A DNA stretch of 64,000 bases from Candidatus Magasanikiibacteriota bacterium (GTDB lineage: Bacteria > Patescibacteriota > Patescibacteriia > Magasanikbacterales > GWA2-37-8), in contig JBAYGI010000004.1 of assembly GCA_041666745.1 (NCBI GenBank), forward strand, positions 3,440-67,439, read 5' to 3'. How positions within the stretch are numbered: the first letter of the stretch is position 1; the number at the start of each line of letters is the position of its first letter. The notes beneath the pieces were generated by a model. It did no database searches, was not told the origin of the DNA, and worked only from the letters and a program-made list of their open reading frames with translations. Shown here piece by piece: positions 1 through 64,000 of the stretch. A program made the position numbers and the translations under genes.

Positions 1-11
1 ATAATATTGAA

Positions 12-773
12 GTGGCAAATAATTATAAAAATCTTTCTCCTTTATTAGCACAAGCATATCAAAAGTTTTGGGCCGAATATACAAGTCGTCAGGTAAAAGT
101 TGGTACGGGCTATTCTGATTTGATACCTCCTGGTGGAAAACTTGAGCTGAATACTTTCCAACCCAAAACTCATGTTGTATATTCTGACGCTAGGGGTGGT
201 ATGATATATGACCTTCCGAAGATTAGAGGTGTTGAGTCATTAGATGAAGCGGTTACTTTTGCGAATATTACAGAGCGAGATGCTGGGCTCGTTGCTAAGT
301 TGGAGGCTGTAATTTATCCACAAGGAATGACGCAGGGTAAAGCGCACATGGAAGATATTTTGCGAAAACAACGTGAATTGGAAGTGCCTGGCGCGGCGTC
401 AAGTTTTGTTATTAGATCAGGCAAAGAAGCGGCTGGTTATTTGCTTATATTGCCAGAGGAATCCGAAGTTGACGGTGGACAAGCTGCCCATGTGTATGAC
501 ATGGCCATTCTGCCAAGTTTCCAAGGAAAAGGATTAGCAAGAAAAATGATTGATCATGTCCTTGATATCGCGACAGCATATAATATGCCGATTGAAGCAG
601 AAGCGCGCGCCAGCACATCATACGCCATGTTAATGAATGAACGGGTGCGTCATTTATTTGAAAGCAGGGGATTTGTATTGACACACAATGAAAAAAAAGA
701 GAAATATTTGGGTGGTGAAGATTTTTATTTTGTGCGGTTTGAAAACAAAGGAGCGCCGGCGCAGGAAGAATAA
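12..773 (+). CDS. GNAT-family N-acetyltransferase domain protein (possibly 5'-partial at window edge)
   Basis: 253-aa ORF with GTG start at nt 12 and no upstream stop before the window edge. C-terminal region carries the acetyl-CoA binding motif of the GNAT fold (ILPSFQGKGLARKMIDHV). GC is moderately above neighbouring DNA. Confidence 0.5.
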   Translation: MANNYKNLSPLLAQAYQKFWAEYTSRQVKVGTGYSDLIPPGGKLELNTFQPKTHVVYSDARGGMIYDLPKIRGVESLDEAVTFANITERDAGLVAKLEAVIYPQGMTQGKAHMEDILRKQRELEVPGAASSFVIRSGKEAAGYLLILPEESEVDGGQAAHVYDMAILPSFQGKGLARKMIDHVLDIATAYNMPIEAEARASTSYAMLMNERVRHLFESRGFVLTHNEKKEKYLGGEDFYFVRFENKGAPAQEE

Positions 774-891
774 ACAGTGTGGATAAAAGTTTGCCAAAAT
801 GCTTCGGGGGGGGGTAAAATAGAACTAAAGCGTACACAATCGATATAATTTATCAAAATCCTTTATTAAAAGGACTAATAAATAAAAATAT

Positions 892-1821
892 ATGGTAGGC
901 GACAAACACAATTCTATGGACGAAAGAAATTCACAACCACCTTCGTCTATCAAAGAAGGCGATAAAGAAAGATTAGACACAATAAAGGCGGAAATACTGA
1001 CAAAACAAAATGAAGTTAGGAATTTGCGTGAACAGTTTTTGGATAAAATCGGAGCGCGGTTTTGTGTGGTGGTTAGTCCAGCGAAAAATTTATTAGATTC
1101 TTGGCAAAACAATCCATTAAAGGATGAAGATATTTTCTGTGTTTTAAGTGTATGTCCAGATGAGAGAGATGAAAGAGGGGAATATAATAACGCAGGAAGA
1201 ATATGTTTGAATGCTGAACTTACAGGTTTAATTTATGAGGTGCACGATGGAGACGTCGAAGAAGGATCCAGTGAAAATTTATTAGATTTAGATAATCTTT
1301 TGCCTCCAGGGACAGAAATTAAATATAGTGAATATGGCAATGGAAATTTGTTAAGTATTCATCCTTCTGAAGAGGTGGCTAATAATTATGGACAGAGAAG
1401 GGCTAAAGAAATAAGACAAGAAGCCTCTGAATTAAAAGAACTAATAAATATTAGAGTTGCAAAATCAAAAGAAAATGCTACAAATTTGGCACAGAGAATA
1501 AATCATTTGATACCAAAAGAGGACATTAATAGAGAATCTTTTTTAGAAACTATCATAGATGCTGTTACTGGACATTATGTAGAAGATGAAAATCATCTTA
1601 CTATATTTATAGTTGAGACAGATAAAGTATTAAATGGTTTAAAAGAATATCATGAAGTAGATGATAAATTTATATTAGCCATTTCTTCGTTGTTAAAAGA
1701 ATATAAATTTTTGAGTGATAACAATTTTGATACTCTTATAGAGCAGAAAGATGAGGATTTTGAAAATGTTGTTTTATTACCTGAACTAAAAGAACAATTA
1801 GGGATGAGTAGATATTATTAG
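892..1821 (+). CDS. hypothetical acidic protein
   Basis: 309-aa ORF with AT-rich codon usage matching the host. No recognisable motif. Followed by a hairpin terminator. Confidence 0.4.
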   Translation: MVGDKHNSMDERNSQPPSSIKEGDKERLDTIKAEILTKQNEVRNLREQFLDKIGARFCVVVSPAKNLLDSWQNNPLKDEDIFCVLSVCPDERDERGEYNNAGRICLNAELTGLIYEVHDGDVEEGSSENLLDLDNLLPPGTEIKYSEYGNGNLLSIHPSEEVANNYGQRRAKEIRQEASELKELINIRVAKSKENATNLAQRINHLIPKEDINRESFLETIIDAVTGHYVEDENHLTIFIVETDKVLNGLKEYHEVDDKFILAISSLLKEYKFLSDNNFDTLIEQKDEDFENVVLLPELKEQLGMSRYY

Positions 1822-1851
1822 GTGAGAGAATGAGTATTACAGAGATATTAA

Positions 1852-1890
1852 AAAAACACCTTTGATATTTTCACAGGCGTTTTTTTATTT
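1852..1890. terminator. hairpin plus T-run between convergent genes
   Basis: AAAAACACCT...AGGCGTTTTT inverted repeat (one mismatch) with T-run. Lies between the + gene ending at 1821 and the - gene ending at 1900. Confidence 0.45.
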
Positions 1891-1899
1891 AAATTTATT

Positions 1900-2958
1900 T
1901 TATTCGTTGTTATTGTCCAAATCCTTTTTGTAGTATTCATCATACATCTCCCAAAACGCAATTGCCAGCGAGGCGATGATCGGTCCGATAATGAACCCAG
2001 AAATTCCAAATACGGCTATACCACCAAGTGTGGCGAATAATACCATCAGCGGATGTAGCTCTGAATCTTTGCCCACCAAAATAGGGCGGATGAGATTGTC
2101 GATTGTTCCAATTACCAACGTACCAAACAAAATCATACAAATACCGATGGTGATGTGTCCGGTTATCAACATGATGATCGCGGCCGGTAGCCAGACAAAA
2201 TAACACCCAATCCCTGGGATAGTGGCTAGTAGCACCATCAACAATCCCCAAATCAGAGCGCCCTGTATTCCAGCCAAAGCAAACATGCCCCAACCAAGTC
2301 CACCTTGAACCAAGCCGATGATCACACTTCCTTTGATCGTGGCTCGTACGGTAGAGGTGAATTTTTTGTAGAGTATTGTTTCATAGCGATCTCCCAATGG
2401 CATTAGATGCATTATTGTTTTTAAAAACTTTTCGCCATCGCGAATAAAGAAAAACAAAGCATAAAGCATGATAAAGAACATCACCGCGAAAATCACTGAA
2501 TTTTGAGTGATTGTTTTGGCGCTATCTAGCAAAAAGCTAGTAATAGACTGATACAGCTCAACCACTTTTTGTGTCAAAAATGATTGATCAATATTGAATT
2601 GAGCGGTATATGGATTTTGTTTTACCCATTGGAGTGTTTGCTGGATGCTATTGTTGATGTCGCCACTCTTGTTGGATGCTGTACTATAAAGATTCAGCGC
2701 TTCTTTTATTACCAACGTACTAAGCCCGATCATCGGCAATACTATAATAGTGAAGATCAAAACCAATATTATTGTAGAACTGAGATTTGGTACCTTTATT
2801 TTTCCATTGAGCCATTTGTACAATGGATAAAAAATACCCGCTAGAATTGCCGCCCAAAATATTGGGTAAAAAAATGGCTTCATTATGGCAAAAAAAGCGG
2901 TGGTCACTATTGCCAGTAAAATAAAAAATATAAAATGACGCATTTTGGAAAAATCCAT
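1900..2958 (-). CDS. AI-2E family transporter (PerM/YhhT-like permease)
   Basis: 352 aa with about 8 predicted TM helices. Size and hydrophobicity pattern fit the AI-2E/UPF0118 family. Confidence 0.6.
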   Translation of the reverse strand: MDFSKMRHFIFFILLAIVTTAFFAIMKPFFYPIFWAAILAGIFYPLYKWLNGKIKVPNLSSTIILVLIFTIIVLPMIGLSTLVIKEALNLYSTASNKSGDINNSIQQTLQWVKQNPYTAQFNIDQSFLTQKVVELYQSITSFLLDSAKTITQNSVIFAVMFFIMLYALFFFIRDGEKFLKTIMHLMPLGDRYETILYKKFTSTVRATIKGSVIIGLVQGGLGWGMFALAGIQGALIWGLLMVLLATIPGIGCYFVWLPAAIIMLITGHITIGICMILFGTLVIGTIDNLIRPILVGKDSELHPLMVLFATLGGIAVFGISGFIIGPIIASLAIAFWEMYDEYYKKDLDNNNE

Positions 2959-3010
2959 ATAATTTGATTTATGTTTATGTGTTATATTTTACCAGAAAAA
3001 ACCAATTAGT

Positions 3011-4423
3011 TCAATTTTTGATTCGAACAATTTCTTTGATGGTTTCTTTGGAAATTACTTGAAATAATAAAATAAAGACAATATAGACTGTCCCGCCAAG
3101 CAAAATCGACAGCACAACATTTGGTAATTGGAAGTGTTGGATGAAAAAATACATAATAAATCCGGATAACAAAATTTTGGCCAGCGATTTTATACGAGGT
3201 AAAAAATCGGTGTGGTAAAAAACCAAAAACATCAGCATCGCGCCGGCATAAATTTCTGAAAAAATAGTTACTCCGGCCGCTCCATAGATTCCAAAACGGG
3301 GAATAAAAATAAAATAACCGACAAGACTTAAAATGGCATCGGATAAATAAATCCAGATAGCTTGCTTTTGTTTGTTGATAGCTAGCGCGGTATAGCCAAA
3401 GACGATTCCCATGCATATTCCCAAAATTGTCCAGCTTAGCCAGGTTAAAATTTTCCCCGATCCGACAAATTCCTGTCCGCCAACCAGTTGCATAATCGGC
3501 TCGGCCAAAGTATAAGCGCCAATCATCATCGGAATTAGTAGTAGAGCCATGAGATCAAAAGACATTTGAAGATGTTTTTTGAATTCAACGTGTTGGGCGC
3601 GAGAATAAAAATACGCTAACAGCGGTGACATAATACCCATAGTGAGCGCGGCTGTTTGTACGATCACATCCAACACCCGATAAGCGGCGCCATAAAAACC
3701 AACCTGAATTTGCGAGCTATAAAGAGGTAAAATCACGCGATCTCCTTGTAAATAAAAAGAATTGAAGATGATACACAGGGCGGTCGGATATATTTTTTGA
3801 AAAATTGCTTGAAAAATTTCACGATCAAAAGTGAACTTAATTTTTGGCATTTTATAAAACAAATATATCGCGTTTACCACCGAGGCGCTGGTCAAGATAA
3901 TCATGAACGGTAAAAAGGCGGCGTTGTGTCTTATTAACAAAATTACTCCGAACAATAAAACGATTCGGCCGATCAATTCGCCGGCGGTAATAATTTGAGT
4001 TTTGAGTTGTTGTTGAAAATATCCGGAAAATACTTGGTTGATGCTAATGGCAAAAAAGGAAATAGAAGTAATCGCCACCGCGATTTTTACTTCAACTGGA
4101 TAGGGGAAGAATAAAAATAACAGAGGGGCTAATCCTTGGAATAAGACGGCGGAAAAAAATCTCAAGGTAAATAAATTGTTTAATAATTTTTCTTTATCAA
4201 ATTTTGGTTCGGCCAGCATATTGGCGGTCGTGATAGCAAAACCAAAATCACTGAAAATGCCGACAAATTGCAAAAAGCCAATCGCGGTAGTGTACCAACC
4301 GAATTTTTCGGCTCCCAAACTGCGGATAATCAAAAAAATTGTCAGCAACCCCAAAATAGTACTGACCACTTTGCCGATTAACTGCACGATAGTATTGTGG
4401 GCGATTTGTCTTTTGATAGTCAT
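3011..4423 (-). CDS. MOP-superfamily polysaccharide/lipid-linked oligosaccharide flippase (Wzx/MurJ-like)
   Basis: 470-aa polytopic membrane protein with 12-14 TM segments, typical of Wzx/MurJ flippases. Confidence 0.55.
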   Translation of the reverse strand: MTIKRQIAHNTIVQLIGKVVSTILGLLTIFLIIRSLGAEKFGWYTTAIGFLQFVGIFSDFGFAITTANMLAEPKFDKEKLLNNLFTLRFFSAVLFQGLAPLLFLFFPYPVEVKIAVAITSISFFAISINQVFSGYFQQQLKTQIITAGELIGRIVLLFGVILLIRHNAAFLPFMIILTSASVVNAIYLFYKMPKIKFTFDREIFQAIFQKIYPTALCIIFNSFYLQGDRVILPLYSSQIQVGFYGAAYRVLDVIVQTAALTMGIMSPLLAYFYSRAQHVEFKKHLQMSFDLMALLLIPMMIGAYTLAEPIMQLVGGQEFVGSGKILTWLSWTILGICMGIVFGYTALAINKQKQAIWIYLSDAILSLVGYFIFIPRFGIYGAAGVTIFSEIYAGAMLMFLVFYHTDFLPRIKSLAKILLSGFIMYFFIQHFQLPNVVLSILLGGTVYIVFILLFQVISKETIKEIVRIKN

Positions 4424-4487
4424 AAAATTTCGTATTTAGTATAGCACGCGTTGCCCCTGTTTACAATTGATGATATAATAAATTTCT

Positions 4488-5450
4488 ATGAAAAAATATC
4501 TTTTAGTTTTGTTTTTTAGCTTGATTTTAGCTTTGCCGGTACGGGCGGAAGAAATTTTGGCTACCAGTAGCCTTGAACGGGAACTGGTCGAAATGCCGTC
4601 AATTCGGGTGGGTTTGTTGAAAACCAAAGATCCGATAAAGTTTAAGTCGGAGATTGATTATGAAATATATAGTGGCGATGAGGTGGTTGGGCTATTGTCG
4701 GCAGGCGAGGAGGCGAAAATTAGTTATAAAAATGGTAAATATTTTTTGACTAGCGATAGTTTTGATTTGGAAAGTGAAACTTTTTGGCGTTTGAAACCGA
4801 CTGAAGACAGCAGTGTGTTTGAATTACCCGGATGTAAACGAACGATTACCGGTCGTAAACTGGATTTTTGCGCTTATCGCGGGGTATTGGAATATCGTTA
4901 TGGGAAAACTAGCAAGATGCCGTATTTAATAAACGAACTACCGCTCGAGGATTATATGAAGGGTATCGCTGAGACGGACAACAATTCGGCCGAAGGATAT
5001 ATCAAAGCGGTGTTGGTAGCGGCGCGCAGTTATGCTTATAAAAACATAAGTTTTAGTCCGCCAACTGAAAAAAGACTGTTTGATGTCTTTGCTTCTACTG
5101 TTGATCAACTTTATTTGGGCTATAATTCCGAAAAGCAAATGCCTAGGGTAGCGCAATTTGCCCAAGAAACAGCCGGGGAAATGGTGACATACAATGGTAA
5201 TGTAGTGACAACACCATATTTCAGTCGAAGTAATGGCAAAACCAAAACCTGGAAAAACAGTCAAGGAAAAAATGATCGACCGTGGTTGGTGAGTGTGGAG
5301 TGTCAATATGATAAAAAGAAAAAACAGTTGGGGCACGGTATTGGTATGAGCACACATGACGCGCTAATGCGGGCGACAAAAGATGGCTGGGATTATATAC
5401 AACTGCTAAAACTTTATTATTCGGATACGGAAGTGGAAAAGGTATATTAA
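4488..5450 (+). CDS. SpoIID/LytB-domain protein (cell-wall amidase enhancer family)
   Basis: Signal peptide MKKYLLVLFFSLILALPVRA. Family motifs NELPLEDYMKGIAE...AVLVAARSYA and TPYFSRSNGKT match SpoIID/LytB. Confidence 0.7.
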   Translation: MKKYLLVLFFSLILALPVRAEEILATSSLERELVEMPSIRVGLLKTKDPIKFKSEIDYEIYSGDEVVGLLSAGEEAKISYKNGKYFLTSDSFDLESETFWRLKPTEDSSVFELPGCKRTITGRKLDFCAYRGVLEYRYGKTSKMPYLINELPLEDYMKGIAETDNNSAEGYIKAVLVAARSYAYKNISFSPPTEKRLFDVFASTVDQLYLGYNSEKQMPRVAQFAQETAGEMVTYNGNVVTTPYFSRSNGKTKTWKNSQGKNDRPWLVSVECQYDKKKKQLGHGIGMSTHDALMRATKDGWDYIQLLKLYYSDTEVEKVY

Positions 5451-5667
5451 AATTAAAAAAAATATGGAAAGCTATATTTCGTTGGTAAATAAGGGTGCTA
5501 GACTTACCTTGGTGTGTCGTTCCATGCAAATATTTACTATTACTGAGCCGGAAGTAGATCAGGATGATTCAAACTGGGAGACGGTAGTAGATTTTACCAA
5601 AATTAAACATGGTGGTGTAAATATAAAAGATGTCTTGAAACGAAATTAGTTGTATTGTAGAATAAAA

Positions 5668-6408
5668 TTATAACAGTTCCCATATTATGTTAAAAGTATT
5701 CATCATCAAAGAACTCACTAGTTCATTTTTAATAAGAGTGCCACCGAATGGTTTTTGAAAAGTTATAAAAGCAATTTGAGATTTTGTAATAATCACTCCA
5801 GCATCAAATTTTATATTAGTAGGTAGGAATTTAATTTTATTATTGAAATTTTTTTCAAATTTTTTAAAATGGTCGGCAGTTTTTGAAGGAACTGTTATAA
5901 TTTTTAAATCTAAATTTAGTCGTGCTCTTTTTTGAGCTACCTGTTCAGCAAAATTTTTATCCATGTCAATAAATTTTTGCGAATCAGAAATAATGTAATG
6001 CGGATCTTTGAGATGTGTGTCAGTTAGTAAGTTATTATAAATCGCTTTTATACCAACAAGACCTTGATAATAGGTTATATTATTTGATGTATCTGTATGT
6101 TTAGTGACATCCAGTAATTCTGGCAGTTGTTTGTCAAAAAAATTTAATAGGGTTTCTGTCGTTGAGCGTAAATACTCAGGACTTTGAGCTTTAAATACAT
6201 TTTTAAAACCGCATGTTTCTTGAAACACCAACCCCTTCTTCTGCAATTCACGAAGCACAGGATATACAGTGGTGCGTTTTATACCGGAGAAATCACTAAT
6301 TTTGGATATCTTACTCGCATCTGATGATAATAAAGCAAAATAAACTAAGGCCTCTTTTTCGTTTAAGCCCATTTTTTGGAACAGATCAATGATTTGTTTT
6401 TTGTCCAT
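5668..6408 (-). CDS. TrmB-family transcriptional regulator
   Basis: N-terminal winged-HTH of TrmB type (GLNEKEALVYFALLSSDASKISKISDFSGIKRTTVYPVLRELQKKGLV). 246 aa. Confidence 0.65.
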   Translation of the reverse strand: MDKKQIIDLFQKMGLNEKEALVYFALLSSDASKISKISDFSGIKRTTVYPVLRELQKKGLVFQETCGFKNVFKAQSPEYLRSTTETLLNFFDKQLPELLDVTKHTDTSNNITYYQGLVGIKAIYNNLLTDTHLKDPHYIISDSQKFIDMDKNFAEQVAQKRARLNLDLKIITVPSKTADHFKKFEKNFNNKIKFLPTNIKFDAGVIITKSQIAFITFQKPFGGTLIKNELVSSLMMNTFNIIWELL

Positions 6409-6423
6409 AGTGATTGTGACATT

Positions 6424-6438
6424 ATTGTTGACAACAAT
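6424..6438. promoter_or_regulatory. perfect 15-bp palindrome ATTGTTGACAACAAT immediately upstream of the trmB-like start (candidate operator)
   Basis: Read directly from the sequence, 16 nt upstream of the start codon at 6408 (minus strand). A related half-site ATTGTTGTTCAC lies at about 6504. Confidence 0.3.
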
Positions 6439-6566
6439 TTATAGTGTAATGTTAGCCGTAATAACAATATTATCATACCACTTGTTAACATATTTGTCAA
6501 ATATTGTTGTTCACGATATTATGTGTGTACTGCACAATCATGTGTAGATCAATCAGGGAGGGTGTC

Positions 6567-7154
6567 ATGTTGGCACTCATTCGACACAGCGCCTATTATG
6601 TTGGCGCACAGCAGGCCCAAGTTGGGTGTTCGGACGAAGCATACGCATCGGCACGATATGCGTACGACATGTTCACCCAGCCACTGACCGTAAACGGCGT
6701 CAAGCTGGCCATTCAGTGGGGAGTCGGAAGGACGTATTCCGCCGTGTATGCCTCGCCGGCAATTCGCGCAATTCAGACGGCTGCGGCGGCCGTGGGCGTG
6801 GAGGAAACGAGCGTAATCGTAGATCCGCACTTGTTCTACACTCCGGGTTGTGGTGCGCGTGAGAAGGCGATGAAAGCCCTCTTCATGCGTCAGGGGTACA
6901 ACCCCCCGAGCGCATGGTACTTGGATCAAAATCAGGATGACGTACGGGAGTTCATGGCGGCAGTGGACGATCTCACCATGCTCGTCATCCAGTTGTCTGT
7001 GCGCGACGAGCAGATCCTAGCTGTCTCACATTCTGTCTTTTTGGGGGCTGTTTGTGCGAAACTGACGAACGCCCCAAAAGACTGTCTCAACAAGACGTTC
7101 GGTGTTTGTGAGGGGTTCCTTGCAGATAACGGCGTCTTCAAGGGCTATGTCTAG
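6567..7154 (+). CDS. histidine phosphatase (PGAM-like) family protein encoded in a high-GC island
   Basis: ATG at 6567 preceded by GGGAGGG SD. N-terminal LIRHSAYY (RH catalytic motif) and C-terminal AVSHSVF (SH motif), spaced as in the histidine phosphatase superfamily. About 55-60% GC versus the AT-rich host. The motifs are degenerate, so this is a tentative call. Confidence 0.4.
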   Translation: MLALIRHSAYYVGAQQAQVGCSDEAYASARYAYDMFTQPLTVNGVKLAIQWGVGRTYSAVYASPAIRAIQTAAAAVGVEETSVIVDPHLFYTPGCGAREKAMKALFMRQGYNPPSAWYLDQNQDDVREFMAAVDDLTMLVIQLSVRDEQILAVSHSVFLGAVCAKLTNAPKDCLNKTFGVCEGFLADNGVFKGYV

Positions 7155-7163
7155 GAGGTAAAT

Positions 7164-7199
7164 GGGGGGGGGTGATCAACCATGTGATTACCCCCCCCC
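7164..7199. repeat. G9-N18-C9 homopolymer-flanked hairpin
   Basis: GGGGGGGGG TGATCAACCATGTGATTA CCCCCCCCC read directly, at the right edge of the high-GC island. A second G9 run is at 806-814. Confidence 0.9.
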
Positions 7200-7224
7200 A
7201 GCCTATTCCTTTATTAAAATATTT

Positions 7225-8259
7225 ATGTTGCGAGAAATTAAAAATAAAAAAATTTTAAAAATAAATTGGGAACATATATTTACAAGAAACGCGCCACTTT
7301 TAATGGTTGATTTTCATCGACAGGCGTTTTTTTATGCTACACATAAATGGTTGTCAGACGCAGTGCTGTTTATAAAATATGAGTCAGACAAACAGGGCAA
7401 TATGAGACTGCATTATGAGGCCGGTTGGCGAAAAAGAATTAAACAACAAATAATTAAAACAAATAATTTAGAAAGAGAAAGAATTATAAATGATATTTTT
7501 AGTTGTTTGGACAAAGCAAGACTCAATTTAATTGACACAATACAGACAAATCAAAAATCGGCAAAAGTAGGAATTTTTATTAAGAAATGCACTGATCAAA
7601 TAATTGAATATAATGCGGCCTATTTAATTATTTTTATTTATTTTAATATACTATACGAGGTTGACAAAAAATTATTTTTGAAATACAAAAAATCCATTGA
7701 AACAGCAAGAAATGCACGAGCGTTATTTAAAGATGTCGAAGCATTTTTTGTTTCTTTTTTTAAAGATAATAATTATAGCAATCCAGACGTTGTACTTTGG
7801 TTGCTGTGCGACGAAGTTATGCGACTGCTGACCGGAAGTATTAAATTGGATATTGATATGCTTACAAAAAGACGAAGCAAATATTGTATGATTTGTTCTA
7901 AACACAAGATTCACCACTTTGAATATGGAAAAAACTTAGAACTTATAGGAGAGGCGACGTATAAAAATGGCGTAGTATACGGTTTTGTGAAGAAAATATT
8001 ATCTTTGGAAGACTTGAATAAAATTAATCACCCAGACGATATAGTGGTGTCTTATATGACTAGCACGTGGCATTTTCCAGTATTAAATAAAGCTAAAGCA
8101 ATATTAACCGAAGAAGGCGGAATTTTAAGTCATGCAGCAATTATTAGTAGAGAGCTAAAAATACCTTGCCTAATTAATGTTAAAGAAATTATTAAACACA
8201 CCGAAGATGGTGACTATGTTAAGATTGATACAGAAAATGAGACCGTTGAAATTTTTTAA
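7225..8259 (+). CDS. PEP-utilising enzyme mobile (swivel phosphohistidine) domain protein
   Basis: C-terminal ILTEEGGILSHAAIISRELKIPCLINV matches the PEP-utilisers mobile domain of PpsA/PPDK/rifampin phosphotransferase. N-terminal ~270 aa are unrecognised. The ATG at 7225 is preferred over the ATG at 7162, which lies inside the poly-G hairpin. Confidence 0.55.
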   Translation: MLREIKNKKILKINWEHIFTRNAPLLMVDFHRQAFFYATHKWLSDAVLFIKYESDKQGNMRLHYEAGWRKRIKQQIIKTNNLERERIINDIFSCLDKARLNLIDTIQTNQKSAKVGIFIKKCTDQIIEYNAAYLIIFIYFNILYEVDKKLFLKYKKSIETARNARALFKDVEAFFVSFFKDNNYSNPDVVLWLLCDEVMRLLTGSIKLDIDMLTKRRSKYCMICSKHKIHHFEYGKNLELIGEATYKNGVVYGFVKKILSLEDLNKINHPDDIVVSYMTSTWHFPVLNKAKAILTEEGGILSHAAIISRELKIPCLINVKEIIKHTEDGDYVKIDTENETVEIF

Positions 8260-8276
8260 AGCCCGACTTTTTATAA

Positions 8277-8816
8277 TTATTTCCCGCTATGAAATTTTTT
8301 GTCTTCCGAAGATAGTTCGATAATTACTTCGCGTATTTTATCCGGACGGTGGACGTTGTGGATGATAAATTTTGGAATTGGACCGGCGGTTTGAAGATAA
8401 ACATCGCCGTAATTAAAAATGGTTGGAAAGAAGCCGTGCACTTCCGAAGAAACATCTTGAATCTGATAGAGATCTACCTCAGCCACAGTGCGGGCAAACA
8501 ATGAAATTTGACGAATGTCCACCAAGCGATCGTTGGTAATAATCCAAGCGTCCAAATAAAATTCTACAAAAAAAGAATAGAAAAATAAAAATGTTGATAA
8601 ATAATAAGCACTGGCAAAAAGTATTATGAGCGGAAAGGTAACCGGGTTTTGCATGGTATTTACAAAGGCGGTAGAAAATAGCCAATACACAACTATCGGT
8701 ATTAACAGTATGATTATAAAAATCATCAGGTATGGAAAAAAGGTGATCCCATGTCGTCTTAATGTATATATTATTTTTTCGTAACTTTTAATTTTTACTA
8801 CAGAATCTAAGCTCAT
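8277..8816 (-). CDS. membrane protein with bacterial PH (bPH_2/YdbT-like) domain
   Basis: Two N-terminal TM helices followed by a ~100-aa soluble domain, the architecture of bPH_2 proteins. Confidence 0.4.
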   Translation of the reverse strand: MSLDSVVKIKSYEKIIYTLRRHGITFFPYLMIFIIILLIPIVVYWLFSTAFVNTMQNPVTFPLIILFASAYYLSTFLFFYSFFVEFYLDAWIITNDRLVDIRQISLFARTVAEVDLYQIQDVSSEVHGFFPTIFNYGDVYLQTAGPIPKFIIHNVHRPDKIREVIIELSSEDKKFHSGK

Positions 8817-8819
8817 ATT

Positions 8820-9125
8820 CTAAAAATTAGAAGGATTTAAAATGTTGGAAATCCAATTGTTATTCCAAAGAGTCAGTGGTTGTGTCCAGTCGGTTCCGCT
8901 TAGGAAAACAAAGGTAAAATACAAAGTGGTGATGGCCAGAACAATCACGAGGAAGGTAATCAAAAAACTTATCACAGTTAATGCGCCGTTGCGAAATAAA
9001 TGTGAAAGGTTTACGTAAGAAAAAAGAAATATTACCGCCAAATAAGCCAGATAAATAAAGAGAATAATATACAGTGGAATTGTTACCATAAAATTATAAT
9101 AATGTTTGATTTTTAATTTGTTCAA
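8820..9125 (-). CDS. small integral membrane protein (3 TM)
   Basis: 101-aa hydrophobic ORF. The true start may be the internal Met (MVTIPLY), which would remove the overlap with ruvB. Confidence 0.3.
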   Translation of the reverse strand: MNKLKIKHYYNFMVTIPLYIILFIYLAYLAVIFLFSYVNLSHLFRNGALTVISFLITFLVIVLAITTLYFTFVFLSGTDWTQPLTLWNNNWISNILNPSNF

Positions 9126-10125
9126 AACCCAAATGCGCGTAAGCGGCCGGCGTGGCTTTGCGACCGCGCGGAGTGCGTTCTAAAAATCCGATTTGTAATA
9201 AAAATGGTTCATAAATATCTTCGATAGTTTCCATTTCTTCAGCCACTGCCGCGGCCAAAGTGTTTAATCCGACTGGACCGCCATTGAATTTTTCAATCAT
9301 GGTAGTGAGCAACAAGCGGTCGATTTCATCCAACCCAAATTCATCTATCGCGAGCATTGCCATCGTGTCACTAACAATTTTTTTATCTATTGATTCCTGA
9401 TTTTTTACTTGAGCAAAATCTCGAGCGCGTTTTAATAAACGATTGGCAATACGTGGAGTGCGACGAGCGCGTTGGGCAATTAATTTTGAGCCGTCAGGTT
9501 CTAATTTTGTTTTTAATAAAACCGCGTTGCGATTTACAATAGTTTCGATATCGCTGTGTTCGTAAAAATTTAGATGAAAAACATGTCCAAAGCGATCACG
9601 TAGTGGTCCCGGTAGTAAACTCATTTTGGTAGTAGCGCCAATCAGAGTAAATTTTTCAAGTGGCATACGAAGAGTGCGCGCGGCCGGTCCTTGGCCGATA
9701 ATAATATCGAGCGCGTAATCTTCCAAAGCCGGGTAGAGTACTTCGGCGATAGTTTTGTTGATGCGGTGAATTTCGTCAATAAATAAAATATCACCACGTT
9801 GTAAATTGGAAAGAATCGCGGCGAGGTCACCAACTTTTTCCAAAATCGGTCCGGAAGTTACTTTGATATTGCCACCCATTTCTCTGGCGATGATATGGGC
9901 GAGGGTGGTTTTGCCCAATCCGGGATTGCCATACAACAAAATATGTTCCAAAACATCATTGCGTGCTTTGGCGGCGGAAATGGAGACGTCAAGATTTTTT
10001 TTAATTTGTGTTTGACCGACAAAATCCGTTAAAAGTTCCGGTCGCAAAGTAACTTCGAGCACTCTTTCCTCTCCGTCACTTTCTGAAGCCACTAATCTGT
10101 TTTCTGTTTGATTTTCTTCTATCAT
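9094..10125 (-). CDS. ruvB: Holliday junction branch-migration ATPase RuvB
   Basis: Walker A GNPGLGKTTLAHIIA, RuvB sensor motifs and a winged-helix C-terminus. Start set at MIEENQ (10125); the upstream 62 codons of the raw ORF are a non-homologous extension. Confidence 0.92.
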   Translation of the reverse strand: MIEENQTENRLVASESDGEERVLEVTLRPELLTDFVGQTQIKKNLDVSISAAKARNDVLEHILLYGNPGLGKTTLAHIIAREMGGNIKVTSGPILEKVGDLAAILSNLQRGDILFIDEIHRINKTIAEVLYPALEDYALDIIIGQGPAARTLRMPLEKFTLIGATTKMSLLPGPLRDRFGHVFHLNFYEHSDIETIVNRNAVLLKTKLEPDGSKLIAQRARRTPRIANRLLKRARDFAQVKNQESIDKKIVSDTMAMLAIDEFGLDEIDRLLLTTMIEKFNGGPVGLNTLAAAVAEEMETIEDIYEPFLLQIGFLERTPRGRKATPAAYAHLGFEQIKNQTLL

Positions 10126-10165
10126 AGTGCTATTATTATACTTAATAGCTAACATAAAGTCCAAT

Positions 10166-10636
10166 ATGTCTGAGTTTGAAACACAAAATAGTGAATGGCG
10201 TAGGCGCAATGCGTCTGAGAGTCGCGAAACACAGGTGGAAAATAAGGAAAAACAACCTGATGAACAGGAAAAAAAGGCGGCCGCGCGAGAGCGTGCGGAA
10301 GTGGTCAGCAAAGAAGTTCAGAGCACTCAAAAACAGATGCAAAACATCATGGCCAACATGCAACAGGTGGTAAAAGCCGTGCAGGCCATCCGCACCCAAC
10401 TGCAATTGTCAGATGATGGGTCGATTCCGTCTGTTCAAAGAGATGAAAAAAATATTGAAATTTTGAAAAGAAAACTGGAAAACCTGCGTGGTGAGTTGGG
10501 TGATTTGCGAGTGGCGCTGATTGTTGAGTTAAAAAAGGAGATTGTGGATAATAATAAAAATTTAACCGATCAAGAGGTTGAAAATGAAGCTCAAAAACAG
10601 GCTGACCAACTGTTTTCTCAATTGGGATTGAAATAA
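10166..10636 (+). CDS. hypothetical coiled-coil protein
   Basis: 156 aa, E/K/Q-rich heptad-like sequence. Start at MSEFETQ. Divergent from ruvB. Confidence 0.4.
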   Translation: MSEFETQNSEWRRRNASESRETQVENKEKQPDEQEKKAAARERAEVVSKEVQSTQKQMQNIMANMQQVVKAVQAIRTQLQLSDDGSIPSVQRDEKNIEILKRKLENLRGELGDLRVALIVELKKEIVDNNKNLTDQEVENEAQKQADQLFSQLGLK

Positions 10637-10676
10637 AATCGCCATACAGGTGTATGGTAGGTTAATGCTTTGTGGA

Positions 10677-10706
10677 TAACTCGTGAATACACGAGTTTTT
10701 TGTTTA
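10677..10706 (+). terminator. intrinsic terminator
   Basis: ACTCGTG aataC ACGAGT followed by TTTTTTG. Confidence 0.5.
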
Positions 10707-10719
10707 GTGTTAGCCTAGT

Positions 10720-10746
10720 TTGGCAGGCATTTTATGTTGTGGTATA
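10720..10746 (+). promoter_or_regulatory. sigma70-like promoter upstream of nrdJ
   Basis: TTGGCA, 17-nt spacer, extended -10 TGgTATAAT. Confidence 0.5.
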
Positions 10747-10767
10747 ATATGTTGGCTAATTAAAGTA

Positions 10768-10803
10768 ATACTATATATTGTGTTGAAAAATAAATTTCAA
10801 CAC
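10768..10803 (+). promoter_or_regulatory. NrdR-box-like palindrome (ATACTATATATTGTGT) overlapping a 9-bp-stem hairpin (GTGTTGAAA/TTTCAACAC) in the nrdJ 5' leader
   Basis: Matches the NrdR consensus acaCwAtATaTwGtgt at 14 of 16 positions. The inverted repeat was read directly from the sequence. Confidence 0.4.
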
Positions 10804-10848
10804 AAGCAGTAGTAATAAGCGACATAATGAAAATTAACTATTTTTTAT

Positions 10849-13800
10849 ATGCAGACTGCTACTGCGACCAAAACTTTTAGACTAGACAAGGATTTCAAAT
10901 ATCCTGAAAATGCCATGCATTTTACGCGGCATTATACCAAAGATGATATCAGCCCATTTGATATGTTCGAGTATGAGATGAGATCTTCGGTAATTCGCGA
11001 ACCAAGTGGCAAATTGATTTTTGAAATGAACGATGTTGAAGTTCCAAAACAGTGGTCGCAGGTGGCTACCGATATTTTGGCGCAAAAATATTTTCGTAAA
11101 GCCGGTGTTCCTCAATATGATGACAACGGTTTGCCAAAATTAAACACTGACGGCACTCCGGTTTTGGGTTCGGAAAAAAGCGTAAAGCAAGTAGCTCATC
11201 GTTTGGCCGGTACTTGGAGGTATTGGGGAGAAAAATATGGTTATTTTGCCGGTGCCAAAGATGCGCAGGTGTTTTACGAGGAATTGGTTTACATGATAAT
11301 CAACCAAATGGTGGCTCCAAATTCTCCGCAATGGTTCAACACCGGTTTGTATTGGGCTTATGGTATCAACGGTCCGGCTCAGGGTCACCACTATGTGGAT
11401 CCGGATACCGGAGTATTGACTCGCGCGATTGATTCTTATTCACATCCGCAACCTCATGCCTGCTTCATCCAATCAGTAAAAGATGATCTGGTAAATGAAG
11501 GCGGCATTATGGATTTGTGGGTGCGTGAGGCTCGTTTATTTAAATACGGCAGTGGAACGGGTACAAATTTTTCCAGTTTGCGTGGTGCCAGTGAAAAACT
11601 TTCCGGTGGTGGACAGTCTTCCGGTTTGATGAGTTGGTTGCGAATCGGTGATAGAGCGGCTGGGGCGATTAAATCCGGCGGTACTACTCGTCGCGCGGCA
11701 AAGATGTGTGTTTTGAATATTGATCATCCGGATATTGAAGAATTTGTGAATTGGAAAGTAAGAGAAGAAGACAAAGTAGCCGCTTTGATTGCGGCCGGTT
11801 ATGAGGGTGGTTATGAAGGTGAGGCTTATTTGACAATTTCCGGTCAAAATTCCAACAACACCGTTCGTATCACTCATGATTTCATGGAAGCGATGGTGAA
11901 AGACAATGGTTGGGAATTGCATTGGCGTACCGACGGTCGTTCTTGTAAAAAAATGAAAGCGCGTGATCTGTGGGATCAAATTGCCTATGCGGCTTGGCGT
12001 TGTGCTGATCCGGGGTTGCAGTTTGATACTACAATAAACGACTGGCACACCTGTCTAGCCTCCGGTCGCATCAATGCTTCCAATCCATGTAGTGAATATA
12101 TGTTTTTGGATGATACCGCTTGTAATTTGGCCTCTATAAATTTGGCGCATTATTACGATCCGGAAACTTCTACTTTTGATATTGCCGGTTTCAAATATAC
12201 TACTCGGGCTTGGACGGTTGTTTTGGAAATTAGTATTTTGATGGCTCAATTTCCTAGCGCGGAAATAGCTCAAAATAGTTATGATTTTCGTACATTAGGT
12301 TTGGGTTATGCCAATATTGGTAGTTTGTTGATGACTGCCGGTGTGGCTTATGATTCACCGGAAGCCTTGGCTTTTGCTGGTGCGGTTACTGCACTTATGA
12401 CGGCGGAGTCTTATTCCGCGTCTGCTGAAATGGCCAGTTATTTGGGCACATTTAATAAATATAATGAAAATCGTGAAAATATGTTGCGTGTAATGCGCAA
12501 CCATCGTCGGGCGGTATTCAATGCCCATGAAGATGAATATGAAAATTTGGCGGTGAAGCCGGTGGGTATTGATCCTCAATTTGCTCCTGCCTATTTATTG
12601 GTAGCCGCTCGTGAAAGTTGGAATCGCACTTTGGAAATGGGAGAAAAATATGGTTTTAGAAATGCTCAAACAACTCTATTGGCGCCTACCGGTACGATTG
12701 GTTTGTTGATGGATTGCGCTACTACCGGAGTAGAGCCGGATTTTGCTTTGGTGAAATTCAAAAAATTGGCTGGTGGCGGATATTTCAAAATTGTAAACGA
12801 ATCAGTGCCGGTCGCTATGAAAACTTTGGGTTATGCCGAAAACGAAGTTAGTGATATCGTAGATTATCTCAAAGGCCGTGCCACCCTCAAAGGTTCTCCG
12901 GTAATTAATCATGAAAGTTTGATGCTCAAGGGTTTGACTCAAGAGGAGTTGGACAAAATTGAAAAATCATTGGCAGGCGCGTTTGAATTGCAATTTGCGC
13001 TCAATGCTTGGACTTTGGGTGAAGACACTCTCAAGCGTTTGGGTTTTTCCAGTGAACAATTTTTGGACACCAACTTTAATTTCTTGAAAGCGCTTGGATT
13101 TAGTGATGATGAAATCGAAAAAGCCAATGAGTATGTTTGTGGTGCGATGGCTATCGAAGGCGCGCCATATCTCAAAACAGAACATTACAAAGTTTTTGAT
13201 ACCGCCAATAAAAATGGTAAAAAAGGGAAACGCTTTATTCATTACTTGGGTCATATTCGTATGATGGCGGCGGTACAACCATTTTTGTCCGGAGCAATTT
13301 CCAAAACTATCAACATGCCAAATGAGGCAACTCTCGAAGATGTAAAAATCGCCTACATGGCTTCGTGGAAATTGGGTTTGAAAGCCAACGCAATTTATCG
13401 TGATGGTTGTAAGATGTCTCAACCGCTGGCCAGTAAATCCGATAGTAAAAAAGAAGACAAAGTAGTCGAAGAAAAAATTGTGGAATTGGTGAAAGAAATT
13501 GTGGAAGTTAAAATGGAAAATAAACAGGAAGAAAAGTCTGAAGAAAAAACAATTAAAAAGTTTACTCTTACTAGTCAAGAACAGACGGTGGTCAACCAGG
13601 TTGTCGATGAAAATCAAGCACAGATTAGTTATGCGCACGATGGCACCAACAAAGGCACAAAGATTTACATCCACGGAGAGCAACGCAAGATGCCATACAA
13701 ACGCAGTGGTATCACTATCAAGGCAAAAGTGGCCGGACAGAAAATATTTTTGCGTACCGGTGAATATCCGGATGGTCGTTTGGGAGAAGTGTTTATAGAT

Positions 13801-14331
13801 ATGTATCGCGAGGGGGCGGCGTTTAGAAGTTTGTTAAATTTATTTGCTATTTCTATTTCTACCGGTTTGCAATATGGTATTCCACTTGAAGAATATGTAG
13901 ATAAATTTACCTTCACTCGTTTTGAACCGAGCGGTATGACCGACCATCCAAATATTCGCAACTGTACTTCTATTATTGATTTTGTTTTCCGAGTATTGGG
14001 TATGGAATATTTGGGAAGAACAGATTTTGTACAAGTAAAACCAACCGGTATTCAAAAAAATCGCGCGCAACAATTGGATAAAATGTTTACTGAAATACAG
14101 GGACAAAAATCTATGACTTTTAAGGAGAGCGAAGCTGATGAAGTGGAAAAACAAAAAATAGTTTTAAAAGTAGATGAGGAAAAAGATCCATTTGTGATGT
14201 CGGCGGCCGACCAGATGTTGGCCAATATGATGGGCGACGCCCCACCATGTTCGACTTGCGGGCACATGACTATTCGTAATGGCAGTTGTTACAAATGTTT
14301 GAACTGTGGAAGTACTACCGGGTGTAGTTAA
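10849..14331 (+). CDS. nrdJ: class II adenosylcobalamin-dependent ribonucleotide reductase
   Basis: 1160 aa with the RNR barrel motifs (e.g. NPCSEYMFLDDTACNLASINL) and a C-terminal Cys-rich tail CSTCGHMTIRNGSCYKCLNCG. Has an internal K/E-rich low-complexity insertion. No intein signature. Confidence 0.92.
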   Translation: MQTATATKTFRLDKDFKYPENAMHFTRHYTKDDISPFDMFEYEMRSSVIREPSGKLIFEMNDVEVPKQWSQVATDILAQKYFRKAGVPQYDDNGLPKLNTDGTPVLGSEKSVKQVAHRLAGTWRYWGEKYGYFAGAKDAQVFYEELVYMIINQMVAPNSPQWFNTGLYWAYGINGPAQGHHYVDPDTGVLTRAIDSYSHPQPHACFIQSVKDDLVNEGGIMDLWVREARLFKYGSGTGTNFSSLRGASEKLSGGGQSSGLMSWLRIGDRAAGAIKSGGTTRRAAKMCVLNIDHPDIEEFVNWKVREEDKVAALIAAGYEGGYEGEAYLTISGQNSNNTVRITHDFMEAMVKDNGWELHWRTDGRSCKKMKARDLWDQIAYAAWRCADPGLQFDTTINDWHTCLASGRINASNPCSEYMFLDDTACNLASINLAHYYDPETSTFDIAGFKYTTRAWTVVLEISILMAQFPSAEIAQNSYDFRTLGLGYANIGSLLMTAGVAYDSPEALAFAGAVTALMTAESYSASAEMASYLGTFNKYNENRENMLRVMRNHRRAVFNAHEDEYENLAVKPVGIDPQFAPAYLLVAARESWNRTLEMGEKYGFRNAQTTLLAPTGTIGLLMDCATTGVEPDFALVKFKKLAGGGYFKIVNESVPVAMKTLGYAENEVSDIVDYLKGRATLKGSPVINHESLMLKGLTQEELDKIEKSLAGAFELQFALNAWTLGEDTLKRLGFSSEQFLDTNFNFLKALGFSDDEIEKANEYVCGAMAIEGAPYLKTEHYKVFDTANKNGKKGKRFIHYLGHIRMMAAVQPFLSGAISKTINMPNEATLEDVKIAYMASWKLGLKANAIYRDGCKMSQPLASKSDSKKEDKVVEEKIVELVKEIVEVKMENKQEEKSEEKTIKKFTLTSQEQTVVNQVVDENQAQISYAHDGTNKGTKIYIHGEQRKMPYKRSGITIKAKVAGQKIFLRTGEYPDGRLGEVFIDMYREGAAFRSLLNLFAISISTGLQYGIPLEEYVDKFTFTRFEPSGMTDHPNIRNCTSIIDFVFRVLGMEYLGRTDFVQVKPTGIQKNRAQQLDKMFTEIQGQKSMTFKESEADEVEKQKIVLKVDEEKDPFVMSAADQMLANMMGDAPPCSTCGHMTIRNGSCYKCLNCGSTTGCS

Positions 14332-14356
14332 AAGTATAAGGCATGCTTGTAGTGGT

Positions 14357-14385
14357 GAACCCCGTCTTGATGACGGGGTTTTGGT
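14357..14385 (+). terminator. intrinsic terminator after nrdJ
   Basis: AACCCCGTC ttgatg GACGGGGTT followed by TTGGTTT. Confidence 0.55.
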
Positions 14386-14496
14386 TTCAAAAAACCACCT
14401 GTCGCCAATAAATTCAAATTTTTAAATTCATTGGCGAATGCAGGTGGTGATGAGACCTCCCGCATTCGGTTGCGGGAGAAAAAGAGCGGGGTGGTG

Positions 14497-14895
14497 TTAG
14501 ACCAGAACGAACGGGTGGATGTCCTGGTCATTCTCGTTGAATGCCTCGTTGGCATAATAGACGAGAACGGAACCGGGCGCCAGTACGAAGGCGTGTGCAG
14601 TGCCAGGCTCGACCATCACGTGGAAGGGGGCGGAGATGGCGGTGTGTTGGACGTCGAGGACGAACATCTTGGTGTCGGCATGAAGGAACAACCCGTTTCC
14701 ATGCTTGAGATCAAACGTCTCGGTCGTCCTCTCGTGGAAGTGGTTTCCGAGCGGAAACGCACTTTTCACCACCAGCACCTTGACTGAGAAGCCGACTTCT
14801 GGGCAATTTAGTTCGAAAATGGCTCGTCGACCATCTTCGTGCACCTTGGTAAATCCACGTGCGAGTATTGCCCTCACTTGGTCTTCTACATTCAT
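14497..14895 (-). CDS. cupin-fold protein, WxcM/FdtA-like sugar ketoisomerase/epimerase family (high-GC island)
   Basis: 132 aa with a GNHFHE...H cupin metal motif and a C-terminal acidic tail like FdtA/QdtA. About 55% GC. Other ORFs overlap on both strands, as expected by chance in GC-rich DNA. Confidence 0.4.
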   Translation of the reverse strand: MNVEDQVRAILARGFTKVHEDGRRAIFELNCPEVGFSVKVLVVKSAFPLGNHFHERTTETFDLKHGNGLFLHADTKMFVLDVQHTAISAPFHVMVEPGTAHAFVLAPGSVLVYYANEAFNENDQDIHPFVLV

Positions 14896-15018
14896 GACGT
14901 ATCATCCAAAGCCCAATGTAGCGGGCAGGATGTTTTTTAAATACCATATTTTGACCAATTTGTCAATATTGGAAGGATTGTGTAGAATACCAATTATGAA
15001 ATTTGTAATAAATATTTT

Positions 15019-15558
15019 ATGACAAAAATATATACCAAAACCGGTGACAGTGGCGAGACAACTTTGCTTGGCGGTGAACGTGTTACCAAGGATTGTATTA
15101 CTCTACAAGTGGTGGGAGAGATTGACGAACTCAATTCCAAGTTGGGTGAGGTGGTCGCGCATTTGTGGGAGGAAGAGCCGGTTGATTTTTTAAAAAAAAT
15201 TCAAGGTGATCTTTTTAAGGCGGGGGCTGAAGTGGCCAGTTTGCAAACGGAATTTAATTCTAAAATAATAATAATCGGCCAAGAAGAAATTGAGGAGTTG
15301 GAAAATAATATCGATGCCTATGCCGAACAGCTACCTGAATTAACAAACTTTATTTTACCCGGTGGAAATTTATCGGCCGCGCATTTGCATCACGCTCGTA
15401 CTATTTGTCGTCGGGTGGAGCGAGTGTTGGTAATGTTGGGAAAAGAAAAAAAAGTGCGTCCGGAATTGTATAAATATTTTAATAGATTGAGTGATTATTT
15501 TTTTATTGCGGCGAGGTGGATAAACTTTAATGATGGGGTGGAGGAACATAAAGTTTAA
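15019..15558 (+). CDS. PduO-type ATP:cob(I)alamin adenosyltransferase
   Basis: N-terminus MTKIYTKTGDSGETTLLGGERVTKD...VGEIDELNS is the hallmark of the MMAB/PduO family. 179 aa. Confidence 0.85.
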   Translation: MTKIYTKTGDSGETTLLGGERVTKDCITLQVVGEIDELNSKLGEVVAHLWEEEPVDFLKKIQGDLFKAGAEVASLQTEFNSKIIIIGQEEIEELENNIDAYAEQLPELTNFILPGGNLSAAHLHHARTICRRVERVLVMLGKEKKVRPELYKYFNRLSDYFFIAARWINFNDGVEEHKV

Positions 15559-15597
15559 GCGTGTATTAGCAAATTTTTTATTCACATATTTGCAGGC

Positions 15598-15626
15598 TTG
15601 ACATTGTGCACTTTTAAAATTACAAT
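15598..15626 (+). promoter_or_regulatory. sigma70-like promoter (TTGACA, 17 nt, TACAAT) heading a ~255-nt untranslated leader
   Basis: Read directly from the sequence. The next start codon is at 15882. Confidence 0.35.
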
Positions 15627-15805
15627 GGACAAGACTTTTCTCTACAGAGTTGCGACAGATTTGATGTTTCAATCGGATCGGATTCTGAAAACATTCTCTC
15701 TCCATTTCCTTTATAATTTATTATCTTGGAATGGCGTTTTCTAGATTTGATTCGCAAATTAATACATGCAGATCTGCTCGCAGCTCTGTGGAGAAAAAAT
15801 CAATT

Positions 15806-15830
15806 GCCCAGGTGGTGTAATGGTAGCCAC
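15806..15830 (+). other. tRNA 5'-half-like fragment (acceptor plus D-arm) resembling the downstream tRNA-Leu
   Basis: GCCCAGGTGGTGTAATGGTAGCCAC compared with the tRNA-Leu 5' half GCTCAGGTGGCGGAATGGTCTACGC, about 18 of 25 identical. Confidence 0.4.
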
Positions 15831-15881
15831 GTGATAAGGTATATTGTAATGCGTATGCTATTATGATATACTTTATTTATT

Positions 15882-16352
15882 ATGAGACCAAAAAAATGGA
15901 CAGAGCAACAGCTTAGAGAAATTGTTCCAACAGTTACTAGTGTGCGTCAAGTTTTAAGAGAACTTGGGCTTAAAGAAGCTGGTGGAAATTATGCGCAGAT
16001 AAAAAAATTTTTAAAAGAATATAAAATAGATATCTTGCATTTTACTGGTGTTGGTTGGAATATAGGAATGAAAATGCAGATTAACACAGCTAAACCGTTA
16101 AAAGAAATACTGATTAAAAATAGTAGTTATCAAAGTTTTAAGTTAAAAAAAAGATTGTTTGCAGAGAAAATAAAAAAACCATATTGTGAATTGTGTGGAT
16201 GGGCAAAGTTGTCGATAGACGGTCGAGTACCTTTAGAGTTAGATCATATAAATGGTGATCACTCAGATAATAGGATTGACAATTTACGAATTTTATGTCC
16301 TAATTGTCACAGTTTACAGTTAACTCATAGAGGTAGAAACAGAAAAAAATAA
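15882..16352 (+). CDS. free-standing HNH endonuclease
   Basis: C-terminal ELDHINGDHSDNRIDNLRILCPNCHS is a canonical HNH motif with zinc-finger Cys/His. The stop codon lies 5 nt before tRNA-Leu. Confidence 0.8.
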   Translation: MRPKKWTEQQLREIVPTVTSVRQVLRELGLKEAGGNYAQIKKFLKEYKIDILHFTGVGWNIGMKMQINTAKPLKEILIKNSSYQSFKLKKRLFAEKIKKPYCELCGWAKLSIDGRVPLELDHINGDHSDNRIDNLRILCPNCHSLQLTHRGRNRKK

Positions 16353-16357
16353 AATAT

Positions 16358-16437
16358 GCTCAGGTGGCGGAATGGTCTACGCAAGAGACTTAAAATCTCT
16401 CGCCGCAAGGCTTGCGGGTTCGAGTCCCGCCCTGAGC
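16358..16437 (+). tRNA. tRNA-Leu (anticodon TAA), class II with long variable arm
   Basis: Acceptor GCTCAGG/CCTGAGC, anticodon stem AGAGA/TCTCT, loop CTTAAAA, long variable arm CGCCGCAAGGCTTGCGGG, T-loop GTTCGAGTC. CCA is not encoded. Confidence 0.85.
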
Positions 16438-16440
16438 ACT

Positions 16441-16473
16441 AAAAATACTACTTTTATGAAGTAGTATTTTTAT
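16441..16473 (+). terminator. intrinsic terminator after tRNA-Leu
   Basis: Perfect palindrome AAAAATACTACTT ttatg AAGTAGTATTTTT. Confidence 0.6.
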
Positions 16474-16530
16474 TTGTTGTGTTATTAAAATCGTGATACT
16501 ATTACTCTTTATCCTAAGTAAATAATTTTT

Positions 16531-17400
16531 ATGCCTCCAGATAAATATTCCGCTGTTTGGGTTTCACACACCTCTATTTCTGATTTTTTGAAATGTCCGC
16601 GGGCTTATTTTTTGAAAAATGTTTATCGCGATCCAGCGACCAAACACAAAATAAAAATAATGTCGCCGACGTTGGCTTTGGGGCAGTGTGTGCATGAGGT
16701 TTTGGAATCATTGTCGCAGTTGCCTCGTGGGGGTCGGTTTAGTGAGCCGTTGCCAAATAAATTTGAAAAAGTTTGGGAAAAAATAAAAGGAGAAAAAGGC
16801 GGGTTTCCAAACGATGACACTGAATATCAATATAAAAAACGTGGCTTGGACATGTTGGCGCGCGTGTATAATCATCCGGGACCAATAAACAATCTGTCAG
16901 TAAAAATTCAAATGGATTTGCCGTATTATTGGTTGTCCGAAGAAGATAATATAATTTTGTGCGGTAAAGTCGATTGGCTGGAATATTTTCCAGACACAGA
17001 TAGTGTACACATCATAGATTTCAAGACCGGTAAAATTCAGGAAGAAGAAAGTTCGTTGCAGTTGCCGATATATAGTTTGTTGGTTTCCAAATGTCAAAAA
17101 AGAAAAGCCACCAAGGCCAGTTATTGGTATTTGGCGGAAAATGATAACCTAACTGAAAAACCATTACCGGATTTGGAAGAATCGGAGAAAAAAATATTGG
17201 AGATCGCCAGACAGATGAAAGTGGCTCGACAGATTAACCGTTTCAAATGCCCGAATGGCGAAGATGGATGTTTTGCTTGCAAGCCGTTTGAATCCATACT
17301 AAATAAGACGGCCAAATTGGTCGGCCAAGATGAATATGGCGCCGATGTCTACATTATTGATAGTATTGAGAAAGAAAACAGGGAAGGGGAGATTTTGTAA
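16531..17400 (+). CDS. PD-(D/E)XK nuclease superfamily protein (Cas4/RecB-like, Fe-S Cys motifs)
   Basis: IIDFKTGK (D-x-K), QLPIYSL (QxxxY), N-terminal Cys (LKCPRAYF) and C-terminal CPNGEDGCFAC cluster, as in Cas4/AddB nuclease domains. No cas genes nearby. Confidence 0.6.
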   Translation: MPPDKYSAVWVSHTSISDFLKCPRAYFLKNVYRDPATKHKIKIMSPTLALGQCVHEVLESLSQLPRGGRFSEPLPNKFEKVWEKIKGEKGGFPNDDTEYQYKKRGLDMLARVYNHPGPINNLSVKIQMDLPYYWLSEEDNIILCGKVDWLEYFPDTDSVHIIDFKTGKIQEEESSLQLPIYSLLVSKCQKRKATKASYWYLAENDNLTEKPLPDLEESEKKILEIARQMKVARQINRFKCPNGEDGCFACKPFESILNKTAKLVGQDEYGADVYIIDSIEKENREGEIL

Positions 17401-17504
17401 ATAAAAAATATGTTTAAAATCGGCTGTCTTGCGTTGACAAGCCGGTTTTTTGTGATATAGAAATTATGCATGCCCGCGACGTTGGGCTGTGAGGAAAGAG
17501 TCAA

Positions 17505-17858
17505 ATGAGGAGCTTCTGGGAAAAAAACAAAGTACACGTGGTGATATACATGTTCATCGTCGTTAGTGTCGCCCTGTTCGTGTGGCATGGTGAGTTTTTG
17601 GATGGTCTTCGACTCGAACGCGAGAAGATCGTCGTAGAACAAGCCTTGGCCAAGCAGGCACGAGCTAAGATGGTCGCCAAGGAGGAGGTGATCGACTCGC
17701 TTCAGTATTTCCGTGATCCGCGAGATCCGCTTGACCCGAGATGTTTCTTGTCGGTTGGGTTGGGGGCTGCGACCGGTGTGACACTTCTCGTGTCCGTTGA
17801 CTGCGCTTCGATCCCGCCAGATCTCCTGCGAGATGTGTTTTCACCCAAGCAGGAGTAG
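17505..17858 (+). CDS. hypothetical protein (one TM) in a high-GC island
   Basis: 117 aa, GAGGAAAGAG SD-like sequence upstream, about 57% GC. No recognised motif. ORF length alone is weak evidence in GC-rich DNA. Confidence 0.3.
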   Translation: MRSFWEKNKVHVVIYMFIVVSVALFVWHGEFLDGLRLEREKIVVEQALAKQARAKMVAKEEVIDSLQYFRDPRDPLDPRCFLSVGLGAATGVTLLVSVDCASIPPDLLRDVFSPKQE

Positions 17859-17861
17859 GGC

Positions 17862-18059
17862 GTGTGGGGCAACTGTTCTTTCAACTATGTTTTTGAATGC
17901 CCATTCCCGCCAATAACTTGGCGAGATGGTATCCAAAAGCATGAGCTGGAGAGGGTGGGAGTTTCGGCTCTGCGCCTCTCCAAACCCTCTGTCGGTTTTG
18001 CCGGCACTGATGAGTCCGACGACTGCTCAACCAAGGACGAAAGGGAAAACTGTGGATAA
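17862..18059 (+). CDS. hypothetical small protein in a high-GC island
   Basis: 65 aa, GTG start 4 nt after the upstream stop, AGGAG upstream. Weak evidence. Confidence 0.2.
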   Translation: MWGNCSFNYVFECPFPPITWRDGIQKHELERVGVSALRLSKPSVGFAGTDESDDCSTKDERENCG

Positions 18060-18153
18060 CTATTGGTTAGTTTTTACAAAATAAGGCTCTTTTTACTTTA
18101 TATTAGCCAAAAACAGGCAAAAAACTTGACAATTTTATATAAACTAGCTTCAT

Positions 18154-18182
18154 TTGACAAAACTTCATTTTTGTATTATTAT
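18154..18182 (+). promoter_or_regulatory. sigma70-like promoter for rpoB-rpoC (TTGACA, 17 nt, TATTAT) with a ~250-nt leader
   Basis: Read directly from the sequence. Confidence 0.4.
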
Positions 18183-18430
18183 TTATCCGCTTTCGTGGAA
18201 AGACCACGTATTCAAAAAAAACGCTTAAGTAAGCAAAAAAGTGGCATTTACCGGTTTGGTAAAAAAGCTGCTTGCAAGGTAATTCAATAAAAAAACCTTC
18301 ATGTTAACCTTGCCGTTTTCCGCTAAAATATAACAAAAAGCCATAAAAGCCTATTTTTTTGGCACTTTTTTTGTTTAAAAATTTTCAACTCTCAATTTTT
18401 TATAAAAAATTTATTTTAAAACTTCACCTT

Positions 18431-21400
18431 ATGCCTGTATTCAAACGCCAAGCACTCAAGGAAAAAGATCGCAAGTTTTTTACGAAAGTAAAAAATACTA
18501 TTCCATTGCCAAACCTAATCGAATTGCAATTGGATTCATACAATTGGTTTGTAAAAAATGGTATTAAAGAATTATTCGAAGAAGTTTCTCCAATTACCGA
18601 TTTCTCCGGAAGAAATTTGGAGCTATATTTTGAAGACTATTATTTGGACGAGCCACGCTTTGATAGCGTGACCTGTAAAAAACGCAACGTTACTTTTGAA
18701 GCCCCTCTACGCATTACCGCTCGTTTGACCAACAAACTAACCGGTCAGAGCAAATCTCAAGAAATTTATTTGGGTGACGTGCCGATGATGACCGAGCGCG
18801 GTACTTTTATTATCAACGGTATTGAACGCGTGATTGTTTCTCAGCTGATCCGTAGTGCCGGTGCTTTTTTCACTGCTCAAAGTGAACGTGGACGTCGTTA
18901 TTATAGCGCCAAAGTTATTCCAAATCGTGGCGCTTGGTTGGAAATCGAAACAGATATCAACAATGCTATTTGGGTAAAGGTAGATCGCAAACGCAAGGTG
19001 GCGGTCACTTCATTATTGCGTGCTTTTGGTTTTGACAATGACGAAGAAATTATCAAACATTTTAAAGATGTAAACAATCATCCAACTATCGACTATATTG
19101 ATGCTACTTTGAAAAAAGATTTGGCAAAAAATATGGACGAAGGTTTGATTGAAGTTTACAAACGTATTCGTCCGGGTGATTTGGCGACTTCTGAAAATGC
19201 CAAAGGTTTGATCCATTCCATGTTCTTTAATTTTGAAAGATACGATTTGGGACGTGTGGGTGTTTATAAATTTAATACCAAATTTGATTTGGCTTCCAAG
19301 TCTGAAGATTATGACAACAAAGAAAATCGAGTATTGTCAGTAGAAAAATTGTTGGCGGTAATCAAAGAAGTAATTCGTTTGAATGTAACTCAAGAAGAAC
19401 CGGATGATGTGGATCACTTGGGCAATCGTCGTATTCGCGCGGTTGGTGAACTTGTACAAAATCGTTTTCGTGTTGGTTTGGCTCGTATGGAACGCATCGT
19501 CAAAGATCGCATGAGCACTTATGAGGTAGATCAATTGGTACCAAACAAAGTTATCAATGCTCGTCCGGTGATGAGTGCCATTCGTGAATTCTTTATGAGT
19601 TCACAGATGTCTCAATTCATGGATCAGCACAACCCACTTTCTGAACTCGAACACAAACGTCGTTTGTCCGCTTTGGGTCCTGGTGGTTTGTCTCGTGATC
19701 GCGCCAGTTTTGAAGTTCGCGATGTGCACACTACTCACTATGGTCGTATTTGTCCGATTGCCACTCCTGAAGGTCCGAATATTGGTTTGGTGAATCATCT
19801 TTCCAGTTATGCTCGTATCAATGAATTTGGTTTTATTGAAACCGCTTATCGCAAAGTATTGCGTGAAGTAAAAAATGACGCCACCTTGACTGAAGGAGAA
19901 ATTTTACGTGGTGATGTCGGTGGTACAAAAGATGGCACCAAAATTACCAAAGAAATCGCTGCCAAATTGGCCAAAGAAAAAATTGCGGTAATTCAAGTGA
20001 AACCACGCGTTACCAATGAAGTGGTATATTTGAGTGCGTTCAAAGAAGAAAAATACACTACTGCTTCTGCCAGAACAAAGTTGGATGAAGATGGTTATTT
20101 CCTAGAAGATTATGTGCCGGCTCGTGTAAATTCAAAACCGGGTGTGGCCAAAACTATTGATTTGGAATTTATTGATGTTTCTTCCGCTCAAATTGTGAGT
20201 GTGGCAACTTCTTGTATTCCATTTTTGGAACATGATGACGCTACTCGCGCGTTGATGGGTACAAACATGCAAAGACAGGCTGTGCCTTGTATTCGTCCTG
20301 AACCTCCATTGGTTGGAACTGGTGTTGAACATGAAGCCGCAGTATATTCCGGTCAGGTAGCTATTGCTGATGAAGATGGTGAAATTACCGAATGCGACGG
20401 ATCTCATGTGGTATTGCAAGGTAAAAAAGAAACTCATACTTATAGTTTAAATAAATTTATTCGCGCCAACGCGGCTACTTGTATCAATCAACATCCGACA
20501 GTAGTAGTTGGTCAAAAAGTAAAAAGAGGACAATTTTTGAGTAACGGTCCAAGTATCGCCGAGGATGAATTGGCACTTGGTCAAAATATGTTGGTTGCCT
20601 ATATGGCTTGGGATGGTTTCAATTATGAAGATGCGGTAATTTTATCTGAACGCGTTGTGCACAAAGACCGTTATACTTCTATTCATATTGAAGACTATAC
20701 TATCGATGTTCGTGAAACAAAGCTTGGACCGGAAGTTGTTACTTCAGATATTCCAAATGTTTCTGAAGAAAAATTAAAAAATTTAGATTCCGAAGGTATT
20801 GTGCGTATTGGAGCTGAAGTAAAATCCGGCGACATTTTGGTTGGTAAAATTACTCCAAAAGGTGAAACCGAATTAAGCGCTGAAGAAAGATTGTTGCGCG
20901 CCATCTTCGGTGAAAAAGCTCGCGACGTTCGTGACTCTTCCTTATATCTGGAACACGGTGAACACGGAAAAGTAATCGGTATTCAAGTATTTTCTGAAGA
21001 AGCCGGCGATAAATTGGAACCGGGTGTAATAAAACAAGTACAGATCACTGTAGCGGATATGCGCAAAATTCAAGTTGGTGATAAAATGGCCGGTCGTCAC
21101 GGAAACAAAGGTGTTATTTCCAAAGTGGTACCTTCTGAAGATATGCCTTTCTTGGAAGATGGCACACCAATCGATATTATTTTGTCTCCACTCGGTGTTA
21201 TTTCTCGTATGAACTTGGGTCAGCTTTTGGAAACTCATCTTGGTTTAGCCGCCAATGCTTTGGGTTACAAAGTAGCCACTCCGGTATTAAACGGTGTGAC
21301 TGAAGAACAAATTTATGGAGAATTGGAAAAAGCCGGTTTGCCACTTTCCGGTCAAGCTCAGCTTTATGATGGACGCACCGGTGAAGCTTTTGATCACAAG

Positions 21401-21874
21401 ACTACGATTGGTTACAACTACATGTTGAAACTAAACCACATGGTGGAAGATAAAATCCATCAACGTAGTATTGGTCCATATAGTTTGATTACTCAACAAC
21501 CACTTGGCGGTAAAGCGCAATTTGGTGGTCAGAGATTTGGTGAGATGGAAGTTTGGGCACTGGAAGCTTATGGTGCCGCCCATACTTTGCAAGAAATTTT
21601 GACTATCAAATCCGACGATGTTCCAGGTCGCTCCAAAGCTTATGAAGCGATAATAAAAGGTGAAGAAATTACTCGTGTAAATATTCCAGAGTCCTTCAAT
21701 GTATTGGTACGTGAAATCAAAGGTCTTGGTTTGGAAGTAGAATTATTAAAACGTTCTGAATCCGGAGAATTTACAACTGTAGAAGAAGTTGTCACTGATG
21801 AACAAAAACAAAATAAGAAAAGTGAAAATGCTCTTGATGATTTGAATAGTCACCAGGAAACTTCTAATAAATAA
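18431..21874 (+). CDS. rpoB: DNA-directed RNA polymerase subunit beta
   Basis: Full set of beta-subunit conserved blocks. Start at MPVFKRQ; the raw ORF begins 24 codons upstream. Confidence 0.97.
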   Translation: MPVFKRQALKEKDRKFFTKVKNTIPLPNLIELQLDSYNWFVKNGIKELFEEVSPITDFSGRNLELYFEDYYLDEPRFDSVTCKKRNVTFEAPLRITARLTNKLTGQSKSQEIYLGDVPMMTERGTFIINGIERVIVSQLIRSAGAFFTAQSERGRRYYSAKVIPNRGAWLEIETDINNAIWVKVDRKRKVAVTSLLRAFGFDNDEEIIKHFKDVNNHPTIDYIDATLKKDLAKNMDEGLIEVYKRIRPGDLATSENAKGLIHSMFFNFERYDLGRVGVYKFNTKFDLASKSEDYDNKENRVLSVEKLLAVIKEVIRLNVTQEEPDDVDHLGNRRIRAVGELVQNRFRVGLARMERIVKDRMSTYEVDQLVPNKVINARPVMSAIREFFMSSQMSQFMDQHNPLSELEHKRRLSALGPGGLSRDRASFEVRDVHTTHYGRICPIATPEGPNIGLVNHLSSYARINEFGFIETAYRKVLREVKNDATLTEGEILRGDVGGTKDGTKITKEIAAKLAKEKIAVIQVKPRVTNEVVYLSAFKEEKYTTASARTKLDEDGYFLEDYVPARVNSKPGVAKTIDLEFIDVSSAQIVSVATSCIPFLEHDDATRALMGTNMQRQAVPCIRPEPPLVGTGVEHEAAVYSGQVAIADEDGEITECDGSHVVLQGKKETHTYSLNKFIRANAATCINQHPTVVVGQKVKRGQFLSNGPSIAEDELALGQNMLVAYMAWDGFNYEDAVILSERVVHKDRYTSIHIEDYTIDVRETKLGPEVVTSDIPNVSEEKLKNLDSEGIVRIGAEVKSGDILVGKITPKGETELSAEERLLRAIFGEKARDVRDSSLYLEHGEHGKVIGIQVFSEEAGDKLEPGVIKQVQITVADMRKIQVGDKMAGRHGNKGVISKVVPSEDMPFLEDGTPIDIILSPLGVISRMNLGQLLETHLGLAANALGYKVATPVLNGVTEEQIYGELEKAGLPLSGQAQLYDGRTGEAFDHKTTIGYNYMLKLNHMVEDKIHQRSIGPYSLITQQPLGGKAQFGGQRFGEMEVWALEAYGAAHTLQEILTIKSDDVPGRSKAYEAIIKGEEITRVNIPESFNVLVREIKGLGLEVELLKRSESGEFTTVEEVVTDEQKQNKKSENALDDLNSHQETSNK

Positions 21875-21885
21875 TTTTTTCTTCT

Positions 21886-24800
21886 ATGAACCATGATTCA
21901 AATAAAAATACAAACTTTGACGCGATTCGTTTGCGTCTGGCCTCTCCTGAAATTATTCGCGGATGGTCGTTTGGTGAAGTAAACAAACCGGAGACGATCA
22001 ACTATCGTACTCAAAAACCGGAAAAGGGTGGTTTGTTCGCTGAAGAAATTTTTGGGCCGACCAAAGATTGGGAATGTTATTGTGGAAAGTATAAAAAAAT
22101 TCGTTACAAAGGAATTGTTTGTGACAAGTGTGGAGTAGAAGTTACTACCTCATTGGTTCGTCGTGAACGTATGGGTCATATCGAATTGGCCGCTCCGGTA
22201 GCTCACATTTGGTTCTTGCGATCCGTACCTTCCAAAGTCGGTTTGATTTTGGATGTACCGGTTCAAGCTTTGGAAAAGGTAATTTATTTTGCCGCATTTA
22301 TTATTTCTCATGTTGATGAAGAAGGTAAACGCAAAGCTAGTGATCAGATGCGTCAAGAATACAAAACCAAAAAGAAACAAATTGAACATGAATCTGAAAC
22401 AGAAATTAAAAAAGCCAATGATCAAAAATTGGGCGCTGAATTTTTGGAAAAGGTTCAACATGAAACTGATCGCAAGCAACAAGCTTTGGAACAAGATTTT
22501 GTGGCAGCCGATAAAGAATTAAAAGAATTACAAGTTTTGAAAATTTTGTCTGAAAATCGTTATCAAGAATTGTCTTTGCGTTTTGGACATTTGTTTGAAG
22601 CGGGCATAGGCGCTGAAGCGGTTTACAATTTGCTCGAAAGAATAAATATTCCAGATACTATCAAACAGATTGTCGATGAGCAAGTTACTTCCAAGGGCGC
22701 GAAATTGGAACGTTTGATTCGCCGTCATAAATTACTCAACAGTTTGATGGTGAACAAGATTCGTCCAGAGTGGACAATCATGAAATGTATCCCGGTTATT
22801 CCTCCGGATCTTCGCCCGATGGTGGCGCTTGATGGTGGTCGTTTTGCTACTTCCGATTTGAATGATTTGTATCGTCGCGTGATCAATCGCAACAATCGTT
22901 TACGTCGTTTGTTGGATCTGGATGCTCCGGAAGTTATTTGTCGCAATGAAAAACGCATGTTGCAAGAAGCAGTTGATGCTTTGATTGACAATAATGCTCG
23001 TCATGCCAAAACCGTCTTGGCCGCTACCGGTCAAAAACGTCAGTTGCGTTCCTTGGCTGATATTTTAAAAGGTAAACAAGGTCGTTTCCGTCAGAATTTG
23101 CTCGGTAAACGCGTGGACTACTCCGGTCGTTCCGTTATCGTCGTGGGTCCTCAACTCAATATCGATGAATGTGGTTTGCCAAAACGCATGGCACTTGAAC
23201 TTTTCAAACCGTTTATCATGGGTGAAATTATTAAACGTGAATTGGCTCACAATGTTCGTAGTGCCAGTAGATATATCGAAGCTGAACATGATGAAGTTTG
23301 GGATATTTTGGAAGAACTCACTCAAAATACTCGCGTGATGTTGAATCGCGCTCCTACTTTGCATCGTCTGGGTATTCAAGCTTTCCACCCGCGTTTGGTA
23401 GAAGGTAAAGCTATTCAATTGCACCCATTGTGTTGTACTGCTTTCAATGCGGACTTTGACGGCGATCAGATGGCCGTGCATCTACCTTTGACTGCGGAAG
23501 CTCGTTGGGAGGCGGAAAATTTGATGGCTTCAGAAAAGAACTTGCTCAAACCAGCTACCGGTCAACCGGTAATTACTCCTAAACAGGATATTGCTTTGGG
23601 TTGTTTTTATCTTACAAATTATCACAGTAGTGATACCGCTCCGGTAAAAAGATTTTTTTCTTCCATTAAAGATGCCAAATTGGCTTACAAATGTCGTGTA
23701 GTTACTTTGCACGAAAGAATCAAAGTGCGTTTTAGTGAAAGTGAATTAAATAAATTTCCGGAAGGAACCAATAAATTGATAGAAACCTCCTTGGGACGTA
23801 TTTTGTTCAACGAAATTGTGCCGGATAAAATCGCTTATTACAATGAAACTATTACGGTAAAAAAATTAGCCGAAATTATTCGTTTTTGTTTGGAATTTTA
23901 TGATCAAGAAGCGACTGCTCGCTTTTTGGATGAGTTGAAAAATTTGGGTTATCGTTATGTTACAAAATCCGGTTACTCTTTGGGCATTGCCGATTTTCCA
24001 AAGATTGAAGAAAAAACTTCTTTAACTTTGATTGCCGATAAACAAGTAGCTGAAGTGGAAGAACAATATCAGGAAGGTTTGTTGACTCAAGCTGAACGCC
24101 ACGCCAAGATTTTGGAAATTTGGACTTCTACCAAGGACAAAATCGTTGCCAACAATCAAAAGAACTTGGATAAAAATGGTCCAGTATACGCTATGATCGA
24201 ATCCGGTGCTCGCGGTACTTGGGGTCAGCTCGGTCAGGTTATCGGTATGAAAGGTTTGGTGGTATCTCCATCCGGTGATATTATCGAATTGCCGGTAAAA
24301 GGTAACTTCAAAGAAGGTTTTGATGTGCTCGAATACTTTATTTCTTCACACGGTACTCGTAAAGGTTTGTCTGATACCGCTTTGCGTACCGCCAATGCCG
24401 GTTATTTGACTCGTCGTTTGGTAGATGTGTCTCAAGATGTGGTAATTTTGGAAGAAGATTGTGGAGATACCACCGGTGAGGTGTTTACCGTGGCTCAATC
24501 CAAAGAAATGGGTGAGAAGTTGTCTGATCGTGTTTGGGGTCGCTATGTAATTTCTGAAGTTAAAGTTGGTGATAAAGTTTTTGTAAAAGCCGGTGAAGTT
24601 ATCGATGATAAAACCGCTCGTGCGATTGATGAGGCCGGAGTGAATGAAGTTCATGTACACAGTGTTTTGCAATGTAAATTACCAAAAGGTTTCTGTCGCA
24701 AATGTTATGGCTATGATTTGGCTCACAACAAACCGGTAGAATTTGGTACAGCTGTCGGTATTATCGCCGCTCAATCTTTGGGTGAGCCTGGTACTCAGCT

Positions 24801-25764
24801 CACGTTGCGTACTTTCCACGCCGGTGGTGTGGCTGGTGGCGATATCACTCAAGGTTTGCCTCGTGTAGAAGAATTGTTCGAATGTCGTCCTCCAAAACGT
24901 AAAGCAGTTTTGTCTGAAGTAGATGGTAAAGTGGAAATCGAAGATGCGGACGGCAAGATTGTAACTTCGCCAACCGGTAAAAAGATTTTTGAAGGCCGTC
25001 GTGGACAAAAAATCCTCAAAGTTCATTTTGAAGGCATGGAAGAAACCAAAATCAAATTTGATAGTGGCGATGAAGTGATGGTAAAAGACGGAGATGAGGT
25101 TGAGCCGGGTCAAACTATCTTGGTGCGCGGTGCTTCCGGTGAAGAAGTGGTTGCCAAATATCAAACCAAAGTTAAATTGGGTAAAAATAATTTGCTGTTA
25201 ACTTATGTTGGTCCAAAGGTACGTGAGTATATCATACCGCTTGGGTATAAGTTGTATGTAAAAGAGGGTGAACAAGTAGAAAAAGGACAACAAATGACTG
25301 ACGGTAGTATCAACTTGCAAGAATTGTTTGAGCTCAAAGGACGTCCGGCGGTTCAACGTTATATTTTGCAAGAAGTACAAAATATTTATTCTTCTCAAGG
25401 TCAGAAAGTAAACGACAAACACGTGGAATTGCTTATCTGCCAAATGTTTAGTCGTGTACAAATAGAAGAAGCCGGTGATACCGAATTGTTACCTGGTGAA
25501 GTGGTGGAAAAAGCACAATTTATGTATGCCAACCAGATGGCCAAAAAGAATGGTGGAAAATTGTCCACTTCCAAAGAATTATTGTTTGGTGTATCGCGCG
25601 TGGCACTATCCACTCAAAGTTTCTTATCGGCTGCTTCCTTCCAAGAAACCGCCAAAGTATTGATCAATACCGCATTAACCGGCAAGATTGACTATCTCGA
25701 AGGTTTGAAAGAAAATGTGATTATTGGGCGATTGATACCGGCTGGTACTGGGTTTAAACAGTAA
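21886..25764 (+). CDS. rpoC: DNA-directed RNA polymerase subunit beta'
   Basis: Zn-finger CYCGKYKK...CDKCGVEV, catalytic NADFDGD, bridge helix and trigger loop regions. Confidence 0.97.
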   Translation: MNHDSNKNTNFDAIRLRLASPEIIRGWSFGEVNKPETINYRTQKPEKGGLFAEEIFGPTKDWECYCGKYKKIRYKGIVCDKCGVEVTTSLVRRERMGHIELAAPVAHIWFLRSVPSKVGLILDVPVQALEKVIYFAAFIISHVDEEGKRKASDQMRQEYKTKKKQIEHESETEIKKANDQKLGAEFLEKVQHETDRKQQALEQDFVAADKELKELQVLKILSENRYQELSLRFGHLFEAGIGAEAVYNLLERINIPDTIKQIVDEQVTSKGAKLERLIRRHKLLNSLMVNKIRPEWTIMKCIPVIPPDLRPMVALDGGRFATSDLNDLYRRVINRNNRLRRLLDLDAPEVICRNEKRMLQEAVDALIDNNARHAKTVLAATGQKRQLRSLADILKGKQGRFRQNLLGKRVDYSGRSVIVVGPQLNIDECGLPKRMALELFKPFIMGEIIKRELAHNVRSASRYIEAEHDEVWDILEELTQNTRVMLNRAPTLHRLGIQAFHPRLVEGKAIQLHPLCCTAFNADFDGDQMAVHLPLTAEARWEAENLMASEKNLLKPATGQPVITPKQDIALGCFYLTNYHSSDTAPVKRFFSSIKDAKLAYKCRVVTLHERIKVRFSESELNKFPEGTNKLIETSLGRILFNEIVPDKIAYYNETITVKKLAEIIRFCLEFYDQEATARFLDELKNLGYRYVTKSGYSLGIADFPKIEEKTSLTLIADKQVAEVEEQYQEGLLTQAERHAKILEIWTSTKDKIVANNQKNLDKNGPVYAMIESGARGTWGQLGQVIGMKGLVVSPSGDIIELPVKGNFKEGFDVLEYFISSHGTRKGLSDTALRTANAGYLTRRLVDVSQDVVILEEDCGDTTGEVFTVAQSKEMGEKLSDRVWGRYVISEVKVGDKVFVKAGEVIDDKTARAIDEAGVNEVHVHSVLQCKLPKGFCRKCYGYDLAHNKPVEFGTAVGIIAAQSLGEPGTQLTLRTFHAGGVAGGDITQGLPRVEELFECRPPKRKAVLSEVDGKVEIEDADGKIVTSPTGKKIFEGRRGQKILKVHFEGMEETKIKFDSGDEVMVKDGDEVEPGQTILVRGASGEEVVAKYQTKVKLGKNNLLLTYVGPKVREYIIPLGYKLYVKEGEQVEKGQQMTDGSINLQELFELKGRPAVQRYILQEVQNIYSSQGQKVNDKHVELLICQMFSRVQIEEAGDTELLPGEVVEKAQFMYANQMAKKNGGKLSTSKELLFGVSRVALSTQSFLSAASFQETAKVLINTALTGKIDYLEGLKENVIIGRLIPAGTGFKQ

Positions 25765-25782
25765 AAAAGTTTAAAAAAAGAG

Positions 25783-25812
25783 TGTTTAACAGCACTCTTT
25801 TTTTGTTGACTT
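25783..25812 (+). terminator. intrinsic terminator after rpoC
   Basis: AAGAGTG tttaacag CACTCTT followed by TTTTTTG. Confidence 0.55.
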
Positions 25813-25866
25813 TTTGTTTTGTTGTGCTATGATTTTGGTGGTTCGTTCTTTCGTTTAGGAGGGAAC

Positions 25867-26547
25867 ATGGGAAAGAGAAAAGGTTGGTCCTGGGGCAAGT
25901 TGTCACTAGGACGTGAAGTGGTTCGTGCTCTGTTTCACTGGCTCTGTGGTATGGCAATGTGGTTGATAATGCACCCATTGCCGATACCGGACGTAGCTGT
26001 CTGGATCTGCGGAGTCGTAATTTTCGCCACCTTCATGGTGTTTCGGCACGTGCGTGGTTCGCGCGCGGTTCGTTTCGCCAGTTTCAACCACGTCATCGAT
26101 CGATGGTTGGCGAGGGATGTCGAAAAAGGACAAATGACGGCTGCATGGCCAACGTACGTTGGTTGCCTATTCGCATGGGTAATCATCTGTGCGTGTAATA
26201 CCCGTTGGATCGGAGCGCTCACCGCCTTGCTGTTTGGCATGGTGGATCCGCTCGCTCGATTGGGTATGAAGTGGCCAATAACCAAGCGGTTCAAGAACGA
26301 GAAGTCGTGGGGTGGGCTCCTATTTGGCTTTCTGGGTGGTTTGCTGGCGGTCGGTCTGATCGCCATCGTTTGCCACTGCGGAGTGCCACTGGTCGCCGCA
26401 CCAAGGTTCGAAATCCTCGTTATCGTGTACGCAGTCGGAGTCGTGTCTGCGTCACTCTTTGAGCTTCGCGGAGGGAGATGGGACAATTTCATCATACCTG
26501 CCGGGACGACCGTCGCAATGACGGTTGCATACTATGCTCTCCTCTAA
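25867..26547 (+). CDS. integral membrane protein, CTP-dependent polyprenol/diacylglycerol kinase-like (DUF92/SEC59/CdsA-like motif), high-GC island
   Basis: AGGAGG SD 5 nt before the ATG at 25867. 5-6 TM helices. A KRFKNEKSWGGLLFGFLGG motif resembles the CTP-transferase family signature. About 57% GC. Weak family call. Confidence 0.35.
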   Translation: MGKRKGWSWGKLSLGREVVRALFHWLCGMAMWLIMHPLPIPDVAVWICGVVIFATFMVFRHVRGSRAVRFASFNHVIDRWLARDVEKGQMTAAWPTYVGCLFAWVIICACNTRWIGALTALLFGMVDPLARLGMKWPITKRFKNEKSWGGLLFGFLGGLLAVGLIAIVCHCGVPLVAAPRFEILVIVYAVGVVSASLFELRGGRWDNFIIPAGTTVAMTVAYYALL

Positions 26548-26560
26548 TCCCAGGAAAATT

Positions 26561-26596
26561 CCGCCGACCCCCGAGGGTCGGCGTTGCGTTTTTTGG
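26561..26596 (+). terminator. intrinsic terminator
   Basis: GCCGACCC ccga GGGTCGGC followed by GTTGCGTTTTTTGG. Confidence 0.6.
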
Positions 26597-26647
26597 TTAA
26601 ATACGGTAGATTATAGGTAGTCAATTTCAATTTTTATAGAAAATTAT

Positions 26648-27373
26648 ATGTCTGGACATTCAAAATGGCACAACATCCAACAACGCAAAGGTAAACAGGA
26701 CGCCAAGCGTAGTAGTATGTTTTCCAAATACTCCAAAGCGGTTTCTATCGCGGCACAAAAAGGCGGAGGTGATCCGGAGACTAATTTTTCTTTGCGTTTG
26801 GCTATTGAAAAAGCAAAAAGTGTGGCCATGCCAAAAGATAATATTGATCGCGCGATAAAAAAAGGTACCGGTGAAGCCGGTGATGGTATGCAAATCGAGG
26901 AAGTTTTTTATGAGGCTTACGGTCCGGGTGGAGTGGCGATTATCATCAAATGTTTGACCGACAATCGCAATCGTACCAGTGCCGACATGAAACATTTGTT
27001 GTCAAAAAATAGTGGTACATTGGGAAGTAGTGGTAGTGTGATGTGGATGTTTGATTTGTTTGGTTTGATTCAATTTGAGAGTTCAAAATTACCGGCTGAT
27101 CGAGATTCTTTTGAAATGGATTTGATTGAAGCCGGCGCAGAAGATATTTCTGTTGAAGATAATCAGGTGGAAATAAAAACTAAGGTAGAAAATTTTTCCA
27201 AAGTTTTAAATAAATTAAAATCACTTGGAATTGAACCGGATGATTCCGGTTTGCAATACATTGCGAAAGACGAAGTAGCTATAAACGATGAAGTGAGCAA
27301 TCGACTATCAACCTTGTTTGAACTTTTTGAAGAAAACGATGATGTAGAAGATTATTACACCAACGCCGGATAG
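26648..27373 (+). CDS. yebC: YebC/PmpR-family transcriptional regulatory protein
   Basis: MSGHSKWHNIQQRKGKQDAKR... is the highly conserved N-terminus of the YebC family. Confidence 0.9.
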   Translation: MSGHSKWHNIQQRKGKQDAKRSSMFSKYSKAVSIAAQKGGGDPETNFSLRLAIEKAKSVAMPKDNIDRAIKKGTGEAGDGMQIEEVFYEAYGPGGVAIIIKCLTDNRNRTSADMKHLLSKNSGTLGSSGSVMWMFDLFGLIQFESSKLPADRDSFEMDLIEAGAEDISVEDNQVEIKTKVENFSKVLNKLKSLGIEPDDSGLQYIAKDEVAINDEVSNRLSTLFELFEENDDVEDYYTNAG

Positions 27374-27388
27374 AATAAAAAATAAAAT

Positions 27389-27889
27389 ATGCCAAAACAA
27401 GAAATTATTTTAGGAATTGATCCCGGTTTTGGTCGAGTGGGTTTTGGTGTAATTGAAAAATTAAAAACAGGGGAGTGGAAATCTTTGGATTATGGATGTA
27501 TCGAGACGTCACCAAAGAAAATTTTTGTTGATCGGTTGTTGGAAATATATGAAGCGGTTGGTTTTTTAATAAAAAAATACAAACCATCGAGAGTGGCGGT
27601 AGAAAAACTTTTTTTCTTTAGAAATGTGACTACGGCAATAGAAGTTGGGCAGGCTAGAGGCGTGATTTTACTCTGTGCGGTGCAAATTGGTTTGCCGATA
27701 GATGAGTTCACACCACTGCAGATCAAACAAGCAATTACCGGCTATGGCAAAGCAGAAAAGCAACAAATGCAAAAAATGGTAGCGATAATTTTGGGGATAA
27801 AAGGCAAAATAAAATCGGACGATGCCGCCGATGCGTTGGCCGTGGCATTGTGTGCCGGACAAAGTTTGTGGCATAAGAATATAAAATAA
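27389..27889 (+). CDS. ruvC: crossover junction endodeoxyribonuclease RuvC
   Basis: ILGIDPGFGRVGFGVIE and catalytic acidic residues. 166 aa. Confidence 0.9.
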   Translation: MPKQEIILGIDPGFGRVGFGVIEKLKTGEWKSLDYGCIETSPKKIFVDRLLEIYEAVGFLIKKYKPSRVAVEKLFFFRNVTTAIEVGQARGVILLCAVQIGLPIDEFTPLQIKQAITGYGKAEKQQMQKMVAIILGIKGKIKSDDAADALAVALCAGQSLWHKNIK

Positions 27890-27890
27890 T

Positions 27891-28541
27891 ATGCTCAAAG
27901 TTTTATACGAAGACAATCACCTCGTCGCGGTTTTTAAACCAGCGGGTGTTTTGGTACAGGGCGATGAAACCGGTGACAAATGTTTGATGGATGAGGTGAA
28001 AGAATATTTAAAAGAAAAATACAATAAGCCCGGGCAGGTATTTTTGGGATTGTTACACCGTTTGGATCGGCCGGTGAGTGGAGTGGTGTTGTTTGCCAAA
28101 ACCAGTAAAGGAGCTTCACGATTGTCTGAACAAATTCGCACTCATAAAGTACAAAAAGTTTATCAGGCATTGGTGGAGGGGAAAGTAAAAAAAGAAAGGG
28201 GTACTTTGATAAATTGGTTGAAAAAAGATGAACAAAAAAATAAAGTGACTGTTTTTGATAAAGAAACTAAAGATACGCTTTATGCTGAATTGGATTATAA
28301 GGTTTTAAAATCCAACAGCCAAAATTCATTGTTGGAAATAAATTTAAAAACCGGTCGGCCACATCAGATTCGTTCACAGTTGGCACACATCGGACATCCG
28401 ATAGTGGGGGATCTGAAATATGGAGCAAAAAATGCTTTGCCGGATAAATCTATTGCGTTGTGTGCGGTTTCTTTTACTTTTGAAACGGCGACTGGTGGTG
28501 AAATAAAAACAGCGACCGTGGAGACGCCATTTTTCTTGTAG
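27891..28541 (+). CDS. RluA-family RNA pseudouridine synthase
   Basis: HRLDRPVSGVVLFAKT with catalytic Asp, and KVYQALVEG motif II. Confidence 0.85.
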   Translation: MLKVLYEDNHLVAVFKPAGVLVQGDETGDKCLMDEVKEYLKEKYNKPGQVFLGLLHRLDRPVSGVVLFAKTSKGASRLSEQIRTHKVQKVYQALVEGKVKKERGTLINWLKKDEQKNKVTVFDKETKDTLYAELDYKVLKSNSQNSLLEINLKTGRPHQIRSQLAHIGHPIVGDLKYGAKNALPDKSIALCAVSFTFETATGGEIKTATVETPFFL

Positions 28542-28547
28542 TTTTAC

Positions 28548-28642
28548 GCTCGGTCGCCTATTGCTTTTCGCTTTTTTCGACCGCGAGGTCGAAAGGATGA
28601 GCCTCGGGCTCATAACCCGCTCAAAACAATAGGTGACCGAGC
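28548..28642. repeat. structured palindromic intergenic element, copy 1 (outer 16-bp stem, inner stem TCGACC-gcga-GGTCGA, conserved core with hairpin ATGAGCC-tcg-GGCTCAT)
   Basis: Read directly from the sequence. Followed by a T-run. A 62-nt core is shared with 42641-42733 in inverted orientation. Confidence 0.85.
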
Positions 28643-29337
28643 TATATTTTTTCAAAAAGGGGTTTGTAGATGTCGTCTTTGATGTCTATTTTTAGTTCAT
28701 TGCGATTGACGGTATTGATAAATTCTATAGGGGCATCAGAAATTATTGCCAGCGGTTGTTTTTCTGTGCCTTCGCCCATTACCAATACAGCGGTGGTGGC
28801 TAGGCTGTCGGCGATGTCTGTTTTGGAAACTTTAAATTTTCTGTCAAATAAATCCGGTTTTCCGATGTAATTTTTTATCCCTTTGAACCCGGCATATCCC
28901 ATAGATATGCCCACTACGCCGGCGCGCAAAGGCATGAGGCGACTGTCGGTGATTATTACCCCGAGTTTTTTTAGTTTATATTTTTTGAGTAGATAATCGC
29001 GCACTATTTCGGCGCTTTGGTAGCAATCTTTTGGTAGTAGTATCAATTTTCCATTGGCGTTGGACTCATCGATGCCGGCACTGGACAACACGTCGCCGTC
29101 TTTGATGGTCAGCCAAGCATATTTTGTTTTAATAGCAAAATCACTTTCTTGTCGGATGATTTTTTCTTTATATTTTTCATCTTTCGCCACACAAAACCTA
29201 CCTTCGGATAGGGCGACAATTTTTGAAGTTATTACCACCACGTCCTTATTTTTTATTTGAGGTAAATGTTTGTCCAAAAAAGAAAATAGGTCGCCGTTTT
29301 CTTTGAATAAAGAAGTTTTGATTGGTTGGACTTTCAT
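28642..29337 (-). CDS. CofE-like protein (F420-0:gamma-glutamyl ligase family fold)
   Basis: VVVITSKIVALSEGR and SSAGIDESN match CofE family motifs. 231 aa. Confidence 0.6.
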   Translation of the reverse strand: MKVQPIKTSLFKENGDLFSFLDKHLPQIKNKDVVVITSKIVALSEGRFCVAKDEKYKEKIIRQESDFAIKTKYAWLTIKDGDVLSSAGIDESNANGKLILLPKDCYQSAEIVRDYLLKKYKLKKLGVIITDSRLMPLRAGVVGISMGYAGFKGIKNYIGKPDLFDRKFKVSKTDIADSLATTAVLVMGEGTEKQPLAIISDAPIEFINTVNRNELKIDIKDDIYKPLFEKI

Positions 29338-29338
29338 G

Positions 29339-30169
29339 TTATAGGATTTGTTTTAAAATATCATTAACAAAATCGAAATTATCATTTCCTCCAAACACCA
29401 CATCAAATTTTTGAGCAAATTTTTGTTCATCCTCCTCTTTGTGAACAAAAGCAATGTTTAATAAATTTTTATAATCAAATCCTTCAATCATTCCCAGATC
29501 ATCAATCGCATCGCCTAGCAACATGACATTGGTTCGATCTTTTAGCTGTTCAAAAAAAGGAAATTCGCGCAAAATTATTTCATATTTATTTAGGGAGTGA
29601 ATAATCGGTTTTTTGGCACCGATCATATAGCCAGCTTGATCAAAATCATAATAATTGGCCACAATATGGACATTATCAGTCAATAATCCGTCTCGCTCAA
29701 GCATTTTTTCGATCATATAAGCCGGTCCGCCGGAGATAATTACTATCGGTACATTGTATTGATGTAATAATTTAAAAAAAGTTTCCGCTCCTGCGCGTAG
29801 TTTCATGTGGGCGGCGGAAATCACCGTATCCATGTCGTGTTTATTTAATCGACATTGAATAAGTAATTTACTATGTTCTTCCCACCATTCATCCATTTTT
29901 TTCATTCGATCCGGGCGAGAGATTTTCTGGTCGTGTTCAAACGGAGCATATTTTTGAAATAATTCAAAAGAGGCCGGCGCATATTCCGGTGTTAAGTATC
30001 CACCAACGCGCAGTTGTCCGATCAATGAGCCGACCGGTTTTCCATTGATATAAGAAACAACAGTGATGGTTTTGTCAAAGTCACTAAGAATATGCAACTT
30101 GTTTGATCCACCCTCAGCCATTTTTTGGATTTTTTCAGCCAGTTGTTGTTCGTTTGAAATTAGTTTCAT
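29339..30169 (-). CDS. HAD-superfamily hydrolase, pyrimidine 5'-nucleotidase (cN-III/UMPH-1)-like
   Basis: DxDxT motif in HILSDFDKTIT, GDAIDD motif IV, size about 276 aa. Confidence 0.5.
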   Translation of the reverse strand: MKLISNEQQLAEKIQKMAEGGSNKLHILSDFDKTITVVSYINGKPVGSLIGQLRVGGYLTPEYAPASFELFQKYAPFEHDQKISRPDRMKKMDEWWEEHSKLLIQCRLNKHDMDTVISAAHMKLRAGAETFFKLLHQYNVPIVIISGGPAYMIEKMLERDGLLTDNVHIVANYYDFDQAGYMIGAKKPIIHSLNKYEIILREFPFFEQLKDRTNVMLLGDAIDDLGMIEGFDYKNLLNIAFVHKEEDEQKFAQKFDVVFGGNDNFDFVNDILKQIL

Positions 30170-30235
30170 AATAAAAGAATTATAAAGCTAAAAAGGTTAA
30201 TGGTCAATAAGCTAAATTGGTGCTAAATTTATAAC

Positions 30236-30266
30236 AAAAAATCCGCTTATTCAGCGGATTTTTAGT
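30236..30266 (-). terminator. intrinsic terminator downstream of the small lysine-rich ORF
   Basis: AATCCGCT gaataa AGCGGATT flanked by A/T runs. Confidence 0.5.
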
Positions 30267-30271
30267 AAGAA

Positions 30272-30346
30272 TTATTTCTTACCCTTTTTCTTAGCTTTCT
30301 TAGCTTTTTTCTTAGCTACAACTTTCTTTTTCTTAGCTTTTGCCAT
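30272..30346 (-). CDS. candidate 24-aa lysine-rich small protein MAKAKKKKVVAKKKAKKAKKKGKK
   Basis: Strong SD AGGAGGTG 6 nt upstream of the ATG on the minus strand, with a terminator immediately downstream. The identity of the protein is unknown. Confidence 0.4.
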   Translation of the reverse strand: MAKAKKKKVVAKKKAKKAKKKGKK

Positions 30347-30684
30347 AAATTTCACCTCCTGATTTACTCTCATTAAGTTGAGAGAAATTAATTTTTCCTA
30401 CTCGCGAGTGCGAGAAAAAATTTTTAAGAAGTATTTTTTACAAGACAAGCATTGTTGTAAAAAAATATTTTCTTCGACCTATGCATATATTATAATACTT
30501 TTCTGAAAAAAAGAAATAGTGTCAACCAAAGTTATGCACAGGTAGGCGGAAAAAAAGTTTTTATTAATTTTTTTTAAGAAAATTTATTTTTTATATAAGA
30601 AATAAAAATTCGGTGAACGCCTACTTGACAAAAATATATTTTTTTGGTTTAATTGGTGCGTAATATTATTAATTTTTTTAATGT

Positions 30685-31215
30685 ATGGGTCATCTAACAG
30701 ACGAAGATAAACAATTTTTACACGAATTGCGTGAGAAAAATATTTTGGAAGAAGTTGAGCCGAATTCATTGAGTTTATCTCATGGGGCGATAGTTTTAAC
30801 TTGCGCCGACGGGGATCAATTTTATGACTATTATAGCCATATTAGCAGTATTACCAAAGGACAGATCGCAAAAAGCAGAGTACATACTTTTGCTCTAAAC
30901 GGTGGATCGATTTTGTTGTCCTCAGCTTGGCCGGACAAAGAAGAAGCAGTCGTTTTGAAGCGCCATATCAATGTGGCAGTAGATCTCAAAGATATTCATA
31001 CTGTAATTTTATACGCACATGCGCCTTGTGGCGCGGCGGCGATGTGTCACTTGAATATAAAAACAGTCATTGATTATTTGATGGAAGCAAAGTCAATAAT
31101 TAAAAATTTACGAACAGATATAAAAGTAATTTGTTTCATGCATGTGGATTGGGACGGAGAAAAGAAGCGAACATATTTTATTTCGCGAGACAAATGGGAA
31201 AAATTTGATAAATAA
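30685..31215 (+). CDS. hypothetical protein
   Basis: 176-aa ORF, TTGACA-like promoter upstream, no recognised motif. Confidence 0.45.
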   Translation: MGHLTDEDKQFLHELREKNILEEVEPNSLSLSHGAIVLTCADGDQFYDYYSHISSITKGQIAKSRVHTFALNGGSILLSSAWPDKEEAVVLKRHINVAVDLKDIHTVILYAHAPCGAAAMCHLNIKTVIDYLMEAKSIIKNLRTDIKVICFMHVDWDGEKKRTYFISRDKWEKFDK

Positions 31216-31227
31216 AACAAAATAAAA

Positions 31228-31262
31228 AAACAATCCTGACTGAATCGGGATTGTTTTTTTGT
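31228..31262. terminator. bidirectional hairpin terminator
   Basis: AACAATCC tgactgaa tcGGGATTGTT with flanking A-run and T-run, between a + CDS and the - tRNA genes. Confidence 0.55.
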
Positions 31263-31337
31263 TGGTGCCCTCGGCAGGAGTCGAACCCACATTCCCAGGT
31301 TCGAAGCCTGGTGTCCTATCCGTTGAACGACGAGGGC
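31263..31337 (-). tRNA. tRNA-Arg (anticodon TCG), CCA encoded
   Basis: Minus-strand GCCCTCG...CGAGGGC A CCA. Anticodon stem CCAGG/CCTGG, loop CTTCGAA, T-loop TTCGACT. Confidence 0.7.
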
Positions 31338-31354
31338 AAATTGTGTTTTGTTTG

Positions 31355-31427
31355 TGGGCCGGCCGGGGATCGAACCCGGGACCTTATCCTTAAGAGGGAT
31401 CTGCTCTACCAGCTGAGCTACCGGCCC
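31355..31427 (-). tRNA. tRNA-Lys (anticodon CTT)
   Basis: Minus-strand GGGCCGG TA GCTC AGCTGGTA GAGC ... loop CTCTTAA ... T-arm CCGGG TTCGATC CCCGG, acceptor CCGGCCC A. One G-A mismatch at the base of the anticodon stem. Confidence 0.65.
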
Positions 31428-31441
31428 GTGAAGGTGATCGG

Positions 31442-32212
31442 TTATTGAATCGGATCACCCGGTTGTCGTTTTAGTATTTCCATTTTTGGTCCTTTCCAGC
31501 CTTTGATTTTCAAAGCGGCCTCGGCGGCTTCGGTTTGAGCTTCTTGTTTGCTACTACCATTACCACTGGCGATTAATTCTTTTTCTAAGAATATTCCCAC
31601 TTTAAAAATTTTATCATGATCCGGTCCTTCTTCTTCCAACACGCGATAAGTCGGAGTGATCCCCAAAATCTCTTGAGAAGATTCTTGGAAGCGACTCTTG
31701 GCATCCATATACAAACCATTTTCCAGTACAAAAGGTAATTTGGAAATTACCCAACGCAAGATGAATTTTTTACAGGCTTCATAACCTTGATCCAGATAAA
31801 TCGCACCCACCAATGATTCAAACACATTGGCCATGATATATTCACGAGCCTTGGTGCCGGAGTCTTTGGTTTCGCCATGGCTCAAGAACAAAAACGGTTC
31901 AACACCGATTTCATACGCCACACTAGCGAGCATTTTGGCGTTGACCAAAGCCGCGCGCCAATTGGTCAATTCACCCTCTGGATTGCCATATTCATTGAAA
32001 AGGTATTCAGTAACAACTAATTCTACCACAGCGTCCCCCAAAAATTCAAGACGTTCGTTTTGACCCAATGGAAATTCGTGGTGTTCGTTTAAATATGATC
32101 GATGGACAAAAGCTTGAACCAAAAAATCAATGTTTTTAAATTTGATGTCGATTTTTGTTTCCAATAACGGAAAGTCCTTTTCTTGGACTTCCGGTAAGTC
32201 GGTTGATTTCAT
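31442..32212 (-). CDS. rnc: ribonuclease III
   Basis: HRSY...NERLEFLGDAVV signature plus a C-terminal dsRBD. Confidence 0.9.
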   Translation of the reverse strand: MKSTDLPEVQEKDFPLLETKIDIKFKNIDFLVQAFVHRSYLNEHHEFPLGQNERLEFLGDAVVELVVTEYLFNEYGNPEGELTNWRAALVNAKMLASVAYEIGVEPFLFLSHGETKDSGTKAREYIMANVFESLVGAIYLDQGYEACKKFILRWVISKLPFVLENGLYMDAKSRFQESSQEILGITPTYRVLEEEGPDHDKIFKVGIFLEKELIASGNGSSKQEAQTEAAEAALKIKGWKGPKMEILKRQPGDPIQ

Positions 32213-32220
32213 ATTTGTAT

Positions 32221-32670
32221 TTATTTTTTTTCTGCGATTAATGATTCGCCGTTTGGGTACATGTCTTTGTAGAGTGAGCCCAACACGCCGTTTACAAATT
32301 TTCCCGAAGCCGGTCCGCCATAACTTTTGGCCAATTCAATCGCTTCGTTGATAGCGACTTTGGGAGGAACTTCCGGGTTGAATTTCATTTCCCATATTCC
32401 AATACGCAAAATATTGCGATCCATGACGGTGATTTTTTCTAATGGCCAATTGGGAGCATATTTTACAATGATTTCATCGATTTCTTTCAAATGGTCAATG
32501 ATGCCATTGATGATATCACTGGAAAATTGCTTTTCATCACCTAAACCCACTCCAAACTCTTTGATATTTTGATCCAAAATAGCTGGCAGACCAGCACTGG
32601 GCTGTCCACGAAAATCCCATTCAAAGATGGTTTGCATAGCGATTGAGCGAGCGAGATGACGATTGGACAT
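32221..32670 (-). CDS. nusB: transcription antitermination factor NusB
   Basis: [17 protein letters not shown] start and all-helical ~149 aa, consistent with NusB. Confidence 0.8.
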
Positions 32671-32715
32671 AGGAAAAAACTAAGGCCAATAGTGAAAAAC
32701 TATTGGCCAAAGGCA

Positions 32716-32931
32716 TTATTTCTTTTTAGTTTTGCGAACAGTGCGAGAAGCGCGTTTGGTGATGTTGAGAACTTGACGACCACGATAGATTCCACAAAAG
32801 GCGCAAGCGCGGTGTGGACGAGTGGTTTTACCGCATTTTGGACAAGTAGCAGGGTTGATTGCTTTTAGTCCATGTTGCGCGGCACGACGGCGTTTATCGC
32901 CACTAGTACGGCGATGACCAGGTAAACCCAT
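32716..32931 (-). CDS. rpmF: 50S ribosomal protein bL32
   Basis: PGHRRTSGDKRRRAAQHGLK, CPKCG...CAFCG zinc ribbon, 71 aa. Confidence 0.8.
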   Translation of the reverse strand: MGLPGHRRTSGDKRRRAAQHGLKAINPATCPKCGKTTRPHRACAFCGIYRGRQVLNITKRASRTVRKTKKK

Positions 32932-33065
32932 ATAGGTATGTTTATTTTAGTAAAAAAACGAAATTTGGAATTTCCAAATTGCAAAGTTATTATACATCAA
33001 AAAGAGGTGTTTGTAAAGGGTCACGGTTGATTTTATCCGCAATTTAGATTAAAATACCTGTAATT

Positions 33066-34037
33066 ATGAAACAAATACGTCAAATTGAAGAAAAAACTAT
33101 TTGGGATCGGTTGGTTTTGGCTGGTTTTGCGCCGTTTGCTCAATCTTGGGATTGGGGAGCTGTTTTGGTTGCTGAAGGAAAAGAAGTGGAAAGGTTGGTG
33201 GTGGAAAACGATGGAGAGGTAGTATTTGGAGCACAAGTGGTTTATCTGCCCCTGATTTTTGGTTGGCGTTATGCTTTTTGTCCAAAAGGACCGGTCGGGG
33301 ATCTGAACGCAGAAAATTTTAGACTGTTGAATGAATATTTTAAGAAAAATAAAATAGTTTTTTGGCGCTTTGAGCCGGCAGAAAAAATCGAGTTGCCAAA
33401 TTTAATTAAAACCGTAGATATAAATCCGCGGGCCACTTTAATTTTGGATTTGCAAAAAAGTGAAGAAGAAATTTTGGAAAAAATGCATACCAAAACAAGA
33501 TATAATATTCGTCTAGCTCAAAAGAAAAATTTGGAAATAAAAAATGAAAAGAATTTAAAAATATTTTTGGAATTAATGAAAAAAACCGGCAGTCGCGATA
33601 ATTTTCGTTTGCATGAGACCAAACACTATGAAGCGATTTTAAATTCAGATTTTTGTAAACAAATTACTATATACTACGAACAAAAACCTTTGGCCACAGC
33701 AATGTTTGTGGGATGTGGTGAAACGTTTACTTATTTATTTGGCGCGTCTGATCACGGATATCGTCAGCTGATGGCGCCATATCTATTGCAGTGGGAGGGA
33801 ATAAAACTCGGGAAGAAAAACAATTATAAATTTTATGATTTTTTTGGTGTGGCACCAAAAATAAACGAAGAAGGCGAGTATGAATTTGATTACAAACATC
33901 AGTATGCCGGAGTAAGTCGATTCAAACACGGTTTCGGTGGAGTATATTATGAAGCACCAGGAACTTTTGATTTAAAAATCAACAAAACCAAATATAATAT
34001 TTATTTTTGGCTTCGCAAATTGCGTAGGATGGTTTAA
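33066..34037 (+). CDS. FemAB-family peptidoglycan interpeptide-bridge peptidyltransferase
   Basis: TRYNIRLAQKK motif and overall FemAB/MurM-like length and pattern. Confidence 0.65.
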   Translation: MKQIRQIEEKTIWDRLVLAGFAPFAQSWDWGAVLVAEGKEVERLVVENDGEVVFGAQVVYLPLIFGWRYAFCPKGPVGDLNAENFRLLNEYFKKNKIVFWRFEPAEKIELPNLIKTVDINPRATLILDLQKSEEEILEKMHTKTRYNIRLAQKKNLEIKNEKNLKIFLELMKKTGSRDNFRLHETKHYEAILNSDFCKQITIYYEQKPLATAMFVGCGETFTYLFGASDHGYRQLMAPYLLQWEGIKLGKKNNYKFYDFFGVAPKINEEGEYEFDYKHQYAGVSRFKHGFGGVYYEAPGTFDLKINKTKYNIYFWLRKLRRMV

Positions 34038-37000
34038 AGCATCGTCACGCTATTTACTTTGTCTCCCGGTTCTTTGAATCTCATCAGTCGTACTCCCTGA
34101 GTAGCGCGACCGGAGGAAGAAATAGATTTGAATGGTAAACGAATTACTTGTCCGTGAGTAGACATCAATAGTAAATCTTTTTCGTTGGCATCAACGGTAT
34201 CCACTACTTTGGCGAAAGTAAGATTGCCGGTTTTAGTGGTAATTTCGGCGGTTTTTATACCACTACCACCACGACCCTGTACTTTGTATTCTTTCAAAAC
34301 CGTGCGTTTGCCAACCCCATTTTCACCAACTGTCAAAAATACCAGCGAAGTATTTTTTGGGTCCACTATATCCATACCGATTACTTCGTCAGAACCTTTG
34401 AGGCGCATACCACGTACACCACCAGCTGTGCGTCCCATTTCACGAACGTCTTTTTCACGGAAGCGGATAGCCTGACCTTGTTTGGTGGCGATCATGATTT
34501 CGTTGTTTCCATTGCTTGGTTTGACCCATTCGAGATTGTCGTCCGGTTTTAATTTTAGAGCAACCAAACCATTGCGTCGAACATTGGCAAAATCTTCCAG
34601 AGCGGTCTTTTTGATATTTCCGCGAGTGGTTACCATTACCAAATATTTGATATTGGTCAAATCACCGGTGCCAAGTAGGGCGGTAATTTTTTCATTTGGA
34701 GCCATTTGCAAGAAGTTGACCAAGGCCTGACCTTTGGCGGTGCGACTGGCTTGTGGAATATCATAAGCCATCAATTGGAATACGCGTCCGCGATTGGTGA
34801 AGAATAAAATATTGTCGTGTGTATTGGTAGCCATCAGATGAGCGACACTTTCTTCTTCTTTGGTAGTAACTCCTATTACACCTTTGCCACCACGTGATTG
34901 TTGGTGGAAAGTATCCGGTGGCAAGCGTTTGATGTAGCCATCGGTAGTGATCATGATCACCGTTGGTTCGTTTGGAATCAAATCTTCGGTAGTAAATTCT
35001 TTTACACCGTGCGCGATGATTTTGGTACGACGTTCTTCGCCGTATTTTTCTTGTATTTCTTCAGTTTCAGTTTTTACGATGCCCAATATTTTTTTCTGAG
35101 AAGATAAAATACTTTCCAAATCTTTGATAATCAATCTTTTTTCTTTTAATTCATCTTCAATTTTTTGTCTTTCCAAATTGGCCAATTGTTGTAGTTTCAT
35201 TTCCAAAATAGCAGTCGCTTGTCGATCACTAAATTTGAATTTGGCGATTAAATTTATTTTGGCTTCGTCTTTGTCGTTACTGGCGCGAATCAATTTGATA
35301 ATCAAATCGATTTTATCCAAGGCGATTTTTAAACCTTCCAAAATATGTTCACGATCCTTGGCTTTTTCGAGATCAAATTCGGTGCGACGACGAATTACTA
35401 CTTGACGATGTTTGATGAACTCTTCCAAAATATTTTTTAGATTCAAAACACGTGGTTGGATACCATCTACCAAAGCTAGCAGGTTGTAGTGGAAAGTTGT
35501 TTGTAGCTCGGTTTGTTTGAAAAGTTGATTTAAAACTTTTTGTGGGTAAGAATCTTTTTTGAGTTCGATAACTATACGCACGCCGTCTTTGTTGGACTCA
35601 TCGCGTAAGTCGCGGATGCCTTCCATTTTTTTATCTTGTACCAAGTTGGCGATTTTTTCAATCATCTCGGCTTTGTTTACTTGGTAGGGCACTTCCGTAA
35701 CAATAATTTGGAACATGCCACTTTTTTTGGCTTCCTGAATTTCGGCTTTGGCGCGAATGACCACACCCCCACGTCCGGTAGCACAGGCCGTCAAAATATC
35801 TTTTTTATTATAAATAATACCACCGGTTGGGAAGTCCGGGCCTTTGATAATTTCGGCCAATTCTTCCACAGTAGTTTGAGGTTCTTCGATCAGTTTGATA
35901 ATACCACCGCAAAGTTCAGAAAGATTGTGCGGAGGAATAGAAGTCGCCATACCAACGGCGATACCCATCGTGCCGTTTAGAAGTAGGTTTGGTAGTTTGG
36001 CCGGTAATACCATCGGTTCATTGTGTGAGCCGTCGTAGGTGGCATTGAAATTGACAGTATTTTTTTCAATATCAAAAAGCATTTCCTCGGCAATCGCGCG
36101 TAAACGGGCCTCGGTATAGCGCATAGCAGCCGCAGAATCCCCATCCATTGAGTTATGGACAAATACACCGGAGGCAAGCGCAAAATTGTGAGTATTATCT
36201 ATTGTCAAATCAAACACATCCTCGCGTGTATTTATTTTTTCCACACTTTTCACTTTGTGATTTTTGGTAATATCCTGCAAAACGCATTCTAAATTTTCAG
36301 TATAGTATTTTTTGAAACCTGTATCCCAAGTGGTGGATGCTCCATATGGATAAACTATTTTTCTCACCTGTTCATACAACTCTTGGTTTAATTTTTGGTA
36401 TCTGCCGAATGTTTCTTTGCAGATAGTTAAAAATTTCTTTTTTCCGGTATTGTTGGTCAAGCGTTTTTTGTTGGAGGCGGCGATTTTATCATGGAATAAT
36501 TGTTTGTATTCCGGCAACTTCCACAGTCGTGTCAGGGTTGTGGTAGCACGTTTACTTAGTTCAACTCTTTTTTCCGGGTGTGCTTGAATATGTTCTTTGT
36601 TTACTCTGCTCAAAGTTTGTTTCATCTTTTCTTTGTATTCCGGATTTTGCCAGTTGATCAAATTTCGTGATTTCATTCTTTCGGCAGTCTTCGCACGGTT
36701 TTCTGGTTTTGACCAAAATTCTTTACGGCCTTGTGCAATTTTTTGTCTGTAAGATTCGTCTTGATGTTTTAAGCTGACATTGTCAGAATGAATTTTCCAA
36801 TGTTCACCCCAGTGCATGCGGGTAATGTTCTCTGGATTGTTATTTGTTTTATCAAAATTGACATGGTGGCGTACTCGTCCATCAGCCTTTTGATATTTTT
36901 TATTGGTCAAGTTATAGTTATCTGCCAAATGATGTGCAGGGATCCACTCTTTTGTTTTATTTTGTAATATTAATGAATAACCTTGACGATTTAACCGATC

Positions 37001-37678
37001 AGTAGTTTCGGAAATTTTTTCATAAATAGGCATCAACGATGTTTCGGCTTGTAAATATTGCGCTTCCTTATAACTACCATCACGTAACATAAACAAATGA
37101 TTTGGTGTGCATCTTATTTCTTCGTCGTTGTCCAAAGTTATTTTTACGAGCTCAGCATTTTGTCTTGTCAATCTAGGGTGTTTAATTTCAGCAATAGAAA
37201 TCAAACCGGCACTATTAACAGTGTAGGTATAATTTTTTTTGCCCTGCTCAAATTCTTTTATTAAATCACCGAAACTCAAAGAACGACCGTCCGTCAGTTT
37301 TACTTTAGTGTCTATGGTAAAACAGCCGAAATTTCCCTGGCCATCCACCAACTGATGACGCATGGAAAACTCCTGTGCCATACGCACCATTGCCTCATAT
37401 ATGGAAGAGTCACCGTGCGGATGGTATTTGGCCATCACCTCACCGACTACGTGGGCGGATTTGCGGAATTTACCGGTATGTCGCAGACCAATATTCCACA
37501 TGGCGTAAAGAATACGACGATGCACCGGTTTGAGTCCGTCGCGAACATCTGGCAGAGCGCGTGAAATGATCACACTCATGGCATATTCCAAGTATGAATT
37601 TTTCATTTCACTGACGATAGAAGTCTGAGTGATTTTTCCGATGTCTCCTCCTTTTGGTAGTTCAAGTTTGTTTTGCAT
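34034..37678 (-). CDS. gyrA: DNA gyrase subunit A, interrupted by an in-frame intein
   Basis: LPDVRDGLKPVHRRILYAM, HPHGDSSIYEAMVRMAQEFSMRHQLVDGQGNFG [intein] SMDGDSAAAMRYTEARL, and a C-terminal beta-pinwheel. 1214 aa raw, 823 aa without the intein. Confidence 0.95.
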   Translation of the reverse strand: MQNKLELPKGGDIGKITQTSIVSEMKNSYLEYAMSVIISRALPDVRDGLKPVHRRILYAMWNIGLRHTGKFRKSAHVVGEVMAKYHPHGDSSIYEAMVRMAQEFSMRHQLVDGQGNFGCFTIDTKVKLTDGRSLSFGDLIKEFEQGKKNYTYTVNSAGLISIAEIKHPRLTRQNAELVKITLDNDEEIRCTPNHLFMLRDGSYKEAQYLQAETSLMPIYEKISETTDRLNRQGYSLILQNKTKEWIPAHHLADNYNLTNKKYQKADGRVRHHVNFDKTNNNPENITRMHWGEHWKIHSDNVSLKHQDESYRQKIAQGRKEFWSKPENRAKTAERMKSRNLINWQNPEYKEKMKQTLSRVNKEHIQAHPEKRVELSKRATTTLTRLWKLPEYKQLFHDKIAASNKKRLTNNTGKKKFLTICKETFGRYQKLNQELYEQVRKIVYPYGASTTWDTGFKKYYTENLECVLQDITKNHKVKSVEKINTREDVFDLTIDNTHNFALASGVFVHNSMDGDSAAAMRYTEARLRAIAEEMLFDIEKNTVNFNATYDGSHNEPMVLPAKLPNLLLNGTMGIAVGMATSIPPHNLSELCGGIIKLIEEPQTTVEELAEIIKGPDFPTGGIIYNKKDILTACATGRGGVVIRAKAEIQEAKKSGMFQIIVTEVPYQVNKAEMIEKIANLVQDKKMEGIRDLRDESNKDGVRIVIELKKDSYPQKVLNQLFKQTELQTTFHYNLLALVDGIQPRVLNLKNILEEFIKHRQVVIRRRTEFDLEKAKDREHILEGLKIALDKIDLIIKLIRASNDKDEAKINLIAKFKFSDRQATAILEMKLQQLANLERQKIEDELKEKRLIIKDLESILSSQKKILGIVKTETEEIQEKYGEERRTKIIAHGVKEFTTEDLIPNEPTVIMITTDGYIKRLPPDTFHQQSRGGKGVIGVTTKEEESVAHLMATNTHDNILFFTNRGRVFQLMAYDIPQASRTAKGQALVNFLQMAPNEKITALLGTGDLTNIKYLVMVTTRGNIKKTALEDFANVRRNGLVALKLKPDDNLEWVKPSNGNNEIMIATKQGQAIRFREKDVREMGRTAGGVRGMRLKGSDEVIGMDIVDPKNTSLVFLTVGENGVGKRTVLKEYKVQGRGGSGIKTAEITTKTGNLTFAKVVDTVDANEKDLLLMSTHGQVIRLPFKSISSSGRATQGVRLMRFKEPGDKVNSVTML
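36152..37324 (-). mobile_element. 391-aa intein with HNH-type homing endonuclease and NUMOD-like repeats, inserted between GQGNFG and SMDGD of GyrA
   Basis: Begins with Cys (CFTIDTKVKL, block A), has a TPNH block B, and ends with ...TIDNTHNFALASGVFVHN followed by Ser (+1). Internal HHVNFDKTNNNPENITRMHWGEHWKIH (HNH motif) and repeated N..W..PEYK modules. Confidence 0.85.
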
Positions 37679-37680
37679 AA

Positions 37681-38094
37681 TTATCTTTTAGTGCTAGTTG
37701 TTTTAGTAGTGATAGAAATAATAGTGGAGGTGGTGATATCGATCGTGCTAGTCGTACTGGTAGAAATATTTTTTATCTGTTGTTTTAAAACGTTGTTTAA
37801 TAATTCTTTTAGTTGTAATTTTGTCAGCTGGTTTTGTAATTCATTTTCTCTCGTAGTTTGTAATACTTGATCCCAATCGCTACTGGATTGTTTTAAAATT
37901 TTACTTTCTTCAGTTTTTTTCCAATTTATACTGGATATATTTGACCACAATGAATATCCCCAAAAAAATACTATCAACACGCCCAATCCGCCAACCCCGA
38001 CCCAAAGCCAGATAGACAATTTTTTTTCTTTGGTCAGTTGTTCGTTTATAAATTGTTCGCGAATATTTTTTTTACCCCCTTTTTTGGTCGGCAT
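37681..38094 (-). CDS. hypothetical membrane-anchored protein with low-complexity S/T-rich tail
   Basis: 137 aa, one TM helix, TSTTSTIDITTSTIISITTKTTST tail. Confidence 0.4.
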   Translation of the reverse strand: MPTKKGGKKNIREQFINEQLTKEKKLSIWLWVGVGGLGVLIVFFWGYSLWSNISSINWKKTEESKILKQSSSDWDQVLQTTRENELQNQLTKLQLKELLNNVLKQQIKNISTSTTSTIDITTSTIISITTKTTSTKR

Positions 38095-38097
38095 ATA

Positions 38098-38712
38098 TTA
38101 GTAATTTTTTTCTAACACCATTAGTTTTGTTTCTTCAGTTGGCAGATCTTTCTTTTTTATAATAATTTTTTTATCAGTGATATCCGGTTTGAGACCAAGC
38201 ACTTTGATAAAACTGCTCAAGGTGCCGGCTTTGGGATCGCTATCACACTGGTAGGCGATTGGAATCACAATACGTGGTTCCATAGCCGTCACCATATCCG
38301 CCGCATCTTCCGGGGATAGATAGTTGCCACCATCACCGACTGGCACAAACAAAATATCCGGTGTGCCCAGTTTTTCAATATATTCAGCGTCTAATTTTTT
38401 GGTGATTTTTCCTAAATGTACCAGGTTTAAATTTTCGGCATTGATTTTAAAAACTTGGCCATCTCCACAAGGGTAGCTATAACACATCACACCTTTGACT
38501 TCACATTCGCCGGAAGTGGAAATAATAAATGGTTCTTGAGAAAGAGTGGTGGCGTCGTCTTCACCGTGAGAATACAAGGCGATTTGAGGGCTGAAACTAC
38601 GAGGAAATTCACCAGTGGTGGGTTTGTAGCCATCAATAATCACCGTGATATCTTCGTCGAGATTTTTGGTTTGCAGACGGACGCAAGTTTGTCCAAGCCA
38701 TGAAATGTGCAT
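38098..38712 (-). CDS. hypothetical protein, possibly a degenerate metallo-beta-lactamase-fold hydrolase
   Basis: 204 aa with an MBL-like N-terminal beta pattern, but the canonical HxHxDH motif is missing. Confidence 0.35.
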   Translation of the reverse strand: MHISWLGQTCVRLQTKNLDEDITVIIDGYKPTTGEFPRSFSPQIALYSHGEDDATTLSQEPFIISTSGECEVKGVMCYSYPCGDGQVFKINAENLNLVHLGKITKKLDAEYIEKLGTPDILFVPVGDGGNYLSPEDAADMVTAMEPRIVIPIAYQCDSDPKAGTLSSFIKVLGLKPDITDKKIIIKKKDLPTEETKLMVLEKNY

Positions 38713-38826
38713 ATTTTTATCTAAAAAATCTGAAAAATTAAGTCAAATAAAACTGTTGAAATTATATCATAATATGGTAGGGGTGGCAAGTAGAAAAATA
38801 GGGTAAATAGTGTATAAACATGAGTA

Positions 38827-38855
38827 TTGACAAATCCTTGAAAATAGGTTATTAT
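38827..38855 (+). promoter_or_regulatory. sigma70-like promoter upstream of rpsA (TTGACA, 17 nt, TATTAT)
   Basis: Read directly from the sequence. Confidence 0.4.
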
Positions 38856-38949
38856 AGCTTCATCAATTAAATATCCAAGTTCGCCCAGTTTAGAGGTGGA
38901 CACCCATTTTGACTAGGATCAAAAGGGATAAAAAGATTTTTTTTGTTTT

Positions 38950-40128
38950 ATGACAGATGCTGTCAAAAATACCGTCAAACAAGATTTCAAAACTCTGTTG
39001 GCTGGTATGGCTATAAACGTCCCTAAGGTTGGGGAAGTTATCAAAGGTAAAGTAATCTCCGTCGATCGTGGTGAGGTTCGTTTGGATGTCGAAGGGGTGA
39101 CCACCGGTGTTGTCCGTGGTCGCGAATTATTTGTGGAATCACGTGAATATGCCGGCCTAAAGGTTGGTGATTCGGCTGAGGCCACGGTAGTGGATTTGGA
39201 AAATGAAAATGGCGAAATGGAGCTTTCCTTCCGCATTGCCGGTTATCAGCGTGCTTGGGATAGTATGAAAAAATGGATGAAAGACGGTTTGACTTTGAAA
39301 GCCAAAGTTGTATCCGCCAACAAAGGTGGTTTGATGATGCGTGTAGATGCTTTGTCTGGTTTTATGCCAGTTTCTCAGCTCTCTCCTGACAATTATCCAC
39401 GAGTTACCGGTGGTGACAAGAATCGTATTTTGGATAAATTGCGTGAAATGCAAGGCAAAGAATTCGAAGTGAAAGTTATCGATGTTGATGAAAAAGAAGA
39501 AAAATTGATTGTTTCCGAGCGTGCAGTTTGGGAAGATTCTCAAAAAGCCGTACTTGAAACATACAAGATTGGCGATGTGGTATCCGGTGAAATTTCCGCT
39601 TTGACTTCATTTGGCGCTTTTGTGAAATTTGGTGATGGTCTGGAAGGCTTGATTCATATTTCTGAAATCGCTTGGCAGAGAATTGATCACCCAAAAGATG
39701 TTTTGAAAGTTGGTGATCAGGTCAAAGCTCAAATTATCCAGCTTGATCATTCCAAGATTTATTTGTCTATCAAACGTTTGGTGGATGATCCTTGGAAAAA
39801 AGTAAAGGAAAAATACAAAATGGGCGATAAAGTGACCGGTAAAATTATCAAAGTAGAACCATTTGGTTTGATGATTGCCCTAGACAAAGAAATTCACGGT
39901 TTGGCTCATATTTCTGAACTTTCCGATGATCCAATTTCCAATATTCACGACAAATTCAAACTCGGACAAGAATTGGAGTTTGAAGTGGTATCAGTAGAGC
40001 CTGCCGAACATCGTTTGGGCTTGAAAGTAGCCGGGGTAAAAGGGAAATTGAAGAAAGAAGATAAAAAAGATGAGGCGAAAAAAGAGGAAGTGAAAGAAGA
40101 AAAAAAGGAAGAAGTTAAGGCAGAATAA
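38950..40128 (+). CDS. rpsA: 30S ribosomal protein S1 (multi-S1-domain)
   Basis: Four or more tandem S1 domains (GxV motifs every ~85 aa) and a K/E-rich tail. Confidence 0.8.
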   Translation: MTDAVKNTVKQDFKTLLAGMAINVPKVGEVIKGKVISVDRGEVRLDVEGVTTGVVRGRELFVESREYAGLKVGDSAEATVVDLENENGEMELSFRIAGYQRAWDSMKKWMKDGLTLKAKVVSANKGGLMMRVDALSGFMPVSQLSPDNYPRVTGGDKNRILDKLREMQGKEFEVKVIDVDEKEEKLIVSERAVWEDSQKAVLETYKIGDVVSGEISALTSFGAFVKFGDGLEGLIHISEIAWQRIDHPKDVLKVGDQVKAQIIQLDHSKIYLSIKRLVDDPWKKVKEKYKMGDKVTGKIIKVEPFGLMIALDKEIHGLAHISELSDDPISNIHDKFKLGQELEFEVVSVEPAEHRLGLKVAGVKGKLKKEDKKDEAKKEEVKEEKKEEVKAE

Positions 40129-40143
40129 AATATACAAAATTTT

Positions 40144-40175
40144 AAAAACCGTCCGTAATTGGGCGGTTTTTTTAT
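40144..40175 (+). terminator. intrinsic terminator after rpsA
   Basis: AAAACCGTCCG taatt GGGCGGTTTTTTT. Confidence 0.6.
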
Positions 40176-40241
40176 TTTGACGATGAGGTGAAAAAAGAGT
40201 AAAATATATTGTGTAAATTATTTTTTATTAATTAAAAATTT

Positions 40242-40733
40242 ATGCAACAAATAGATAATATAATAAAAAATACACAGATTGCGATTTTTAAAGGTAAGGA
40301 AATTAGGAAAACTTTGTTTCAAGGCGAGTGGTGGTTTTCGGTAACTGATGTAGTAGAAGCGCTTACGGACAGTTCAAACCCAAATGATTATTGGTATCGT
40401 ATGAAAGTTCGTGTAAAAAGTGAGGATAAAATTGAGTTATCAACAATTTGTCGACAACTGAAATTAGAATCTTCTGATGGCAAAAAGTATGAAACTGACT
40501 GTGCCAACACAGAAGGAATTTTTCGTATCATCCAATCAATCCCATCCCCCAAAGCCGAGCCATTCAAACGTTGGTTGGCAAAGGTGGGTTACGAACGAGT
40601 GCAAGAAATAGAAAATCCGGAGCTCGCCACCAAGCGAACACGAATGTTGTATAAAATGAAAGGATATAAGGAATTACTCGGGGCACCTCAAAAACTCATC
40701 ACTACGGTGGTGATTTTTTGTTTAGTGCCTTGA
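40242..40733 (+). CDS. Bro-N domain protein (phage antirepressor-like N-terminal domain)
   Basis: EIRKTLFQGEWWFSVTDVVEALTDSSNP matches the Bro-N consensus (F..iR....ge.WF.a.Dva.aLg). Confidence 0.5.
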   Translation: MQQIDNIIKNTQIAIFKGKEIRKTLFQGEWWFSVTDVVEALTDSSNPNDYWYRMKVRVKSEDKIELSTICRQLKLESSDGKKYETDCANTEGIFRIIQSIPSPKAEPFKRWLAKVGYERVQEIENPELATKRTRMLYKMKGYKELLGAPQKLITTVVIFCLVP

Positions 40734-40784
40734 TTTTGTTATTGAAATAGGGTAGTATTATTACTATATTATTAAGCAATATAT

Positions 40785-42629
40785 ATGAAAAACTTTTTGA
40801 AAAATTTTATAGCTGTGTTTTTGGTGCTGTTGGTGGTGGCGGGTGTGTTGGGGTTAACTCGATCCAATGCAAGCCAAAAACCGGACAAAGTAGATATCGG
40901 CTGGTTGATTCAAGAAATCAATGCCGGTCAGGTGAAAAAAGTTTCCGTGAGTGGAGATACTATTGATGTAGAATTGAAAGATGCTACCGCCAAACATCAA
41001 GAAGTAAAAAAAGAAACAGGTGAATCGTTTGGTGATATTATGAAAAACTACGGCGTGTCGGATACCGCCCGCAATAGTATCGCGGTGGAAATTAAAGACG
41101 AAAGTGGTTGGAAATTTTGGTTGGTGAATCTTTTGCCGGTGATTATCCCATTGGTTATTATTATGGCATTTTTATATTTCATGACTAGAGGGGTACAAGG
41201 TGCCAACAACAAAGCGATGGGATTTGGTCAGAGTAATCCTCGCCAAGTAGGGGCAGATAATAAAGATAAAAAAACTTTTGCGGATGTTGCGGGTGCAAAA
41301 GAAGCCAAAGAAGAGCTGGAAGAAATCGTAGATTTTTTGAAAGACCCAAAAAAGTTTGCCGACATGGGTGCCAAAATTCCCAAAGGTGTATTGTTGATGG
41401 GTGCTCCGGGTACTGGTAAAACTTTGTTGGCCAAAGCAGTTGCGGGTGAAGCGGGGGTGCAATTTTTTCACATGAGCGGTTCAGAATTTGTGGAAATGTT
41501 TGTGGGTGTTGGTGCCAGTCGTGTGCGTGATTTGTTTGCCAAAGCAAAAAAAGCCGCTCCGGCGATTGTGTTTATTGATGAAATCGATGCGGTTGGACGA
41601 CGTCGTGGTACCGGTATGGGTGGTGGTCATGATGAACGCGAACAAACTTTGAATCAAATTTTGGTGGAGATGGATGGTTTTGAAGCCAATTTGGGAGTAA
41701 TCGTAATGGCGGCCACCAATCGCCCGGATGTTTTGGATCCAGCTTTGTTGCGCCCAGGTCGTTTTGATCGTCGTGTGGTTATCGATTTACCGGACATCAA
41801 AGATCGTGAAGAAATTTTGACAGTTCATGCCAAAGGCAAACCGATAGATAGTACTGTTTCTCTAAACAAGTTGGCTCAACGCACCCCCGGATTTTCCGGA
41901 GCGGATTTAGCCAATCTGTTGAATGAAGCGGCTATTTTGACTGTGCGTCGTGGTAAAAAAATTATTGGAGAGAGTGAAGTTTTGGAAAGTATTGAAAAAG
42001 TATTACTTGGCCCGGAAAGAAAAAATCGAATTATCAGTACACAAGAAAAGAAAATGACTGCTTATCATGAAGCGGGGCATGCGGTGGTAGGGCATTTTTT
42101 GTCGCACTGTGATCCAATTCGCAAGGTGTCAGTAATTTCTCGAGGACAAGCCGGTGGTTATACTTTGCATATGCCAACCGAAGACAAACACTATCGCACA
42201 CTTGCTCAGTTTCGAGATGATTTGGCTATGATGTTTGGTGGTTATGCAGTGGAAAAATTAATTTTTGGTGATGATATGTTGTCGACCGGTCCAAGCTCGG
42301 ATTTGCGCAACGCTACCAAAACCGCCAAAGATATGGTGACTCGTTATGGTATGAGTGAAAAACTCGGCCCACGTACTTTTGGAGAGCATGAGGAAATGAT
42401 TTTCTTAGGCAAAGAAATCCACGAACAGCGCGATTATAGCGATAAAACCGCTGAAGAAATAGACAAAGAAATTAAAGTATTGGTGGAAAATGCTGAAAAA
42501 CGCGCCAACACAATCGTGGTGGCCAATCGTGAAAAAATGGATTTGTTGGTGCAAGAGCTGATGGAAAAAGAAACAATCGAACAAGAAGACATCCTGAGAA
42601 TTTTAGGACCACGCCCTACCGTAGAATAA
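40785..42629 (+). CDS. ftsH: ATP-dependent zinc metalloprotease FtsH
   Basis: N-terminal TM helices, Walker [19 protein letters not shown] zinc motif. Confidence 0.96.
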
Positions 42630-42640
42630 TATTAAAAAAT

Positions 42641-42733
42641 ACCGGCTACAATTACCTTTGAGCGGGTTATGAGCCCGAGGCTCATCCTTTTGCCCTCGCG
42701 GGCAAAAAAAGCGAAAAGGTTGTTGTAGCCGGT
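42641..42733. repeat. structured palindromic intergenic element, copy 2 (inverted relative to copy 1; inner stem TTGCCC-gcga-GGGCAA)
   Basis: Read directly from the sequence. Flanked by an A-run and a T-run. Lies 3' of ftsH. Confidence 0.85.
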
Positions 42734-42807
42734 ATTTTTTGTTTTTCAGAAATGTGCTATAATATATTTAGTCAGGCAAGTTTAATTGCCAATTGTTATT
42801 TGTATCT

Positions 42808-43779
42808 ATGCACGAACCAACTTTTCGTCAAGCGCTCTCTCGTTCTTGGCAATTGGTAGCGCAAAAAAAATCTTTGTGGATTTTTGGATTATTGTCAGCG
42901 TTGATTGGACAGATGGGGTTGAGTGATTTTGTGGGGATGTTATACAAAACTACCAACGAAGGTTTTAGGCCTTATGATTTTAGTTTATTTTTCGATTTTA
43001 TCAACAGTTTAAATTGGCATCGGGTGTCGGTGGTTTTGTTGGCGCTTTGGTTGCTCGGAATTATTTTACTTTTAATAATGGTAATAGTTTTTGTATCGGT
43101 TAGTGCCAGAGGGGCGATCATCGCATACGCTATTCATTGGTATAAAAAAGAAAGTATCATGCCGTTGTCTGATGCTTGGAACAAAGGCGTGCAAAGATTT
43201 TTTCCACTCTTGGCAATTTCCATAGTTGGTAGAGGTTTGCAGATGATTTTTATTTGTTTATTTTCTGTAGTGGCTTCTAGATTAGTTCAGGGCAATACAT
43301 TGTCTGGGAGTTTGTGGTTGATATTTTCCGCGACTGTGGCCTTGTGTTTTATTTTATTGATTGAAGCGGTTTCGATTTTTAGCAGCGGATATTTGATGTT
43401 TGAAAAGAAAAGTTTGGTCAAATCTGTTCAAAAAGGTTGGAGTTTATTTTTGGATCATGTGTTGGTTTCTTTCGAATTGGGAGTGGTGTTGATGTTGCTC
43501 AGCGCTATTTTATTGGGAGTGATTATTTATGGTTCGTTTGTCGCTTTTCTGCCGTCGTTGGTGATGTGGCTTATTGCTGGATTAAGCGGTATGAATTTTT
43601 TAATTGGTTTTGGAATTTATTCCGGAGTAGTTTTGTATATTGCTTTAGTGTTGGTTTTAGCCGGCATTTTCAATGCTTTTGTGACTTGTTCTTGGATGTA
43701 TTTATTTATGAAAATGCATCATGAAGGAGTGGTCAGTAGAGTTATTCATTTTTTTCAACATCTTTTTAGAAGAACTTAA
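42808..43779 (+). CDS. hypothetical polytopic membrane protein
   Basis: About 324 aa with 7-8 TM helices. Immediately precedes the pilB-type ATPase. Confidence 0.45.
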   Translation: MHEPTFRQALSRSWQLVAQKKSLWIFGLLSALIGQMGLSDFVGMLYKTTNEGFRPYDFSLFFDFINSLNWHRVSVVLLALWLLGIILLLIMVIVFVSVSARGAIIAYAIHWYKKESIMPLSDAWNKGVQRFFPLLAISIVGRGLQMIFICLFSVVASRLVQGNTLSGSLWLIFSATVALCFILLIEAVSIFSSGYLMFEKKSLVKSVQKGWSLFLDHVLVSFELGVVLMLLSAILLGVIIYGSFVAFLPSLVMWLIAGLSGMNFLIGFGIYSGVVLYIALVLVLAGIFNAFVTCSWMYLFMKMHHEGVVSRVIHFFQHLFRRT

Positions 43780-43781
43780 TT

Positions 43782-45521
43782 ATGCCTTCAGATTTTCCAT
43801 CAATTAGTAATTTGTTACCCAAAAAACCTGTGACTGGTAGTGCTCCGGTCGGTAAGGTTTCTAGCAAACCGACGAATGGTAATTCTACCGAGAAATTTGA
43901 TCAACAGATGAAAAAAATCGGTATTAAAGAAAAAGAGGAAACAGTGCGAGCCAATGCTCAATCGCTTGGGTTGTCATATATTGATTTGAGCGCTTTTCCG
44001 GTAGCTTCCGAATCTTTGCGTATGATTCCGGAGGAGCTGGTAAAAGAAAAAGGAATAGTTTGTTTTTATTCTACACCCGAGGAAATTCGTGTGGGTTGTA
44101 TTGAGCCAAACAAAGACCTCGATGATTTTTTGTATCAACTTGGTGAGCGTCATCACGCCAAAGTGGTTTTGCATTTGATTTCCAAAAATAGTTTTGATCA
44201 CGTGGTAAAATTATATGCAAATTTACCAATTGTAAAAGCAATTACCAAAGATATAAATATTACCGATGAGGAACTAAATAAATTCGGAGAAAAAATTGAT
44301 AATTTACAAAGTTTGCAAGAAAAGTTTTTAAATGTTTCGGTGACAGATATTTTGAGTTTGATGATCGCCGCCGCTTTAAAAATAAATTCATCAGATATTC
44401 ATGTGGAAGCGGAAGAAAATGGTATCGCGGTGCGTTATCGTATTGATGGTATTTTGCATGACGTGGCGACTTTGCCAAAGGAACAGTGGAAGCGATTTGT
44501 GTCGCGTATAAAATTATTATCGGCTTTAAAAATAAATATAAATGACAAACCTCAAGACGGTCGTGTGACTTTGGCTTTGGGATCCGGCAATTTGGATGTT
44601 CGTGTTTCGACAATGCCGACTATTCACGGTGAGAGTGTGGTGATGCGTATCTTGCACAGTGGAAGTAAAGGGGTGACCTTTGATGAACTCGGCTTGCGTG
44701 GTGATGCCTTCAACCGTCTCAAGCGAGAGGTGGAAAGACCAAATGGCATGATTATTACGACCGGTCCGACCGGTTCCGGTAAAACCACTACTTTGTATGG
44801 TATTTTGCGAACTTTAAACAAGCCGGGTGTAAAAATCATTACTTTGGAGGATCCAATTGAAATCAAAATGGAAGGTATCAACCAGAGTCAGGTGGATATT
44901 TCCAAGGATTATACTTTTGCCAAAGGATTGCGAAGTATTTTGCGCCAAGATCCGGATATTTGTATGGTTGGTGAAATCCGTGATTTGGAGAGTGCTGAAA
45001 TCGCTATTCAGGCCGCTCTTACCGGTCATTTGATGTTGTCTACTATTCATACCAATAGTGCGTCTGGTGTGATCCCACGTTTTCTTTCGATGGGGGTTAA
45101 GCCATTTTTGTTGGCACCGGCGCTAAATGCGGTGATTGGCCAGCGTTTGGTGCGTCGTATTTGTGAATTTTGCAAAGAAGAAGATACAGCAACGGCTGAA
45201 AAATTGGAACGCGCTAAAAAAATATTATCGGAACTACCGGAAGCAGAAAAGAAAAATGTGGACATGAACAATTTGCATTTTTACAAAGGCAAGGGTTGTG
45301 AAAAATGTAGTGGTTTGGGATACAAAGGACGTGTTGGTATTTATGAAATTTTCACCATGACCAAAGAAATTGAGCAAATAATTTTGAGTACTGAGGTTTC
45401 GGAATATAAAATTCAAGAATTAGCGGTAAAAGGTGGTATGACCACCATGGCTCAGGATGGTTTGTTGAAAGCTTTGGACAAGATTACTTCATTGGATGAG
45501 ATTTTCCGTGTGACTGAGTAG
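43782..45521 (+). CDS. pilB: type IV pilus assembly / type II secretion ATPase (PilB/GspE family)
   Basis: T2SE N-domain, Walker A GPTGSGKTTTLY, Asp/His boxes, tetracysteine CEFC...CEKCSGLGYKGRVGIYE. Confidence 0.9.
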   Translation: MPSDFPSISNLLPKKPVTGSAPVGKVSSKPTNGNSTEKFDQQMKKIGIKEKEETVRANAQSLGLSYIDLSAFPVASESLRMIPEELVKEKGIVCFYSTPEEIRVGCIEPNKDLDDFLYQLGERHHAKVVLHLISKNSFDHVVKLYANLPIVKAITKDINITDEELNKFGEKIDNLQSLQEKFLNVSVTDILSLMIAAALKINSSDIHVEAEENGIAVRYRIDGILHDVATLPKEQWKRFVSRIKLLSALKININDKPQDGRVTLALGSGNLDVRVSTMPTIHGESVVMRILHSGSKGVTFDELGLRGDAFNRLKREVERPNGMIITTGPTGSGKTTTLYGILRTLNKPGVKIITLEDPIEIKMEGINQSQVDISKDYTFAKGLRSILRQDPDICMVGEIRDLESAEIAIQAALTGHLMLSTIHTNSASGVIPRFLSMGVKPFLLAPALNAVIGQRLVRRICEFCKEEDTATAEKLERAKKILSELPEAEKKNVDMNNLHFYKGKGCEKCSGLGYKGRVGIYEIFTMTKEIEQIILSTEVSEYKIQELAVKGGMTTMAQDGLLKALDKITSLDEIFRVTE

Positions 45522-45571
45522 AACAAAAATCAATTTTGTGATATAATAAATTTACTTTAAAGAATTTTATT

Positions 45572-46720
45572 ATGCGTGTTCGCCATACAGAAACTCGCGC
45601 TCAATTTTCTGAGCCATCAGTCAATTTTTATCGCACGATTGCTTTGTCCTTTTTAATTATAACTGTTGTCTTGTTGGCGGTGGTAGTTTTTGTAACCTCA
45701 AAAAAAGCTACGATTACTATTTTGGCCAAAGAAGATACTAGAAGTGTCAATTTGACCGTGGGTTTGAATGCTGGTGGAGGATCTCCTGACGTCAACACTA
45801 TTGTTGGTACGGTTTCTTCATCGGTAGTAAATTTTTCACAAAAATATTTTCCAACCGGTTCGAAAACTATCGAGGGTTTGGCTGGTGGTGAAGTAACTAT
45901 TTATAACAAAACCAACGAACCGCAAGTTTTGGTTAAAACTACCAGACTGCAGACTGAAAAAGGAATTTTGTTTAGATTATCTGACAAAGTTTCCGTCCCA
46001 GCCAACGGTCAAATTGTCGCCACAGTTTATGCTGACAAAGCTGGGGCTGAAAGCGATATTGGACCGAGTAAATTTATTATCCCAGGTTTGGATGCCGACA
46101 AACAAAAAGTGGTTTATGCCGAGAGTCTGAAACCAATGGATACCGGTGTTCGCAAAGTGGGCATTTTGACTGAGGATGATGTAAAAGCGGCCAGTAAAGA
46201 TTTTGAAGAAAAAATCAAAGAACAATATGGTACAATTTCGGTAGATGAAAATATAAAAAAAGTAGTCACGGTGACTGGAGCAAGCCCAATATCTGATAAA
46301 AAAGTCGGTGAAGAAGTGGACGGATTCAATTTGAGTGGCACTAGCACAGTAGTAATAATTTCTTATGACAAAACCGCTCTAAATGATGTTGTGTCCAAAG
46401 TAATTTCATCAAAAGTGGATAATACCTTAGAAAAAGTTTTGACTGTCACCAATGATCCAAAAGTAAGCGTGGCCTCATATGATTCGGCCAACAAAACCGC
46501 TCAGTTGTCTGTTGCTCAAGATGTGTTAGTCACATTGGATGCCAATGCCGAAAAACTATCACCACAATATTTTATGGACAAAAACAAAGATGATATCGAA
46601 AGATATGTGTTTGAGCTCAATCATGTGGCTGGTGTGGAAGTAAAGTTTTCGCCATCATGGATTAGTAAAGCGCCAAGCGTACCAGACAAGATAAAGGTGA
46701 TAGTAAAGAACGTAAAATAA
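45572..46720 (+). CDS. hypothetical membrane-anchored protein
   Basis: 382 aa with an N-terminal TM anchor and a beta-rich extracytoplasmic body. Confidence 0.45.
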   Translation: MRVRHTETRAQFSEPSVNFYRTIALSFLIITVVLLAVVVFVTSKKATITILAKEDTRSVNLTVGLNAGGGSPDVNTIVGTVSSSVVNFSQKYFPTGSKTIEGLAGGEVTIYNKTNEPQVLVKTTRLQTEKGILFRLSDKVSVPANGQIVATVYADKAGAESDIGPSKFIIPGLDADKQKVVYAESLKPMDTGVRKVGILTEDDVKAASKDFEEKIKEQYGTISVDENIKKVVTVTGASPISDKKVGEEVDGFNLSGTSTVVIISYDKTALNDVVSKVISSKVDNTLEKVLTVTNDPKVSVASYDSANKTAQLSVAQDVLVTLDANAEKLSPQYFMDKNKDDIERYVFELNHVAGVEVKFSPSWISKAPSVPDKIKVIVKNVK

Positions 46721-46757
46721 TAATTTGACTTATTTCGGACTTTAATTTACTATACAA

Positions 46758-46790
46758 TCGATATCTTTGCTTAGATATCGGTTTTTTATT
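46758..46790 (+). terminator. hairpin plus T-run between a TTGACT/TATACAAT-like promoter and the thrS start (terminator or leader attenuator)
   Basis: ATCGATATCT ttgctt AGATATCG gTTTTTT. Confidence 0.4.
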
Positions 46791-46813
46791 TAAAATAATT
46801 AAAAAATGTTTAT

Positions 46814-48598
46814 ATGGATAAAGAACAATTGGAAATCATGCGTCATAGTTGCGCGCATTTGGTAGCAGCGGCGGTACAAAAAATGTACCCCCAAGCGAAG
46901 TTTGGAGTGGGTCCAACCGTAGAAAATGGTTTTTATTATGATATTGATTTTGGTACCGCGATTAATGATGGGGATTTGCAAAAAATCGAAAATTGCGCTC
47001 GCGAATTGGCCAAAGGGAAATTAAAATATGAACGCCAAGAGTTGCCGATCGATGAGGCGATAAAATTGTTTGATGATTTGAAACAAAATTATAAAGTAGA
47101 ACTATTACACGATATAAAAGAAAAAGGTACAACTAAAGTACATAGTGAAGAAAAAAAAGAAACAGTGGATTCAGTATCCATATATACTACCGGTGAGTTT
47201 GTGGATTTGTGTCGTGGTCCACATCTAAAAAATACTAGTGAAATTGGTGTGTTTAAACTTACTAAATTGGCTGGTGCTTATTGGCGCGGAAAAAGTGAAA
47301 ATCCACAACTGACTCGTATTTATGGGGTTTGTTTTGCCACCCCAGCTGAATGGGAGGAGTATTTAAAAATGTTGGAAGAAGCTGAAAAGCGTGACCATCG
47401 TAAAATAGGCGCTGAGCAAGATCTGTTTTTCTTTGATGATAAAGTTGGTAAAGGTTTGGTAATGTGGTTGCCAAACGGCACGATAATTCGTAATGAAATA
47501 GAAAAATTGGCTACAGATTTTGAACGTGCGGCTGGTTATGTGCGTGTGCGTACACCTCATTTGGCCAAAGAAGAACTATATTTGACTTCCGGGCACTTGC
47601 CATATTACAAAGATAGTATGTATCCGGCTATGGAAATGGATGATGGTACTTATTATCTCAAAGCGATGAATTGTCCGCACCATCATACTATTTTTAATCA
47701 CAACAAACATAGTTATCGCGATCTGCCTTTGCGTATTGCCGAATATGGCGAATGTTATCGCAATGAGTTGTCTGGAACTTTGGCTGGTTTGTTGCGGGTG
47801 CGTTGCATGGCCATGAATGACGCTCATATTTATTGCCGAAAAGATCAAATAAAAAATGAATTCAAGAGTGTGATAGATTTGATGATTAAATATTTTAAAA
47901 TATTTGGCTTGGAAAATTATTGGTTTAGACTTTCCAAATGGAGTCCTGATCATTTGGAAAAATACATCAACGAGCCAACCAATTGGGAATATTCAGAAGG
48001 GATAATTCGTGAGGTTTTACAAGAAATGGAAGTACCTTTTGTGGAAGCGGAAGATGAAGCGGCTTTTTACGGTCCAAAAGTGGATGTGATGTTTAAGTCT
48101 ATTGTCGGGAGAGAAGAAACCATGTCCACTGTGCAATTGGATTTTGCCGCAAAACAAAAATTCGGTTTAAATTATGTGGATGAAACTGGACAAGATAATA
48201 ACGAAGTGTTTGTTATTCATCGCGCACCACTTTCTACTCACGAACGCTTTACCGCCTTTTTGATAGAGCATTACGGTGGTCGTTGGCCAGTATGGTTGTG
48301 TCCAACTCAAATAGTGTTGGTGCCGGTGACTGACAAGCACGCTGAAGGGGCAAAAAAGATAGAACAGGAGCTATTTGATTTGAACATACGGGTGGAGAGT
48401 GATAGTGCCAACGAAACTTTGGGCAACCGAGTGCGTAAAGCGGCCAGTAGACAAGTGTCATACATCATTGTGGTGGGAGACAAAGAGCTTGCTGGTGAAG
48501 ATTGGATGATTCGTGTGCGTGGGCAGAAAGATCAGATTAAAATGAGCAAGGCTGAATTTATTGCCAAAATTCAACAGGAAATTAAAGATAGGGTGTAA
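46814..48598 (+). CDS. thrS: threonyl-tRNA synthetase
   Basis: Editing-domain HxxxH/CxxxH motifs (MRHSCAHLVAAA), class II motifs 1-3, C-terminal anticodon-binding domain. Lacks an N-terminal TGS extension. Confidence 0.95.
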   Translation: MDKEQLEIMRHSCAHLVAAAVQKMYPQAKFGVGPTVENGFYYDIDFGTAINDGDLQKIENCARELAKGKLKYERQELPIDEAIKLFDDLKQNYKVELLHDIKEKGTTKVHSEEKKETVDSVSIYTTGEFVDLCRGPHLKNTSEIGVFKLTKLAGAYWRGKSENPQLTRIYGVCFATPAEWEEYLKMLEEAEKRDHRKIGAEQDLFFFDDKVGKGLVMWLPNGTIIRNEIEKLATDFERAAGYVRVRTPHLAKEELYLTSGHLPYYKDSMYPAMEMDDGTYYLKAMNCPHHHTIFNHNKHSYRDLPLRIAEYGECYRNELSGTLAGLLRVRCMAMNDAHIYCRKDQIKNEFKSVIDLMIKYFKIFGLENYWFRLSKWSPDHLEKYINEPTNWEYSEGIIREVLQEMEVPFVEAEDEAAFYGPKVDVMFKSIVGREETMSTVQLDFAAKQKFGLNYVDETGQDNNEVFVIHRAPLSTHERFTAFLIEHYGGRWPVWLCPTQIVLVPVTDKHAEGAKKIEQELFDLNIRVESDSANETLGNRVRKAASRQVSYIIVVGDKELAGEDWMIRVRGQKDQIKMSKAEFIAKIQQEIKDRV

Positions 48599-48612
48599 AG
48601 GAGTGTTATGAT

Positions 48613-49545
48613 GTGGTTATGTCAAAAATCCCCAAAATTGTTGTTATTTTAGGTCCTACGGCGAGCGGAAAAACCAATCTTGGTGTTGTTTTGGCGCGGG
48701 AATTTAACGGTGAAATTATCAATGCCGATTCTAGGCAAGTTTACAAAGAAATGGATGTCGCTACCGCCAAACCACACAAAGATGTAGGGTGCAAAAAGGG
48801 CGAATATGTTTTTCAAGGAATCACGCATCATTTGATGAATATCGTCAAGCCAAATGAGCGATTCACCTTGTCTGATTTTAAAGAACGGGCAAGTTTGGTA
48901 ATTGCCGATATTTTATCTCGTGGTAAATTACCGATAGTGGTTGGTGGTACCGGATTATATATTTGGTCGTTGGTGGATAATTTGGATATCCCAAAAGTAA
49001 AGCCAAATATTAAGTTGCGTAAAAGTTTTGATAAGAAAACTTTGGACGAGTTGGTCAAATTGTTAAAAAATATTGATCAGGCAACCGCTAAAAAAATTGA
49101 TTTAAAAAATCGTCGTCGAGTAATTCGTGCCTTGGAAGTGGCCATTAGCAGTGGTGAATCTTTTGTTGCGCAAACTACCAAATCTGCGCCACTTTATGAT
49201 GTTTTGCAAATTGGTATAAAATGTGACCGGGAAAAACTCTATCAAAATATTAATAGTCGTATTGATCAACAAATGCAATCCGGTCTGGTGGAAGAAACTA
49301 AAAAATTGGCCAAAAAATATTCTTGGGATTTGCCAAGCATGAGTAGTATTGGCTACAAACAAATTGGAAGTTATTTGCGAGGGGAGATGTCGTTAGCAGA
49401 TGCAGTCGAACGGTTCAAGAGAGATACCCGTCGATATGCCAAACGACAAGAGACTTGGTTTAAGCGCGATAAACGAATCGTATGGATACCGTTGGAAGAT
49501 TTTGATGGCGCGAAATTAATTGTTGAGAGGTATCTCGTCACCTAA
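48613..49545 (+). CDS. miaA: tRNA dimethylallyltransferase
   Basis: P-loop ILGPTASGKT and the ADSRQVYKEMDVATAKP motif. Confidence 0.9.
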   Translation: MVMSKIPKIVVILGPTASGKTNLGVVLAREFNGEIINADSRQVYKEMDVATAKPHKDVGCKKGEYVFQGITHHLMNIVKPNERFTLSDFKERASLVIADILSRGKLPIVVGGTGLYIWSLVDNLDIPKVKPNIKLRKSFDKKTLDELVKLLKNIDQATAKKIDLKNRRRVIRALEVAISSGESFVAQTTKSAPLYDVLQIGIKCDREKLYQNINSRIDQQMQSGLVEETKKLAKKYSWDLPSMSSIGYKQIGSYLRGEMSLADAVERFKRDTRRYAKRQETWFKRDKRIVWIPLEDFDGAKLIVERYLVT

Positions 49546-51360
49546 CATTTCCAGCTTCTTTCCGCTGATAGTATCGTCAGCGACAATATGGATTTTTGAG
49601 ACCAAAGTATTTTGAGTCGGGTCTTTTTTGTTGATAACAACTGTAAATGGCAGATCCAGCACATCGGTATTTTCAGTCATCTCCGGTATGATCCAGACCA
49701 GATGTTTGGTTTTTGGATCAAAGGTCACAGTGCCGGCTGATGTGGAAGAAGGTCCTTGCCAAATTATGTCACCAAAAACATCAGCGGAGAGTGTCATGTT
49801 TTTGAGTGGGTGGTAAGTGTTGTTTAGTACCCAAGTAATATTGTGTTGTTCTTTTTCTTGGCTGTTGCTACTGATTTCATTTTTTACTTGGATGGACAGA
49901 TCTGAATTGAGAGTGATGTTTATTGGGTTACCGCTAATCGTTTGGGTAGTTTTGGTGGAGTCGTTAAAAGTCAATTCGGCGGTTATTTTAATTTGATTAT
50001 TTTCGATACTATTCCAAGGAGCGGCGTCACTATTTTTGATAGGCAACTGAAAGTCCAGAGAAACTTCATCGCCGGCTTTGATTTTACTTAAACCAGTTAA
50101 TTTACTACCGTTCCAAGCTAGGTTGGCACGACGAATTTGTTCAGCTACTTGCGATCCGGTAATATCACCATCATTTTTATCGGCTATATCAGCCCAACCC
50201 AAAACACTTTGTTTTTTATAGGATGGCGAATCGACAGTAAGTTTTATTTGAGCTTTGTCGATATTTTCTTTACCGGAATTTTTTACTAAAACTGTAAAAT
50301 TTAAGATGTCACCCGGTTTGGATTCCATGTCGGTAAGCGAGCCGTTGATAGCCACGTTGATTGTTATCGCATTTTTTATAATTTCGGTATTGAGGGTAGC
50401 TTCTGAGAGGAGATAGCTGTCTTTATTGGAGTTCGCTAATTTTACTTGTACTTTTAGTGGTACGGTATTTTCATCGGTTAAAGAAAATTTGCCGATAAAA
50501 TTGATAGTATATTTAGAAATATTTTCTGTGGAGGTGGACGGTTTGAGTTTCCAGATATTTTTTTCCAGCGGAATGGATGAAGATGAAATAGAAAAGCTGG
50601 CAGGGAAAACCGGAACGATTTCTAAATTTTTTCCTACCAAGTTATCTTTGCTCTCAACGGTAATAGTGTAGTTGGTCGGTGTGCCTAGGGCAATTTTATC
50701 TATGCCGGTGAGTGAAATAATGATGGGCGCTTGTGTAGGGTTTACATTGAGTGTAGCTATTTTTTGCATTTCTGATTTGAAATTTTCCGGAGTATAGTTG
50801 AACAATACCCGCCAAGATTGCGCATCTCCCAATGATCCAAATAAATTGCCGGTGATTTGTAAAGTTTTTTCTTCATTTGGTTTTAAACTTCCAATATCCC
50901 ATTCATTTTTACCGATATTTTTTGGTTCCAACGAACTTTGTGAATATACAAAACCGGATGGGTAATTGGCGGTTAAATTAACTTTGTTGAGTGTGACGCT
51001 TTGATTGTTTTTGAAAATAATTTGGTAGGTGGTGGTAGCGCCAATAGTGAAATTTTCCGGACCGACTATTTTTAGATCCAACTGAGCATCAGAAAATTTA
51101 TTGGCCATTGGTAAAAAGAAAAATCCGGCCCAGGCCAAGGCGGCTAAAATGGCTATTGAAAATAAAAACTTGAATAAACCACCAACAAACGATCCTGTTT
51201 TAGCCTTTTTTATTTTGCGCATATCTGGCATGTGGCCGGTGTCATCTTTGTATATGTTGGTCAACTGACGTTCGATTTTTTGTTCAGCGAAGCTTTCTTC
51301 TTTGGGTGAACTGAGCTTTGTCACGCGACGTCGAGGTTTTTTTGGTGTTGAGTTTTCCAT
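49516..51360 (-). CDS. hypothetical membrane-anchored surface protein (beta-rich repeats)
   Basis: 614 aa with a basic N-terminus, one TM helix, and a long T/S/N-rich beta-strand body. Confidence 0.5.
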   Translation of the reverse strand: MENSTPKKPRRRVTKLSSPKEESFAEQKIERQLTNIYKDDTGHMPDMRKIKKAKTGSFVGGLFKFLFSIAILAALAWAGFFFLPMANKFSDAQLDLKIVGPENFTIGATTTYQIIFKNNQSVTLNKVNLTANYPSGFVYSQSSLEPKNIGKNEWDIGSLKPNEEKTLQITGNLFGSLGDAQSWRVLFNYTPENFKSEMQKIATLNVNPTQAPIIISLTGIDKIALGTPTNYTITVESKDNLVGKNLEIVPVFPASFSISSSSIPLEKNIWKLKPSTSTENISKYTINFIGKFSLTDENTVPLKVQVKLANSNKDSYLLSEATLNTEIIKNAITINVAINGSLTDMESKPGDILNFTVLVKNSGKENIDKAQIKLTVDSPSYKKQSVLGWADIADKNDGDITGSQVAEQIRRANLAWNGSKLTGLSKIKAGDEVSLDFQLPIKNSDAAPWNSIENNQIKITAELTFNDSTKTTQTISGNPINITLNSDLSIQVKNEISSNSQEKEQHNITWVLNNTYHPLKNMTLSADVFGDIIWQGPSSTSAGTVTFDPKTKHLVWIIPEMTENTDVLDLPFTVVINKKDPTQNTLVSKIHIVADDTISGKKLEMLGDEIPLNN

Positions 51361-51383
51361 AAATATATAATTATTTTTTTATT

Positions 51384-53861
51384 TTATTTTTCCATTACCA
51401 GACCCCAGATACGATCAGTGTCTAAGGTGAGTGGGGGAATGCTAGCGCCATTTTTTGCCAATTCAATTCCTTCGCCCTCTTGGTAGTTTGGTTTCCAGTC
51501 AGCTGGGAAAATTATTTGGCTTTCAAACGAACTGTTGATACCGGATTGTTTTTGTACTACCAATTGATAACGTTGCGCTTGTTTGGAGTCGATTATTTTT
51601 TGCCAAGAACTGTTGTTGGTTTGACTGATGTCGGTAAGCGTAAAAGGCAATTTATAAGTAAATTCAATTTGACTGGTTTGTCCTGGTTCGGTAATCACCC
51701 AATTACCAAACGCAGTTTTGTCAAATTCTTCGGTTATTCTGGTGCCGGTACGCTCGTCTATTTTTATTTCTTTTTCTGTTTGTTTTAAAAATTCGTCTAT
51801 TTTGTATGTTTTATCCGGTACCTTGAAACTGTTTTCTTCCGGCCAAGTGAAACCACTGGCAGAAATTAATTCACTGTTTTTCGGAACATACAAACGAATA
51901 TAGTCGATATTGGCGGCACCATATAATTTTTCTTCAGCATTGCCGGTATGAGTGCGGGAAATAACGACGGTATCAGTAATAGTACCATCGTTTTGCACGA
52001 TAGCTTGGTGACTGATGGTTTGTTTTATTTTATCATCACTTTTTTGACCTTGGATGTTGGTGTTGAATACAGCTAGATAATCTTGGTGATCATTGGTATC
52101 TAAAATTTTTCCACTCCAACCTAGCTGATCTACTGCCGATTGAGCGGTTTGGTCGGTAAAATATGCCTGTACTTCTTTTTTGGACAAAGCTTCTTGTAAG
52201 TTGATAATCAGTGGAATCAGATCTTTTGGTTGACTGTTTTTAAAATGGTCGATAAATTGAGGCGCCAAATCTGAAAGAATTTGTTTTGGTTTGTGGTCCT
52301 TTTTTTCTGGACCCTCCTCGACTACTTGCTGAATTGTTTTGAGAGCATTGTCGGAAGAAAGTGTAAGACCACGTTTGTCGTCAGTAATTGGTCCGGTGAT
52401 GGCCAGTAATCTTTCGAGCACTTCGGCATTGATAGCAATCACACCATCAACTGTAACTTTGCGACTATGACGATAAAACCACATCATTTTTTGAGCACTA
52501 GCTGGAAAATTCGGGAACCAATTTGAGTCTTGGAATTCCCAGCGTTTGTTGGATAGCAACAATGGGGTAGGTGGTTCTAAAAATTGATCCAACTGCCCTT
52601 GTAAATCATAGCTACCACCGGCAGGAACGTCCAAATTTATGACTTTTCCATCTTTGACATCCATTATGGCAATACTTCCTATAAATCCACCGGTAGGACG
52701 CAATTCACTTGGATTTTGGAAGGCCAACAAATAACGTCGTTGACCCTGAGTGCCAAAAATTTCTTTTATGGCACCGTTTAAATCGGATAAATTTTGGAGA
52801 TCATGCAGAACGGCAGTAAAGATGATCTTGAATTCTTTGTATGGTCCTTGGTATTCCAATGGTAATGAATCCGGATTGACTGTATCTAAATAAGCCAGTG
52901 CTGATTTGTAGTTTGGTATGGCAGCGGATAAATGGTCGTTAAAAATTCCCAGTCTGGTGCTGATAGTACTGCTGGTGTCGGCCTGACTATCCGCGATGCC
53001 TTTGAGAAAAAAAGTATTACCCTGGGCGATTTTTTGGCCGGCTAGCAATAATGATTGACGACTTTTTACTTCACTGTCTAATATCGGAACAACAGAAACG
53101 ATTTTTTGTAAAAATTGATGTTTGTTTTGCATGGTTTCAACCGCCAAACCAAAACTTTTCAAGGCGTCATCGATAGCATTTTGAGCAGTTGGCAAATCAG
53201 CCTGCATCAGTGCGGCGGTGGAATTTTGCAGTGACAAAAACCCCGCAGTACTGTCTTCGGTGATTTTATTTTTGGTCAGTTTTACATCTTGGTAATAACT
53301 ACTGGCTGAGCTAGGAGCGATAATGATTATGATCAAAATAGCCGTGGCGACCGCTAGGCGTTGTAAGAAAAAATTTTCTTTGATGAAGGTTTTGAGTGCT
53401 GGCCACTTTGGGTGTTCACTGTTTTTTGGTTTTTTGGGTGACAAATTTGCCGGTAAGGTGGTTATCGAGATTGGTTCAGTTTGAGATAAAGGTGCAAATA
53501 TTTTTTGGTTGATGTCTTTTGGCTCGAATGTTTTTGATGATTGTATTTCTTGTTTTATTTTTTCATAAGCGGCATTAAAATCTATCGAACGGTTTTTTTC
53601 CGGGGCAATTGTGGCTACACTGTGCCAAGCTGGAGAGGTGTCCTGTTTTAAATTAACAACATGTGGTGAACCAACCGGTGAATTGGAAACATGGTGTACA
53701 AAAAACTTGATTGGCGCGGTCGAGGTGTGAGAAGAATTTACATTGATAATGGAATTCAAATAATCAGCACAAGTGGATTTGTTGTGTCCCGGTTTATCGC
53801 AAAAAGCACAACGACGAAGTTGCGGTCTTTTTTTGTTGAACAATTTTGTTGTTCTTGTCAT
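51384..53861 (-). CDS. hypothetical membrane-anchored protein with N-terminal CCHC zinc-knuckle-like motif
   Basis: 825 aa. CAFCDKPGHNKSTC near the N-terminus, one TM helix, and a large extracytoplasmic domain. Confidence 0.5.
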   Translation of the reverse strand: MTRTTKLFNKKRPQLRRCAFCDKPGHNKSTCADYLNSIINVNSSHTSTAPIKFFVHHVSNSPVGSPHVVNLKQDTSPAWHSVATIAPEKNRSIDFNAAYEKIKQEIQSSKTFEPKDINQKIFAPLSQTEPISITTLPANLSPKKPKNSEHPKWPALKTFIKENFFLQRLAVATAILIIIIIAPSSASSYYQDVKLTKNKITEDSTAGFLSLQNSTAALMQADLPTAQNAIDDALKSFGLAVETMQNKHQFLQKIVSVVPILDSEVKSRQSLLLAGQKIAQGNTFFLKGIADSQADTSSTISTRLGIFNDHLSAAIPNYKSALAYLDTVNPDSLPLEYQGPYKEFKIIFTAVLHDLQNLSDLNGAIKEIFGTQGQRRYLLAFQNPSELRPTGGFIGSIAIMDVKDGKVINLDVPAGGSYDLQGQLDQFLEPPTPLLLSNKRWEFQDSNWFPNFPASAQKMMWFYRHSRKVTVDGVIAINAEVLERLLAITGPITDDKRGLTLSSDNALKTIQQVVEEGPEKKDHKPKQILSDLAPQFIDHFKNSQPKDLIPLIINLQEALSKKEVQAYFTDQTAQSAVDQLGWSGKILDTNDHQDYLAVFNTNIQGQKSDDKIKQTISHQAIVQNDGTITDTVVISRTHTGNAEEKLYGAANIDYIRLYVPKNSELISASGFTWPEENSFKVPDKTYKIDEFLKQTEKEIKIDERTGTRITEEFDKTAFGNWVITEPGQTSQIEFTYKLPFTLTDISQTNNSSWQKIIDSKQAQRYQLVVQKQSGINSSFESQIIFPADWKPNYQEGEGIELAKNGASIPPLTLDTDRIWGLVMEK

Positions 53862-53949
53862 CTTAAAAATTTTGGTGAATGTTTAGTTACTATATTATAC
53901 ACCTTTTTAAGCTGACGCGCATCTGAAAAAAATGGTAGTTATCCACTTT

Positions 53950-55068
53950 TTACTTGGCTTTATTATAAATTTGAAGAGTTTTGGAGGTGGTAATCTTCCA
54001 AGAGTATTTTTGCAGGATTTTTTGTCCTTTAATGATTAAGTTTTTGCGAATTTCAGTATCTTTAATCACCGTGTTGGCGGTATCGGCGATTGCTTGGGGG
54101 TCTTTTGGGTCAAAATAGACAGCGGCATCTTCCAAAATTTCCGGCAAACAAGTGTGGTTGGAAGCGATGACTGGCAAATTGTATTGCATGGCCTCTAGGG
54201 GAGGCAAACCGAAGCCCTCATAAAGAGTCGGAAAGACATATAGAGAAGCGTTACGATAAAGCTCGGGCAATTCAGCATCGGGGACAAAATCAGTGAGAAC
54301 GACATCCTTGACATTTTTTTGTTGAATATATTTTTCCAGCTGATGATAAAAATAATTCTTTTTTCCGGTTAGTACCAGTTGGTAGTTGTGATCGTGTTGT
54401 TGATAAAAAATTTCCCAAGCATCTATCAGTTTGGTCAGGTTTTTGTGTGGATAAGCCACCCCCACATATAGCCAATACGGTTTGGTGATGTCATATTTTT
54501 TGTATAAGGAAAATGGAATTTCAGCCACGGTTTTTTCAAGAGGCGATAGATAAATAACGGCTATTTTTTCAGGATCAATTTTCATGGTTTGCACAATATC
54601 CTGTTTGGTAAATTCACTGACCGTAATGATTGTTTTAGCCTTTTTTACCGCGTGGTTAAGAGCAAATCTGAACATCTTATTTTTAAACCAATAAAGCACC
54701 GGCCCGAGAGTGCTGGCGCGTCTGGTAGGAAAATGCAACAACAATAAATCATGGATAGTAACGACAAATTTTTTGTTATATAAAATTGGCACATTCCAAT
54801 GTGGAAAATGCATTAAATCTATTTTTTCCTTTCGTATAATTTTTGGAAATCGTAATTGTTCTTCCCAACCATACCATCCGATATCCGCCAAAACTTTTTT
54901 AAATTTTGAATTTACCGGATTAAAATCACCCCAATTTTCTTTACGCAAAAAAATTACATAAGTATTATCCGTGTCAATTTTTTCCAAATGAATAATCAAT
55001 TGTTCAATGTATCGCCCCAACCCACCCTGTCTAGAACCAAACATGCGGGCATCAATTCCAATTTGCAT
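53950..55068 (-). CDS. glycosyltransferase family 4 (GT-B)
   Basis: E-x7-E motif FPTLYEGFGLPPLEAM. Start at MQIGIDARMF. Confidence 0.8.
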   Translation of the reverse strand: MQIGIDARMFGSRQGGLGRYIEQLIIHLEKIDTDNTYVIFLRKENWGDFNPVNSKFKKVLADIGWYGWEEQLRFPKIIRKEKIDLMHFPHWNVPILYNKKFVVTIHDLLLLHFPTRRASTLGPVLYWFKNKMFRFALNHAVKKAKTIITVSEFTKQDIVQTMKIDPEKIAVIYLSPLEKTVAEIPFSLYKKYDITKPYWLYVGVAYPHKNLTKLIDAWEIFYQQHDHNYQLVLTGKKNYFYHQLEKYIQQKNVKDVVLTDFVPDAELPELYRNASLYVFPTLYEGFGLPPLEAMQYNLPVIASNHTCLPEILEDAAVYFDPKDPQAIADTANTVIKDTEIRKNLIIKGQKILQKYSWKITTSKTLQIYNKAK

Positions 55069-55096
55069 AATATTATATTTATAATAAGAACATCTA

Positions 55097-55219
55097 GGTC
55101 GAGAGGATATTAATTTTCGCCGCGCGAATTGTTTGAAGTAGCGAGAACCAAAACCGCTGTCTGTCAAACTCCAAATTCGCTACAAGTCTGAGCGCAAGAA
55201 AATTGATATCCTCTCGACC
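55097..55219. repeat. 123-bp imperfect palindrome with 22-bp terminal inverted repeats (GGTCGAGAGGATATTAATTTTC / GAAAATTGATATCCTCTCGACC), followed by two 15-bp direct repeats CCGTAAAATAATTAA at 55218 and 55248
   Basis: Read directly from the sequence. Lies in the divergent intergenic region between the GT4 gene and the MgtE_N/CBS gene. Confidence 0.85.
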
Positions 55220-55363
55220 GTAAAATAATTAACCAATACTTTTTCAGCCGTAAAATAATTAAAATTAATTAACAGAATTCACTCTAAAATAGTATATCAG
55301 AGATGTCCGAAAATTGCCAAAAGTAGTTTTTTACTATATAATAAACCCGTCTAAATATTTCAT

Positions 55364-56578
55364 ATGCCATATTTGAGTCATTTATTAAACAGCAAAGTGA
55401 GTGACAGCGCCGACGTGGTGATTGGCCGTCTCGAGGATGTATTAATCAAGGAAAAAGCGGGCGATTATTCTCCATTGGAGTATGTAATAATCAAAAAACG
55501 CCATCAGAAAAAGAGAGTGATCATTCCTTATGATGCCATTGAAAATTTTAGTAGCGAAGAGGTTTCGTTGCGCACACTTTATTCCAAAATAAATTTTTTA
55601 GAAGATGAGCCGGAGGGATATATTCGTTTGAATCGCGATGTGATGGATCAACAGATTGTGGATGTGGCGGGCGCGCGAGTAGTGCGGGTCAACGATCTGC
55701 GTATTGGTGATTTTGAAGGCAAAATGTGTGTGCTTGGAATTGATATTAGTTTTGGTGGTTTGTTGCGTCGTTTGGGTGTGTTGAGGCTAGATTTCCTAGG
55801 TTTTTTTAAAGTAAATTTGATAGATTGGCGCAAGGTTCAACCGGTTAAAGGAGAATTAAAATTGGACAGTGTTTCCAGAGATTTGACCCGACTTCATCCG
55901 GCCGACATTGCCAACATTATCGAGGATTTGAGTGTAAAACAAGGCAGTAATTTGGTTTTGTCTCTTGATAAAAATATGGCCGCTAGAGTGTTTGAAGAAA
56001 TTGATCCTGAAATTCAAAAACTTTTGATTTCTCGGTTGAGCCCGGAACACGCGGCGCGTATTAGTGAACGTATGTCTATAGATGAGTTGGTAGATTTGAT
56101 TCATTCTCTCCCACACCATCAATCCAAACAACTGCTTGGCTATGTGGAGCAAGATCGCATGAAAAAAGTAAAGAAATTGTTGAACTATGAAGACGATACC
56201 GCCGGTGGTTTGATGGTTACTGATTACCTAGCTGGTTTGCCTGACGATACTGTCGCTGTAACAATTGAAAAAATTCGCAAACTTTCAGATAGTTTTCGTT
56301 CCGTCAATTATATTTATGTTATTGATGAAAAAAATAAGTATAAAGGAGTAATTTCTTTTAGAAAATTGTTGATTTCTGATCCAAAAGAAATTTTGAAAGA
56401 TGTGATGAAGAAAAATATTCATTTGCCCGTGCTGCATCCAAAAGAATCAATCAAAAGTGTAGCTCATCTGATGACCAAATATGATCTGAATTCGGTTGCG
56501 GTAGTTGATGGTGATAATAAATTTTTGGGAGTAGTGGCCGTGGACGATGTCATGCGAGCTTTAGTACCAAATGCTTAA
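55364..56578 (+). CDS. soluble PRC-barrel + MgtE_N + tandem CBS domain protein (cytoplasmic sensor module of MgtE, no TM domain)
   Basis: The MgtE_N region (DLTRLHPADIANIIEDLSVKQG...) and CBS pair (VMKKNIHLPVLHPKESIKSVAHLMTKYDLNSVAVVD...GVVAVDDVMRAL) are recognisable. No hydrophobic segments. Confidence 0.7.
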   Translation: MPYLSHLLNSKVSDSADVVIGRLEDVLIKEKAGDYSPLEYVIIKKRHQKKRVIIPYDAIENFSSEEVSLRTLYSKINFLEDEPEGYIRLNRDVMDQQIVDVAGARVVRVNDLRIGDFEGKMCVLGIDISFGGLLRRLGVLRLDFLGFFKVNLIDWRKVQPVKGELKLDSVSRDLTRLHPADIANIIEDLSVKQGSNLVLSLDKNMAARVFEEIDPEIQKLLISRLSPEHAARISERMSIDELVDLIHSLPHHQSKQLLGYVEQDRMKKVKKLLNYEDDTAGGLMVTDYLAGLPDDTVAVTIEKIRKLSDSFRSVNYIYVIDEKNKYKGVISFRKLLISDPKEILKDVMKKNIHLPVLHPKESIKSVAHLMTKYDLNSVAVVDGDNKFLGVVAVDDVMRALVPNA

Positions 56579-57848
56579 TATGGAAAAAACCAACAACAAA
56601 GGTTCAAGAATAAAAAGATTGTGGCCAAGAATTTTGTTAATTTCGAGCGTGATTGGCCCGGGGATTATTGCCGGTACGGCCGATAACGATGCTGGCGGTA
56701 TCGCGACTTATTCTGTGGCTGGCTCGCAATTTGGCTATCATCTGATTTGGGTGTTGTTTTTGGTAACTTTTGTTTTAGCCATTACCCAAGAAATGGGTGC
56801 TCGTTTGGGAATTGTTTCCGGCAAAGGACTGTCGGCTTTGATTCGTGAAAATTTTCCATTCAAAGCGACTTTTTTTATCATTTTATTGAGCTTTGTTGCC
56901 AACTGGGCCAATGTTTTGGCTGAATTTTCCGGTGTTTCAGCCGTGGCCAATATTTATGGTATACCAAATTGGTTGTTTGTTTTGAGCTCGGCCGGGTTGA
57001 TTAGTTGGCTGGTTATTTCAGGAAATTTTAAAAATATTCAAAGAATTTTTCTTACTTCTTCGGCACTGTATTTTGCCTATGTTTTTGCTGGTTTTATGAC
57101 TCATCCGGATTGGTCGGCGGCAATGAAATCTATTGTGGTGCCATCGTGGATTCCAACTCAAGATTTTTTATTTATGGCGATTGCTTTAATTGGTACCACA
57201 GTAACAATTTGGGGGCAGTTTTTTATTCAATCATATTTTGCGGAAAAAGGTGTCCGAACGCAAGACTTGAATTTGGCCAGAGCGGATGTTTATGTCGGGT
57301 CTTTTTGGACAAATTTTGTCGCTTTTTTTATTATAGTAGCTACTGCCGGTACATTGTATGTTAATGGAATTACTATCAGCGATGCGGCGGATGCAGCACG
57401 CGCTTTGGAGCCGTTTGCCGGTTCTTTGGCAAAGCATTTGTTTGCTTGGGGGTTGTACAACGCTTCGATGCTTGGGGCAGGTGTTGTAACAATTGCGACC
57501 GCTTATTCTATTACCGAGGCTTTTGGATGGGAGGGAAAAGTGAATGCCGGCTACAAAGAGTCGTCGGCTTTTTATAAGATATTTTTGTTTTGTATTTTTT
57601 CTACCGCTTTGATTGTGTTGATACCAAACTTTCCAATTGTGCCGGTATTGGTCGCGTCGCAAGCTCTAAATACTTTTGTTTTACCAGTTTTGTTTTTCTT
57701 TTTGTTGCGACTGTTAAACCGCAAAGATATTATGGGGAATCATTGCAATGGTTTGTTTTTAAATATTGTCGGTTGGGTTTCCATCGTGGCTTTGTCGGTA
57801 TTAAATTTTTCTTATTTTGTTTATTTGATTAAAAGTTTTTTCCACTAA
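56571..57848 (+). CDS. mntH: NRAMP-family divalent metal cation transporter (MntH-like)
   Basis: GPGIIAGTADNDAGGIATYSVAGSQFGYHLIWV matches the NRAMP DPGN/consensus region. About 11 TM helices. Overlaps the upstream stop by 8 nt (alternative ATG at 56580). Confidence 0.8.
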   Translation: MLNMEKTNNKGSRIKRLWPRILLISSVIGPGIIAGTADNDAGGIATYSVAGSQFGYHLIWVLFLVTFVLAITQEMGARLGIVSGKGLSALIRENFPFKATFFIILLSFVANWANVLAEFSGVSAVANIYGIPNWLFVLSSAGLISWLVISGNFKNIQRIFLTSSALYFAYVFAGFMTHPDWSAAMKSIVVPSWIPTQDFLFMAIALIGTTVTIWGQFFIQSYFAEKGVRTQDLNLARADVYVGSFWTNFVAFFIIVATAGTLYVNGITISDAADAARALEPFAGSLAKHLFAWGLYNASMLGAGVVTIATAYSITEAFGWEGKVNAGYKESSAFYKIFLFCIFSTALIVLIPNFPIVPVLVASQALNTFVLPVLFFFLLRLLNRKDIMGNHCNGLFLNIVGWVSIVALSVLNFSYFVYLIKSFFH

Positions 57849-58984
57849 CTGTTTATAATCGCCAGATGTTCTTTGGCACTATTTTCCCAAGTATATTTAG
57901 AGGCTAATTCCAAGCCTCTTTTTAAATATTCTTCGTAGAGTTTGCTATTTTTAAGCAGTGATTTTATAGCATTACTGATATTTGATACATTGTTTGGATT
58001 GATTAAATAAGTGGCGTTGTTGGTTATTTCCGGCATGGAAGACCGATTGCTGGTGATGACCGGCGTGCCCATTTTCATAGCTTCAATAACAGGAAATCCG
58101 AAGCCTTCATAAAAACTTGGAAAAACAAAAAGATTCGAAAGGGCAAACAGTGCCGGTTTGTCGGTATCGGCGATGTACCCCAAAAATTTGATATGATCAC
58201 GCAATTTTGATTTACCGGCGGTTTCATAAATTGATTTATTTTTCCAGCCTGAGCCACCGGCAATTATTAAATAAAATTTATCACTTAAATCTTTTGGTAA
58301 TTTTTCAAAAGCTTTGATTAAACCGATTAAATTTTTGCGCGGTTCGATTGATCCTAAAAATAAAATAAAATTTTCCGGCAAGTCGTATTTTTTTTGAACG
58401 ATAGTTTTTTGCAATTTCAATCTGGCATCGGTTAGGTCAAAATTTGGTGATATTCCCGGATAAATTACTTTGATTTTATTTTCGTTTATTTGGTAATATT
58501 CTATCAAATCCCGTTTGGTATTTTCAGATGGTACGACGATAGTATCGGCTCGCACACATTGTTTTTTTGGATTGATAATTTTGTGCCACAATTGTTGTTT
58601 GAGAGTATAAAATTCAGGAAATAATTCAAAAGAAATATCATGAATAGTCAGTATATGCTTGATGTTTTTATTTAATGATAAAAAATTGATATTTGGAGAA
58701 TACCAACAGTCGATTTTTTCAGGCAGAAGTTTGTTTATGTTTATGAGCTTGCAAGCTAGCGCAAGATTGAGAAGTTTGTTGGGAAAATTTGTGTGGATAT
58801 GGTGTGTATTTGGCTGTTGCCAAGCCAACAAATTCCGATCTGTTTTTTTTGAAGCATTGGAAAATAAATAATAGTTATTGGTTGTGTCTGTCTTTAAAAT
58901 AGCGTTTAATAATCCAAACGCATATTCGCCGATGCCGGTTTTATTTTTGGTCATGAGCGATCTGACATCTACACCAATGTTCAT
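57845..58984 (-). CDS. glycosyltransferase family 4
   Basis: FVFPSFYEGFGFPVIEAMKMGTPVITSN E-x7-E motif. Start at MNIGVDVRSL. Confidence 0.8.
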   Translation of the reverse strand: MNIGVDVRSLMTKNKTGIGEYAFGLLNAILKTDTTNNYYLFSNASKKTDRNLLAWQQPNTHHIHTNFPNKLLNLALACKLININKLLPEKIDCWYSPNINFLSLNKNIKHILTIHDISFELFPEFYTLKQQLWHKIINPKKQCVRADTIVVPSENTKRDLIEYYQINENKIKVIYPGISPNFDLTDARLKLQKTIVQKKYDLPENFILFLGSIEPRKNLIGLIKAFEKLPKDLSDKFYLIIAGGSGWKNKSIYETAGKSKLRDHIKFLGYIADTDKPALFALSNLFVFPSFYEGFGFPVIEAMKMGTPVITSNRSSMPEITNNATYLINPNNVSNISNAIKSLLKNSKLYEEYLKRGLELASKYTWENSAKEHLAIINS

Positions 58985-58991
58985 ATTGAGT

Positions 58992-60092
58992 TTATAAACT
59001 GTTTTGGAATTGCGCGAAATGGTCGTTGGTAAATGATTGGATATTATTTTTAAACTTATCACAAGAAAATTTTTGGGTATGCAGACGGATTTTTTCACTA
59101 TCCCAGTGATATGGATCAAAATTCAATATGCTGTTTAACAATGATTCCCAAGTTTGTTCGTAAAAAAACACACCAGTTTCGTTGGGTATGATAGTTTCGG
59201 TGGCACCGCCATAACCATAGGCGATAACCGGCCGGCCAGCAGACATCGCTTCGATAGGGGTGATCCCGAAGTCTTCTTTTTGGGGGTGGATAAAAGCCAG
59301 CGCGCGACTAAACAAAACCGCTTTTTCGTTTTCAGAAATTTTTCCGTAAAATTCAACATTTGGTTTGGCGATTCTTTTTAGATGTTTATATTCCGGTCCA
59401 ATCCCAAAAATTTTCAATGGTAATTGTAAGCGGTTAAAAACTTTGACAACCAAATCCAAGCGTTTGTATGGAACCAAACGACCACCGGCGACATAGTAGT
59501 CACCCAATGTACTGGCAATTTGAAAACGGTGAGTATCGACCGGTGGAAAAATAATTTCAGAATCGCGACGGTAATATTTTTTGATTCTCTTTTGAACGGT
59601 TTGAGAATTGGCAATAAAATGATCAACTCGTTGAGTGCTCATTTGATCCCACATACGCAAACGGTGGTTGAGCAGAGGTAAAATTAATTTTACGAAATAA
59701 TTGCTTTTCAAATCTGATAAATAATTATTGCCATCACCCCAAAGAAAACGTGGTGGGGTATGACAATAAGAAATATGCAGAGTATCCGGTGAAGTAATGA
59801 TACCTTTGGCAAAAATACTGGTCGAAGAAATAACTACATCAAAATTGCGCAGGTCGTGTTGCTCAGTAGCCATGGGCATGAAAGGCAGATACCATTGAAA
59901 AATATTATCGACAAATGGCATTTTGGCCAACCACGATTCTCGGATTTTTTCATTATCAAAATAATTTATTTTTTTTCGATCATGAAATAAAACAAAAATT
60001 GGCGCTGACGGCCAAATTTCGTGTAAGGCTTTTAATACTCTTTCTGCCCCTCCATCTTGAGAAAGATAATCATGTATCAGGGCAATGCGCAT
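58992..60092 (-). CDS. glycosyltransferase family 4
   Basis: MRIALIHDYLSQDGGAERV N-terminus and the PQKEDFGITPIEAMSAGRPVIA motif. Confidence 0.8.
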   Translation of the reverse strand: MRIALIHDYLSQDGGAERVLKALHEIWPSAPIFVLFHDRKKINYFDNEKIRESWLAKMPFVDNIFQWYLPFMPMATEQHDLRNFDVVISSTSIFAKGIITSPDTLHISYCHTPPRFLWGDGNNYLSDLKSNYFVKLILPLLNHRLRMWDQMSTQRVDHFIANSQTVQKRIKKYYRRDSEIIFPPVDTHRFQIASTLGDYYVAGGRLVPYKRLDLVVKVFNRLQLPLKIFGIGPEYKHLKRIAKPNVEFYGKISENEKAVLFSRALAFIHPQKEDFGITPIEAMSAGRPVIAYGYGGATETIIPNETGVFFYEQTWESLLNSILNFDPYHWDSEKIRLHTQKFSCDKFKNNIQSFTNDHFAQFQNSL

Positions 60093-60096
60093 AAGT

Positions 60097-61515
60097 TTAC
60101 CAAGCTCCTTTGTTTTTTAAGACGACAAAAGGGGTTTTGATTAAAATAATCAGGTCAATAAAAAAACTCCAATGTTCGATATAGAAAATATCCAAGCGGG
60201 CTTCTTCGTCAAAATTCAAATCACTGCGTCCGGAAATTTGCGCCAATCCGGTGATCCCGGGGCGAATAGCAAATAGGGTTTTGTGCCATTTTTCGTATTT
60301 GTTTACTTCACGCGGTTGGTGTGGGCGTGGACCAACCAAACTCATATCTCCCTTTAAAACATTGAAGAAATTTGGTAATTCATCCAAACTGAAACGACGA
60401 ATAAAACGGCCAAATGGTGTGATGCGTGGGTCGTTTTTAATTTTGTATACCGGGCCGTTTTTTTCACTTTTTTCTTTGATTAGTTGTTGTTCGAAAGAGA
60501 GGGCTCTGCTATTTTGTTTTTCAAATTGCGCGCCGGTGCAATATTTTTGGTACATTGATCTAAATTTGTAGGTGAAGAATTTTTTACCTTCTTGTCCGAC
60601 ACGTTCGTTTTTATAAATAATCGGGCGACCGGTTTCCAATAAAATAACAATCGTGACTAAAAGATAAAGTGGGGAAAATAAAATCATCAAAATAATACTG
60701 CCAATAATATCCAATATTCGTTTGGAGATCCTGCCCCAACCAGATAGACGGGTGCGGCGCAATTCAACAATTGGCACACCGGCGATAGTAGACATGGTCA
60801 TATTGGAGGAAATGGTTGCGAATAAATCGGCGGAATATTTGAAAGTGATATGGTTTTCATTGGCAAAATCAATAGCGCTCATCGTATCGCTCTCGTTGGC
60901 TTTGGGGTCGGTAAAAATTATTTCATCCAAGCGTTGTGTTTTTAGTTCGGCTAATTTTGTCGCGTCAAAATGTTTGAGACAGGCAACGATTTTGTAGCCC
61001 ATGTATGGTTTTTCTTCCAAAGTGTCTGTTATGGTTTCGGCAATATTTTGTGAGCCGATTATGACCGTGCGGCGTAAACCAATACCCAGACGGTAACAAA
61101 GTATTTTTAAAAGACGCATAAAAATGTGTGTCGCAAAAACGTATATCACTGACAATATCCAACCGGCTAAAACCAAAAAGCGCGAATCAAATTTTTGTAG
61201 AGTGAAAAAGACAAAAATAGTAATGGCGGCAAAGCCGGTGGCGCAAGCAAAAAAGACGCGGTTCAGTTCATTGGTGAGTTTGCGATTGGGATTGGAAGAA
61301 TACAGACCGGAAAAGGCAAAAATGACAATCCAGACGGCGGCGACTACAAAAACAGTTGGCCAATATTTTGGCCAAGAAAGATTAAAAATCACCGGACGGA
61401 TAGCGGTGACAAAGCCGGCAAAACGCAAAGAATAGGCGGTGAAACCGGCTAAAACCAATGCCAAGTAGTCGATTGGTACTTGTAGAAATGCGAAAGTGAG
61501 TTCAAAGCGTTTCAT
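60097..61515 (-). CDS. polyprenyl-phosphate sugar-phosphotransferase (WbaP/WcaJ-type priming glycosyltransferase)
   Basis: C-terminal bacterial sugar transferase domain KRILDIIGSIILMIL...KFRSM...DELPNFFNVLKGDMSLVGPRP. Start at MKRFELTF. Confidence 0.85.
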   Translation of the reverse strand: MKRFELTFAFLQVPIDYLALVLAGFTAYSLRFAGFVTAIRPVIFNLSWPKYWPTVFVVAAVWIVIFAFSGLYSSNPNRKLTNELNRVFFACATGFAAITIFVFFTLQKFDSRFLVLAGWILSVIYVFATHIFMRLLKILCYRLGIGLRRTVIIGSQNIAETITDTLEEKPYMGYKIVACLKHFDATKLAELKTQRLDEIIFTDPKANESDTMSAIDFANENHITFKYSADLFATISSNMTMSTIAGVPIVELRRTRLSGWGRISKRILDIIGSIILMILFSPLYLLVTIVILLETGRPIIYKNERVGQEGKKFFTYKFRSMYQKYCTGAQFEKQNSRALSFEQQLIKEKSEKNGPVYKIKNDPRITPFGRFIRRFSLDELPNFFNVLKGDMSLVGPRPHQPREVNKYEKWHKTLFAIRPGITGLAQISGRSDLNFDEEARLDIFYIEHWSFFIDLIILIKTPFVVLKNKGAW

Positions 61516-61604
61516 AATTACTATTATTTTACTCTTTTTTGGGTTTTGCGTCAATTGTCTTATCCGATTGACTTTTAGCCAAAATTTTAGTAAACTTACG
61601 AAGT

Positions 61605-61901
61605 ATGAAATTGACTTTTGAACGTGAAAAAATTGGCGATCCCGAGAGATTCATCCGCCGTTGTGGTTATGGCCAGCATAAAACCAGAAATGGCGAGGTG
61701 AGTTATGTAAAACGGGTGCACGGTGACTGGTATCCACGTTTTCATGTGTATATTTTGGATGAAAAAGATAAAATAATTTTTAATTTGCATTTGGATCAGC
61801 GTCAACCGGTTTACGAGGGTGTAACTGCTCACGCCGGTGAGTATGATGGCGAAGTAGTGGAACGTGAAGCAGAAAGAATTAAAAAAATAATCCAACCTTA
61901 G
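61605..61901 (+). CDS. hypothetical protein
   Basis: 98-aa ORF, no recognised motif. Confidence 0.35.
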   Translation: MKLTFEREKIGDPERFIRRCGYGQHKTRNGEVSYVKRVHGDWYPRFHVYILDEKDKIIFNLHLDQRQPVYEGVTAHAGEYDGEVVEREAERIKKIIQP

Positions 61902-61906
61902 ACAGT

Positions 61907-62569
61907 ATGAAAAAGATTTTAATATTTATCGGTCCTCCGGGAAGTGGAAAAGGAACTCAAGCAAAACTGTTGGCCAAAAAATATGGATACAAACATATTT
62001 CCACCGGTGATCTTTTTCGTGCTTTGGCTTCTGACAAAAATGTGACCGAAAAAGAAAAACAAGCATTGGAAGAAATGAAATCCGGTAAATTGGTTTCGGA
62101 TTGGTTAGTATATGATTTGGCTTTCAAAGAAATTAAGAAAAATTTGGAAACCGGTGTCGGTGTAGTATTGGACGGGGCTATTCGCAGTGTAGAACAAGCC
62201 GAAGAATTTCAAAAATTTTTTGAGAAATATGGTTGGGAAAATGAAGTGCAATCTGTCGAAGTGGCTATTTCAGATGAGGAGTCTTTTAATCGCTTAACTA
62301 AGCGTAGAATTTGTAGTAAATGTGATGAAATTATTCCATATTTACCAACCACCAAAGACCTAACCAGTTGCCCAAAATGTGGCGGTGAATTGGTTTCTCG
62401 CAAAGATGACAATGAACAAGTAATCAAAGCAAGAATTGAAAAACAAGGTAATAAAATTTTGCGTCCAATTTTGGATTATTATTCTAAAAAAAGAATGTTA
62501 AAAGTTGTCGATGGGATGAAAGGTATTGCTGAAGTTGAAACGGAAATTAAAAAATCCATTAATTTTTAA
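61907..62569 (+). CDS. adk: adenylate kinase (zinc-lid type)
   Basis: GPPGSGKGTQA P-loop and a lid with CSKCDE...CPKCGG. Confidence 0.95.
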   Translation: MKKILIFIGPPGSGKGTQAKLLAKKYGYKHISTGDLFRALASDKNVTEKEKQALEEMKSGKLVSDWLVYDLAFKEIKKNLETGVGVVLDGAIRSVEQAEEFQKFFEKYGWENEVQSVEVAISDEESFNRLTKRRICSKCDEIIPYLPTTKDLTSCPKCGGELVSRKDDNEQVIKARIEKQGNKILRPILDYYSKKRMLKVVDGMKGIAEVETEIKKSINF

Positions 62570-62588
62570 ATTCGATTGAATATTTTTT

Positions 62589-63395
62589 ATGTCACTTATA
62601 AAATCACAATCGGATATCAACCAAATAATCTCCGGTGGAAAAGCCATGGGAAAAATTTTAGAAAAATTAGAAAAAATGGTTAAGGTGGGAATGACCACTT
62701 GGGAAGTAGATCAATTGGCGGAAAAATTGATCAAAGATGTTGGTGGTCGTCCAGCTTTCAAAGGATATTTTACTCGACCGGGCGATACTCCGTTTCCAAC
62801 CACGATTTGTGCCTCGGTAAATGAGGAACTGGTGCATGGAATCGCAAAAAAAGAAACAGTTTTAAATGACGGGGATATTTTTAGTATAGATATAGGCATG
62901 GAATGGCCTTATAAAAAGGGTGGTAAAGGTTTTTTTACCGATACGGCTTTGACTGTGCCGGTGGGGAAAATTTCTAAAGAAGTGATGGAATTATTGCGTG
63001 TTACCAAAGAATCTTTGGAAGTGGGTATCAAGGCGGCTCAACCCGGATATAGTGTGGCTGGTATTGGAAAAGCAATTGAACATTATGTAAAATCTCAAGG
63101 TCCATACGGGATTATTCGTGATTTGGTTGGGCATGGAGTAGGACACGCGGTACATGAAGATCCAAGAGTGCCGAATTATTATGATCCAAAGTTGGAAAAA
63201 ATAAAACTTCGACCCGGTATGGTGATTGCCATAGAGCCGATGATTTCAATGGGCGATTGGCGAGTTACCGACGGACAAGATGGTTGGACGATTGTGATGG
63301 AAGATGGGTCGTTGTGCGCGCATTTTGAGCATACGGTTGTTATTACAGAGAGTGGAAATATTGTGGCGACTAGACGGCCATCTGAAAAATTTTAG
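62589..63395 (+). CDS. map: methionine aminopeptidase type I
   Basis: Metal ligands in DIFSIDIG, HGVGHAVHE and the ...EHTVVIT context. Confidence 0.92.
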   Translation: MSLIKSQSDINQIISGGKAMGKILEKLEKMVKVGMTTWEVDQLAEKLIKDVGGRPAFKGYFTRPGDTPFPTTICASVNEELVHGIAKKETVLNDGDIFSIDIGMEWPYKKGGKGFFTDTALTVPVGKISKEVMELLRVTKESLEVGIKAAQPGYSVAGIGKAIEHYVKSQGPYGIIRDLVGHGVGHAVHEDPRVPNYYDPKLEKIKLRPGMVIAIEPMISMGDWRVTDGQDGWTIVMEDGSLCAHFEHTVVITESGNIVATRRPSEKF

Positions 63396-63396
63396 T

Positions 63397-63777
63397 ATGA
63401 ATATTTTAGCAGTAGATTTTGGAACAAAAAATATTGGGTTGGCTTGGTGTGATACCGGTATTGGTGTAGTTTTTCCTTTCGGCGTGATTAAAAGTGAAGA
63501 TAAAAATAAAGCCAAAAAAGATTTGCTTGATTTTGTAAAAAAAGAACATGTGGATCAGCTGGTTGTGGGGTTGCCGTTATCATTGGATGGCAAAGAAAAT
63601 AAAAATACCGAGCGTATTCGTGATTTTTTTTCCAGTTTGGATTTGAAAATAAAATTAGATTTTTTTGATGAACGATTTACTTCTAGACAAGCCGATCGAT
63701 CCGAGGGCGGGGCCAGTCGTGATGAAAAATCCGCGATGGTAATATTGGAGAGTTATTTACAAAAAAATAAAAAATAA
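63397..63777 (+). CDS. ruvX: Holliday junction resolvase-like protein RuvX/YqgF
   Basis: MNILAVDFGTKNIGLAWCD N-terminus, 126 aa. The raw ORF starts 31 codons upstream inside map. Confidence 0.85.
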   Translation: MNILAVDFGTKNIGLAWCDTGIGVVFPFGVIKSEDKNKAKKDLLDFVKKEHVDQLVVGLPLSLDGKENKNTERIRDFFSSLDLKIKLDFFDERFTSRQADRSEGGASRDEKSAMVILESYLQKNKK

Positions 63778-63779
63778 CA

Positions 63780-64000
63780 TGTTTGCTTTTGTTTTGTCGC
63801 GCGCTGATTTGCGAGAAAAAGATCAAATGGTTTCACTGTATACCTGGGAGAAAGGAAAAATCGAGGCGGCGATTCGTGGTGTCAAAAAAATTACCAGCAA
63901 AAACTCGGCTTACTTGGAGCCGGTTTTTTTAATCGACGCTGAAATTTTACCGGGGAAAGAAATCAACCATCTCATCAAAGCCGTGCCATTTTTTTGTTAT
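63780..64000 (+). CDS. recO: DNA repair protein RecO (N-terminal part; runs off the window)
   Basis: MFAFVLSRADLREKDQMVSLYTWEKGKIEAAIRGVKK resembles the RecO N-terminal OB-fold. No stop before the window end. Confidence 0.5.

Follow-up and report, generated by a model that had tools for sequence, protein, structure and literature searches.

The window, by which we mean the whole 64-kb stretch of DNA that was analysed, carries two long hairpins with a common conserved core. The first (copy 1) separates two convergent genes, one rluA-like (+ strand) and one CofE-like (- strand); the second (copy 2) follows ftsH and precedes the next + strand gene. Their parts and the neighbouring genes are these:

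27891 to 28541, + strand: pseudouridine synthase gene (PseudoU_synth_2, rluA-like) upstream of copy 1, with its stop codon 6 nt 5' of the hairpin.
28547, + strand: C flanking copy 1 on its 5' side, which together with the T at 28643 makes the boundary C|G...C|T.
28548 to 28642, + strand: whole hairpin of copy 1 (outer stem plus core); MFE -53.4 kcal/mol, z = -7.3; score with covariance model R1 93.8 bits, E = 3.7e-27.
28548 to 28563, + strand: 5' arm of the copy 1 outer stem, GCTCGGTCGCCTATTG, pairing with 28627-28642.
28564 to 28626, + strand: conserved core of copy 1.
28573 to 28596, + strand: hairpin H1 of copy 1, with a GCGA loop (28583-28586) on a stem of 10 bp that starts from two U.G pairs.
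28597 to 28613, + strand: hairpin H2 of copy 1 (AUGAGCC-UCG-GGCUCAU).
28614 to 28618, + strand: junction strand AACCC of copy 1, matched in all copies but required by both scan patterns.
28627 to 28642, + strand: 3' arm of the copy 1 outer stem, its final base falling within the stop codon of the convergent CofE-like gene.
28642 to 29337, - strand: convergent gene at copy 1, F420_ligase (CofE-like) family, stop codon 28642-28644.
28647 to 28652, + strand: T-run 3' of copy 1, within the 3' coding end of the - strand gene.
40785 to 42629, + strand: ftsH, upstream of copy 2.
42634 to 42739, - strand: whole hairpin of copy 2 including a paired A-run and T-run, with the look of a bidirectional terminator.
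42656 to 42718, - strand: conserved core of copy 2.
42669 to 42685, - strand: hairpin H2 of copy 2, of the same sequence as that of copy 1.
42686 to 42709, - strand: hairpin H1 of copy 2 (UUUUUUGCCC-GCGA-GGGCAAAAGG).

A sequence-only reading of this DNA had placed two elements at 28548-28642 and 42641-42733 with their cores on opposite strands, and had described 62-nt cores that differ solely by two double substitutions that preserve pairing. Direct reading bears out both statements, the four differing positions amounting to two compensatory pairs in H1 (C-G to U-A and A-U to C-G). In order, the core of copy 1 comprises a CUUU/AAA(A) helix, a UC x UC internal loop, a 2-bp GC clamp, H1, H2 and the junction strand AACCC; that of copy 2 is antisense both to ftsH and to the next + strand gene, and scores 94.6 bits with R1 over 42648-42724. 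One stretch of 33 nt is found twice in the window, letter for letter, where 100 shuffles would lead us to expect none, and the covariance model, run with its filters off, found no third copy in the 64 kb. Folding energies for the full hairpins of both copies are -53 to -60 kcal/mol whichever strand is taken (z between -7.3 and -9.3 against shuffles), and the isolated 63-nt cores show little difference in stability between their two strands, whether folded as RNA or as DNA. The further proposal that each copy is wrapped in a different 16-bp outer stem holds in so far as the stems are unrelated and that of copy 1 has 16 bp, one of them a G.U; that of copy 2 runs to about 20 bp plus the paired A and T runs. 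Similarly, the genes said to precede each T-run are indeed rluA-like and ftsH, but the T-run of copy 1 sits inside the coding end of the convergent gene.

The possibility that the pair is simply a recent local duplication, an outcome that the sequence-only reading had itself considered, or a chance resemblance, draws on there being just two copies in the 64 kb. We regard it as refuted and give it practically no credence, the chance expectation being 0 and at least about 100 distinct copies lying on other contigs and genomes. The expectation that related genomes would harbour more of these elements was thus borne out by two scans, the first of species-representative genomes with a strict pattern that left the 5' half unconstrained (8 loci), the second of metagenome contigs with a pattern that left both hairpins free (at least 108 loci). 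Once duplicates and six chance matches had been dropped, at least 106 distinct copies remained, including the two in the window, and model searches of the collected loci contributed about 10 more divergent ones. Degenerate copies are few, with about 10 weak model matches against at least about 100 intact copies. Among the matches listed there are 2-3 pattern-matching copies to a contig of 38-190 kb, from which we infer tens of copies per genome; the multi-copy contigs give an estimated density of roughly one per 15-50 kb, and a genome of ~1 Mb appears to hold copies in the tens.

Every host that can be named among the matches listed is a Candidatus Magasanikbacteria, a group of the CPR/Patescibacteria. 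The FtsH of the window is 100% identical to an NCBI entry from Candidatus Magasanikbacteria, and the FtsH, GroEL and EF-P proteins encoded beside copies of three subfamilies have their named relatives in Magasanikbacteria or the Patescibacteria group. Spread across phyla, which a MAG labelled 'uncultured Gammaproteobacteria' (CAZXEV01) might have suggested, was rejected: we treat that label as an error because the MAG shows synteny with the window and its FtsH is 92.6% identical (a second MAG, CAYZHG01, is labelled in the same way, and the argument rests on CAZXEV01). A viral, phage or plasmid origin was likewise rejected, since neither pattern scans of IMG/VR nor a model search of its 33 chance 15-mer matches produced a true copy, and blastn found no match in phage and plasmid collections. 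When the window was scanned against Rfam 15 at gathering thresholds only three tRNAs passed, and nothing relevant emerged at E <= 10 for copy 1 or for the expanded variant described below. Full-text literature on structured RNAs, MITEs and terminator-loop insertions in CPR, Patescibacteria and Magasanikbacteria yielded no published description of the element. This is an undescribed repeat family, and as sampled it is lineage-specific to Candidatus Magasanikbacteria.

The evidence that the element has a defined fold is very strong, and the conserved part of that fold, a three-way junction of ~55 nt, is carried at the tip of the hairpin. Working from the outside in, there is a long locus-specific outer stem (median about 25 bp, usually 17-30 bp), an AT-rich lower stem specific to the subfamily (such as AAUGAC/GUAAUU, where a G.A is conserved, or UUAUC/GACAA, where an A.C is), the UC x UC internal loop, the 2-bp GC clamp, H1, H2 and AACCC. 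Members of a subfamily share their arms only over the 5-10 bp nearest the core, and the outer arms differ. In H1, five pairs that are U-A or U.G are topped by 5 bp of variable sequence and the GCGA loop; H2 directly abuts H1 and has 6-8 bp and a loop of UUCG, CUCG, CUUG or UCG. Among the divergent copies one subfamily carries an internal loop in H1, and an expanded variant of three copies has a further ~75 nt, forming two extra helices (H3 and H4) between H2 and AACCC and so a five-way junction, with a GAAA loop on H4 in one of the three. These expanded, non-coding variants were all that came of seeking an autonomous version with an open reading frame between a 5' half and a distant 3' half. 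A conserved mini-ORF (AUG...UAA) in H2 was also considered and discarded, the frame being lost among the variants. A likeness to nut (boxA/boxB) sites and to the GGA motif bound by CsrA was considered as well and set aside.

Covariation, originally read from two copies, is strong in the larger alignment A1 of 103 sequences. There, H1 is 99.6% paired, with double changes in five pairs, and H2 is 98.1% paired, with double changes in all six of the pairs modelled; taken together, double changes affect 11 of the 16 pairs of H1 and H2 and 21 of the 28 pairs of the whole structure. The covariation score is 0.361, compared with 0.126 for shuffles and at most 0.129 when the partners are slid along, sliding reduces pairing from 91.5% to 41-55%, and none of 500 shuffles reached the observed value in any of five measures. 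RNAalifold, applied independently to A1, returned the same fold as the proposed structure. It should be borne in mind that DNA hairpins give a covariation signal identical to that of RNA.

About 20 bases of the junction and loops are near-invariant. In part, this invariance is one of ascertainment, because both scan patterns fixed parts of the junction; this is partially offset by the 5' half having been free in scan 1 and H2 in scan 2. Two copies reached through their flanking proteins, and hence free of pattern bias (L117, 76.8 bits, and L118, 92.7 bits), also retain the junction bases. Repeat-associated ribozymes are likewise small and numerous, occur in either orientation and combine near-invariant bases (here some 20) with helices that covary and are free in sequence, and the element might be a new small self-cleaving ribozyme, or else a ligand-sensing aptamer with the terminator stem as its P1 helix. 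We think either very unlikely: unpaired bases in the junction number only 0-1 and 5, none of the known models of ribozymes and riboswitches gives a match at E <= 10, a P1 of ~25 bp would form with or without ligand, and a riboswitch would be expected in 5' leaders, not past genes.

Where, then, do these hairpins sit? Among the matches listed, all copies are intergenic and lie 20-50 nt past a stop codon, with 34 in the sense orientation between co-directional genes, 18 antisense between co-directional genes, 26 between convergent genes and 4 nominally divergent. The excess of sense over antisense (34 versus 18, or 32 versus 14 after distance filtering, among the matches listed) is modest, with p about 0.04 for the former by a normal approximation that counts orthologous copies separately. 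The neighbours are housekeeping genes with no common theme, including ftsH, groES/groEL, prfB/tsaC, epmA/efp, yebC/ruvC, rpoC and a tRNA. Between convergent genes, to judge from the flanking runs, the outer stem would usually pass for a bidirectional terminator: among the matches listed, 22 of 23 such copies have a T-run of at least five and 18 of 23 have both an A-run and a T-run. The earlier description of the embedding stems as terminator-like stands for these copies; it does not extend to the 17 of 32 co-directional copies that have neither run, nor is the stem always a pre-existing terminator. About half of the operon-internal copies are without a T-run.

One might then suppose that these are ordinary intrinsic terminators that share a stable cap by chance, with no mobility and no function for the junction. 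The run-stem-run appearance between convergent genes and the plain terminators found at some of the same sites in relatives would suit such a view, which is in large part contradicted by other observations and which we hold to be highly improbable. The 17 co-directional copies with neither run are hard to accommodate in it, and whole hairpins occupy operon spacers that in relatives measure ~15 nt and contain no hairpin. Moreover, a mere cap has no need of near-invariant junction bases, and the same hairpin recurs at unrelated loci.

A far more serious rival is that the element is a cis-acting structured RNA module selected by the host in 3' UTRs and intercistronic spacers, its junction binding a protein or ligand or marking a processing site, and its mobility being incidental. 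Cleavage of the ~25-bp stem by RNase III might, for instance, set free a small RNA of ~60-90 nt, or else the capped hairpin might shield the upstream mRNA from 3' exonucleases. The genome does encode RNase III, and stems of ~25 bp would be of substrate length. Only the core strand has the GNRA loop, the UNCG/CUYG loop (UUCG and CUYG types) and the two invariant U.G pairs with which H1 begins, an A-to-G change at that end of H1 leaves the pair intact as U.G, decayed copies are few, the H3/H4 variant resembles the peripheral domains of functional RNAs, and the sense orientation is the favoured one in co-directional contexts. On the other side, a quarter to a third of the operon-internal copies are antisense and equally intact, with stem mismatches at 0.7% against 1.4% in sense copies, and the neighbours, from ftsH, groESL and prfB to efp, ruvC and a tRNA, share no theme. 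Single mismatches in the variable stems are rare (about 2%), and within core stems G.U (6) is no commoner than A.C (9), which is unusual for a selected RNA; the outer stems of the family also have the two about equally often (Fisher p = 0.13 for '>>' versus '<<'). This bears on another point of the sequence-only reading, that wobble pairs favour the + strand RNA. Such a bias is seen in copies 1 and 2, where the + strand has one more wobble pair than the - strand, and the argument fails to generalise to the outer stems of the family, so that strand asymmetry as a sign of selection on the outer stem in a host transcript was rejected. On balance, we consider host selection of this kind possible though rather unlikely as the principal explanation, and it can coexist with a mobile element; indeed, frequent inversion could reconcile function in place with the existence of antisense copies.

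The sequence-only reading had suggested something MITE- or REP-like occurring in either orientation, or else an undescribed RNA motif associated with terminators, and mobility receives support from presence/absence differences at six orthologous sites, from inversion in place and from the same hairpin turning up at unrelated loci. At the ftsH site, four relatives carry the core in the sense orientation and one relative, like the window, carries it antisense; the window and L007 (sense) differ in this way although their FtsH proteins are 92.6% identical. Two further relatives have no element there but plain terminators, and the stem of one of these (L119) resembles the outer stem of the window, which we read as loss of the core alone; insertion of the core into a pre-existing terminator is also possible at this site. 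Between the rluA-like and CofE-like genes the element is present in the window, present in the opposite orientation and on an unrelated stem in L043, and absent from L082, where the spacer is 0 nt. Between yebC and ruvC, the window and L043 have a spacer of 15-20 nt with no hairpin, and three relatives have the element on an outer stem of 17-19 bp, two of these stems being related by compensatory changes. The groES-groEL spacer is 113 nt with the element and 15-16 nt in two relatives, and L122, the closest groEL relative, keeps both arms with the core missing. The epmA-efp spacer is about 140 nt with the element and 6-26 nt in three relatives. Finally, at the tRNA site, one relative has a plain terminator plus the whole hairpin further downstream.

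From these comparisons, the unit of gain is usually the whole hairpin (five of the six sites); the core alone can be lost, and it flips in place. Insertion of the core into the loop of a pre-existing terminator was rejected as a general rule, the empty state at five sites being no hairpin at all or, at the tRNA, a terminator beside the added hairpin. The clearest inversion is that of L002 and L104, which represent the same locus with closely matching flanks (a few stretches vary) and opposite cores, the breakpoints lying inside the stem arms. Whole hairpins that are ~90% identical from A-run to T-run are found at loci with non-homologous flanking genes (L036/L039/L077 and L014/L076). These data also speak to host selection. 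Junction bases are kept across a large divergence in the prfB-tsaC spacer of L081 and L063, and in the orthologous copies of L021/L022/L082, L117 and L118 (the last two at ftsH) they are kept while the stems change by compensation, which points to selection in place and is unlike what is expected of dead selfish copies. Against it, close relatives do without the element at the same sites and have nothing in its stead. Copies within one genome have unlike outer stems, and hence no recent burst is visible.

Among the matches listed, and read on the core strand, a C stands just before the hairpin in 40 of 99 copies and a T just after it in 55 of 99. A C..T mismatch closes the hairpin in 36 of 99, compared with 7 of 99 for the mirror A..G and 3 of 99 for T..C, and TC occurs on both sides in 18 of 99, where about 0.2 would be expected. 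The core is bounded alike (..UC|GC...GC|UC..), and thus the nested and the whole unit both read C|G...C|T. Target-site duplications, which the sequence-only reading had thought worth looking for, are not a general feature, the longest direct repeats at the hairpin base matching the null; the single exception is a 10-nt direct repeat at L060. Neither the surroundings of the copies nor the 54 ORFs of the window yielded a transposase, Y1/RAYT or reverse-transcriptase gene, and a phmmer search of 0.91 Mb of Magasanikbacteria contigs with E. coli RayT (a weak, single-sequence query) found no RAYT-like gene. A transposase between the paired copies of L081 was considered too, and the intervening gene proved to be tsaC-like. 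The E. coli enzyme TnpA-REP acts on single-stranded DNA, which it cleaves at C|T adjacent to a folded REP (PMC3333891). The boundaries described here recall those cleavage sites, by analogy only (PMC3333891).

With the REP/BIME and REPIN sequences of Proteobacteria, which are mobilised by the RAYT/TnpA-REP Y1 enzymes, the family shares the habit of short, non-coding, high-copy extragenic palindromes after genes or between convergent genes, here in at least about 100 distinct copies, all of them intergenic. As with those sequences, it is a folded single strand that would be recognised and mismatches matter, there is no target-site duplication, and the family persists in one lineage. Unlike REP, which conserves its hairpin and a 5' GTAG at the foot, this element has no GTAG and a locus-specific foot and arms, only the flanking C and T being enriched there, and what it conserves is the three-way-junction tip; also unlike REP, no RAYT was found (54 ORFs, 0.91 Mb of contigs) and near-identity among the copies of one genome is not seen. 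The family further resembles bacterial MITEs (Correia, ERIC, RUP and bcr1, for instance), non-autonomous intergenic elements of ~100-150 bp that form long hairpins and can create or alter terminators and RNase III sites. MITEs have conserved terminal inverted repeats and target-site duplications. Here, by contrast, the terminal arms vary by locus and target-site duplication is not general.

The small dispersed repeats of Nostoc, reportedly described by Elhai et al. in 2008, are said to be single hairpins of 21-27 nt that show compensatory changes and nest in other hairpins or repeats with the structure preserved. Our element is similarly very small and structured, with compensatory changes and nesting in hairpins, but it is a ~55-nt three-way junction on a long stem and it belongs to CPR bacteria rather than cyanobacteria. 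It is like an intrinsic terminator in having an A-run, a stem and a T-run past stop codons, mainly between convergent genes, and unlike one in that the 'loop' is a conserved structured module of ~60-85 nt and that many copies have no T-run. Integron attC sites are also imperfect palindromes after genes, recognised as a folded strand with structure counting for more than sequence; they are, however, conserved at the stem base (the R'' and R' boxes) and lie in cassette arrays beside an integrase gene (intI), whereas this element is conserved at the tip, has a variable stem base and lives among housekeeping genes. Lastly, an element of the PATE kind, derived from IS200/IS605, would have separate subterminal hairpins at its left and right ends, insertion 3' of a fixed tetra- or pentanucleotide, and a TnpA (Y1) gene. 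The presence of two hairpins and the absence of target-site duplication would agree with this, but in our element H1 and H2 are adjacent and dissimilar, enrichment at the boundaries is confined to C|...|T, and the single RayT query of the 0.91 Mb turned up no TnpA.

Taking all of this together, we think it probable that the family is a new, non-autonomous mobile hairpin of REP/REPIN/MITE type with a second role as terminator or intercistronic hairpin. Its unit is a single long hairpin, a variable stem bearing the conserved ~55-nt module at its tip. Whole hairpins turn up in intergenic spacers that are otherwise compact, the core can be lost so that only a plain hairpin or terminator is left, an exchange of the two stem arms flips the core in place, and hairpins that are nearly the same occur at unrelated loci in different genomes. 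In the host transcript, a hairpin just past the stop codon may act, or be tolerated, as a terminator or intercistronic hairpin, and would probably terminate or stabilise transcripts. The junction would be the recognition site of a trans-acting enzyme on a folded single strand, and by analogy with TnpA-REP we favour single-stranded DNA cut at C|T by an HUH/Y1-nuclease-like enzyme, the alternative being RNA. Some observations do sit awkwardly with mobility, including that no transposase was found near any copy, that no general target-site duplication or recent burst is seen and that degenerate copies are few. The GNRA and UNCG/CUYG loops and the five-way-junction variant have more the look of functional RNA than of transposon ends, and it is the tip of the hairpin that is conserved, not its ends as in REP and MITEs. 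There is a bolder possibility, which we consider unlikely, namely that cutting and joining at C|G...C|T is guided by structure through a new recognition or catalytic junction, in single-stranded DNA or RNA, and proceeds without a recognisable Y1 transposase; in one variant the sense RNA would be a new self-cleaving or self-ligating ribozyme that drives the process.

CPR/Patescibacteria have tiny, dense genomes from which almost no non-coding elements have been described, and the architecture found here, with a conserved tip and free ends, reverses the logic of REP and MITEs. More immediately, the covariance model can be used to annotate the element and to flag mislabelled MAGs, as well as assembly chimeras that arise at elements. 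If the junction is the recognition site of an enzyme, or a ribozyme, then it furnishes a concrete handle on that activity. If the hairpins terminate or stabilise transcripts, then the boundaries of transcription units in a minimal genome would be created, moved and flipped by a mobile module, and should structure-guided mobility prove true, CPR bacteria would be gaining, moving and inverting ready-made terminators and intercistronic hairpins, in effect 'mobile terminators'.

Three copies carry an expanded form of the element, in which about 75 nt of extra sequence, placed between hairpin H2 and the junction strand AACCC, adds two helices and turns the three-way junction of the core into a five-way junction:

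L054:1075-1240, + strand, expanded form
L068:55-215, + strand, expanded form
L077:1215-1405, - strand, expanded form

The first added helix, H3, has GA-rich internal loops and includes GUGAUGA, and the second, H4, is a short hairpin with a variable loop (GAAA in L054). This module of about 75 nt was seen only within the element.

In L049 two copies stand in tandem (6418-6493 and 6541-6617, 48 nt apart). The lower stem of one is unusually rich in GC, and its neighbour has GCAA instead of GCUC following the GC clamp. The copy at L059:574-649 has a 3' flank identical to that of L024:504-579 and a 5' flank from a different subfamily, a mixture due either to recombination at the core that they share or to chimeric assembly induced by the repeat. 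At the site in L021 (3025-3240) orthologous to copy 1 of the window, beside the rluA-like and CofE-like genes, there is a different hairpin of 185 nt, AT-rich, whose loop, AACTCGCTTCGCTCAAAC, resembles the two ends of the element (UCGC...GCUCAAA) with the interior deleted, and this resemblance points to a possible decayed remnant. A more distant relative (L055:10760-10940) has, between yebC and ruvC, a tandem duplication of a unit of about 76 nt that holds a hairpin and the string TTCGCTC, and this may be another repeat family at the same kind of site.

Two of the MAGs (CAYZHG01, with loci L002 and L008, and CAZXEV01, with L003 and L005-L007) bear the record label 'uncultured Gammaproteobacteria'. 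For CAZXEV01 this label looks wrong, since L007 shows synteny with the window and encodes an FtsH 92.6% identical to the one there; judged by gene order and protein identity, CAZXEV01 is a member of the Magasanikbacteria.

Several genes of the window itself also deserve mention:

15882-16349, + strand, ORF with an HNH endonuclease domain, stopping 9 nt upstream of the tRNA gene
16358-16438, + strand, tRNA gene, followed by a plain terminator at ~16441-16470
31445-32670, - strand, RNase III and NusB genes, adjoining two tRNA genes (31266-31427)
34037-37678, - strand, gyrA (1214 aa), with an intein-splicing domain at residues 135-509
40242-40733, + strand, ORF of 163 aa with a Bro-N domain, between rpsA (S1) and ftsH

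In three relatives (L119-L121) ftsH directly follows S1 with no gene between, and the Bro-N ORF looks, from this gene order, like a lineage-specific insertion of a phage-associated gene type. The plain terminator after the tRNA gene has its counterpart in another relative, L025, where it is followed immediately downstream by a whole hairpin element. The RNase III gene is relevant to the element because the stems of the latter, at about 25 bp, would be of substrate length.

Follow-up and report, generated by a model that had tools for sequence, protein, structure and literature searches.

A gyrA intein with a predicted HNH homing endonuclease in Candidatus Magasanikbacteria

Among the inteins of DNA gyrase subunit A (GyrA), those of mycobacteria presumably interrupt the protein directly after its active-site Tyr. 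To our knowledge, they carry a LAGLIDADG endonuclease or are mini-inteins, and none is of the HNH type. HNH inteins have reportedly been known since 1997 (Dalgaard et al.). The prototype of the HNH-type GyrB inteins is that of Synechocystis sp. (Ssp GyrB), presumably the one treated in that paper, and we know of no HNH-type intein endonuclease that has been characterised biochemically. The mycobacterial allele goes by the name GyrA-a in PMC5050341, and Novikova et al. (2016) count 50 GyrA inteins in four phyla, with no sites given. Our literature search found no report on GyrA inteins in CPR/Patescibacteria or on an HNH-type GyrA intein.

Here, a stretch of 64,000 nucleotides (the window) from Candidatus Magasanikbacteria (Patescibacteria, candidate phyla radiation, CPR) was analysed, in which the single gyrA holds an intein in frame. 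Judged from sequence and structural models, the best explanation is a class-1 intein that actively splices and carries an HNH homing endonuclease, to which we assign a probability of roughly 0.88.

The gyrA gene, its intein and the insertion site

The gyrA open reading frame was recognised as DNA gyrase subunit A (NF004043, 1106.8 bits versus a cut-off of 902), and contains PF00521 and six PF03989 blades. E. coli GyrA numbering was transferred through a gap-free alignment to 6rks_A (offset +52). The intein comprises precursor residues 119–509, starting with CFTIDTK and ending with GVFVHN, which is followed by SMDGD. A first-pass annotation of this DNA had placed a 391-residue intein here with canonical splicing junctions (CFTID...VFVHN, then S). 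Its coordinates match those in Table 1 exactly, the strand that it omitted is the minus strand, and the junction residues were found in the translation as claimed. After removal of the insert, GyrA has 823 residues and reads ...VDGQGNFG/SMDGDSAAAMRYTEARL (slashes within motifs mark the insertion point), so that the predicted spliced product is a normal GyrA. In the NCBI record (P0130), the protein begins only at an internal GTG codon just ahead of the insert and misses 110 N-extein residues, which makes the annotation at the gyrA locus unreliable. No other intein was found in the large open reading frames of the window (class II RNR, RpoB, RpoC, ThrRS and PilB-like), and Rfam and tRNA scans gave nothing relevant.

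Table 1. Positions of the gyrA features in the window (aa, intein residues unless a length is given)
Feature	Coordinates	Strand	Basis or remark
gyrA precursor ORF (N-extein + intein + C-extein)	34034..37678	minus	1214 aa; ORF list
N-extein, 118 aa, ends ...VDGQGNFG (E. coli G110)	37325..37678	minus	translation; gap-free alignment to E. coli GyrA
Class-1 intein of 391 aa (Cys1 to His-Asn, then +1 Ser)	36152..37324	minus	HMMs, model, Foldseek, L001 comparison
Hint N-terminal lobe, aa 1–100	37025..37324	minus	TIGR01445 on aa 1–79; beta strands in model; translation
Block B TPNH (T73, H76), Hint N-terminal lobe	37094..37108	minus	block A is Cys1
HNH endonuclease domain, aa 112–187	36764..36991	minus	PHROG 7545; model; conserved residues; BFVD matches
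HNH core motif VRHHVNFDKTNNNPENITRMHWGEHWKIH, aa 151–179	36788..36874	minus	string cited in the first-pass annotation
Basic helical repeat region, aa 188–283	36476..36763	minus	about five ~20-aa helices with W-x-x-P-E-Y/N-R/K units
C-terminal helical subdomain of endonuclease insert, aa 294–352	36269..36445	minus	four predicted helices; putative function
Hint C-terminal lobe, aa 353–391; block F (DVFDLTIDNTHNF), block G (VFVHN)	36152..36268	minus	TIGR01443 on aa 369–391; translation
+1 Ser codon	36149..36151	minus	translation
Catalytic Tyr (E. coli Y122) codon	36116..36118	minus	translation; numbering from 6rks_A alignment
C-extein, 704 aa plus stop	34034..36151	minus	translation

Intein HMMs were used to examine the insert, and both the N-terminal and the C-terminal Hint blocks were detected. 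The scores exceeded the curated cut-offs (PF14890, 77.6 bits versus 35.8; TIGR01445, 43.0 versus 24.5; TIGR01443, 24.6 versus 15.6), and therefore the insert is not due to chance. C1, T73, H76, H390 and N391 do not vary in an alignment of 34 homologues, of which at least 90% keep H379; N355, V370, N380 and F381 of the Hint C-lobe are also invariant. The window sequence further encodes D372 in block F, the +1 Ser and the other junction residues, and the class-1 catalytic set (C1, T73, H76, D372, H379, H390, N391 and +1 Ser) is complete. The AlphaFold2 model of the whole intein has a pLDDT of 88.9. When this model was searched against the PDB with Foldseek, every one of the top 50 matches was an intein or another autoprocessing domain of the Hint fold (Hedgehog, BIL), and E values went down to 1.3e-5. 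These results indicate, at the level of sequence and model, that the 391-residue gyrA insert is a genuine class-1 intein with a Hint fold.

In E. coli numbering, the intein separates G110 from S111, 12 residues before both the catalytic Tyr Y122 and the mycobacterial GyrA-a site. That the GQGNFG/S(M)DGD site is distinct from GyrA-a, as had been proposed, is borne out by the relative P0016, which has one intein at each of the two, separated by 12 residues. Membership in the GyrA-a allele was also rejected by the model NF038098 ('GyrA_w_intein'), which scored 859.7 against a cut-off of 1850, and by the position of the site 12 residues before Y122. Among the 120 closest GyrA clusters (77–90% identity; 808–831 aa, most 820–824 aa), the insert occurs only in P0130 and P0212, and the other 118 are without it. 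In the syntenic intein-free locus L001, the difference is exactly 1173 bp at GGC/TCA, and the intein-less junction is ...GGTAATTTTGGT/TCCATGGATGGTGAC... Intein-free alleles, which the first-pass annotation had suggested looking for, therefore exist in close relatives. Independent assemblies (L002, L003, P0212 and about 40 GyrA clusters) carry the same element at this codon boundary.

A same-site intein with 46–61% identity was found in many GyrA fragments and proteins, and the same intein and site recur in many GyrA sequences of Patescibacteria, Omnitrophica and DPANN-labelled genomes. Full-length (391 aa), repeat-expanded, partly deleted (183–328 aa) and mini (148–163 aa) forms all occur naturally at this single site, and this size range is a signature of the homing cycle. 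G110/S111 is thus a poorly documented, well-populated GyrA intein site besides the classic GyrA-a.

The endonuclease insert and its helical repeats

The endonuclease had been called HNH-type and not LAGLIDADG, and our results agree. PHROG 7545 (HNH endonuclease) matched aa 112–194 with E=1.4e-7. Pfam HNH models gave no reportable score on the whole protein or on the isolated central domain and its sub-pieces, where Pfam returned chance-level matches only (e.g. TEN_TERT, DUF7011); the HNH call is therefore based on PHROGs, homologues and the model. In the homologues P0117 (37.3 versus 24.8), P0256 and P0258, Pfam HNH_3 was above its cut-off. No Pfam match to LAGLIDADG was obtained between the Hint lobes of the present protein, and as a positive control PF14528 was detected in the other intein of P0249. 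H131, H154, N162, N166, H175 and H179 are invariant in a 31-sequence alignment of the central domain, and H153 is nearly so. The alignment of 34 homologues also contains GyrB inteins in which the HNH motif is deleted, and there all of these residues except H131 are kept in at least 90%.

The AlphaFold2 model of the whole intein shows a predicted beta-beta-alpha motif, with strands at 151–154 and 167–170 and a helix at 172–187, on which the conserved His and Asn residues are placed. The central domain was also modelled separately (pLDDT 93.7), and the best match of this model in the BFVD structure search was a Hint-domain protein of Bacillus phage SP-15 (E=5.9e-8), followed by dozens of phage HNH endonucleases (85–95 columns, 2.6–4 A) with individually modest E values of 2e-3 to 8e-2. 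Foldseek against the PDB gave no match for the central domain. When the whole-protein alignment A1 served as a profile against the PDB, gyrase exteins dominated the matches and nothing could be learnt about the insert. The first-pass annotation had described HNH as an uncommon endonuclease class for inteins. This stands relative to LAGLIDADG, but is weakened by the HNH inteins already mentioned from 1997 and by the end-to-end homologues in GyrB and RtcB.

The repeat region follows the HNH domain and has a net charge of +14. Its helices were modelled at 190–205, 207–226, 228–248, 251–268 and 271–283 (AlphaFold2), and an HMM of the repeat unit, derived from other homologues, located units at aa 188–202, 204–219, 224–239 (17 bits) and 266–276. 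Both W..PEYK strings of the first-pass annotation were found, at intein residues 225–231 and 268–274. Its NUMOD label found no support: no match to Pfam NUMOD1/3/4 was found in the central domain of the present protein (E<=10), in six relatives including the repeat-rich P0026 (E<=1) or in 14 repeat regions carrying the W-x-x-P-E-Y repeats (E<=10). No other Pfam or PDB family was found either, and the repeat-region profile A3 gave two chance-level matches only against PDB sequences. The GerD core came up repeatedly, but weakly and below the cut-off (best E 0.0019), and this was taken as convergence on a helix-cap motif. At the same GyrA boundary, strictly scored unit counts range from 4 up to 10 in P0016, P0245 and P0026; of the about five units in the present intein, the threshold behind these counts picks up just one.

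The repeat region presumably binds DNA. A tentative extension, possible but speculative, is that the W-x-x-P-E-Y-R/K array may be a new modular DNA-binding repeat unrelated to NUMOD, whose copy number might set the target length or specificity of an HNH endonuclease kept under gyrase-level selection, with G110/S111 as an undescribed allele exchanged among CPR, Omnitrophica and DPANN-labelled archaea. The C-terminal subdomain has modelled helices at 294–309, 314–324, 333–341 and 345–352 (AlphaFold2), and is conserved across the same-site GyrA inteins.

Proposed mechanism, selection and rival readings

The splicing steps of class-1 inteins are established chemistry. After translation, the two Hint lobes (aa 1–100 and 353–391) would co-fold and excise the 391 residues. 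Cys1, helped by the block B T-x-x-H, would form a thioester, trans-esterification onto the +1 Ser would follow, and Asn391 would cyclise with the help of His390. G118 would be joined to S510, and the GQGNFG-SMDGD loop would be restored 12 residues before the catalytic Tyr. Because the insert interrupts a loop near the catalytic Tyr of an essential gene product, the precursor is expected to lack activity, and the cell should depend on splicing. The putative homing endonuclease between the lobes is composed of an HNH_3-type beta-beta-alpha metal nuclease (aa ~112–187), a basic W-x-x-P-E-Y array of about five helices (188–283) and a small helical subdomain (294–352). In a gyrA allele that lacks the intein, the DNA around the GGN/TCN junction may be bound by the array and the C-terminal subdomain. 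The HNH centre would then nick or cut this allele, and repair from the intein-bearing copy would spread the element (homing).

Selection on the intein was estimated by comparison with L002. The pN/pS values were 0.05/0.62 for the whole intein, 0.05/0.70 for HNH, 0.077/0.63 for the repeats and 0.046/0.58 for the C-extein, and the ratios are approximate since pS is near saturation. Every intein subdomain is under purifying selection, which is as strong on the endonuclease domain as on gyrase. The nucleotide identity to L002 is 83.8% for the intein and 83.5–86% for the exteins. This equal divergence agrees with joint vertical inheritance and provides no direct sign of recent homing; nor does it support the idea that this lineage acquired the intein recently by horizontal transfer. 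The divergence of the intein from L003 and P0212 likewise parallels that of the exteins.

Such parallel divergence, from L002 and also from L003 and P0212, is consistent with long vertical descent, and together with the lack of a Pfam HNH match on the present sequence it would suit an intein that still splices but whose HNH domain has lost its homing activity. Such an intein would be a fixed passenger handed down vertically, and the domain would be retained solely because it supports folding or splicing. We consider this rather unlikely. Every HNH motif residue is kept and is invariant across the central-domain alignment, and pN/pS of HNH and repeats is as low as that of gyrase. Decayed versions look different, as seen in the same-site mini and partly deleted forms and in actinobacterial GyrB inteins without the motif. 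Intein-free alleles, with 87–90% extein identity, are also still present as targets.

The strong purifying selection over the whole element, at the level of the exteins, could instead reflect co-option of the intein as a conditional switch of gyrase that responds to DNA, redox state or metal ions, which would be compatible with active splicing and homing. The insertion only 12 residues from the catalytic Tyr is in line with such a role, and conditional protein splicing is reported for other replication proteins (for example PMC5238726 and PMC7360933). However, most close relatives are without the intein, which is therefore dispensable, and insertion at a conserved site is a generic outcome of target choice by homing endonucleases; we regard a switch as improbable. 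Very remote, finally, is the idea of an ordinary insertion domain kept in mature GyrA or of an assembly or annotation artefact, although the internal GTG start of P0130 does point to unreliable annotation. Hint blocks above curated cut-offs, a matched Hint fold and intact catalytic residues refute an ordinary insertion domain. An artefact is hard to reconcile with a continuous open reading frame and with the same element at the same codon boundary in L002, L003, P0212 and the about 40 GyrA clusters. The preferred reading thus stays that of a splicing intein with an HNH homing endonuclease. Because this endonuclease appears to be under selection, the intein would be well suited for studying an HNH-type intein endonuclease, together with its helical repeat, biochemically for the first time.

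Comparison with known systems

The mycobacterial GyrA-a inteins (Mxe GyrA, Mle GyrA) share with the present one the host protein, class-1 chemistry and a place near the catalytic Tyr. For the nuclease, the closest counterparts are the phage HNH_3 homing endonucleases (free-standing or intron-encoded, I-HmuI-like), on many of which the model of the nuclease core superposes, and whose H-N-H spacing is the same. In contrast to the present endonuclease, they are not enclosed by Hint lobes, and their NUMOD/HTH DNA-binding extensions have no detectable relation to the W..PEY array. NUMOD3/IENR2 modules resemble the present repeats in concept, as short basic helices in series after a nuclease core, and by eye in pattern (E-x-R/T-K-x-K-I-A/S), but Pfam NUMOD models do not match these repeats.

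Full-length relatives were found in GyrB, RtcB, peptidase C1 and a methyltransferase, with 33–39% identity in the alignment; BLASTP gave 31–35% identity at 100% query coverage, with E values of 1e-40 to 1e-64. By its sequence, the present intein is a new member of the GyrB/RtcB-type HNH intein family and no new kind of element, and the general understanding of inteins or of gyrase is left unchanged by it. The HNH GyrB inteins of cyanobacterial, CPR, actinobacterial and archaeal origin (P0038, P0043, P0047, P0050, P0074, P0096) align with it end to end. Both have their parts in the same order, namely Hint-N, the HNH motif HH-x-[DN]F-x-K-x-NN-x-P-x-N, basic helices with W..[PE]Y, the helical subdomain and a Hint-C ending THNFALASGVFVHN/S. 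The GyrB inteins have about 430–435 aa and are inserted at GDSAGG/S, whereas the present intein has 391 aa and is inserted at GQGNFG/S of GyrA, and the identity between them is about one third.

An intein in gyrA

The host reading frame was identified as GyrA by NF004043 (1106.8 bits, cut-off 902), and PF00521 and six GyrA C-terminal blades were found in it. Translation reproduced exactly the coordinates and length of the insert read in the first-pass annotation, together with its first residues CFTID (from precursor residue 119), its last residues VFVHN (to residue 509) and the Ser that follows. Deleting the insert in silico gave an 823-aa protein with the junction ...VDGQGNFG/SMDGDSAAAMRYTEARL... 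(slashes mark insertion points). In base composition the intein is somewhat richer in AT than the exteins (GC 35.8% versus 42.5%; GC3 33.8% versus 40.8%), and on the opposite strand the ORF list has nothing as long as 80 aa inside the insert. NCBI lists the gene product as P0130 (1104 aa, 'Candidatus Magasanikbacteria bacterium'), with an internal Val codon, read as MDGQGNFG..., taken as the start, and 110 N-extein residues are therefore missing from the record; unlike P0130, the window ORF is unbroken from Met1.

Window positions of the gyrA features and of two further genes
Feature	Position	Strand	Detail
Class II (B12-dependent) ribonucleotide reductase	10849..14331	+	1160 aa, C-terminal TSCPD domain
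gyrA precursor ORF	34034..37678	-	1214 aa, ORF list
Codon of catalytic Tyr122	36116..36118		
Intein	36152..37324	-	391 residues
W..PEY repeat region	36476..36763		intein residues 188-283
Val codon 111, start of P0130	37346..37348	-	
BRO-N ORF	40242..40733	+	163 aa; PF02498, E=8e-16

Three curated intein HMMs exceeded their cut-offs: PF14890 on the insert (77.6 bits, cut-off 35.8), TIGR01445 on intein residues 1-79 (43.0, cut-off 24.5) and TIGR01443 on residues 369-391 (24.6, cut-off 15.6). An AlphaFold2 model of the whole intein, built with 33 homologues as input, had a mean pLDDT of 88.9. When it was compared with the PDB by Foldseek, each of the 50 best matches was an intein or another autoprocessing domain with the Hint fold, among them Npu DnaE, NrdJ-1, Ssp DnaE, Mtu RecA and Hedgehog (E down to 1.3e-5). 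The splicing residues are complete (Cys1, block B T73-P-N-H76, block F D372 and H379, His390-Asn391 and +1 Ser), and most of them are invariant in a 34-sequence alignment. Because the Hint blocks, the fold and the splicing residues were all found, the first objection foreseen to the first-pass annotation, a lack of Hint N- and C-terminal blocks in an HMM search, falls away. In conclusion, the insert is a class-1 intein with intact chemistry. The original finding is real and its interpretation right except for the NUMOD label.

Ribonucleotide reductase is a common intein host. In the one encoded in the window, the barrel domain match is split into two stretches, and no intein signal was detected at E<=1e-3. 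The BRO-N ORF has the S1 protein gene on one side and ftsH on the other; BRO-N domains are characteristic of phage and viral proteins.

HNH domain and helical repeats

Embedded in the intein are, in this order, an HNH_3-type nuclease, a basic array of helices and a helical subdomain. The endonuclease had been read as HNH rather than LAGLIDADG, and this reading held: PHROG 7545 (HNH endonuclease) matched intein residues 112-194 (E=1.4e-7), and no LAGLIDADG match was found by Pfam in the window intein. Pfam HNH_3 was not reported in the window sequence itself; it was above cut-off in the homologous inteins P0117 (37.3 versus 24.8), P0256 and P0258, and slightly under it in P0043, P0038 and P0115. 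In an alignment of 31 central domains, H131, H154, N162, N166, H175 and H179 are invariant and H153 nearly so. In the AlphaFold2 model the conserved residues lie on two strands (151-154 and 167-170) and one helix (172-187), a predicted beta-beta-alpha-metal motif. A separate model of the central domain (residues 100-352, pLDDT 93.7) gave no Foldseek match in the PDB. In BFVD its best match was a Hint-domain protein of Bacillus phage SP-15 (E=5.9e-8), followed by dozens of phage or giant-virus HNH or homing endonucleases, one of them named I-HmuI; these HNH matches cover about 85-95 columns at 2.6-4 A with probability about 1.0 and E of only 2e-3 to 8e-2. Taken together, the profiles, conserved residues, predicted motif and structural matches make the HNH assignment sound, and we infer that the domain is enzymatically active.

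The repeat region is predicted to form about five helices of about 20 residues each. A unit HMM built solely from other homologues placed units at 188-202, 204-219, 224-239 and 266-276, with 224-239 the sole strong match (17 bits). The net charge of the region, +14, fits nucleic-acid binding. The repeats had been likened to NUMOD modules. They are real, but the NUMOD label was not supported: even at permissive thresholds, no NUMOD family matched the window intein, six relatives including P0026 (10 or more units), or 14 aligned repeat regions scanned singly. The repeat-region profile found no related match among PDB sequences. The only recurring weak match, under cut-off, was to the core of the spore-germination protein GerD: PF17898 was hit in 5 of 14 members, at best with E 0.0019, and PDB 4o8w at E 1.1. 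This likeness is probably due to the common helix-capping 'DP.Y' motif and not to homology. The number of units differs between inteins at the same GyrA site: strict per-unit scoring, whose threshold picks up just one of the five window units, gave 4 in P0016, 7 in P0245 (a 513-aa intein) and 10 in P0026.

Distribution, family and homing

With the spliced extein as query, the 120 closest GyrA clusters (77-90% identity; sources named Candidatus Magasanikbacteria or Patescibacteria) were collected. In 118 of them GQGNFGS is uninterrupted and the protein has 808-831 aa (mostly 820-824). The only carriers are P0130, identical to the window's GyrA protein, and P0212 (Magasanikbacteria GW2011_GWC2_34_16, 1212 aa), whose intein is the same element and 68.8% identical. 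The syntenic intein-free locus L001 (S1 protein, beta-lactamase-fold protein, small ORF, gyrA, FemAB) differs from the window at the insertion site by exactly 1173 bp, between GGC and TCA. Intein-free alleles in relatives, which the first-pass annotation proposed to look for, thus exist. Since the insert is missing from these orthologues, a domain retained in the mature protein is hardly credible. An artefact is just as improbable. At the same codon boundary, the intein is present in two GTDB genomes, L002 (Magasanikiibacteriota, 90.5% aa) and L003 (Patescibacteria, 67%).

The intein as query retrieved 314 proteins at E<=1e-3. At the GyrA GQGNFG/S site it is found in about 40 clusters, whose source labels are Patescibacteria, 'Nanoarchaeota', Woesearchaeota, Micrarchaeota and Omnitrophica; NCBI already calls one of them, P0042, 'intein-containing DNA gyrase subunit A'. 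The GyrA-site intein is plentiful in public metagenomic data, where part of the entries are annotated as such. Its sizes at that site (391-393 aa, partly deleted forms of 183-328 aa, mini-inteins of 148-163 aa) are the spectrum expected of a homing cycle. End-to-end relatives (33-39% identity) occupy the GyrB GDSAGG/S site in cyanobacteria, actinobacteria, CPR and archaea, and others lie in RtcB (Nostoc), two papain-like peptidases and a methyltransferase; a mini form is found in RadA. The central domain alone had 386 matches at E<=1e-3, 71 of them with E<=1e-10, among 1.84 billion representative proteins. Of nine scanned with Pfam, three are short proteins (189-302 aa) in which HNH_3 matches weakly or not at all; the other six, all long hosts of inteins, comprise four GyrA, one AAA ATPase and one T4-like portal protein in which HNH_3 occurs three times. 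HNH inteins have reportedly been known since 1997, going by the title of Dalgaard et al. The window intein is a member of this known family at a little-documented site. GyrA and GyrB are among the common bacterial intein hosts (PMC4760082), and a gyrase survey noticed archaeal GyrA inteins and discarded them (PMC9348778).

The portal protein, P0258 (2296 aa), has four intein-splicing stretches, and its HNH_3 domains are related to the window endonuclease, which suggests that phages are a reservoir of the family; the best BFVD match is also of phage origin. In P0095 and P0106, two independent metagenomic proteins, a mini-intein stands between a GyrA N-extein (..G[QH]GNFG) and a GyrB C-extein (S[AS][RK][QM]AR[ND]K.., Toprim and GyrB_C). 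Both proteins are probably assembly chimeras, formed where the gyrA and gyrB mini-inteins of one genome are nearly identical, the alternative being real recombinants. If they are chimeras, exchange between the two sites would have been very recent.

Nei-Gojobori pN and pS between the window and L002 were 0.05 and 0.62 for the whole intein, 0.033 and 0.55 for Hint-N, 0.05 and 0.70 for HNH, 0.077 and 0.63 for the repeats, 0.056 and 0.63 for the C-terminal helical subdomain and 0.046 and 0.58 for the C-extein, the ratios being rough because pS is near saturation. Each intein subdomain is nonetheless as constrained as gyrase, all being under purifying selection, which argues against a decaying endonuclease; an inactive one is unlikely, though a fair chance is left to it. 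Nucleotide identity to L002 is similar for the intein (83.8%) and the exteins (83.5-86%), so the intein has been inherited vertically since the split. It is missing in lineages with 87-90% extein identity, and its distribution is therefore sporadic, by gain or loss.

The intein interrupts an essential, conserved loop adjoining the active site. An unspliced precursor would be inactive and splicing obligatory. The freed intein may recognise the intein-less gyrA junction through its helical modules, the HNH centre would nick or cut this junction, and repair would then copy the intein into the cut allele. A role as conditional-splicing regulator is improbable, and would be compatible with homing. 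The most useful leads are the variable-copy helical repeat, which is uncharacterised, and an HNH intein endonuclease apparently under selection.

Insertion site compared with other GyrA inteins

Aligned without gaps to E. coli GyrA (6rks_A, offset +52), the window's GyrA has its insertion between G110 and S111. A limited literature search found no description of this site or its CPR inteins. The NCBIfam 'GyrA_w_intein' model scored 859.7, well under its cut-off of 1850.

Both GyrA sites are occupied in P0016, a GyrA fragment labelled Nanoarchaeota archaeon (...GQGNFG/C...HN/SVDGDSAAAMRY/CVTGD...). Its two inteins lie 12 residues apart: the first is of HNH type at GQGNFG/S (449 aa, extra repeats), and the second starts AAMRY/CVTGD, the classic GyrA-a position. 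Another fragment, P0249, carries two inteins: one of LAGLIDADG type at a third site (VVGE/C...HN/CLGHYHPHSD, before the HPHGD motif), and after it a repeat-expanded HNH intein at GQGNFG/S. The GyrA N-terminal domain therefore offers three or more intein sites in a stretch of about 45 residues.

The allele name GyrA-a is used in PMC5050341. The site had been read as distinct from that of the mycobacterial intein, and the alignment bears this out: the window intein lies at G110/S111, 12 residues upstream of the catalytic Tyr122, whereas mycobacterial GyrA-a inteins are placed directly after this Tyr.

Follow-up and report, generated by a model that had tools for sequence, protein, structure and literature searches.

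The hairpin downstream of ftsH and its counterpart in the window

The window (the whole stretch of DNA that was analysed, 64,000 nucleotides in length) contains two copies of a long structured hairpin. Copy 2, which is the subject here, follows the 3' end of ftsH, whose product was 100% identical to an FtsH of Ca. Magasanikbacteria and possessed the Pfam domains FtsH_ext, AAA and Peptidase_M41. Copy 1 lies between two convergent genes, and its folds had z-scores of -7.7 and -8.3 on its two strands. Throughout, the forward strand of the core is the one that reads GAGCGGGTTATGAGCC.

Table 1. Features of the two window copies and their neighbours (window positions)
Feature	Position	Strand	Description
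RluA-like gene	27891-28541	+	convergent with the CofE-like gene
Copy 1	28548-28642	core-forward strand -	106.4 bits with covariance model R1
CofE-like gene	28642-29337	-	convergent with the RluA-like gene
ftsH	40785-42629	+	614 aa, from translation; copy 2 follows its 3' end
A-run (AAAAAA)	42634-42639	+	RNAfold stem extends into it
Copy 2, whole hairpin	42640-42734	+	begins 11 nt past the ftsH stop codon
Copy 2, P1 outer stem, 5' arm TACCGGCTACAATTACCTTT	42640-42659	+	covariance-model columns 1-20
Copy 2, conserved apex, 55 nt	42660-42714	+	from folds and alignment
Copy 2, hairpin 1	42669-42685		AUGAGCC CGA GGCUCAU, lengthened by GGG/CCU with an invariant G.U
Copy 2, hairpin 2	42689-42706		UUUGCCC UCGC GGGCAAA; family UUYNNCC-UCGC-GGNNRAA
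Copy 2, junction strand AAAA	42707-42710		part of the three-way junction
Copy 2, P1 outer stem, 3' arm AAAGGTTGTTGTAGCCGGTA	42715-42734	+	from fold and alignment
T-run TTTTTTGTTTTT	42735-42746	+	predicted U-tract of the ftsH intrinsic terminator
Extended -10 box TGcTATAAT	42755-42763	+	of the downstream gene, outside the element; read from the sequence
Downstream gene, 323 aa	42808-43779	+	followed by a pilB-like gene

The two window copies share a 62-nt core, of which 58 of 62 positions were identical after alignment, and the four differences formed two compensatory pairs in hairpin 2 (UUUUGCCC/GGGCAAAA vs. UUUCGACC/GGUCGAAA). A 28-mer within the core, GAGCGGGTTATGAGCCCGAGGCTCATCC, occurred exactly twice in the window, at 42660-42687 on the + strand and at 28595-28622 on the - strand, while 100 shuffles gave an expectation of 0. 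The common core and the opposite orientation of the two copies, both proposed in an earlier sequence-only reading of this DNA, were therefore real.

The outer stem of copy 2 (ACCGGCTACAATTACC/GGTTGTTGTAGCCGGT), when paired by position, consisted of 14 Watson-Crick pairs, one T.G and one T.T, and in RNAfold one position was open on the + strand and two on the - strand. The stem described in the sequence-only reading was thus present, but the two U-G wobbles that it had assigned to the + strand RNA were one U.G and one U.U mismatch. The folding energy was -59.7 kcal/mol on the + strand (z = -9.3) and -56.1 kcal/mol on the - strand (z = -9.0). Moreover, the upstream A-run and the downstream T-run were found as described; they pair with each other, which gives the hairpin the look of a bidirectional terminator, and a hairpin finder reported a 20-bp stem at 42633-42741. 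The T-run, which has the form T6GT5, is orthologous to that behind the plain ftsH terminators of two relatives, L025 and L029, which the outermost 8-9 nt of the 5' arm also resemble. The inner part of the arm (ACAATTACC) moves and flips together with the core, as found by comparison of orthologues. The -10 box was conserved in L024, L025, L026, L030, and L031, and was not called by a strict sigma-70 scanner. Given that the downstream gene has this box of its own outside the element, copy 2 most probably ends the ftsH transcript and is not the leader of the next one.

Fold, size and distribution of the family

All identified copies possessed the same fold, which is a long hairpin of which the tip is a Y-shaped three-way junction of 55 nt. 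The outer stem P1 is locus-specific and evolves rapidly with its pairing kept; it ranged from 16 to 30 bp, and the whole element from about 95 to 125 bp. The apex starts with a 2x2 internal loop of tandem G.A/A.G, followed by a closing stem of 2 bp GC and the three-way junction that bears hairpins 1 and 2. In the alignment of 22 copies (A2), 20 were without indels. Standard pairs were found in 87.5% of the pair cells, vs. 71.8% in shuffles, and at most 51% of the cells were paired when the partners were slid along the alignment. Helix 1 (the P1 arms plus the 2-bp closing stem) had changes on both sides in 19 of 22 pairs. Hairpin 2 was paired in 22 of 22 copies (100%), with covariation in 4 of its 7 pairs, and hairpin 1 of L023 contained compensated indels with its pairing kept. 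In L022, the 2x2 G.A/A.G loop was replaced by two Watson-Crick pairs. Finally, the junction G.U beside two G-C pairs was invariant in 22 of 22 copies, and G.U pairs were more frequent on the core-forward strand than on the other strand, in both the outer stem (22 vs. 9) and the core (3 vs. 0). The compensation in the stems could partly reflect templated quasi-palindrome correction and not selection. Two further structural ideas were dropped. The GNRA loop of the reverse strand (hairpin 2 loop GCGA or GUGA) seemed to argue for that strand, but it is offset by the forward G.U bias and the G.A/A.G loop. A pseudoknot between GCGGG and the loop of hairpin 2 was rejected, as the loop variants of L009 and L010 were without a compensating change.

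The family comprises about 25 copies at about 13 independent loci, which were sorted by their flanking proteins. Exact-pattern scans identified 10 genome and 12 metagenome stretches, which gave 20 unique copies with the two of the window included, and covariance model R1 extended this set by five (L023, L024, L026b, L030, and L009b, which is degenerate). The scans required an identical hairpin 1, so that the conservation of this hairpin is partly an ascertainment effect; its variation was visible in L023, L030, and L009b, and copies with a changed hairpin 1 could be reached only via the neighbourhoods of homologous proteins. L009b (L009 381-476; L017 3432-3527) scored 46.5 bits. A canonical copy is found about 0.9 kb away, and the two flank one rmlD-like gene. 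L009b shows that copies of the family can decay. The neighbours of the family are unrelated housekeeping genes, including ftsH, rpoD/murG, rmlD, ychF, dnaE/relA, miaA, and dnaX, and copies occur about once per 30-80 kb.

All copies were located on contigs of the Magasanikbacteria type. Spread to Gammaproteobacteria was considered and rejected, as the two MAGs titled "uncultured Gammaproteobacteria", CAZXEV01 (L008 and L033) and CAYZHG01 (L002, L003, and L009), carry syntenic genes of the Magasanikbacteria type. Among these are an FtsH with 97% identity to that of L016 and the gene order gyrA-femAB-L32-nusB-rnc, and the label or binning of the two MAGs is doubtful. As a separate observation, gyrA of L026 (2211-5852) contains an intein (Pfam Intein_splicing) and encodes 1213 aa vs. 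822 aa in the others.

At the gathering score of Rfam 15, no family except three tRNAs was matched in the window, and nothing credible was found over 42580-42800 up to E = 10. Searches by blastn against 50,697 phage and 72,556 plasmid records identified no match, the family had no match in IMG/VR, and nothing relevant was found in the literature on CPR repeats. It is a previously undescribed repeat family in Magasanikbacteria. Inspection by eye also led us to drop a hammerhead, of which the core CUGANGA ... GAAA was absent on both strands, as well as resemblances to twister, kink-turn and T-loop. A REP-like family of stems was rejected as well, for the other terminators of the window have unrelated stems. 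Two further hairpins of the window were seen in passing. Between divergent genes at 55097-55219, a near-perfect 22-bp stem (GGTCGAGAGGATATTAATTTTC/GAAAATTGATATCCTCTCGACC) surrounds a structured interior of 79 nt (z = -9.3 as RNA, + strand); it had no match in Rfam and no second copy in the DNA searched. At 7163-7200, a hairpin has G9/C9 arms (TGGGGGGGGGTGATCA ACCATG TGATTACCCCCCCCCA).

Terminator context, gain and inversion at orthologous sites

On 24 of 28 gene-sense sides, at least five T were found in the eight positions after the stem, whichever way the core was oriented, and an A-run was often present on the opposite side. The outer stem thus appears to behave as the intrinsic terminator of the upstream gene, and its terminator function is independent of the orientation of the core, in line with the sequence-only reading. 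In one-directional contexts, about 8 loci have the reverse strand of the core in the mRNA and 2-3 loci have the forward strand; the remaining copies lie between convergent genes. Given that the forward strand is in the mRNA at only 2-3 such loci, copy 2 represents the minority orientation. A fixed orientation relative to the upstream gene, which had been suspected from copy 1, was rejected, as both orientations occur in one-directional contexts. Similar to ordinary intrinsic terminators, copy 2 (42640-42734) possesses a GC-containing stem and a T-tract (TTTTTTGTTTTT) just past the gene. Different from them, its loop is the 55-nt three-way junction and not a loop of 3-8 nt on a compact stem. 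This explains why a terminator scanner called no terminator at either window copy.

The gene order ftsH, 323-aa gene and pilB was syntenic in eleven relatives. With the window counted, the ftsH site was filled in six cases and plain in six. The core is forward in the window and L023 and reverse in L030, L024, L016, and L008. Of the plain sites, L025 (GCCGGCAACA-ATC-TGTTGCCGG) and L029 (CGCCGACAAT-TTGTAGTC-ATTGTCGGTG) have a terminator that, in its stem, T-run and downstream promoter, is homologous to the window outer stem and its surroundings, and L026, L031, L027, and L028 have an unrelated terminator. In a neighbour-joining tree of FtsH, built from the sites other than L008, L030, and L031, the filled L023, L024, L016, and the window formed one clade with L026 as its sister, and L025 and L029 were further out. 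The sequence-only reading had suggested that orthologous ftsH 3' regions be compared for an empty site, and the plain terminators of L025 and L029 do look like one; they could equally be copies that lost the tip.

By FtsH identity, L030 was the closest relative of the window among the matches listed (89% overall). Its copy has the opposite orientation, yet its inner stem is ACAATTACC as in the window, and both copies have an identical G.T wobble when read in the core frame. Thus, the flipped unit includes at least 9 bp of the inner stem, and at least two flips occurred in the ftsH clade. A second orthologous site with flipped copies was found at ychF (L002 vs. L022). At both the ftsH and ychF sites, inverted repeats surround a segment that was seen in both orientations, each in different genomes.

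At the site of copy 1, 100 nt separate the stop codons of the CofE-like and RluA-like genes in the window, compared with 1 nt in L032 and 5 nt in L033. No hairpin was found between the convergent genes in the latter two, and the extra DNA of the window was exactly the hairpin plus CGTAAAA; the whole stem of copy 1 was therefore gained together with the core. Similarly, L009b, with its own stem, separates two co-directional genes whose spacing in L007 is 1 nt, and L026b, at the miaA/CLIPPER junction, has its own stem, to which the plain terminators of L025 and L027 at this junction are unrelated. The three filled/empty junctions of copy 1 and L009b lacked a visible target-site duplication. Moreover, stems were shared among non-orthologous loci: the identity of the 5' arms was 18/20 for L005/L026b, 17/20 for L026b/L002, and 16/20 for window copy 2/L013, where the median between loci was 7/20. 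The gaps at copy 1 and L009b together with the shared stems indicate that the whole hairpin is the gained unit. The stem of L013 (dnaE/relA junction) was most similar to the ftsH terminator of L029, which is why L025 and L029 may be copies with a lost tip.

The sequence-only reading had proposed that the core inserted into existing terminator hairpins. At the ftsH site, the homologous stems of L025 and L029 agree with this proposal, but at copy 1, L009b, and L026b the stem came together with the core. As a general rule the proposal fails, for outer stems are also common to non-orthologous loci and the flip includes at least 9 bp of the stem.

Several observations on these junctions are recorded here in their own right. 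The heptamer CGTAAAA lies directly 3' of the outer stem, in the core-forward frame, in four copies from three independent loci: window copy 1 (28543-28549, - strand reading), L007, L009/L017, and L009b. On the opposite strand, this is TTTTACG just 5' of the hairpin, and it may be a subfamily end or a target motif. The TTTTAC(G) motif is not general and is absent in the other subfamilies. In the window, the convergent miaA gene and the gene for a 614-aa CLIPPER-type protein overlap at their stops (TTAA, 49516-49545) with no terminator between them. In L028, the same junction (20310-20495) contains a different, larger nested Y-shaped hairpin with no match in Rfam, of which the tip consists of AUGGCCCUA-AGGG-UAGGGCCAU and GUCCCGAC-UAA-GUCGGGAC and the outer stem, ATACCGTACAATTTTCACC, is similar to that of window copy 2. 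It points to a broader class of terminator hairpins with decorated tips. The palindrome GTCCCGAC TAA GTCGGGAC was found at unrelated places in two genomes (L028 437-453 and 20402-20420; L013 2308-2326).

Sequence constraint, explanations and known systems

Between orthologues, 44-60% of the 4-fold degenerate sites of ftsH differed. The outer stem changed at 15-40% of positions in the ftsH set and at 2.5-58% over all orthologous comparisons, and the three central pairs of hairpin 2 at up to 6 of 6 positions, always with compensation. The 17 junction and loop bases had 0-1 changes in 14 of 17 comparisons; the exceptions were L010/L014 with 2 and L022 vs. L002/L015 with 3-4, the latter being the most distant comparison (flanking-protein identity of 50-76%). 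Between the window core and that of L016 or L008, 0 of 55 positions differed, although the window copy is forward and the L016 and L008 copies are reverse. For the same pairs, 15-16 of 40 outer-stem positions differed, as did 54% of the ftsH 4-fold sites between the window and L016 (ftsH of L008 is partial and gave no value). Among non-orthologous loci, the outer arms differed by 62% on average vs. 9% for the core; common arm sequence was limited to the innermost 6-10 bp (RTTRYC...) and to two subfamilies. Decay was seen in L030 and L009b. Identical cores of the window and L016 in opposite orientations mean that the constraint is independent of the transcribed strand. Such a constraint points to the DNA rather than the mRNA level, and to either a single-stranded or cruciform form of the DNA or recurrent replacement by active copies that come from a constrained pool.

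Comparisons of orthologous junctions showed the gain of the whole hairpin within a few bases between neighbouring genes, and the inversion in place, between the arms, of the tip with at least 9 bp of inner stem, which would leave the terminator unaffected. We therefore regard it as an even call that copy 2 belongs to a low-copy, mobile and flippable family of nested-palindrome repeats that doubles as terminators in the Magasanikbacteria lineage. Such a family might spread at the DNA level via a single-stranded or cruciform (hairpin) intermediate, the invariant tip might be recognised by a trans-acting, structure-specific enzyme such as a HUH/Y1-type transposase or a recombinase, and the flips might result from recombination or replication template-switching between the arms, as in plastid hairpin loops. 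A tblastn search of 334 kb with IS608 TnpA, which is a weak test, gave no hit at E < 0.1, R1 detected neither half-elements nor longer elements with these ends in about 370 kb, and no recombinase domains were present among the called neighbour genes. Two further features count against a mobile repeat. Conservation is highest in the centre and lowest in the arms, where a classical MITE would have its terminal inverted repeats; in addition, the high conservation in place (0-1 of 17 unpaired bases changed outside the most distant comparison) fits a host-functional RNA or DNA site, while a selfish passenger should decay, as seen only for L009b and L030. A more speculative extension, to which we give little credence, is that a structure-specific CPR mobility system, so far undescribed, uses the Y tip as its recognition module and copies flippable "portable terminators" into gaps of 1-5 nt, or else that the tip is a new functional ssDNA/RNA motif under strong purifying selection in either orientation.

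The near-invariance of the junction and loop bases outside the most distant orthologues also suits a host-functional structured RNA in 3' UTRs with the outer stem as its P1, for example a cap that binds a protein or protects the 3' end, or a terminator under ligand or protein control. Its stems covary, the junction G.U is kept in every one of the 22 copies, the G.A/A.G loop gives way to two Watson-Crick pairs in L022, G.U pairs are in excess on the core-forward strand, and the folds have z-scores of -8 to -9. However, at one-directional loci the mRNA mostly contains the reverse complement of the core (about 8 vs. 2-3), the forward core of the window equals the reverse core of L016, and an RNA module that depends on its sequence cannot function in both senses. 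Its presence is also patchy among close relatives with no tie to any gene class, and it matched no Rfam family, so that we consider such an RNA unlikely. Mobility may also be confined to a core of about 62-75 nt that enters the loops of existing terminators, which then supply the outer stem. The terminators of L025 and L029, which share stem, T-run and downstream sequence with the window outer stem and fall outside the filled clade of the FtsH tree, are as expected under this explanation, as is the unrelatedness of most outer stems (the mean non-orthologous difference of 62%). It has difficulty with copy 1, L009b, and L026b, gained with stems at sites that in relatives are free of a hairpin or contain an unrelated one, with the stems shared by different loci, and with the nearness of the L013 stem to the L029 terminator, for L025 and L029 may have lost their tips; we find it quite improbable. 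Finally, a site-specific invertase that flips the tip between the arms, and so changes what the transcript or the DNA presents, would account for the two orientations that close relatives have at orthologous sites, including the two or more flips of the ftsH clade, and for the flanking inverted repeats of 17-30 bp. Such an inverton is nevertheless very unlikely: the segment that would invert spans only about 75 bp and contains no promoter, no invertase gene was seen beside any copy, no case of both orientations in one population was found, and passive flip-flop of hairpin loops is known to proceed without an enzyme (PMC6342102).

If copy 2 is part of a mobile terminator family, it is of interest for CPR/Patescibacteria, whose genomes are tiny, tightly packed and thought to be poor in mobile elements. 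A ready-made terminator hairpin in gaps of 1-5 nt would show the acquisition and turnover of terminators, and a selfish element that pays its way. A near-invariant 55-nt fold with free orientation separates constraint at the DNA level from that at the mRNA level and provides a good starting point for identifying its recognition protein. Moreover, the family can mislead screens for RNA motifs, as it has strong covariation and z-scores and is probably no conventional RNA gene, and its flips are a homoplastic character that is unfit for phylogeny.

REP/BIME/REPIN, MITEs (Correia, ERIC and RUP) and the bcr repeats of Bacillus are short, non-coding palindromic repeats at the 3' ends of genes, often in convergent gaps. 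They form long hairpins when transcribed, can act as terminators or substrates of RNase III, and range from few to many per genome. Similar to them, the family described here is short, non-coding and extragenic at the 3' ends of genes, forms long hairpins and varies in presence and absence at orthologous sites. Different from REPINs and MITEs, the centre of the hairpin is conserved and the arms vary: the palindromic arms with a 5' GTAG-type motif and the variable loop of REP/REPIN sequences were replaced by the opposite pattern, and the terminal inverted repeats of MITEs were not conserved across copies. In addition, no target-site duplication (at the copy 1 and L009b junctions), no family-wide terminal repeat, and no parent IS (in about 370 kb searched with R1) or RAYT (in 334 kb searched with IS608 TnpA) were found, and the copy number is low, at about one per 30-80 kb. 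No curated covariance model of Rfam 15 was matched. The ends, inspected by eye, do not fit the RYYYAAC/GTTRRRY boxes of attC sites, and the conserved part is the centre.

Similar to intrinsic terminators, the copies have a GC-based stem followed by a T-run, often with an upstream A-run, directly after stop codons; their branched "loop" of 55 nt, however, contrasts with the usual 3-8 nt, and their stems of 16-30 bp are much longer than usual. IS200/IS605-type transposons and the gene-less PATEs use DNA hairpins, make no target duplication and insert beside a short specific motif. The TTTTAC(G) that abuts the hairpin in one subfamily recalls the target rules of IS200/IS605, but the motif is missing from the other subfamilies and no TnpA was found in 334 kb. 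Moreover, the left- and right-end hairpins of IS608 are alike, whereas the two hairpins here differ. In plastomes, hairpin loops flip-flop recurrently between inverted repeats of 18-19 bp (PMC6342102, which cites Kim & Lee 2005 for such minute inversions). Similar to these, a short segment between inverted repeats of 17-30 bp was found in both orientations and is homoplastic; the plastid loops, however, are 5-9 bp long and unconstrained, whereas the segment here is about 75 bp long and highly conserved. Thus, a conserved centre with variable arms, gain of the whole hairpin without duplication, and conservation regardless of orientation set this family apart from REP/REPIN sequences, MITEs and intrinsic terminators.
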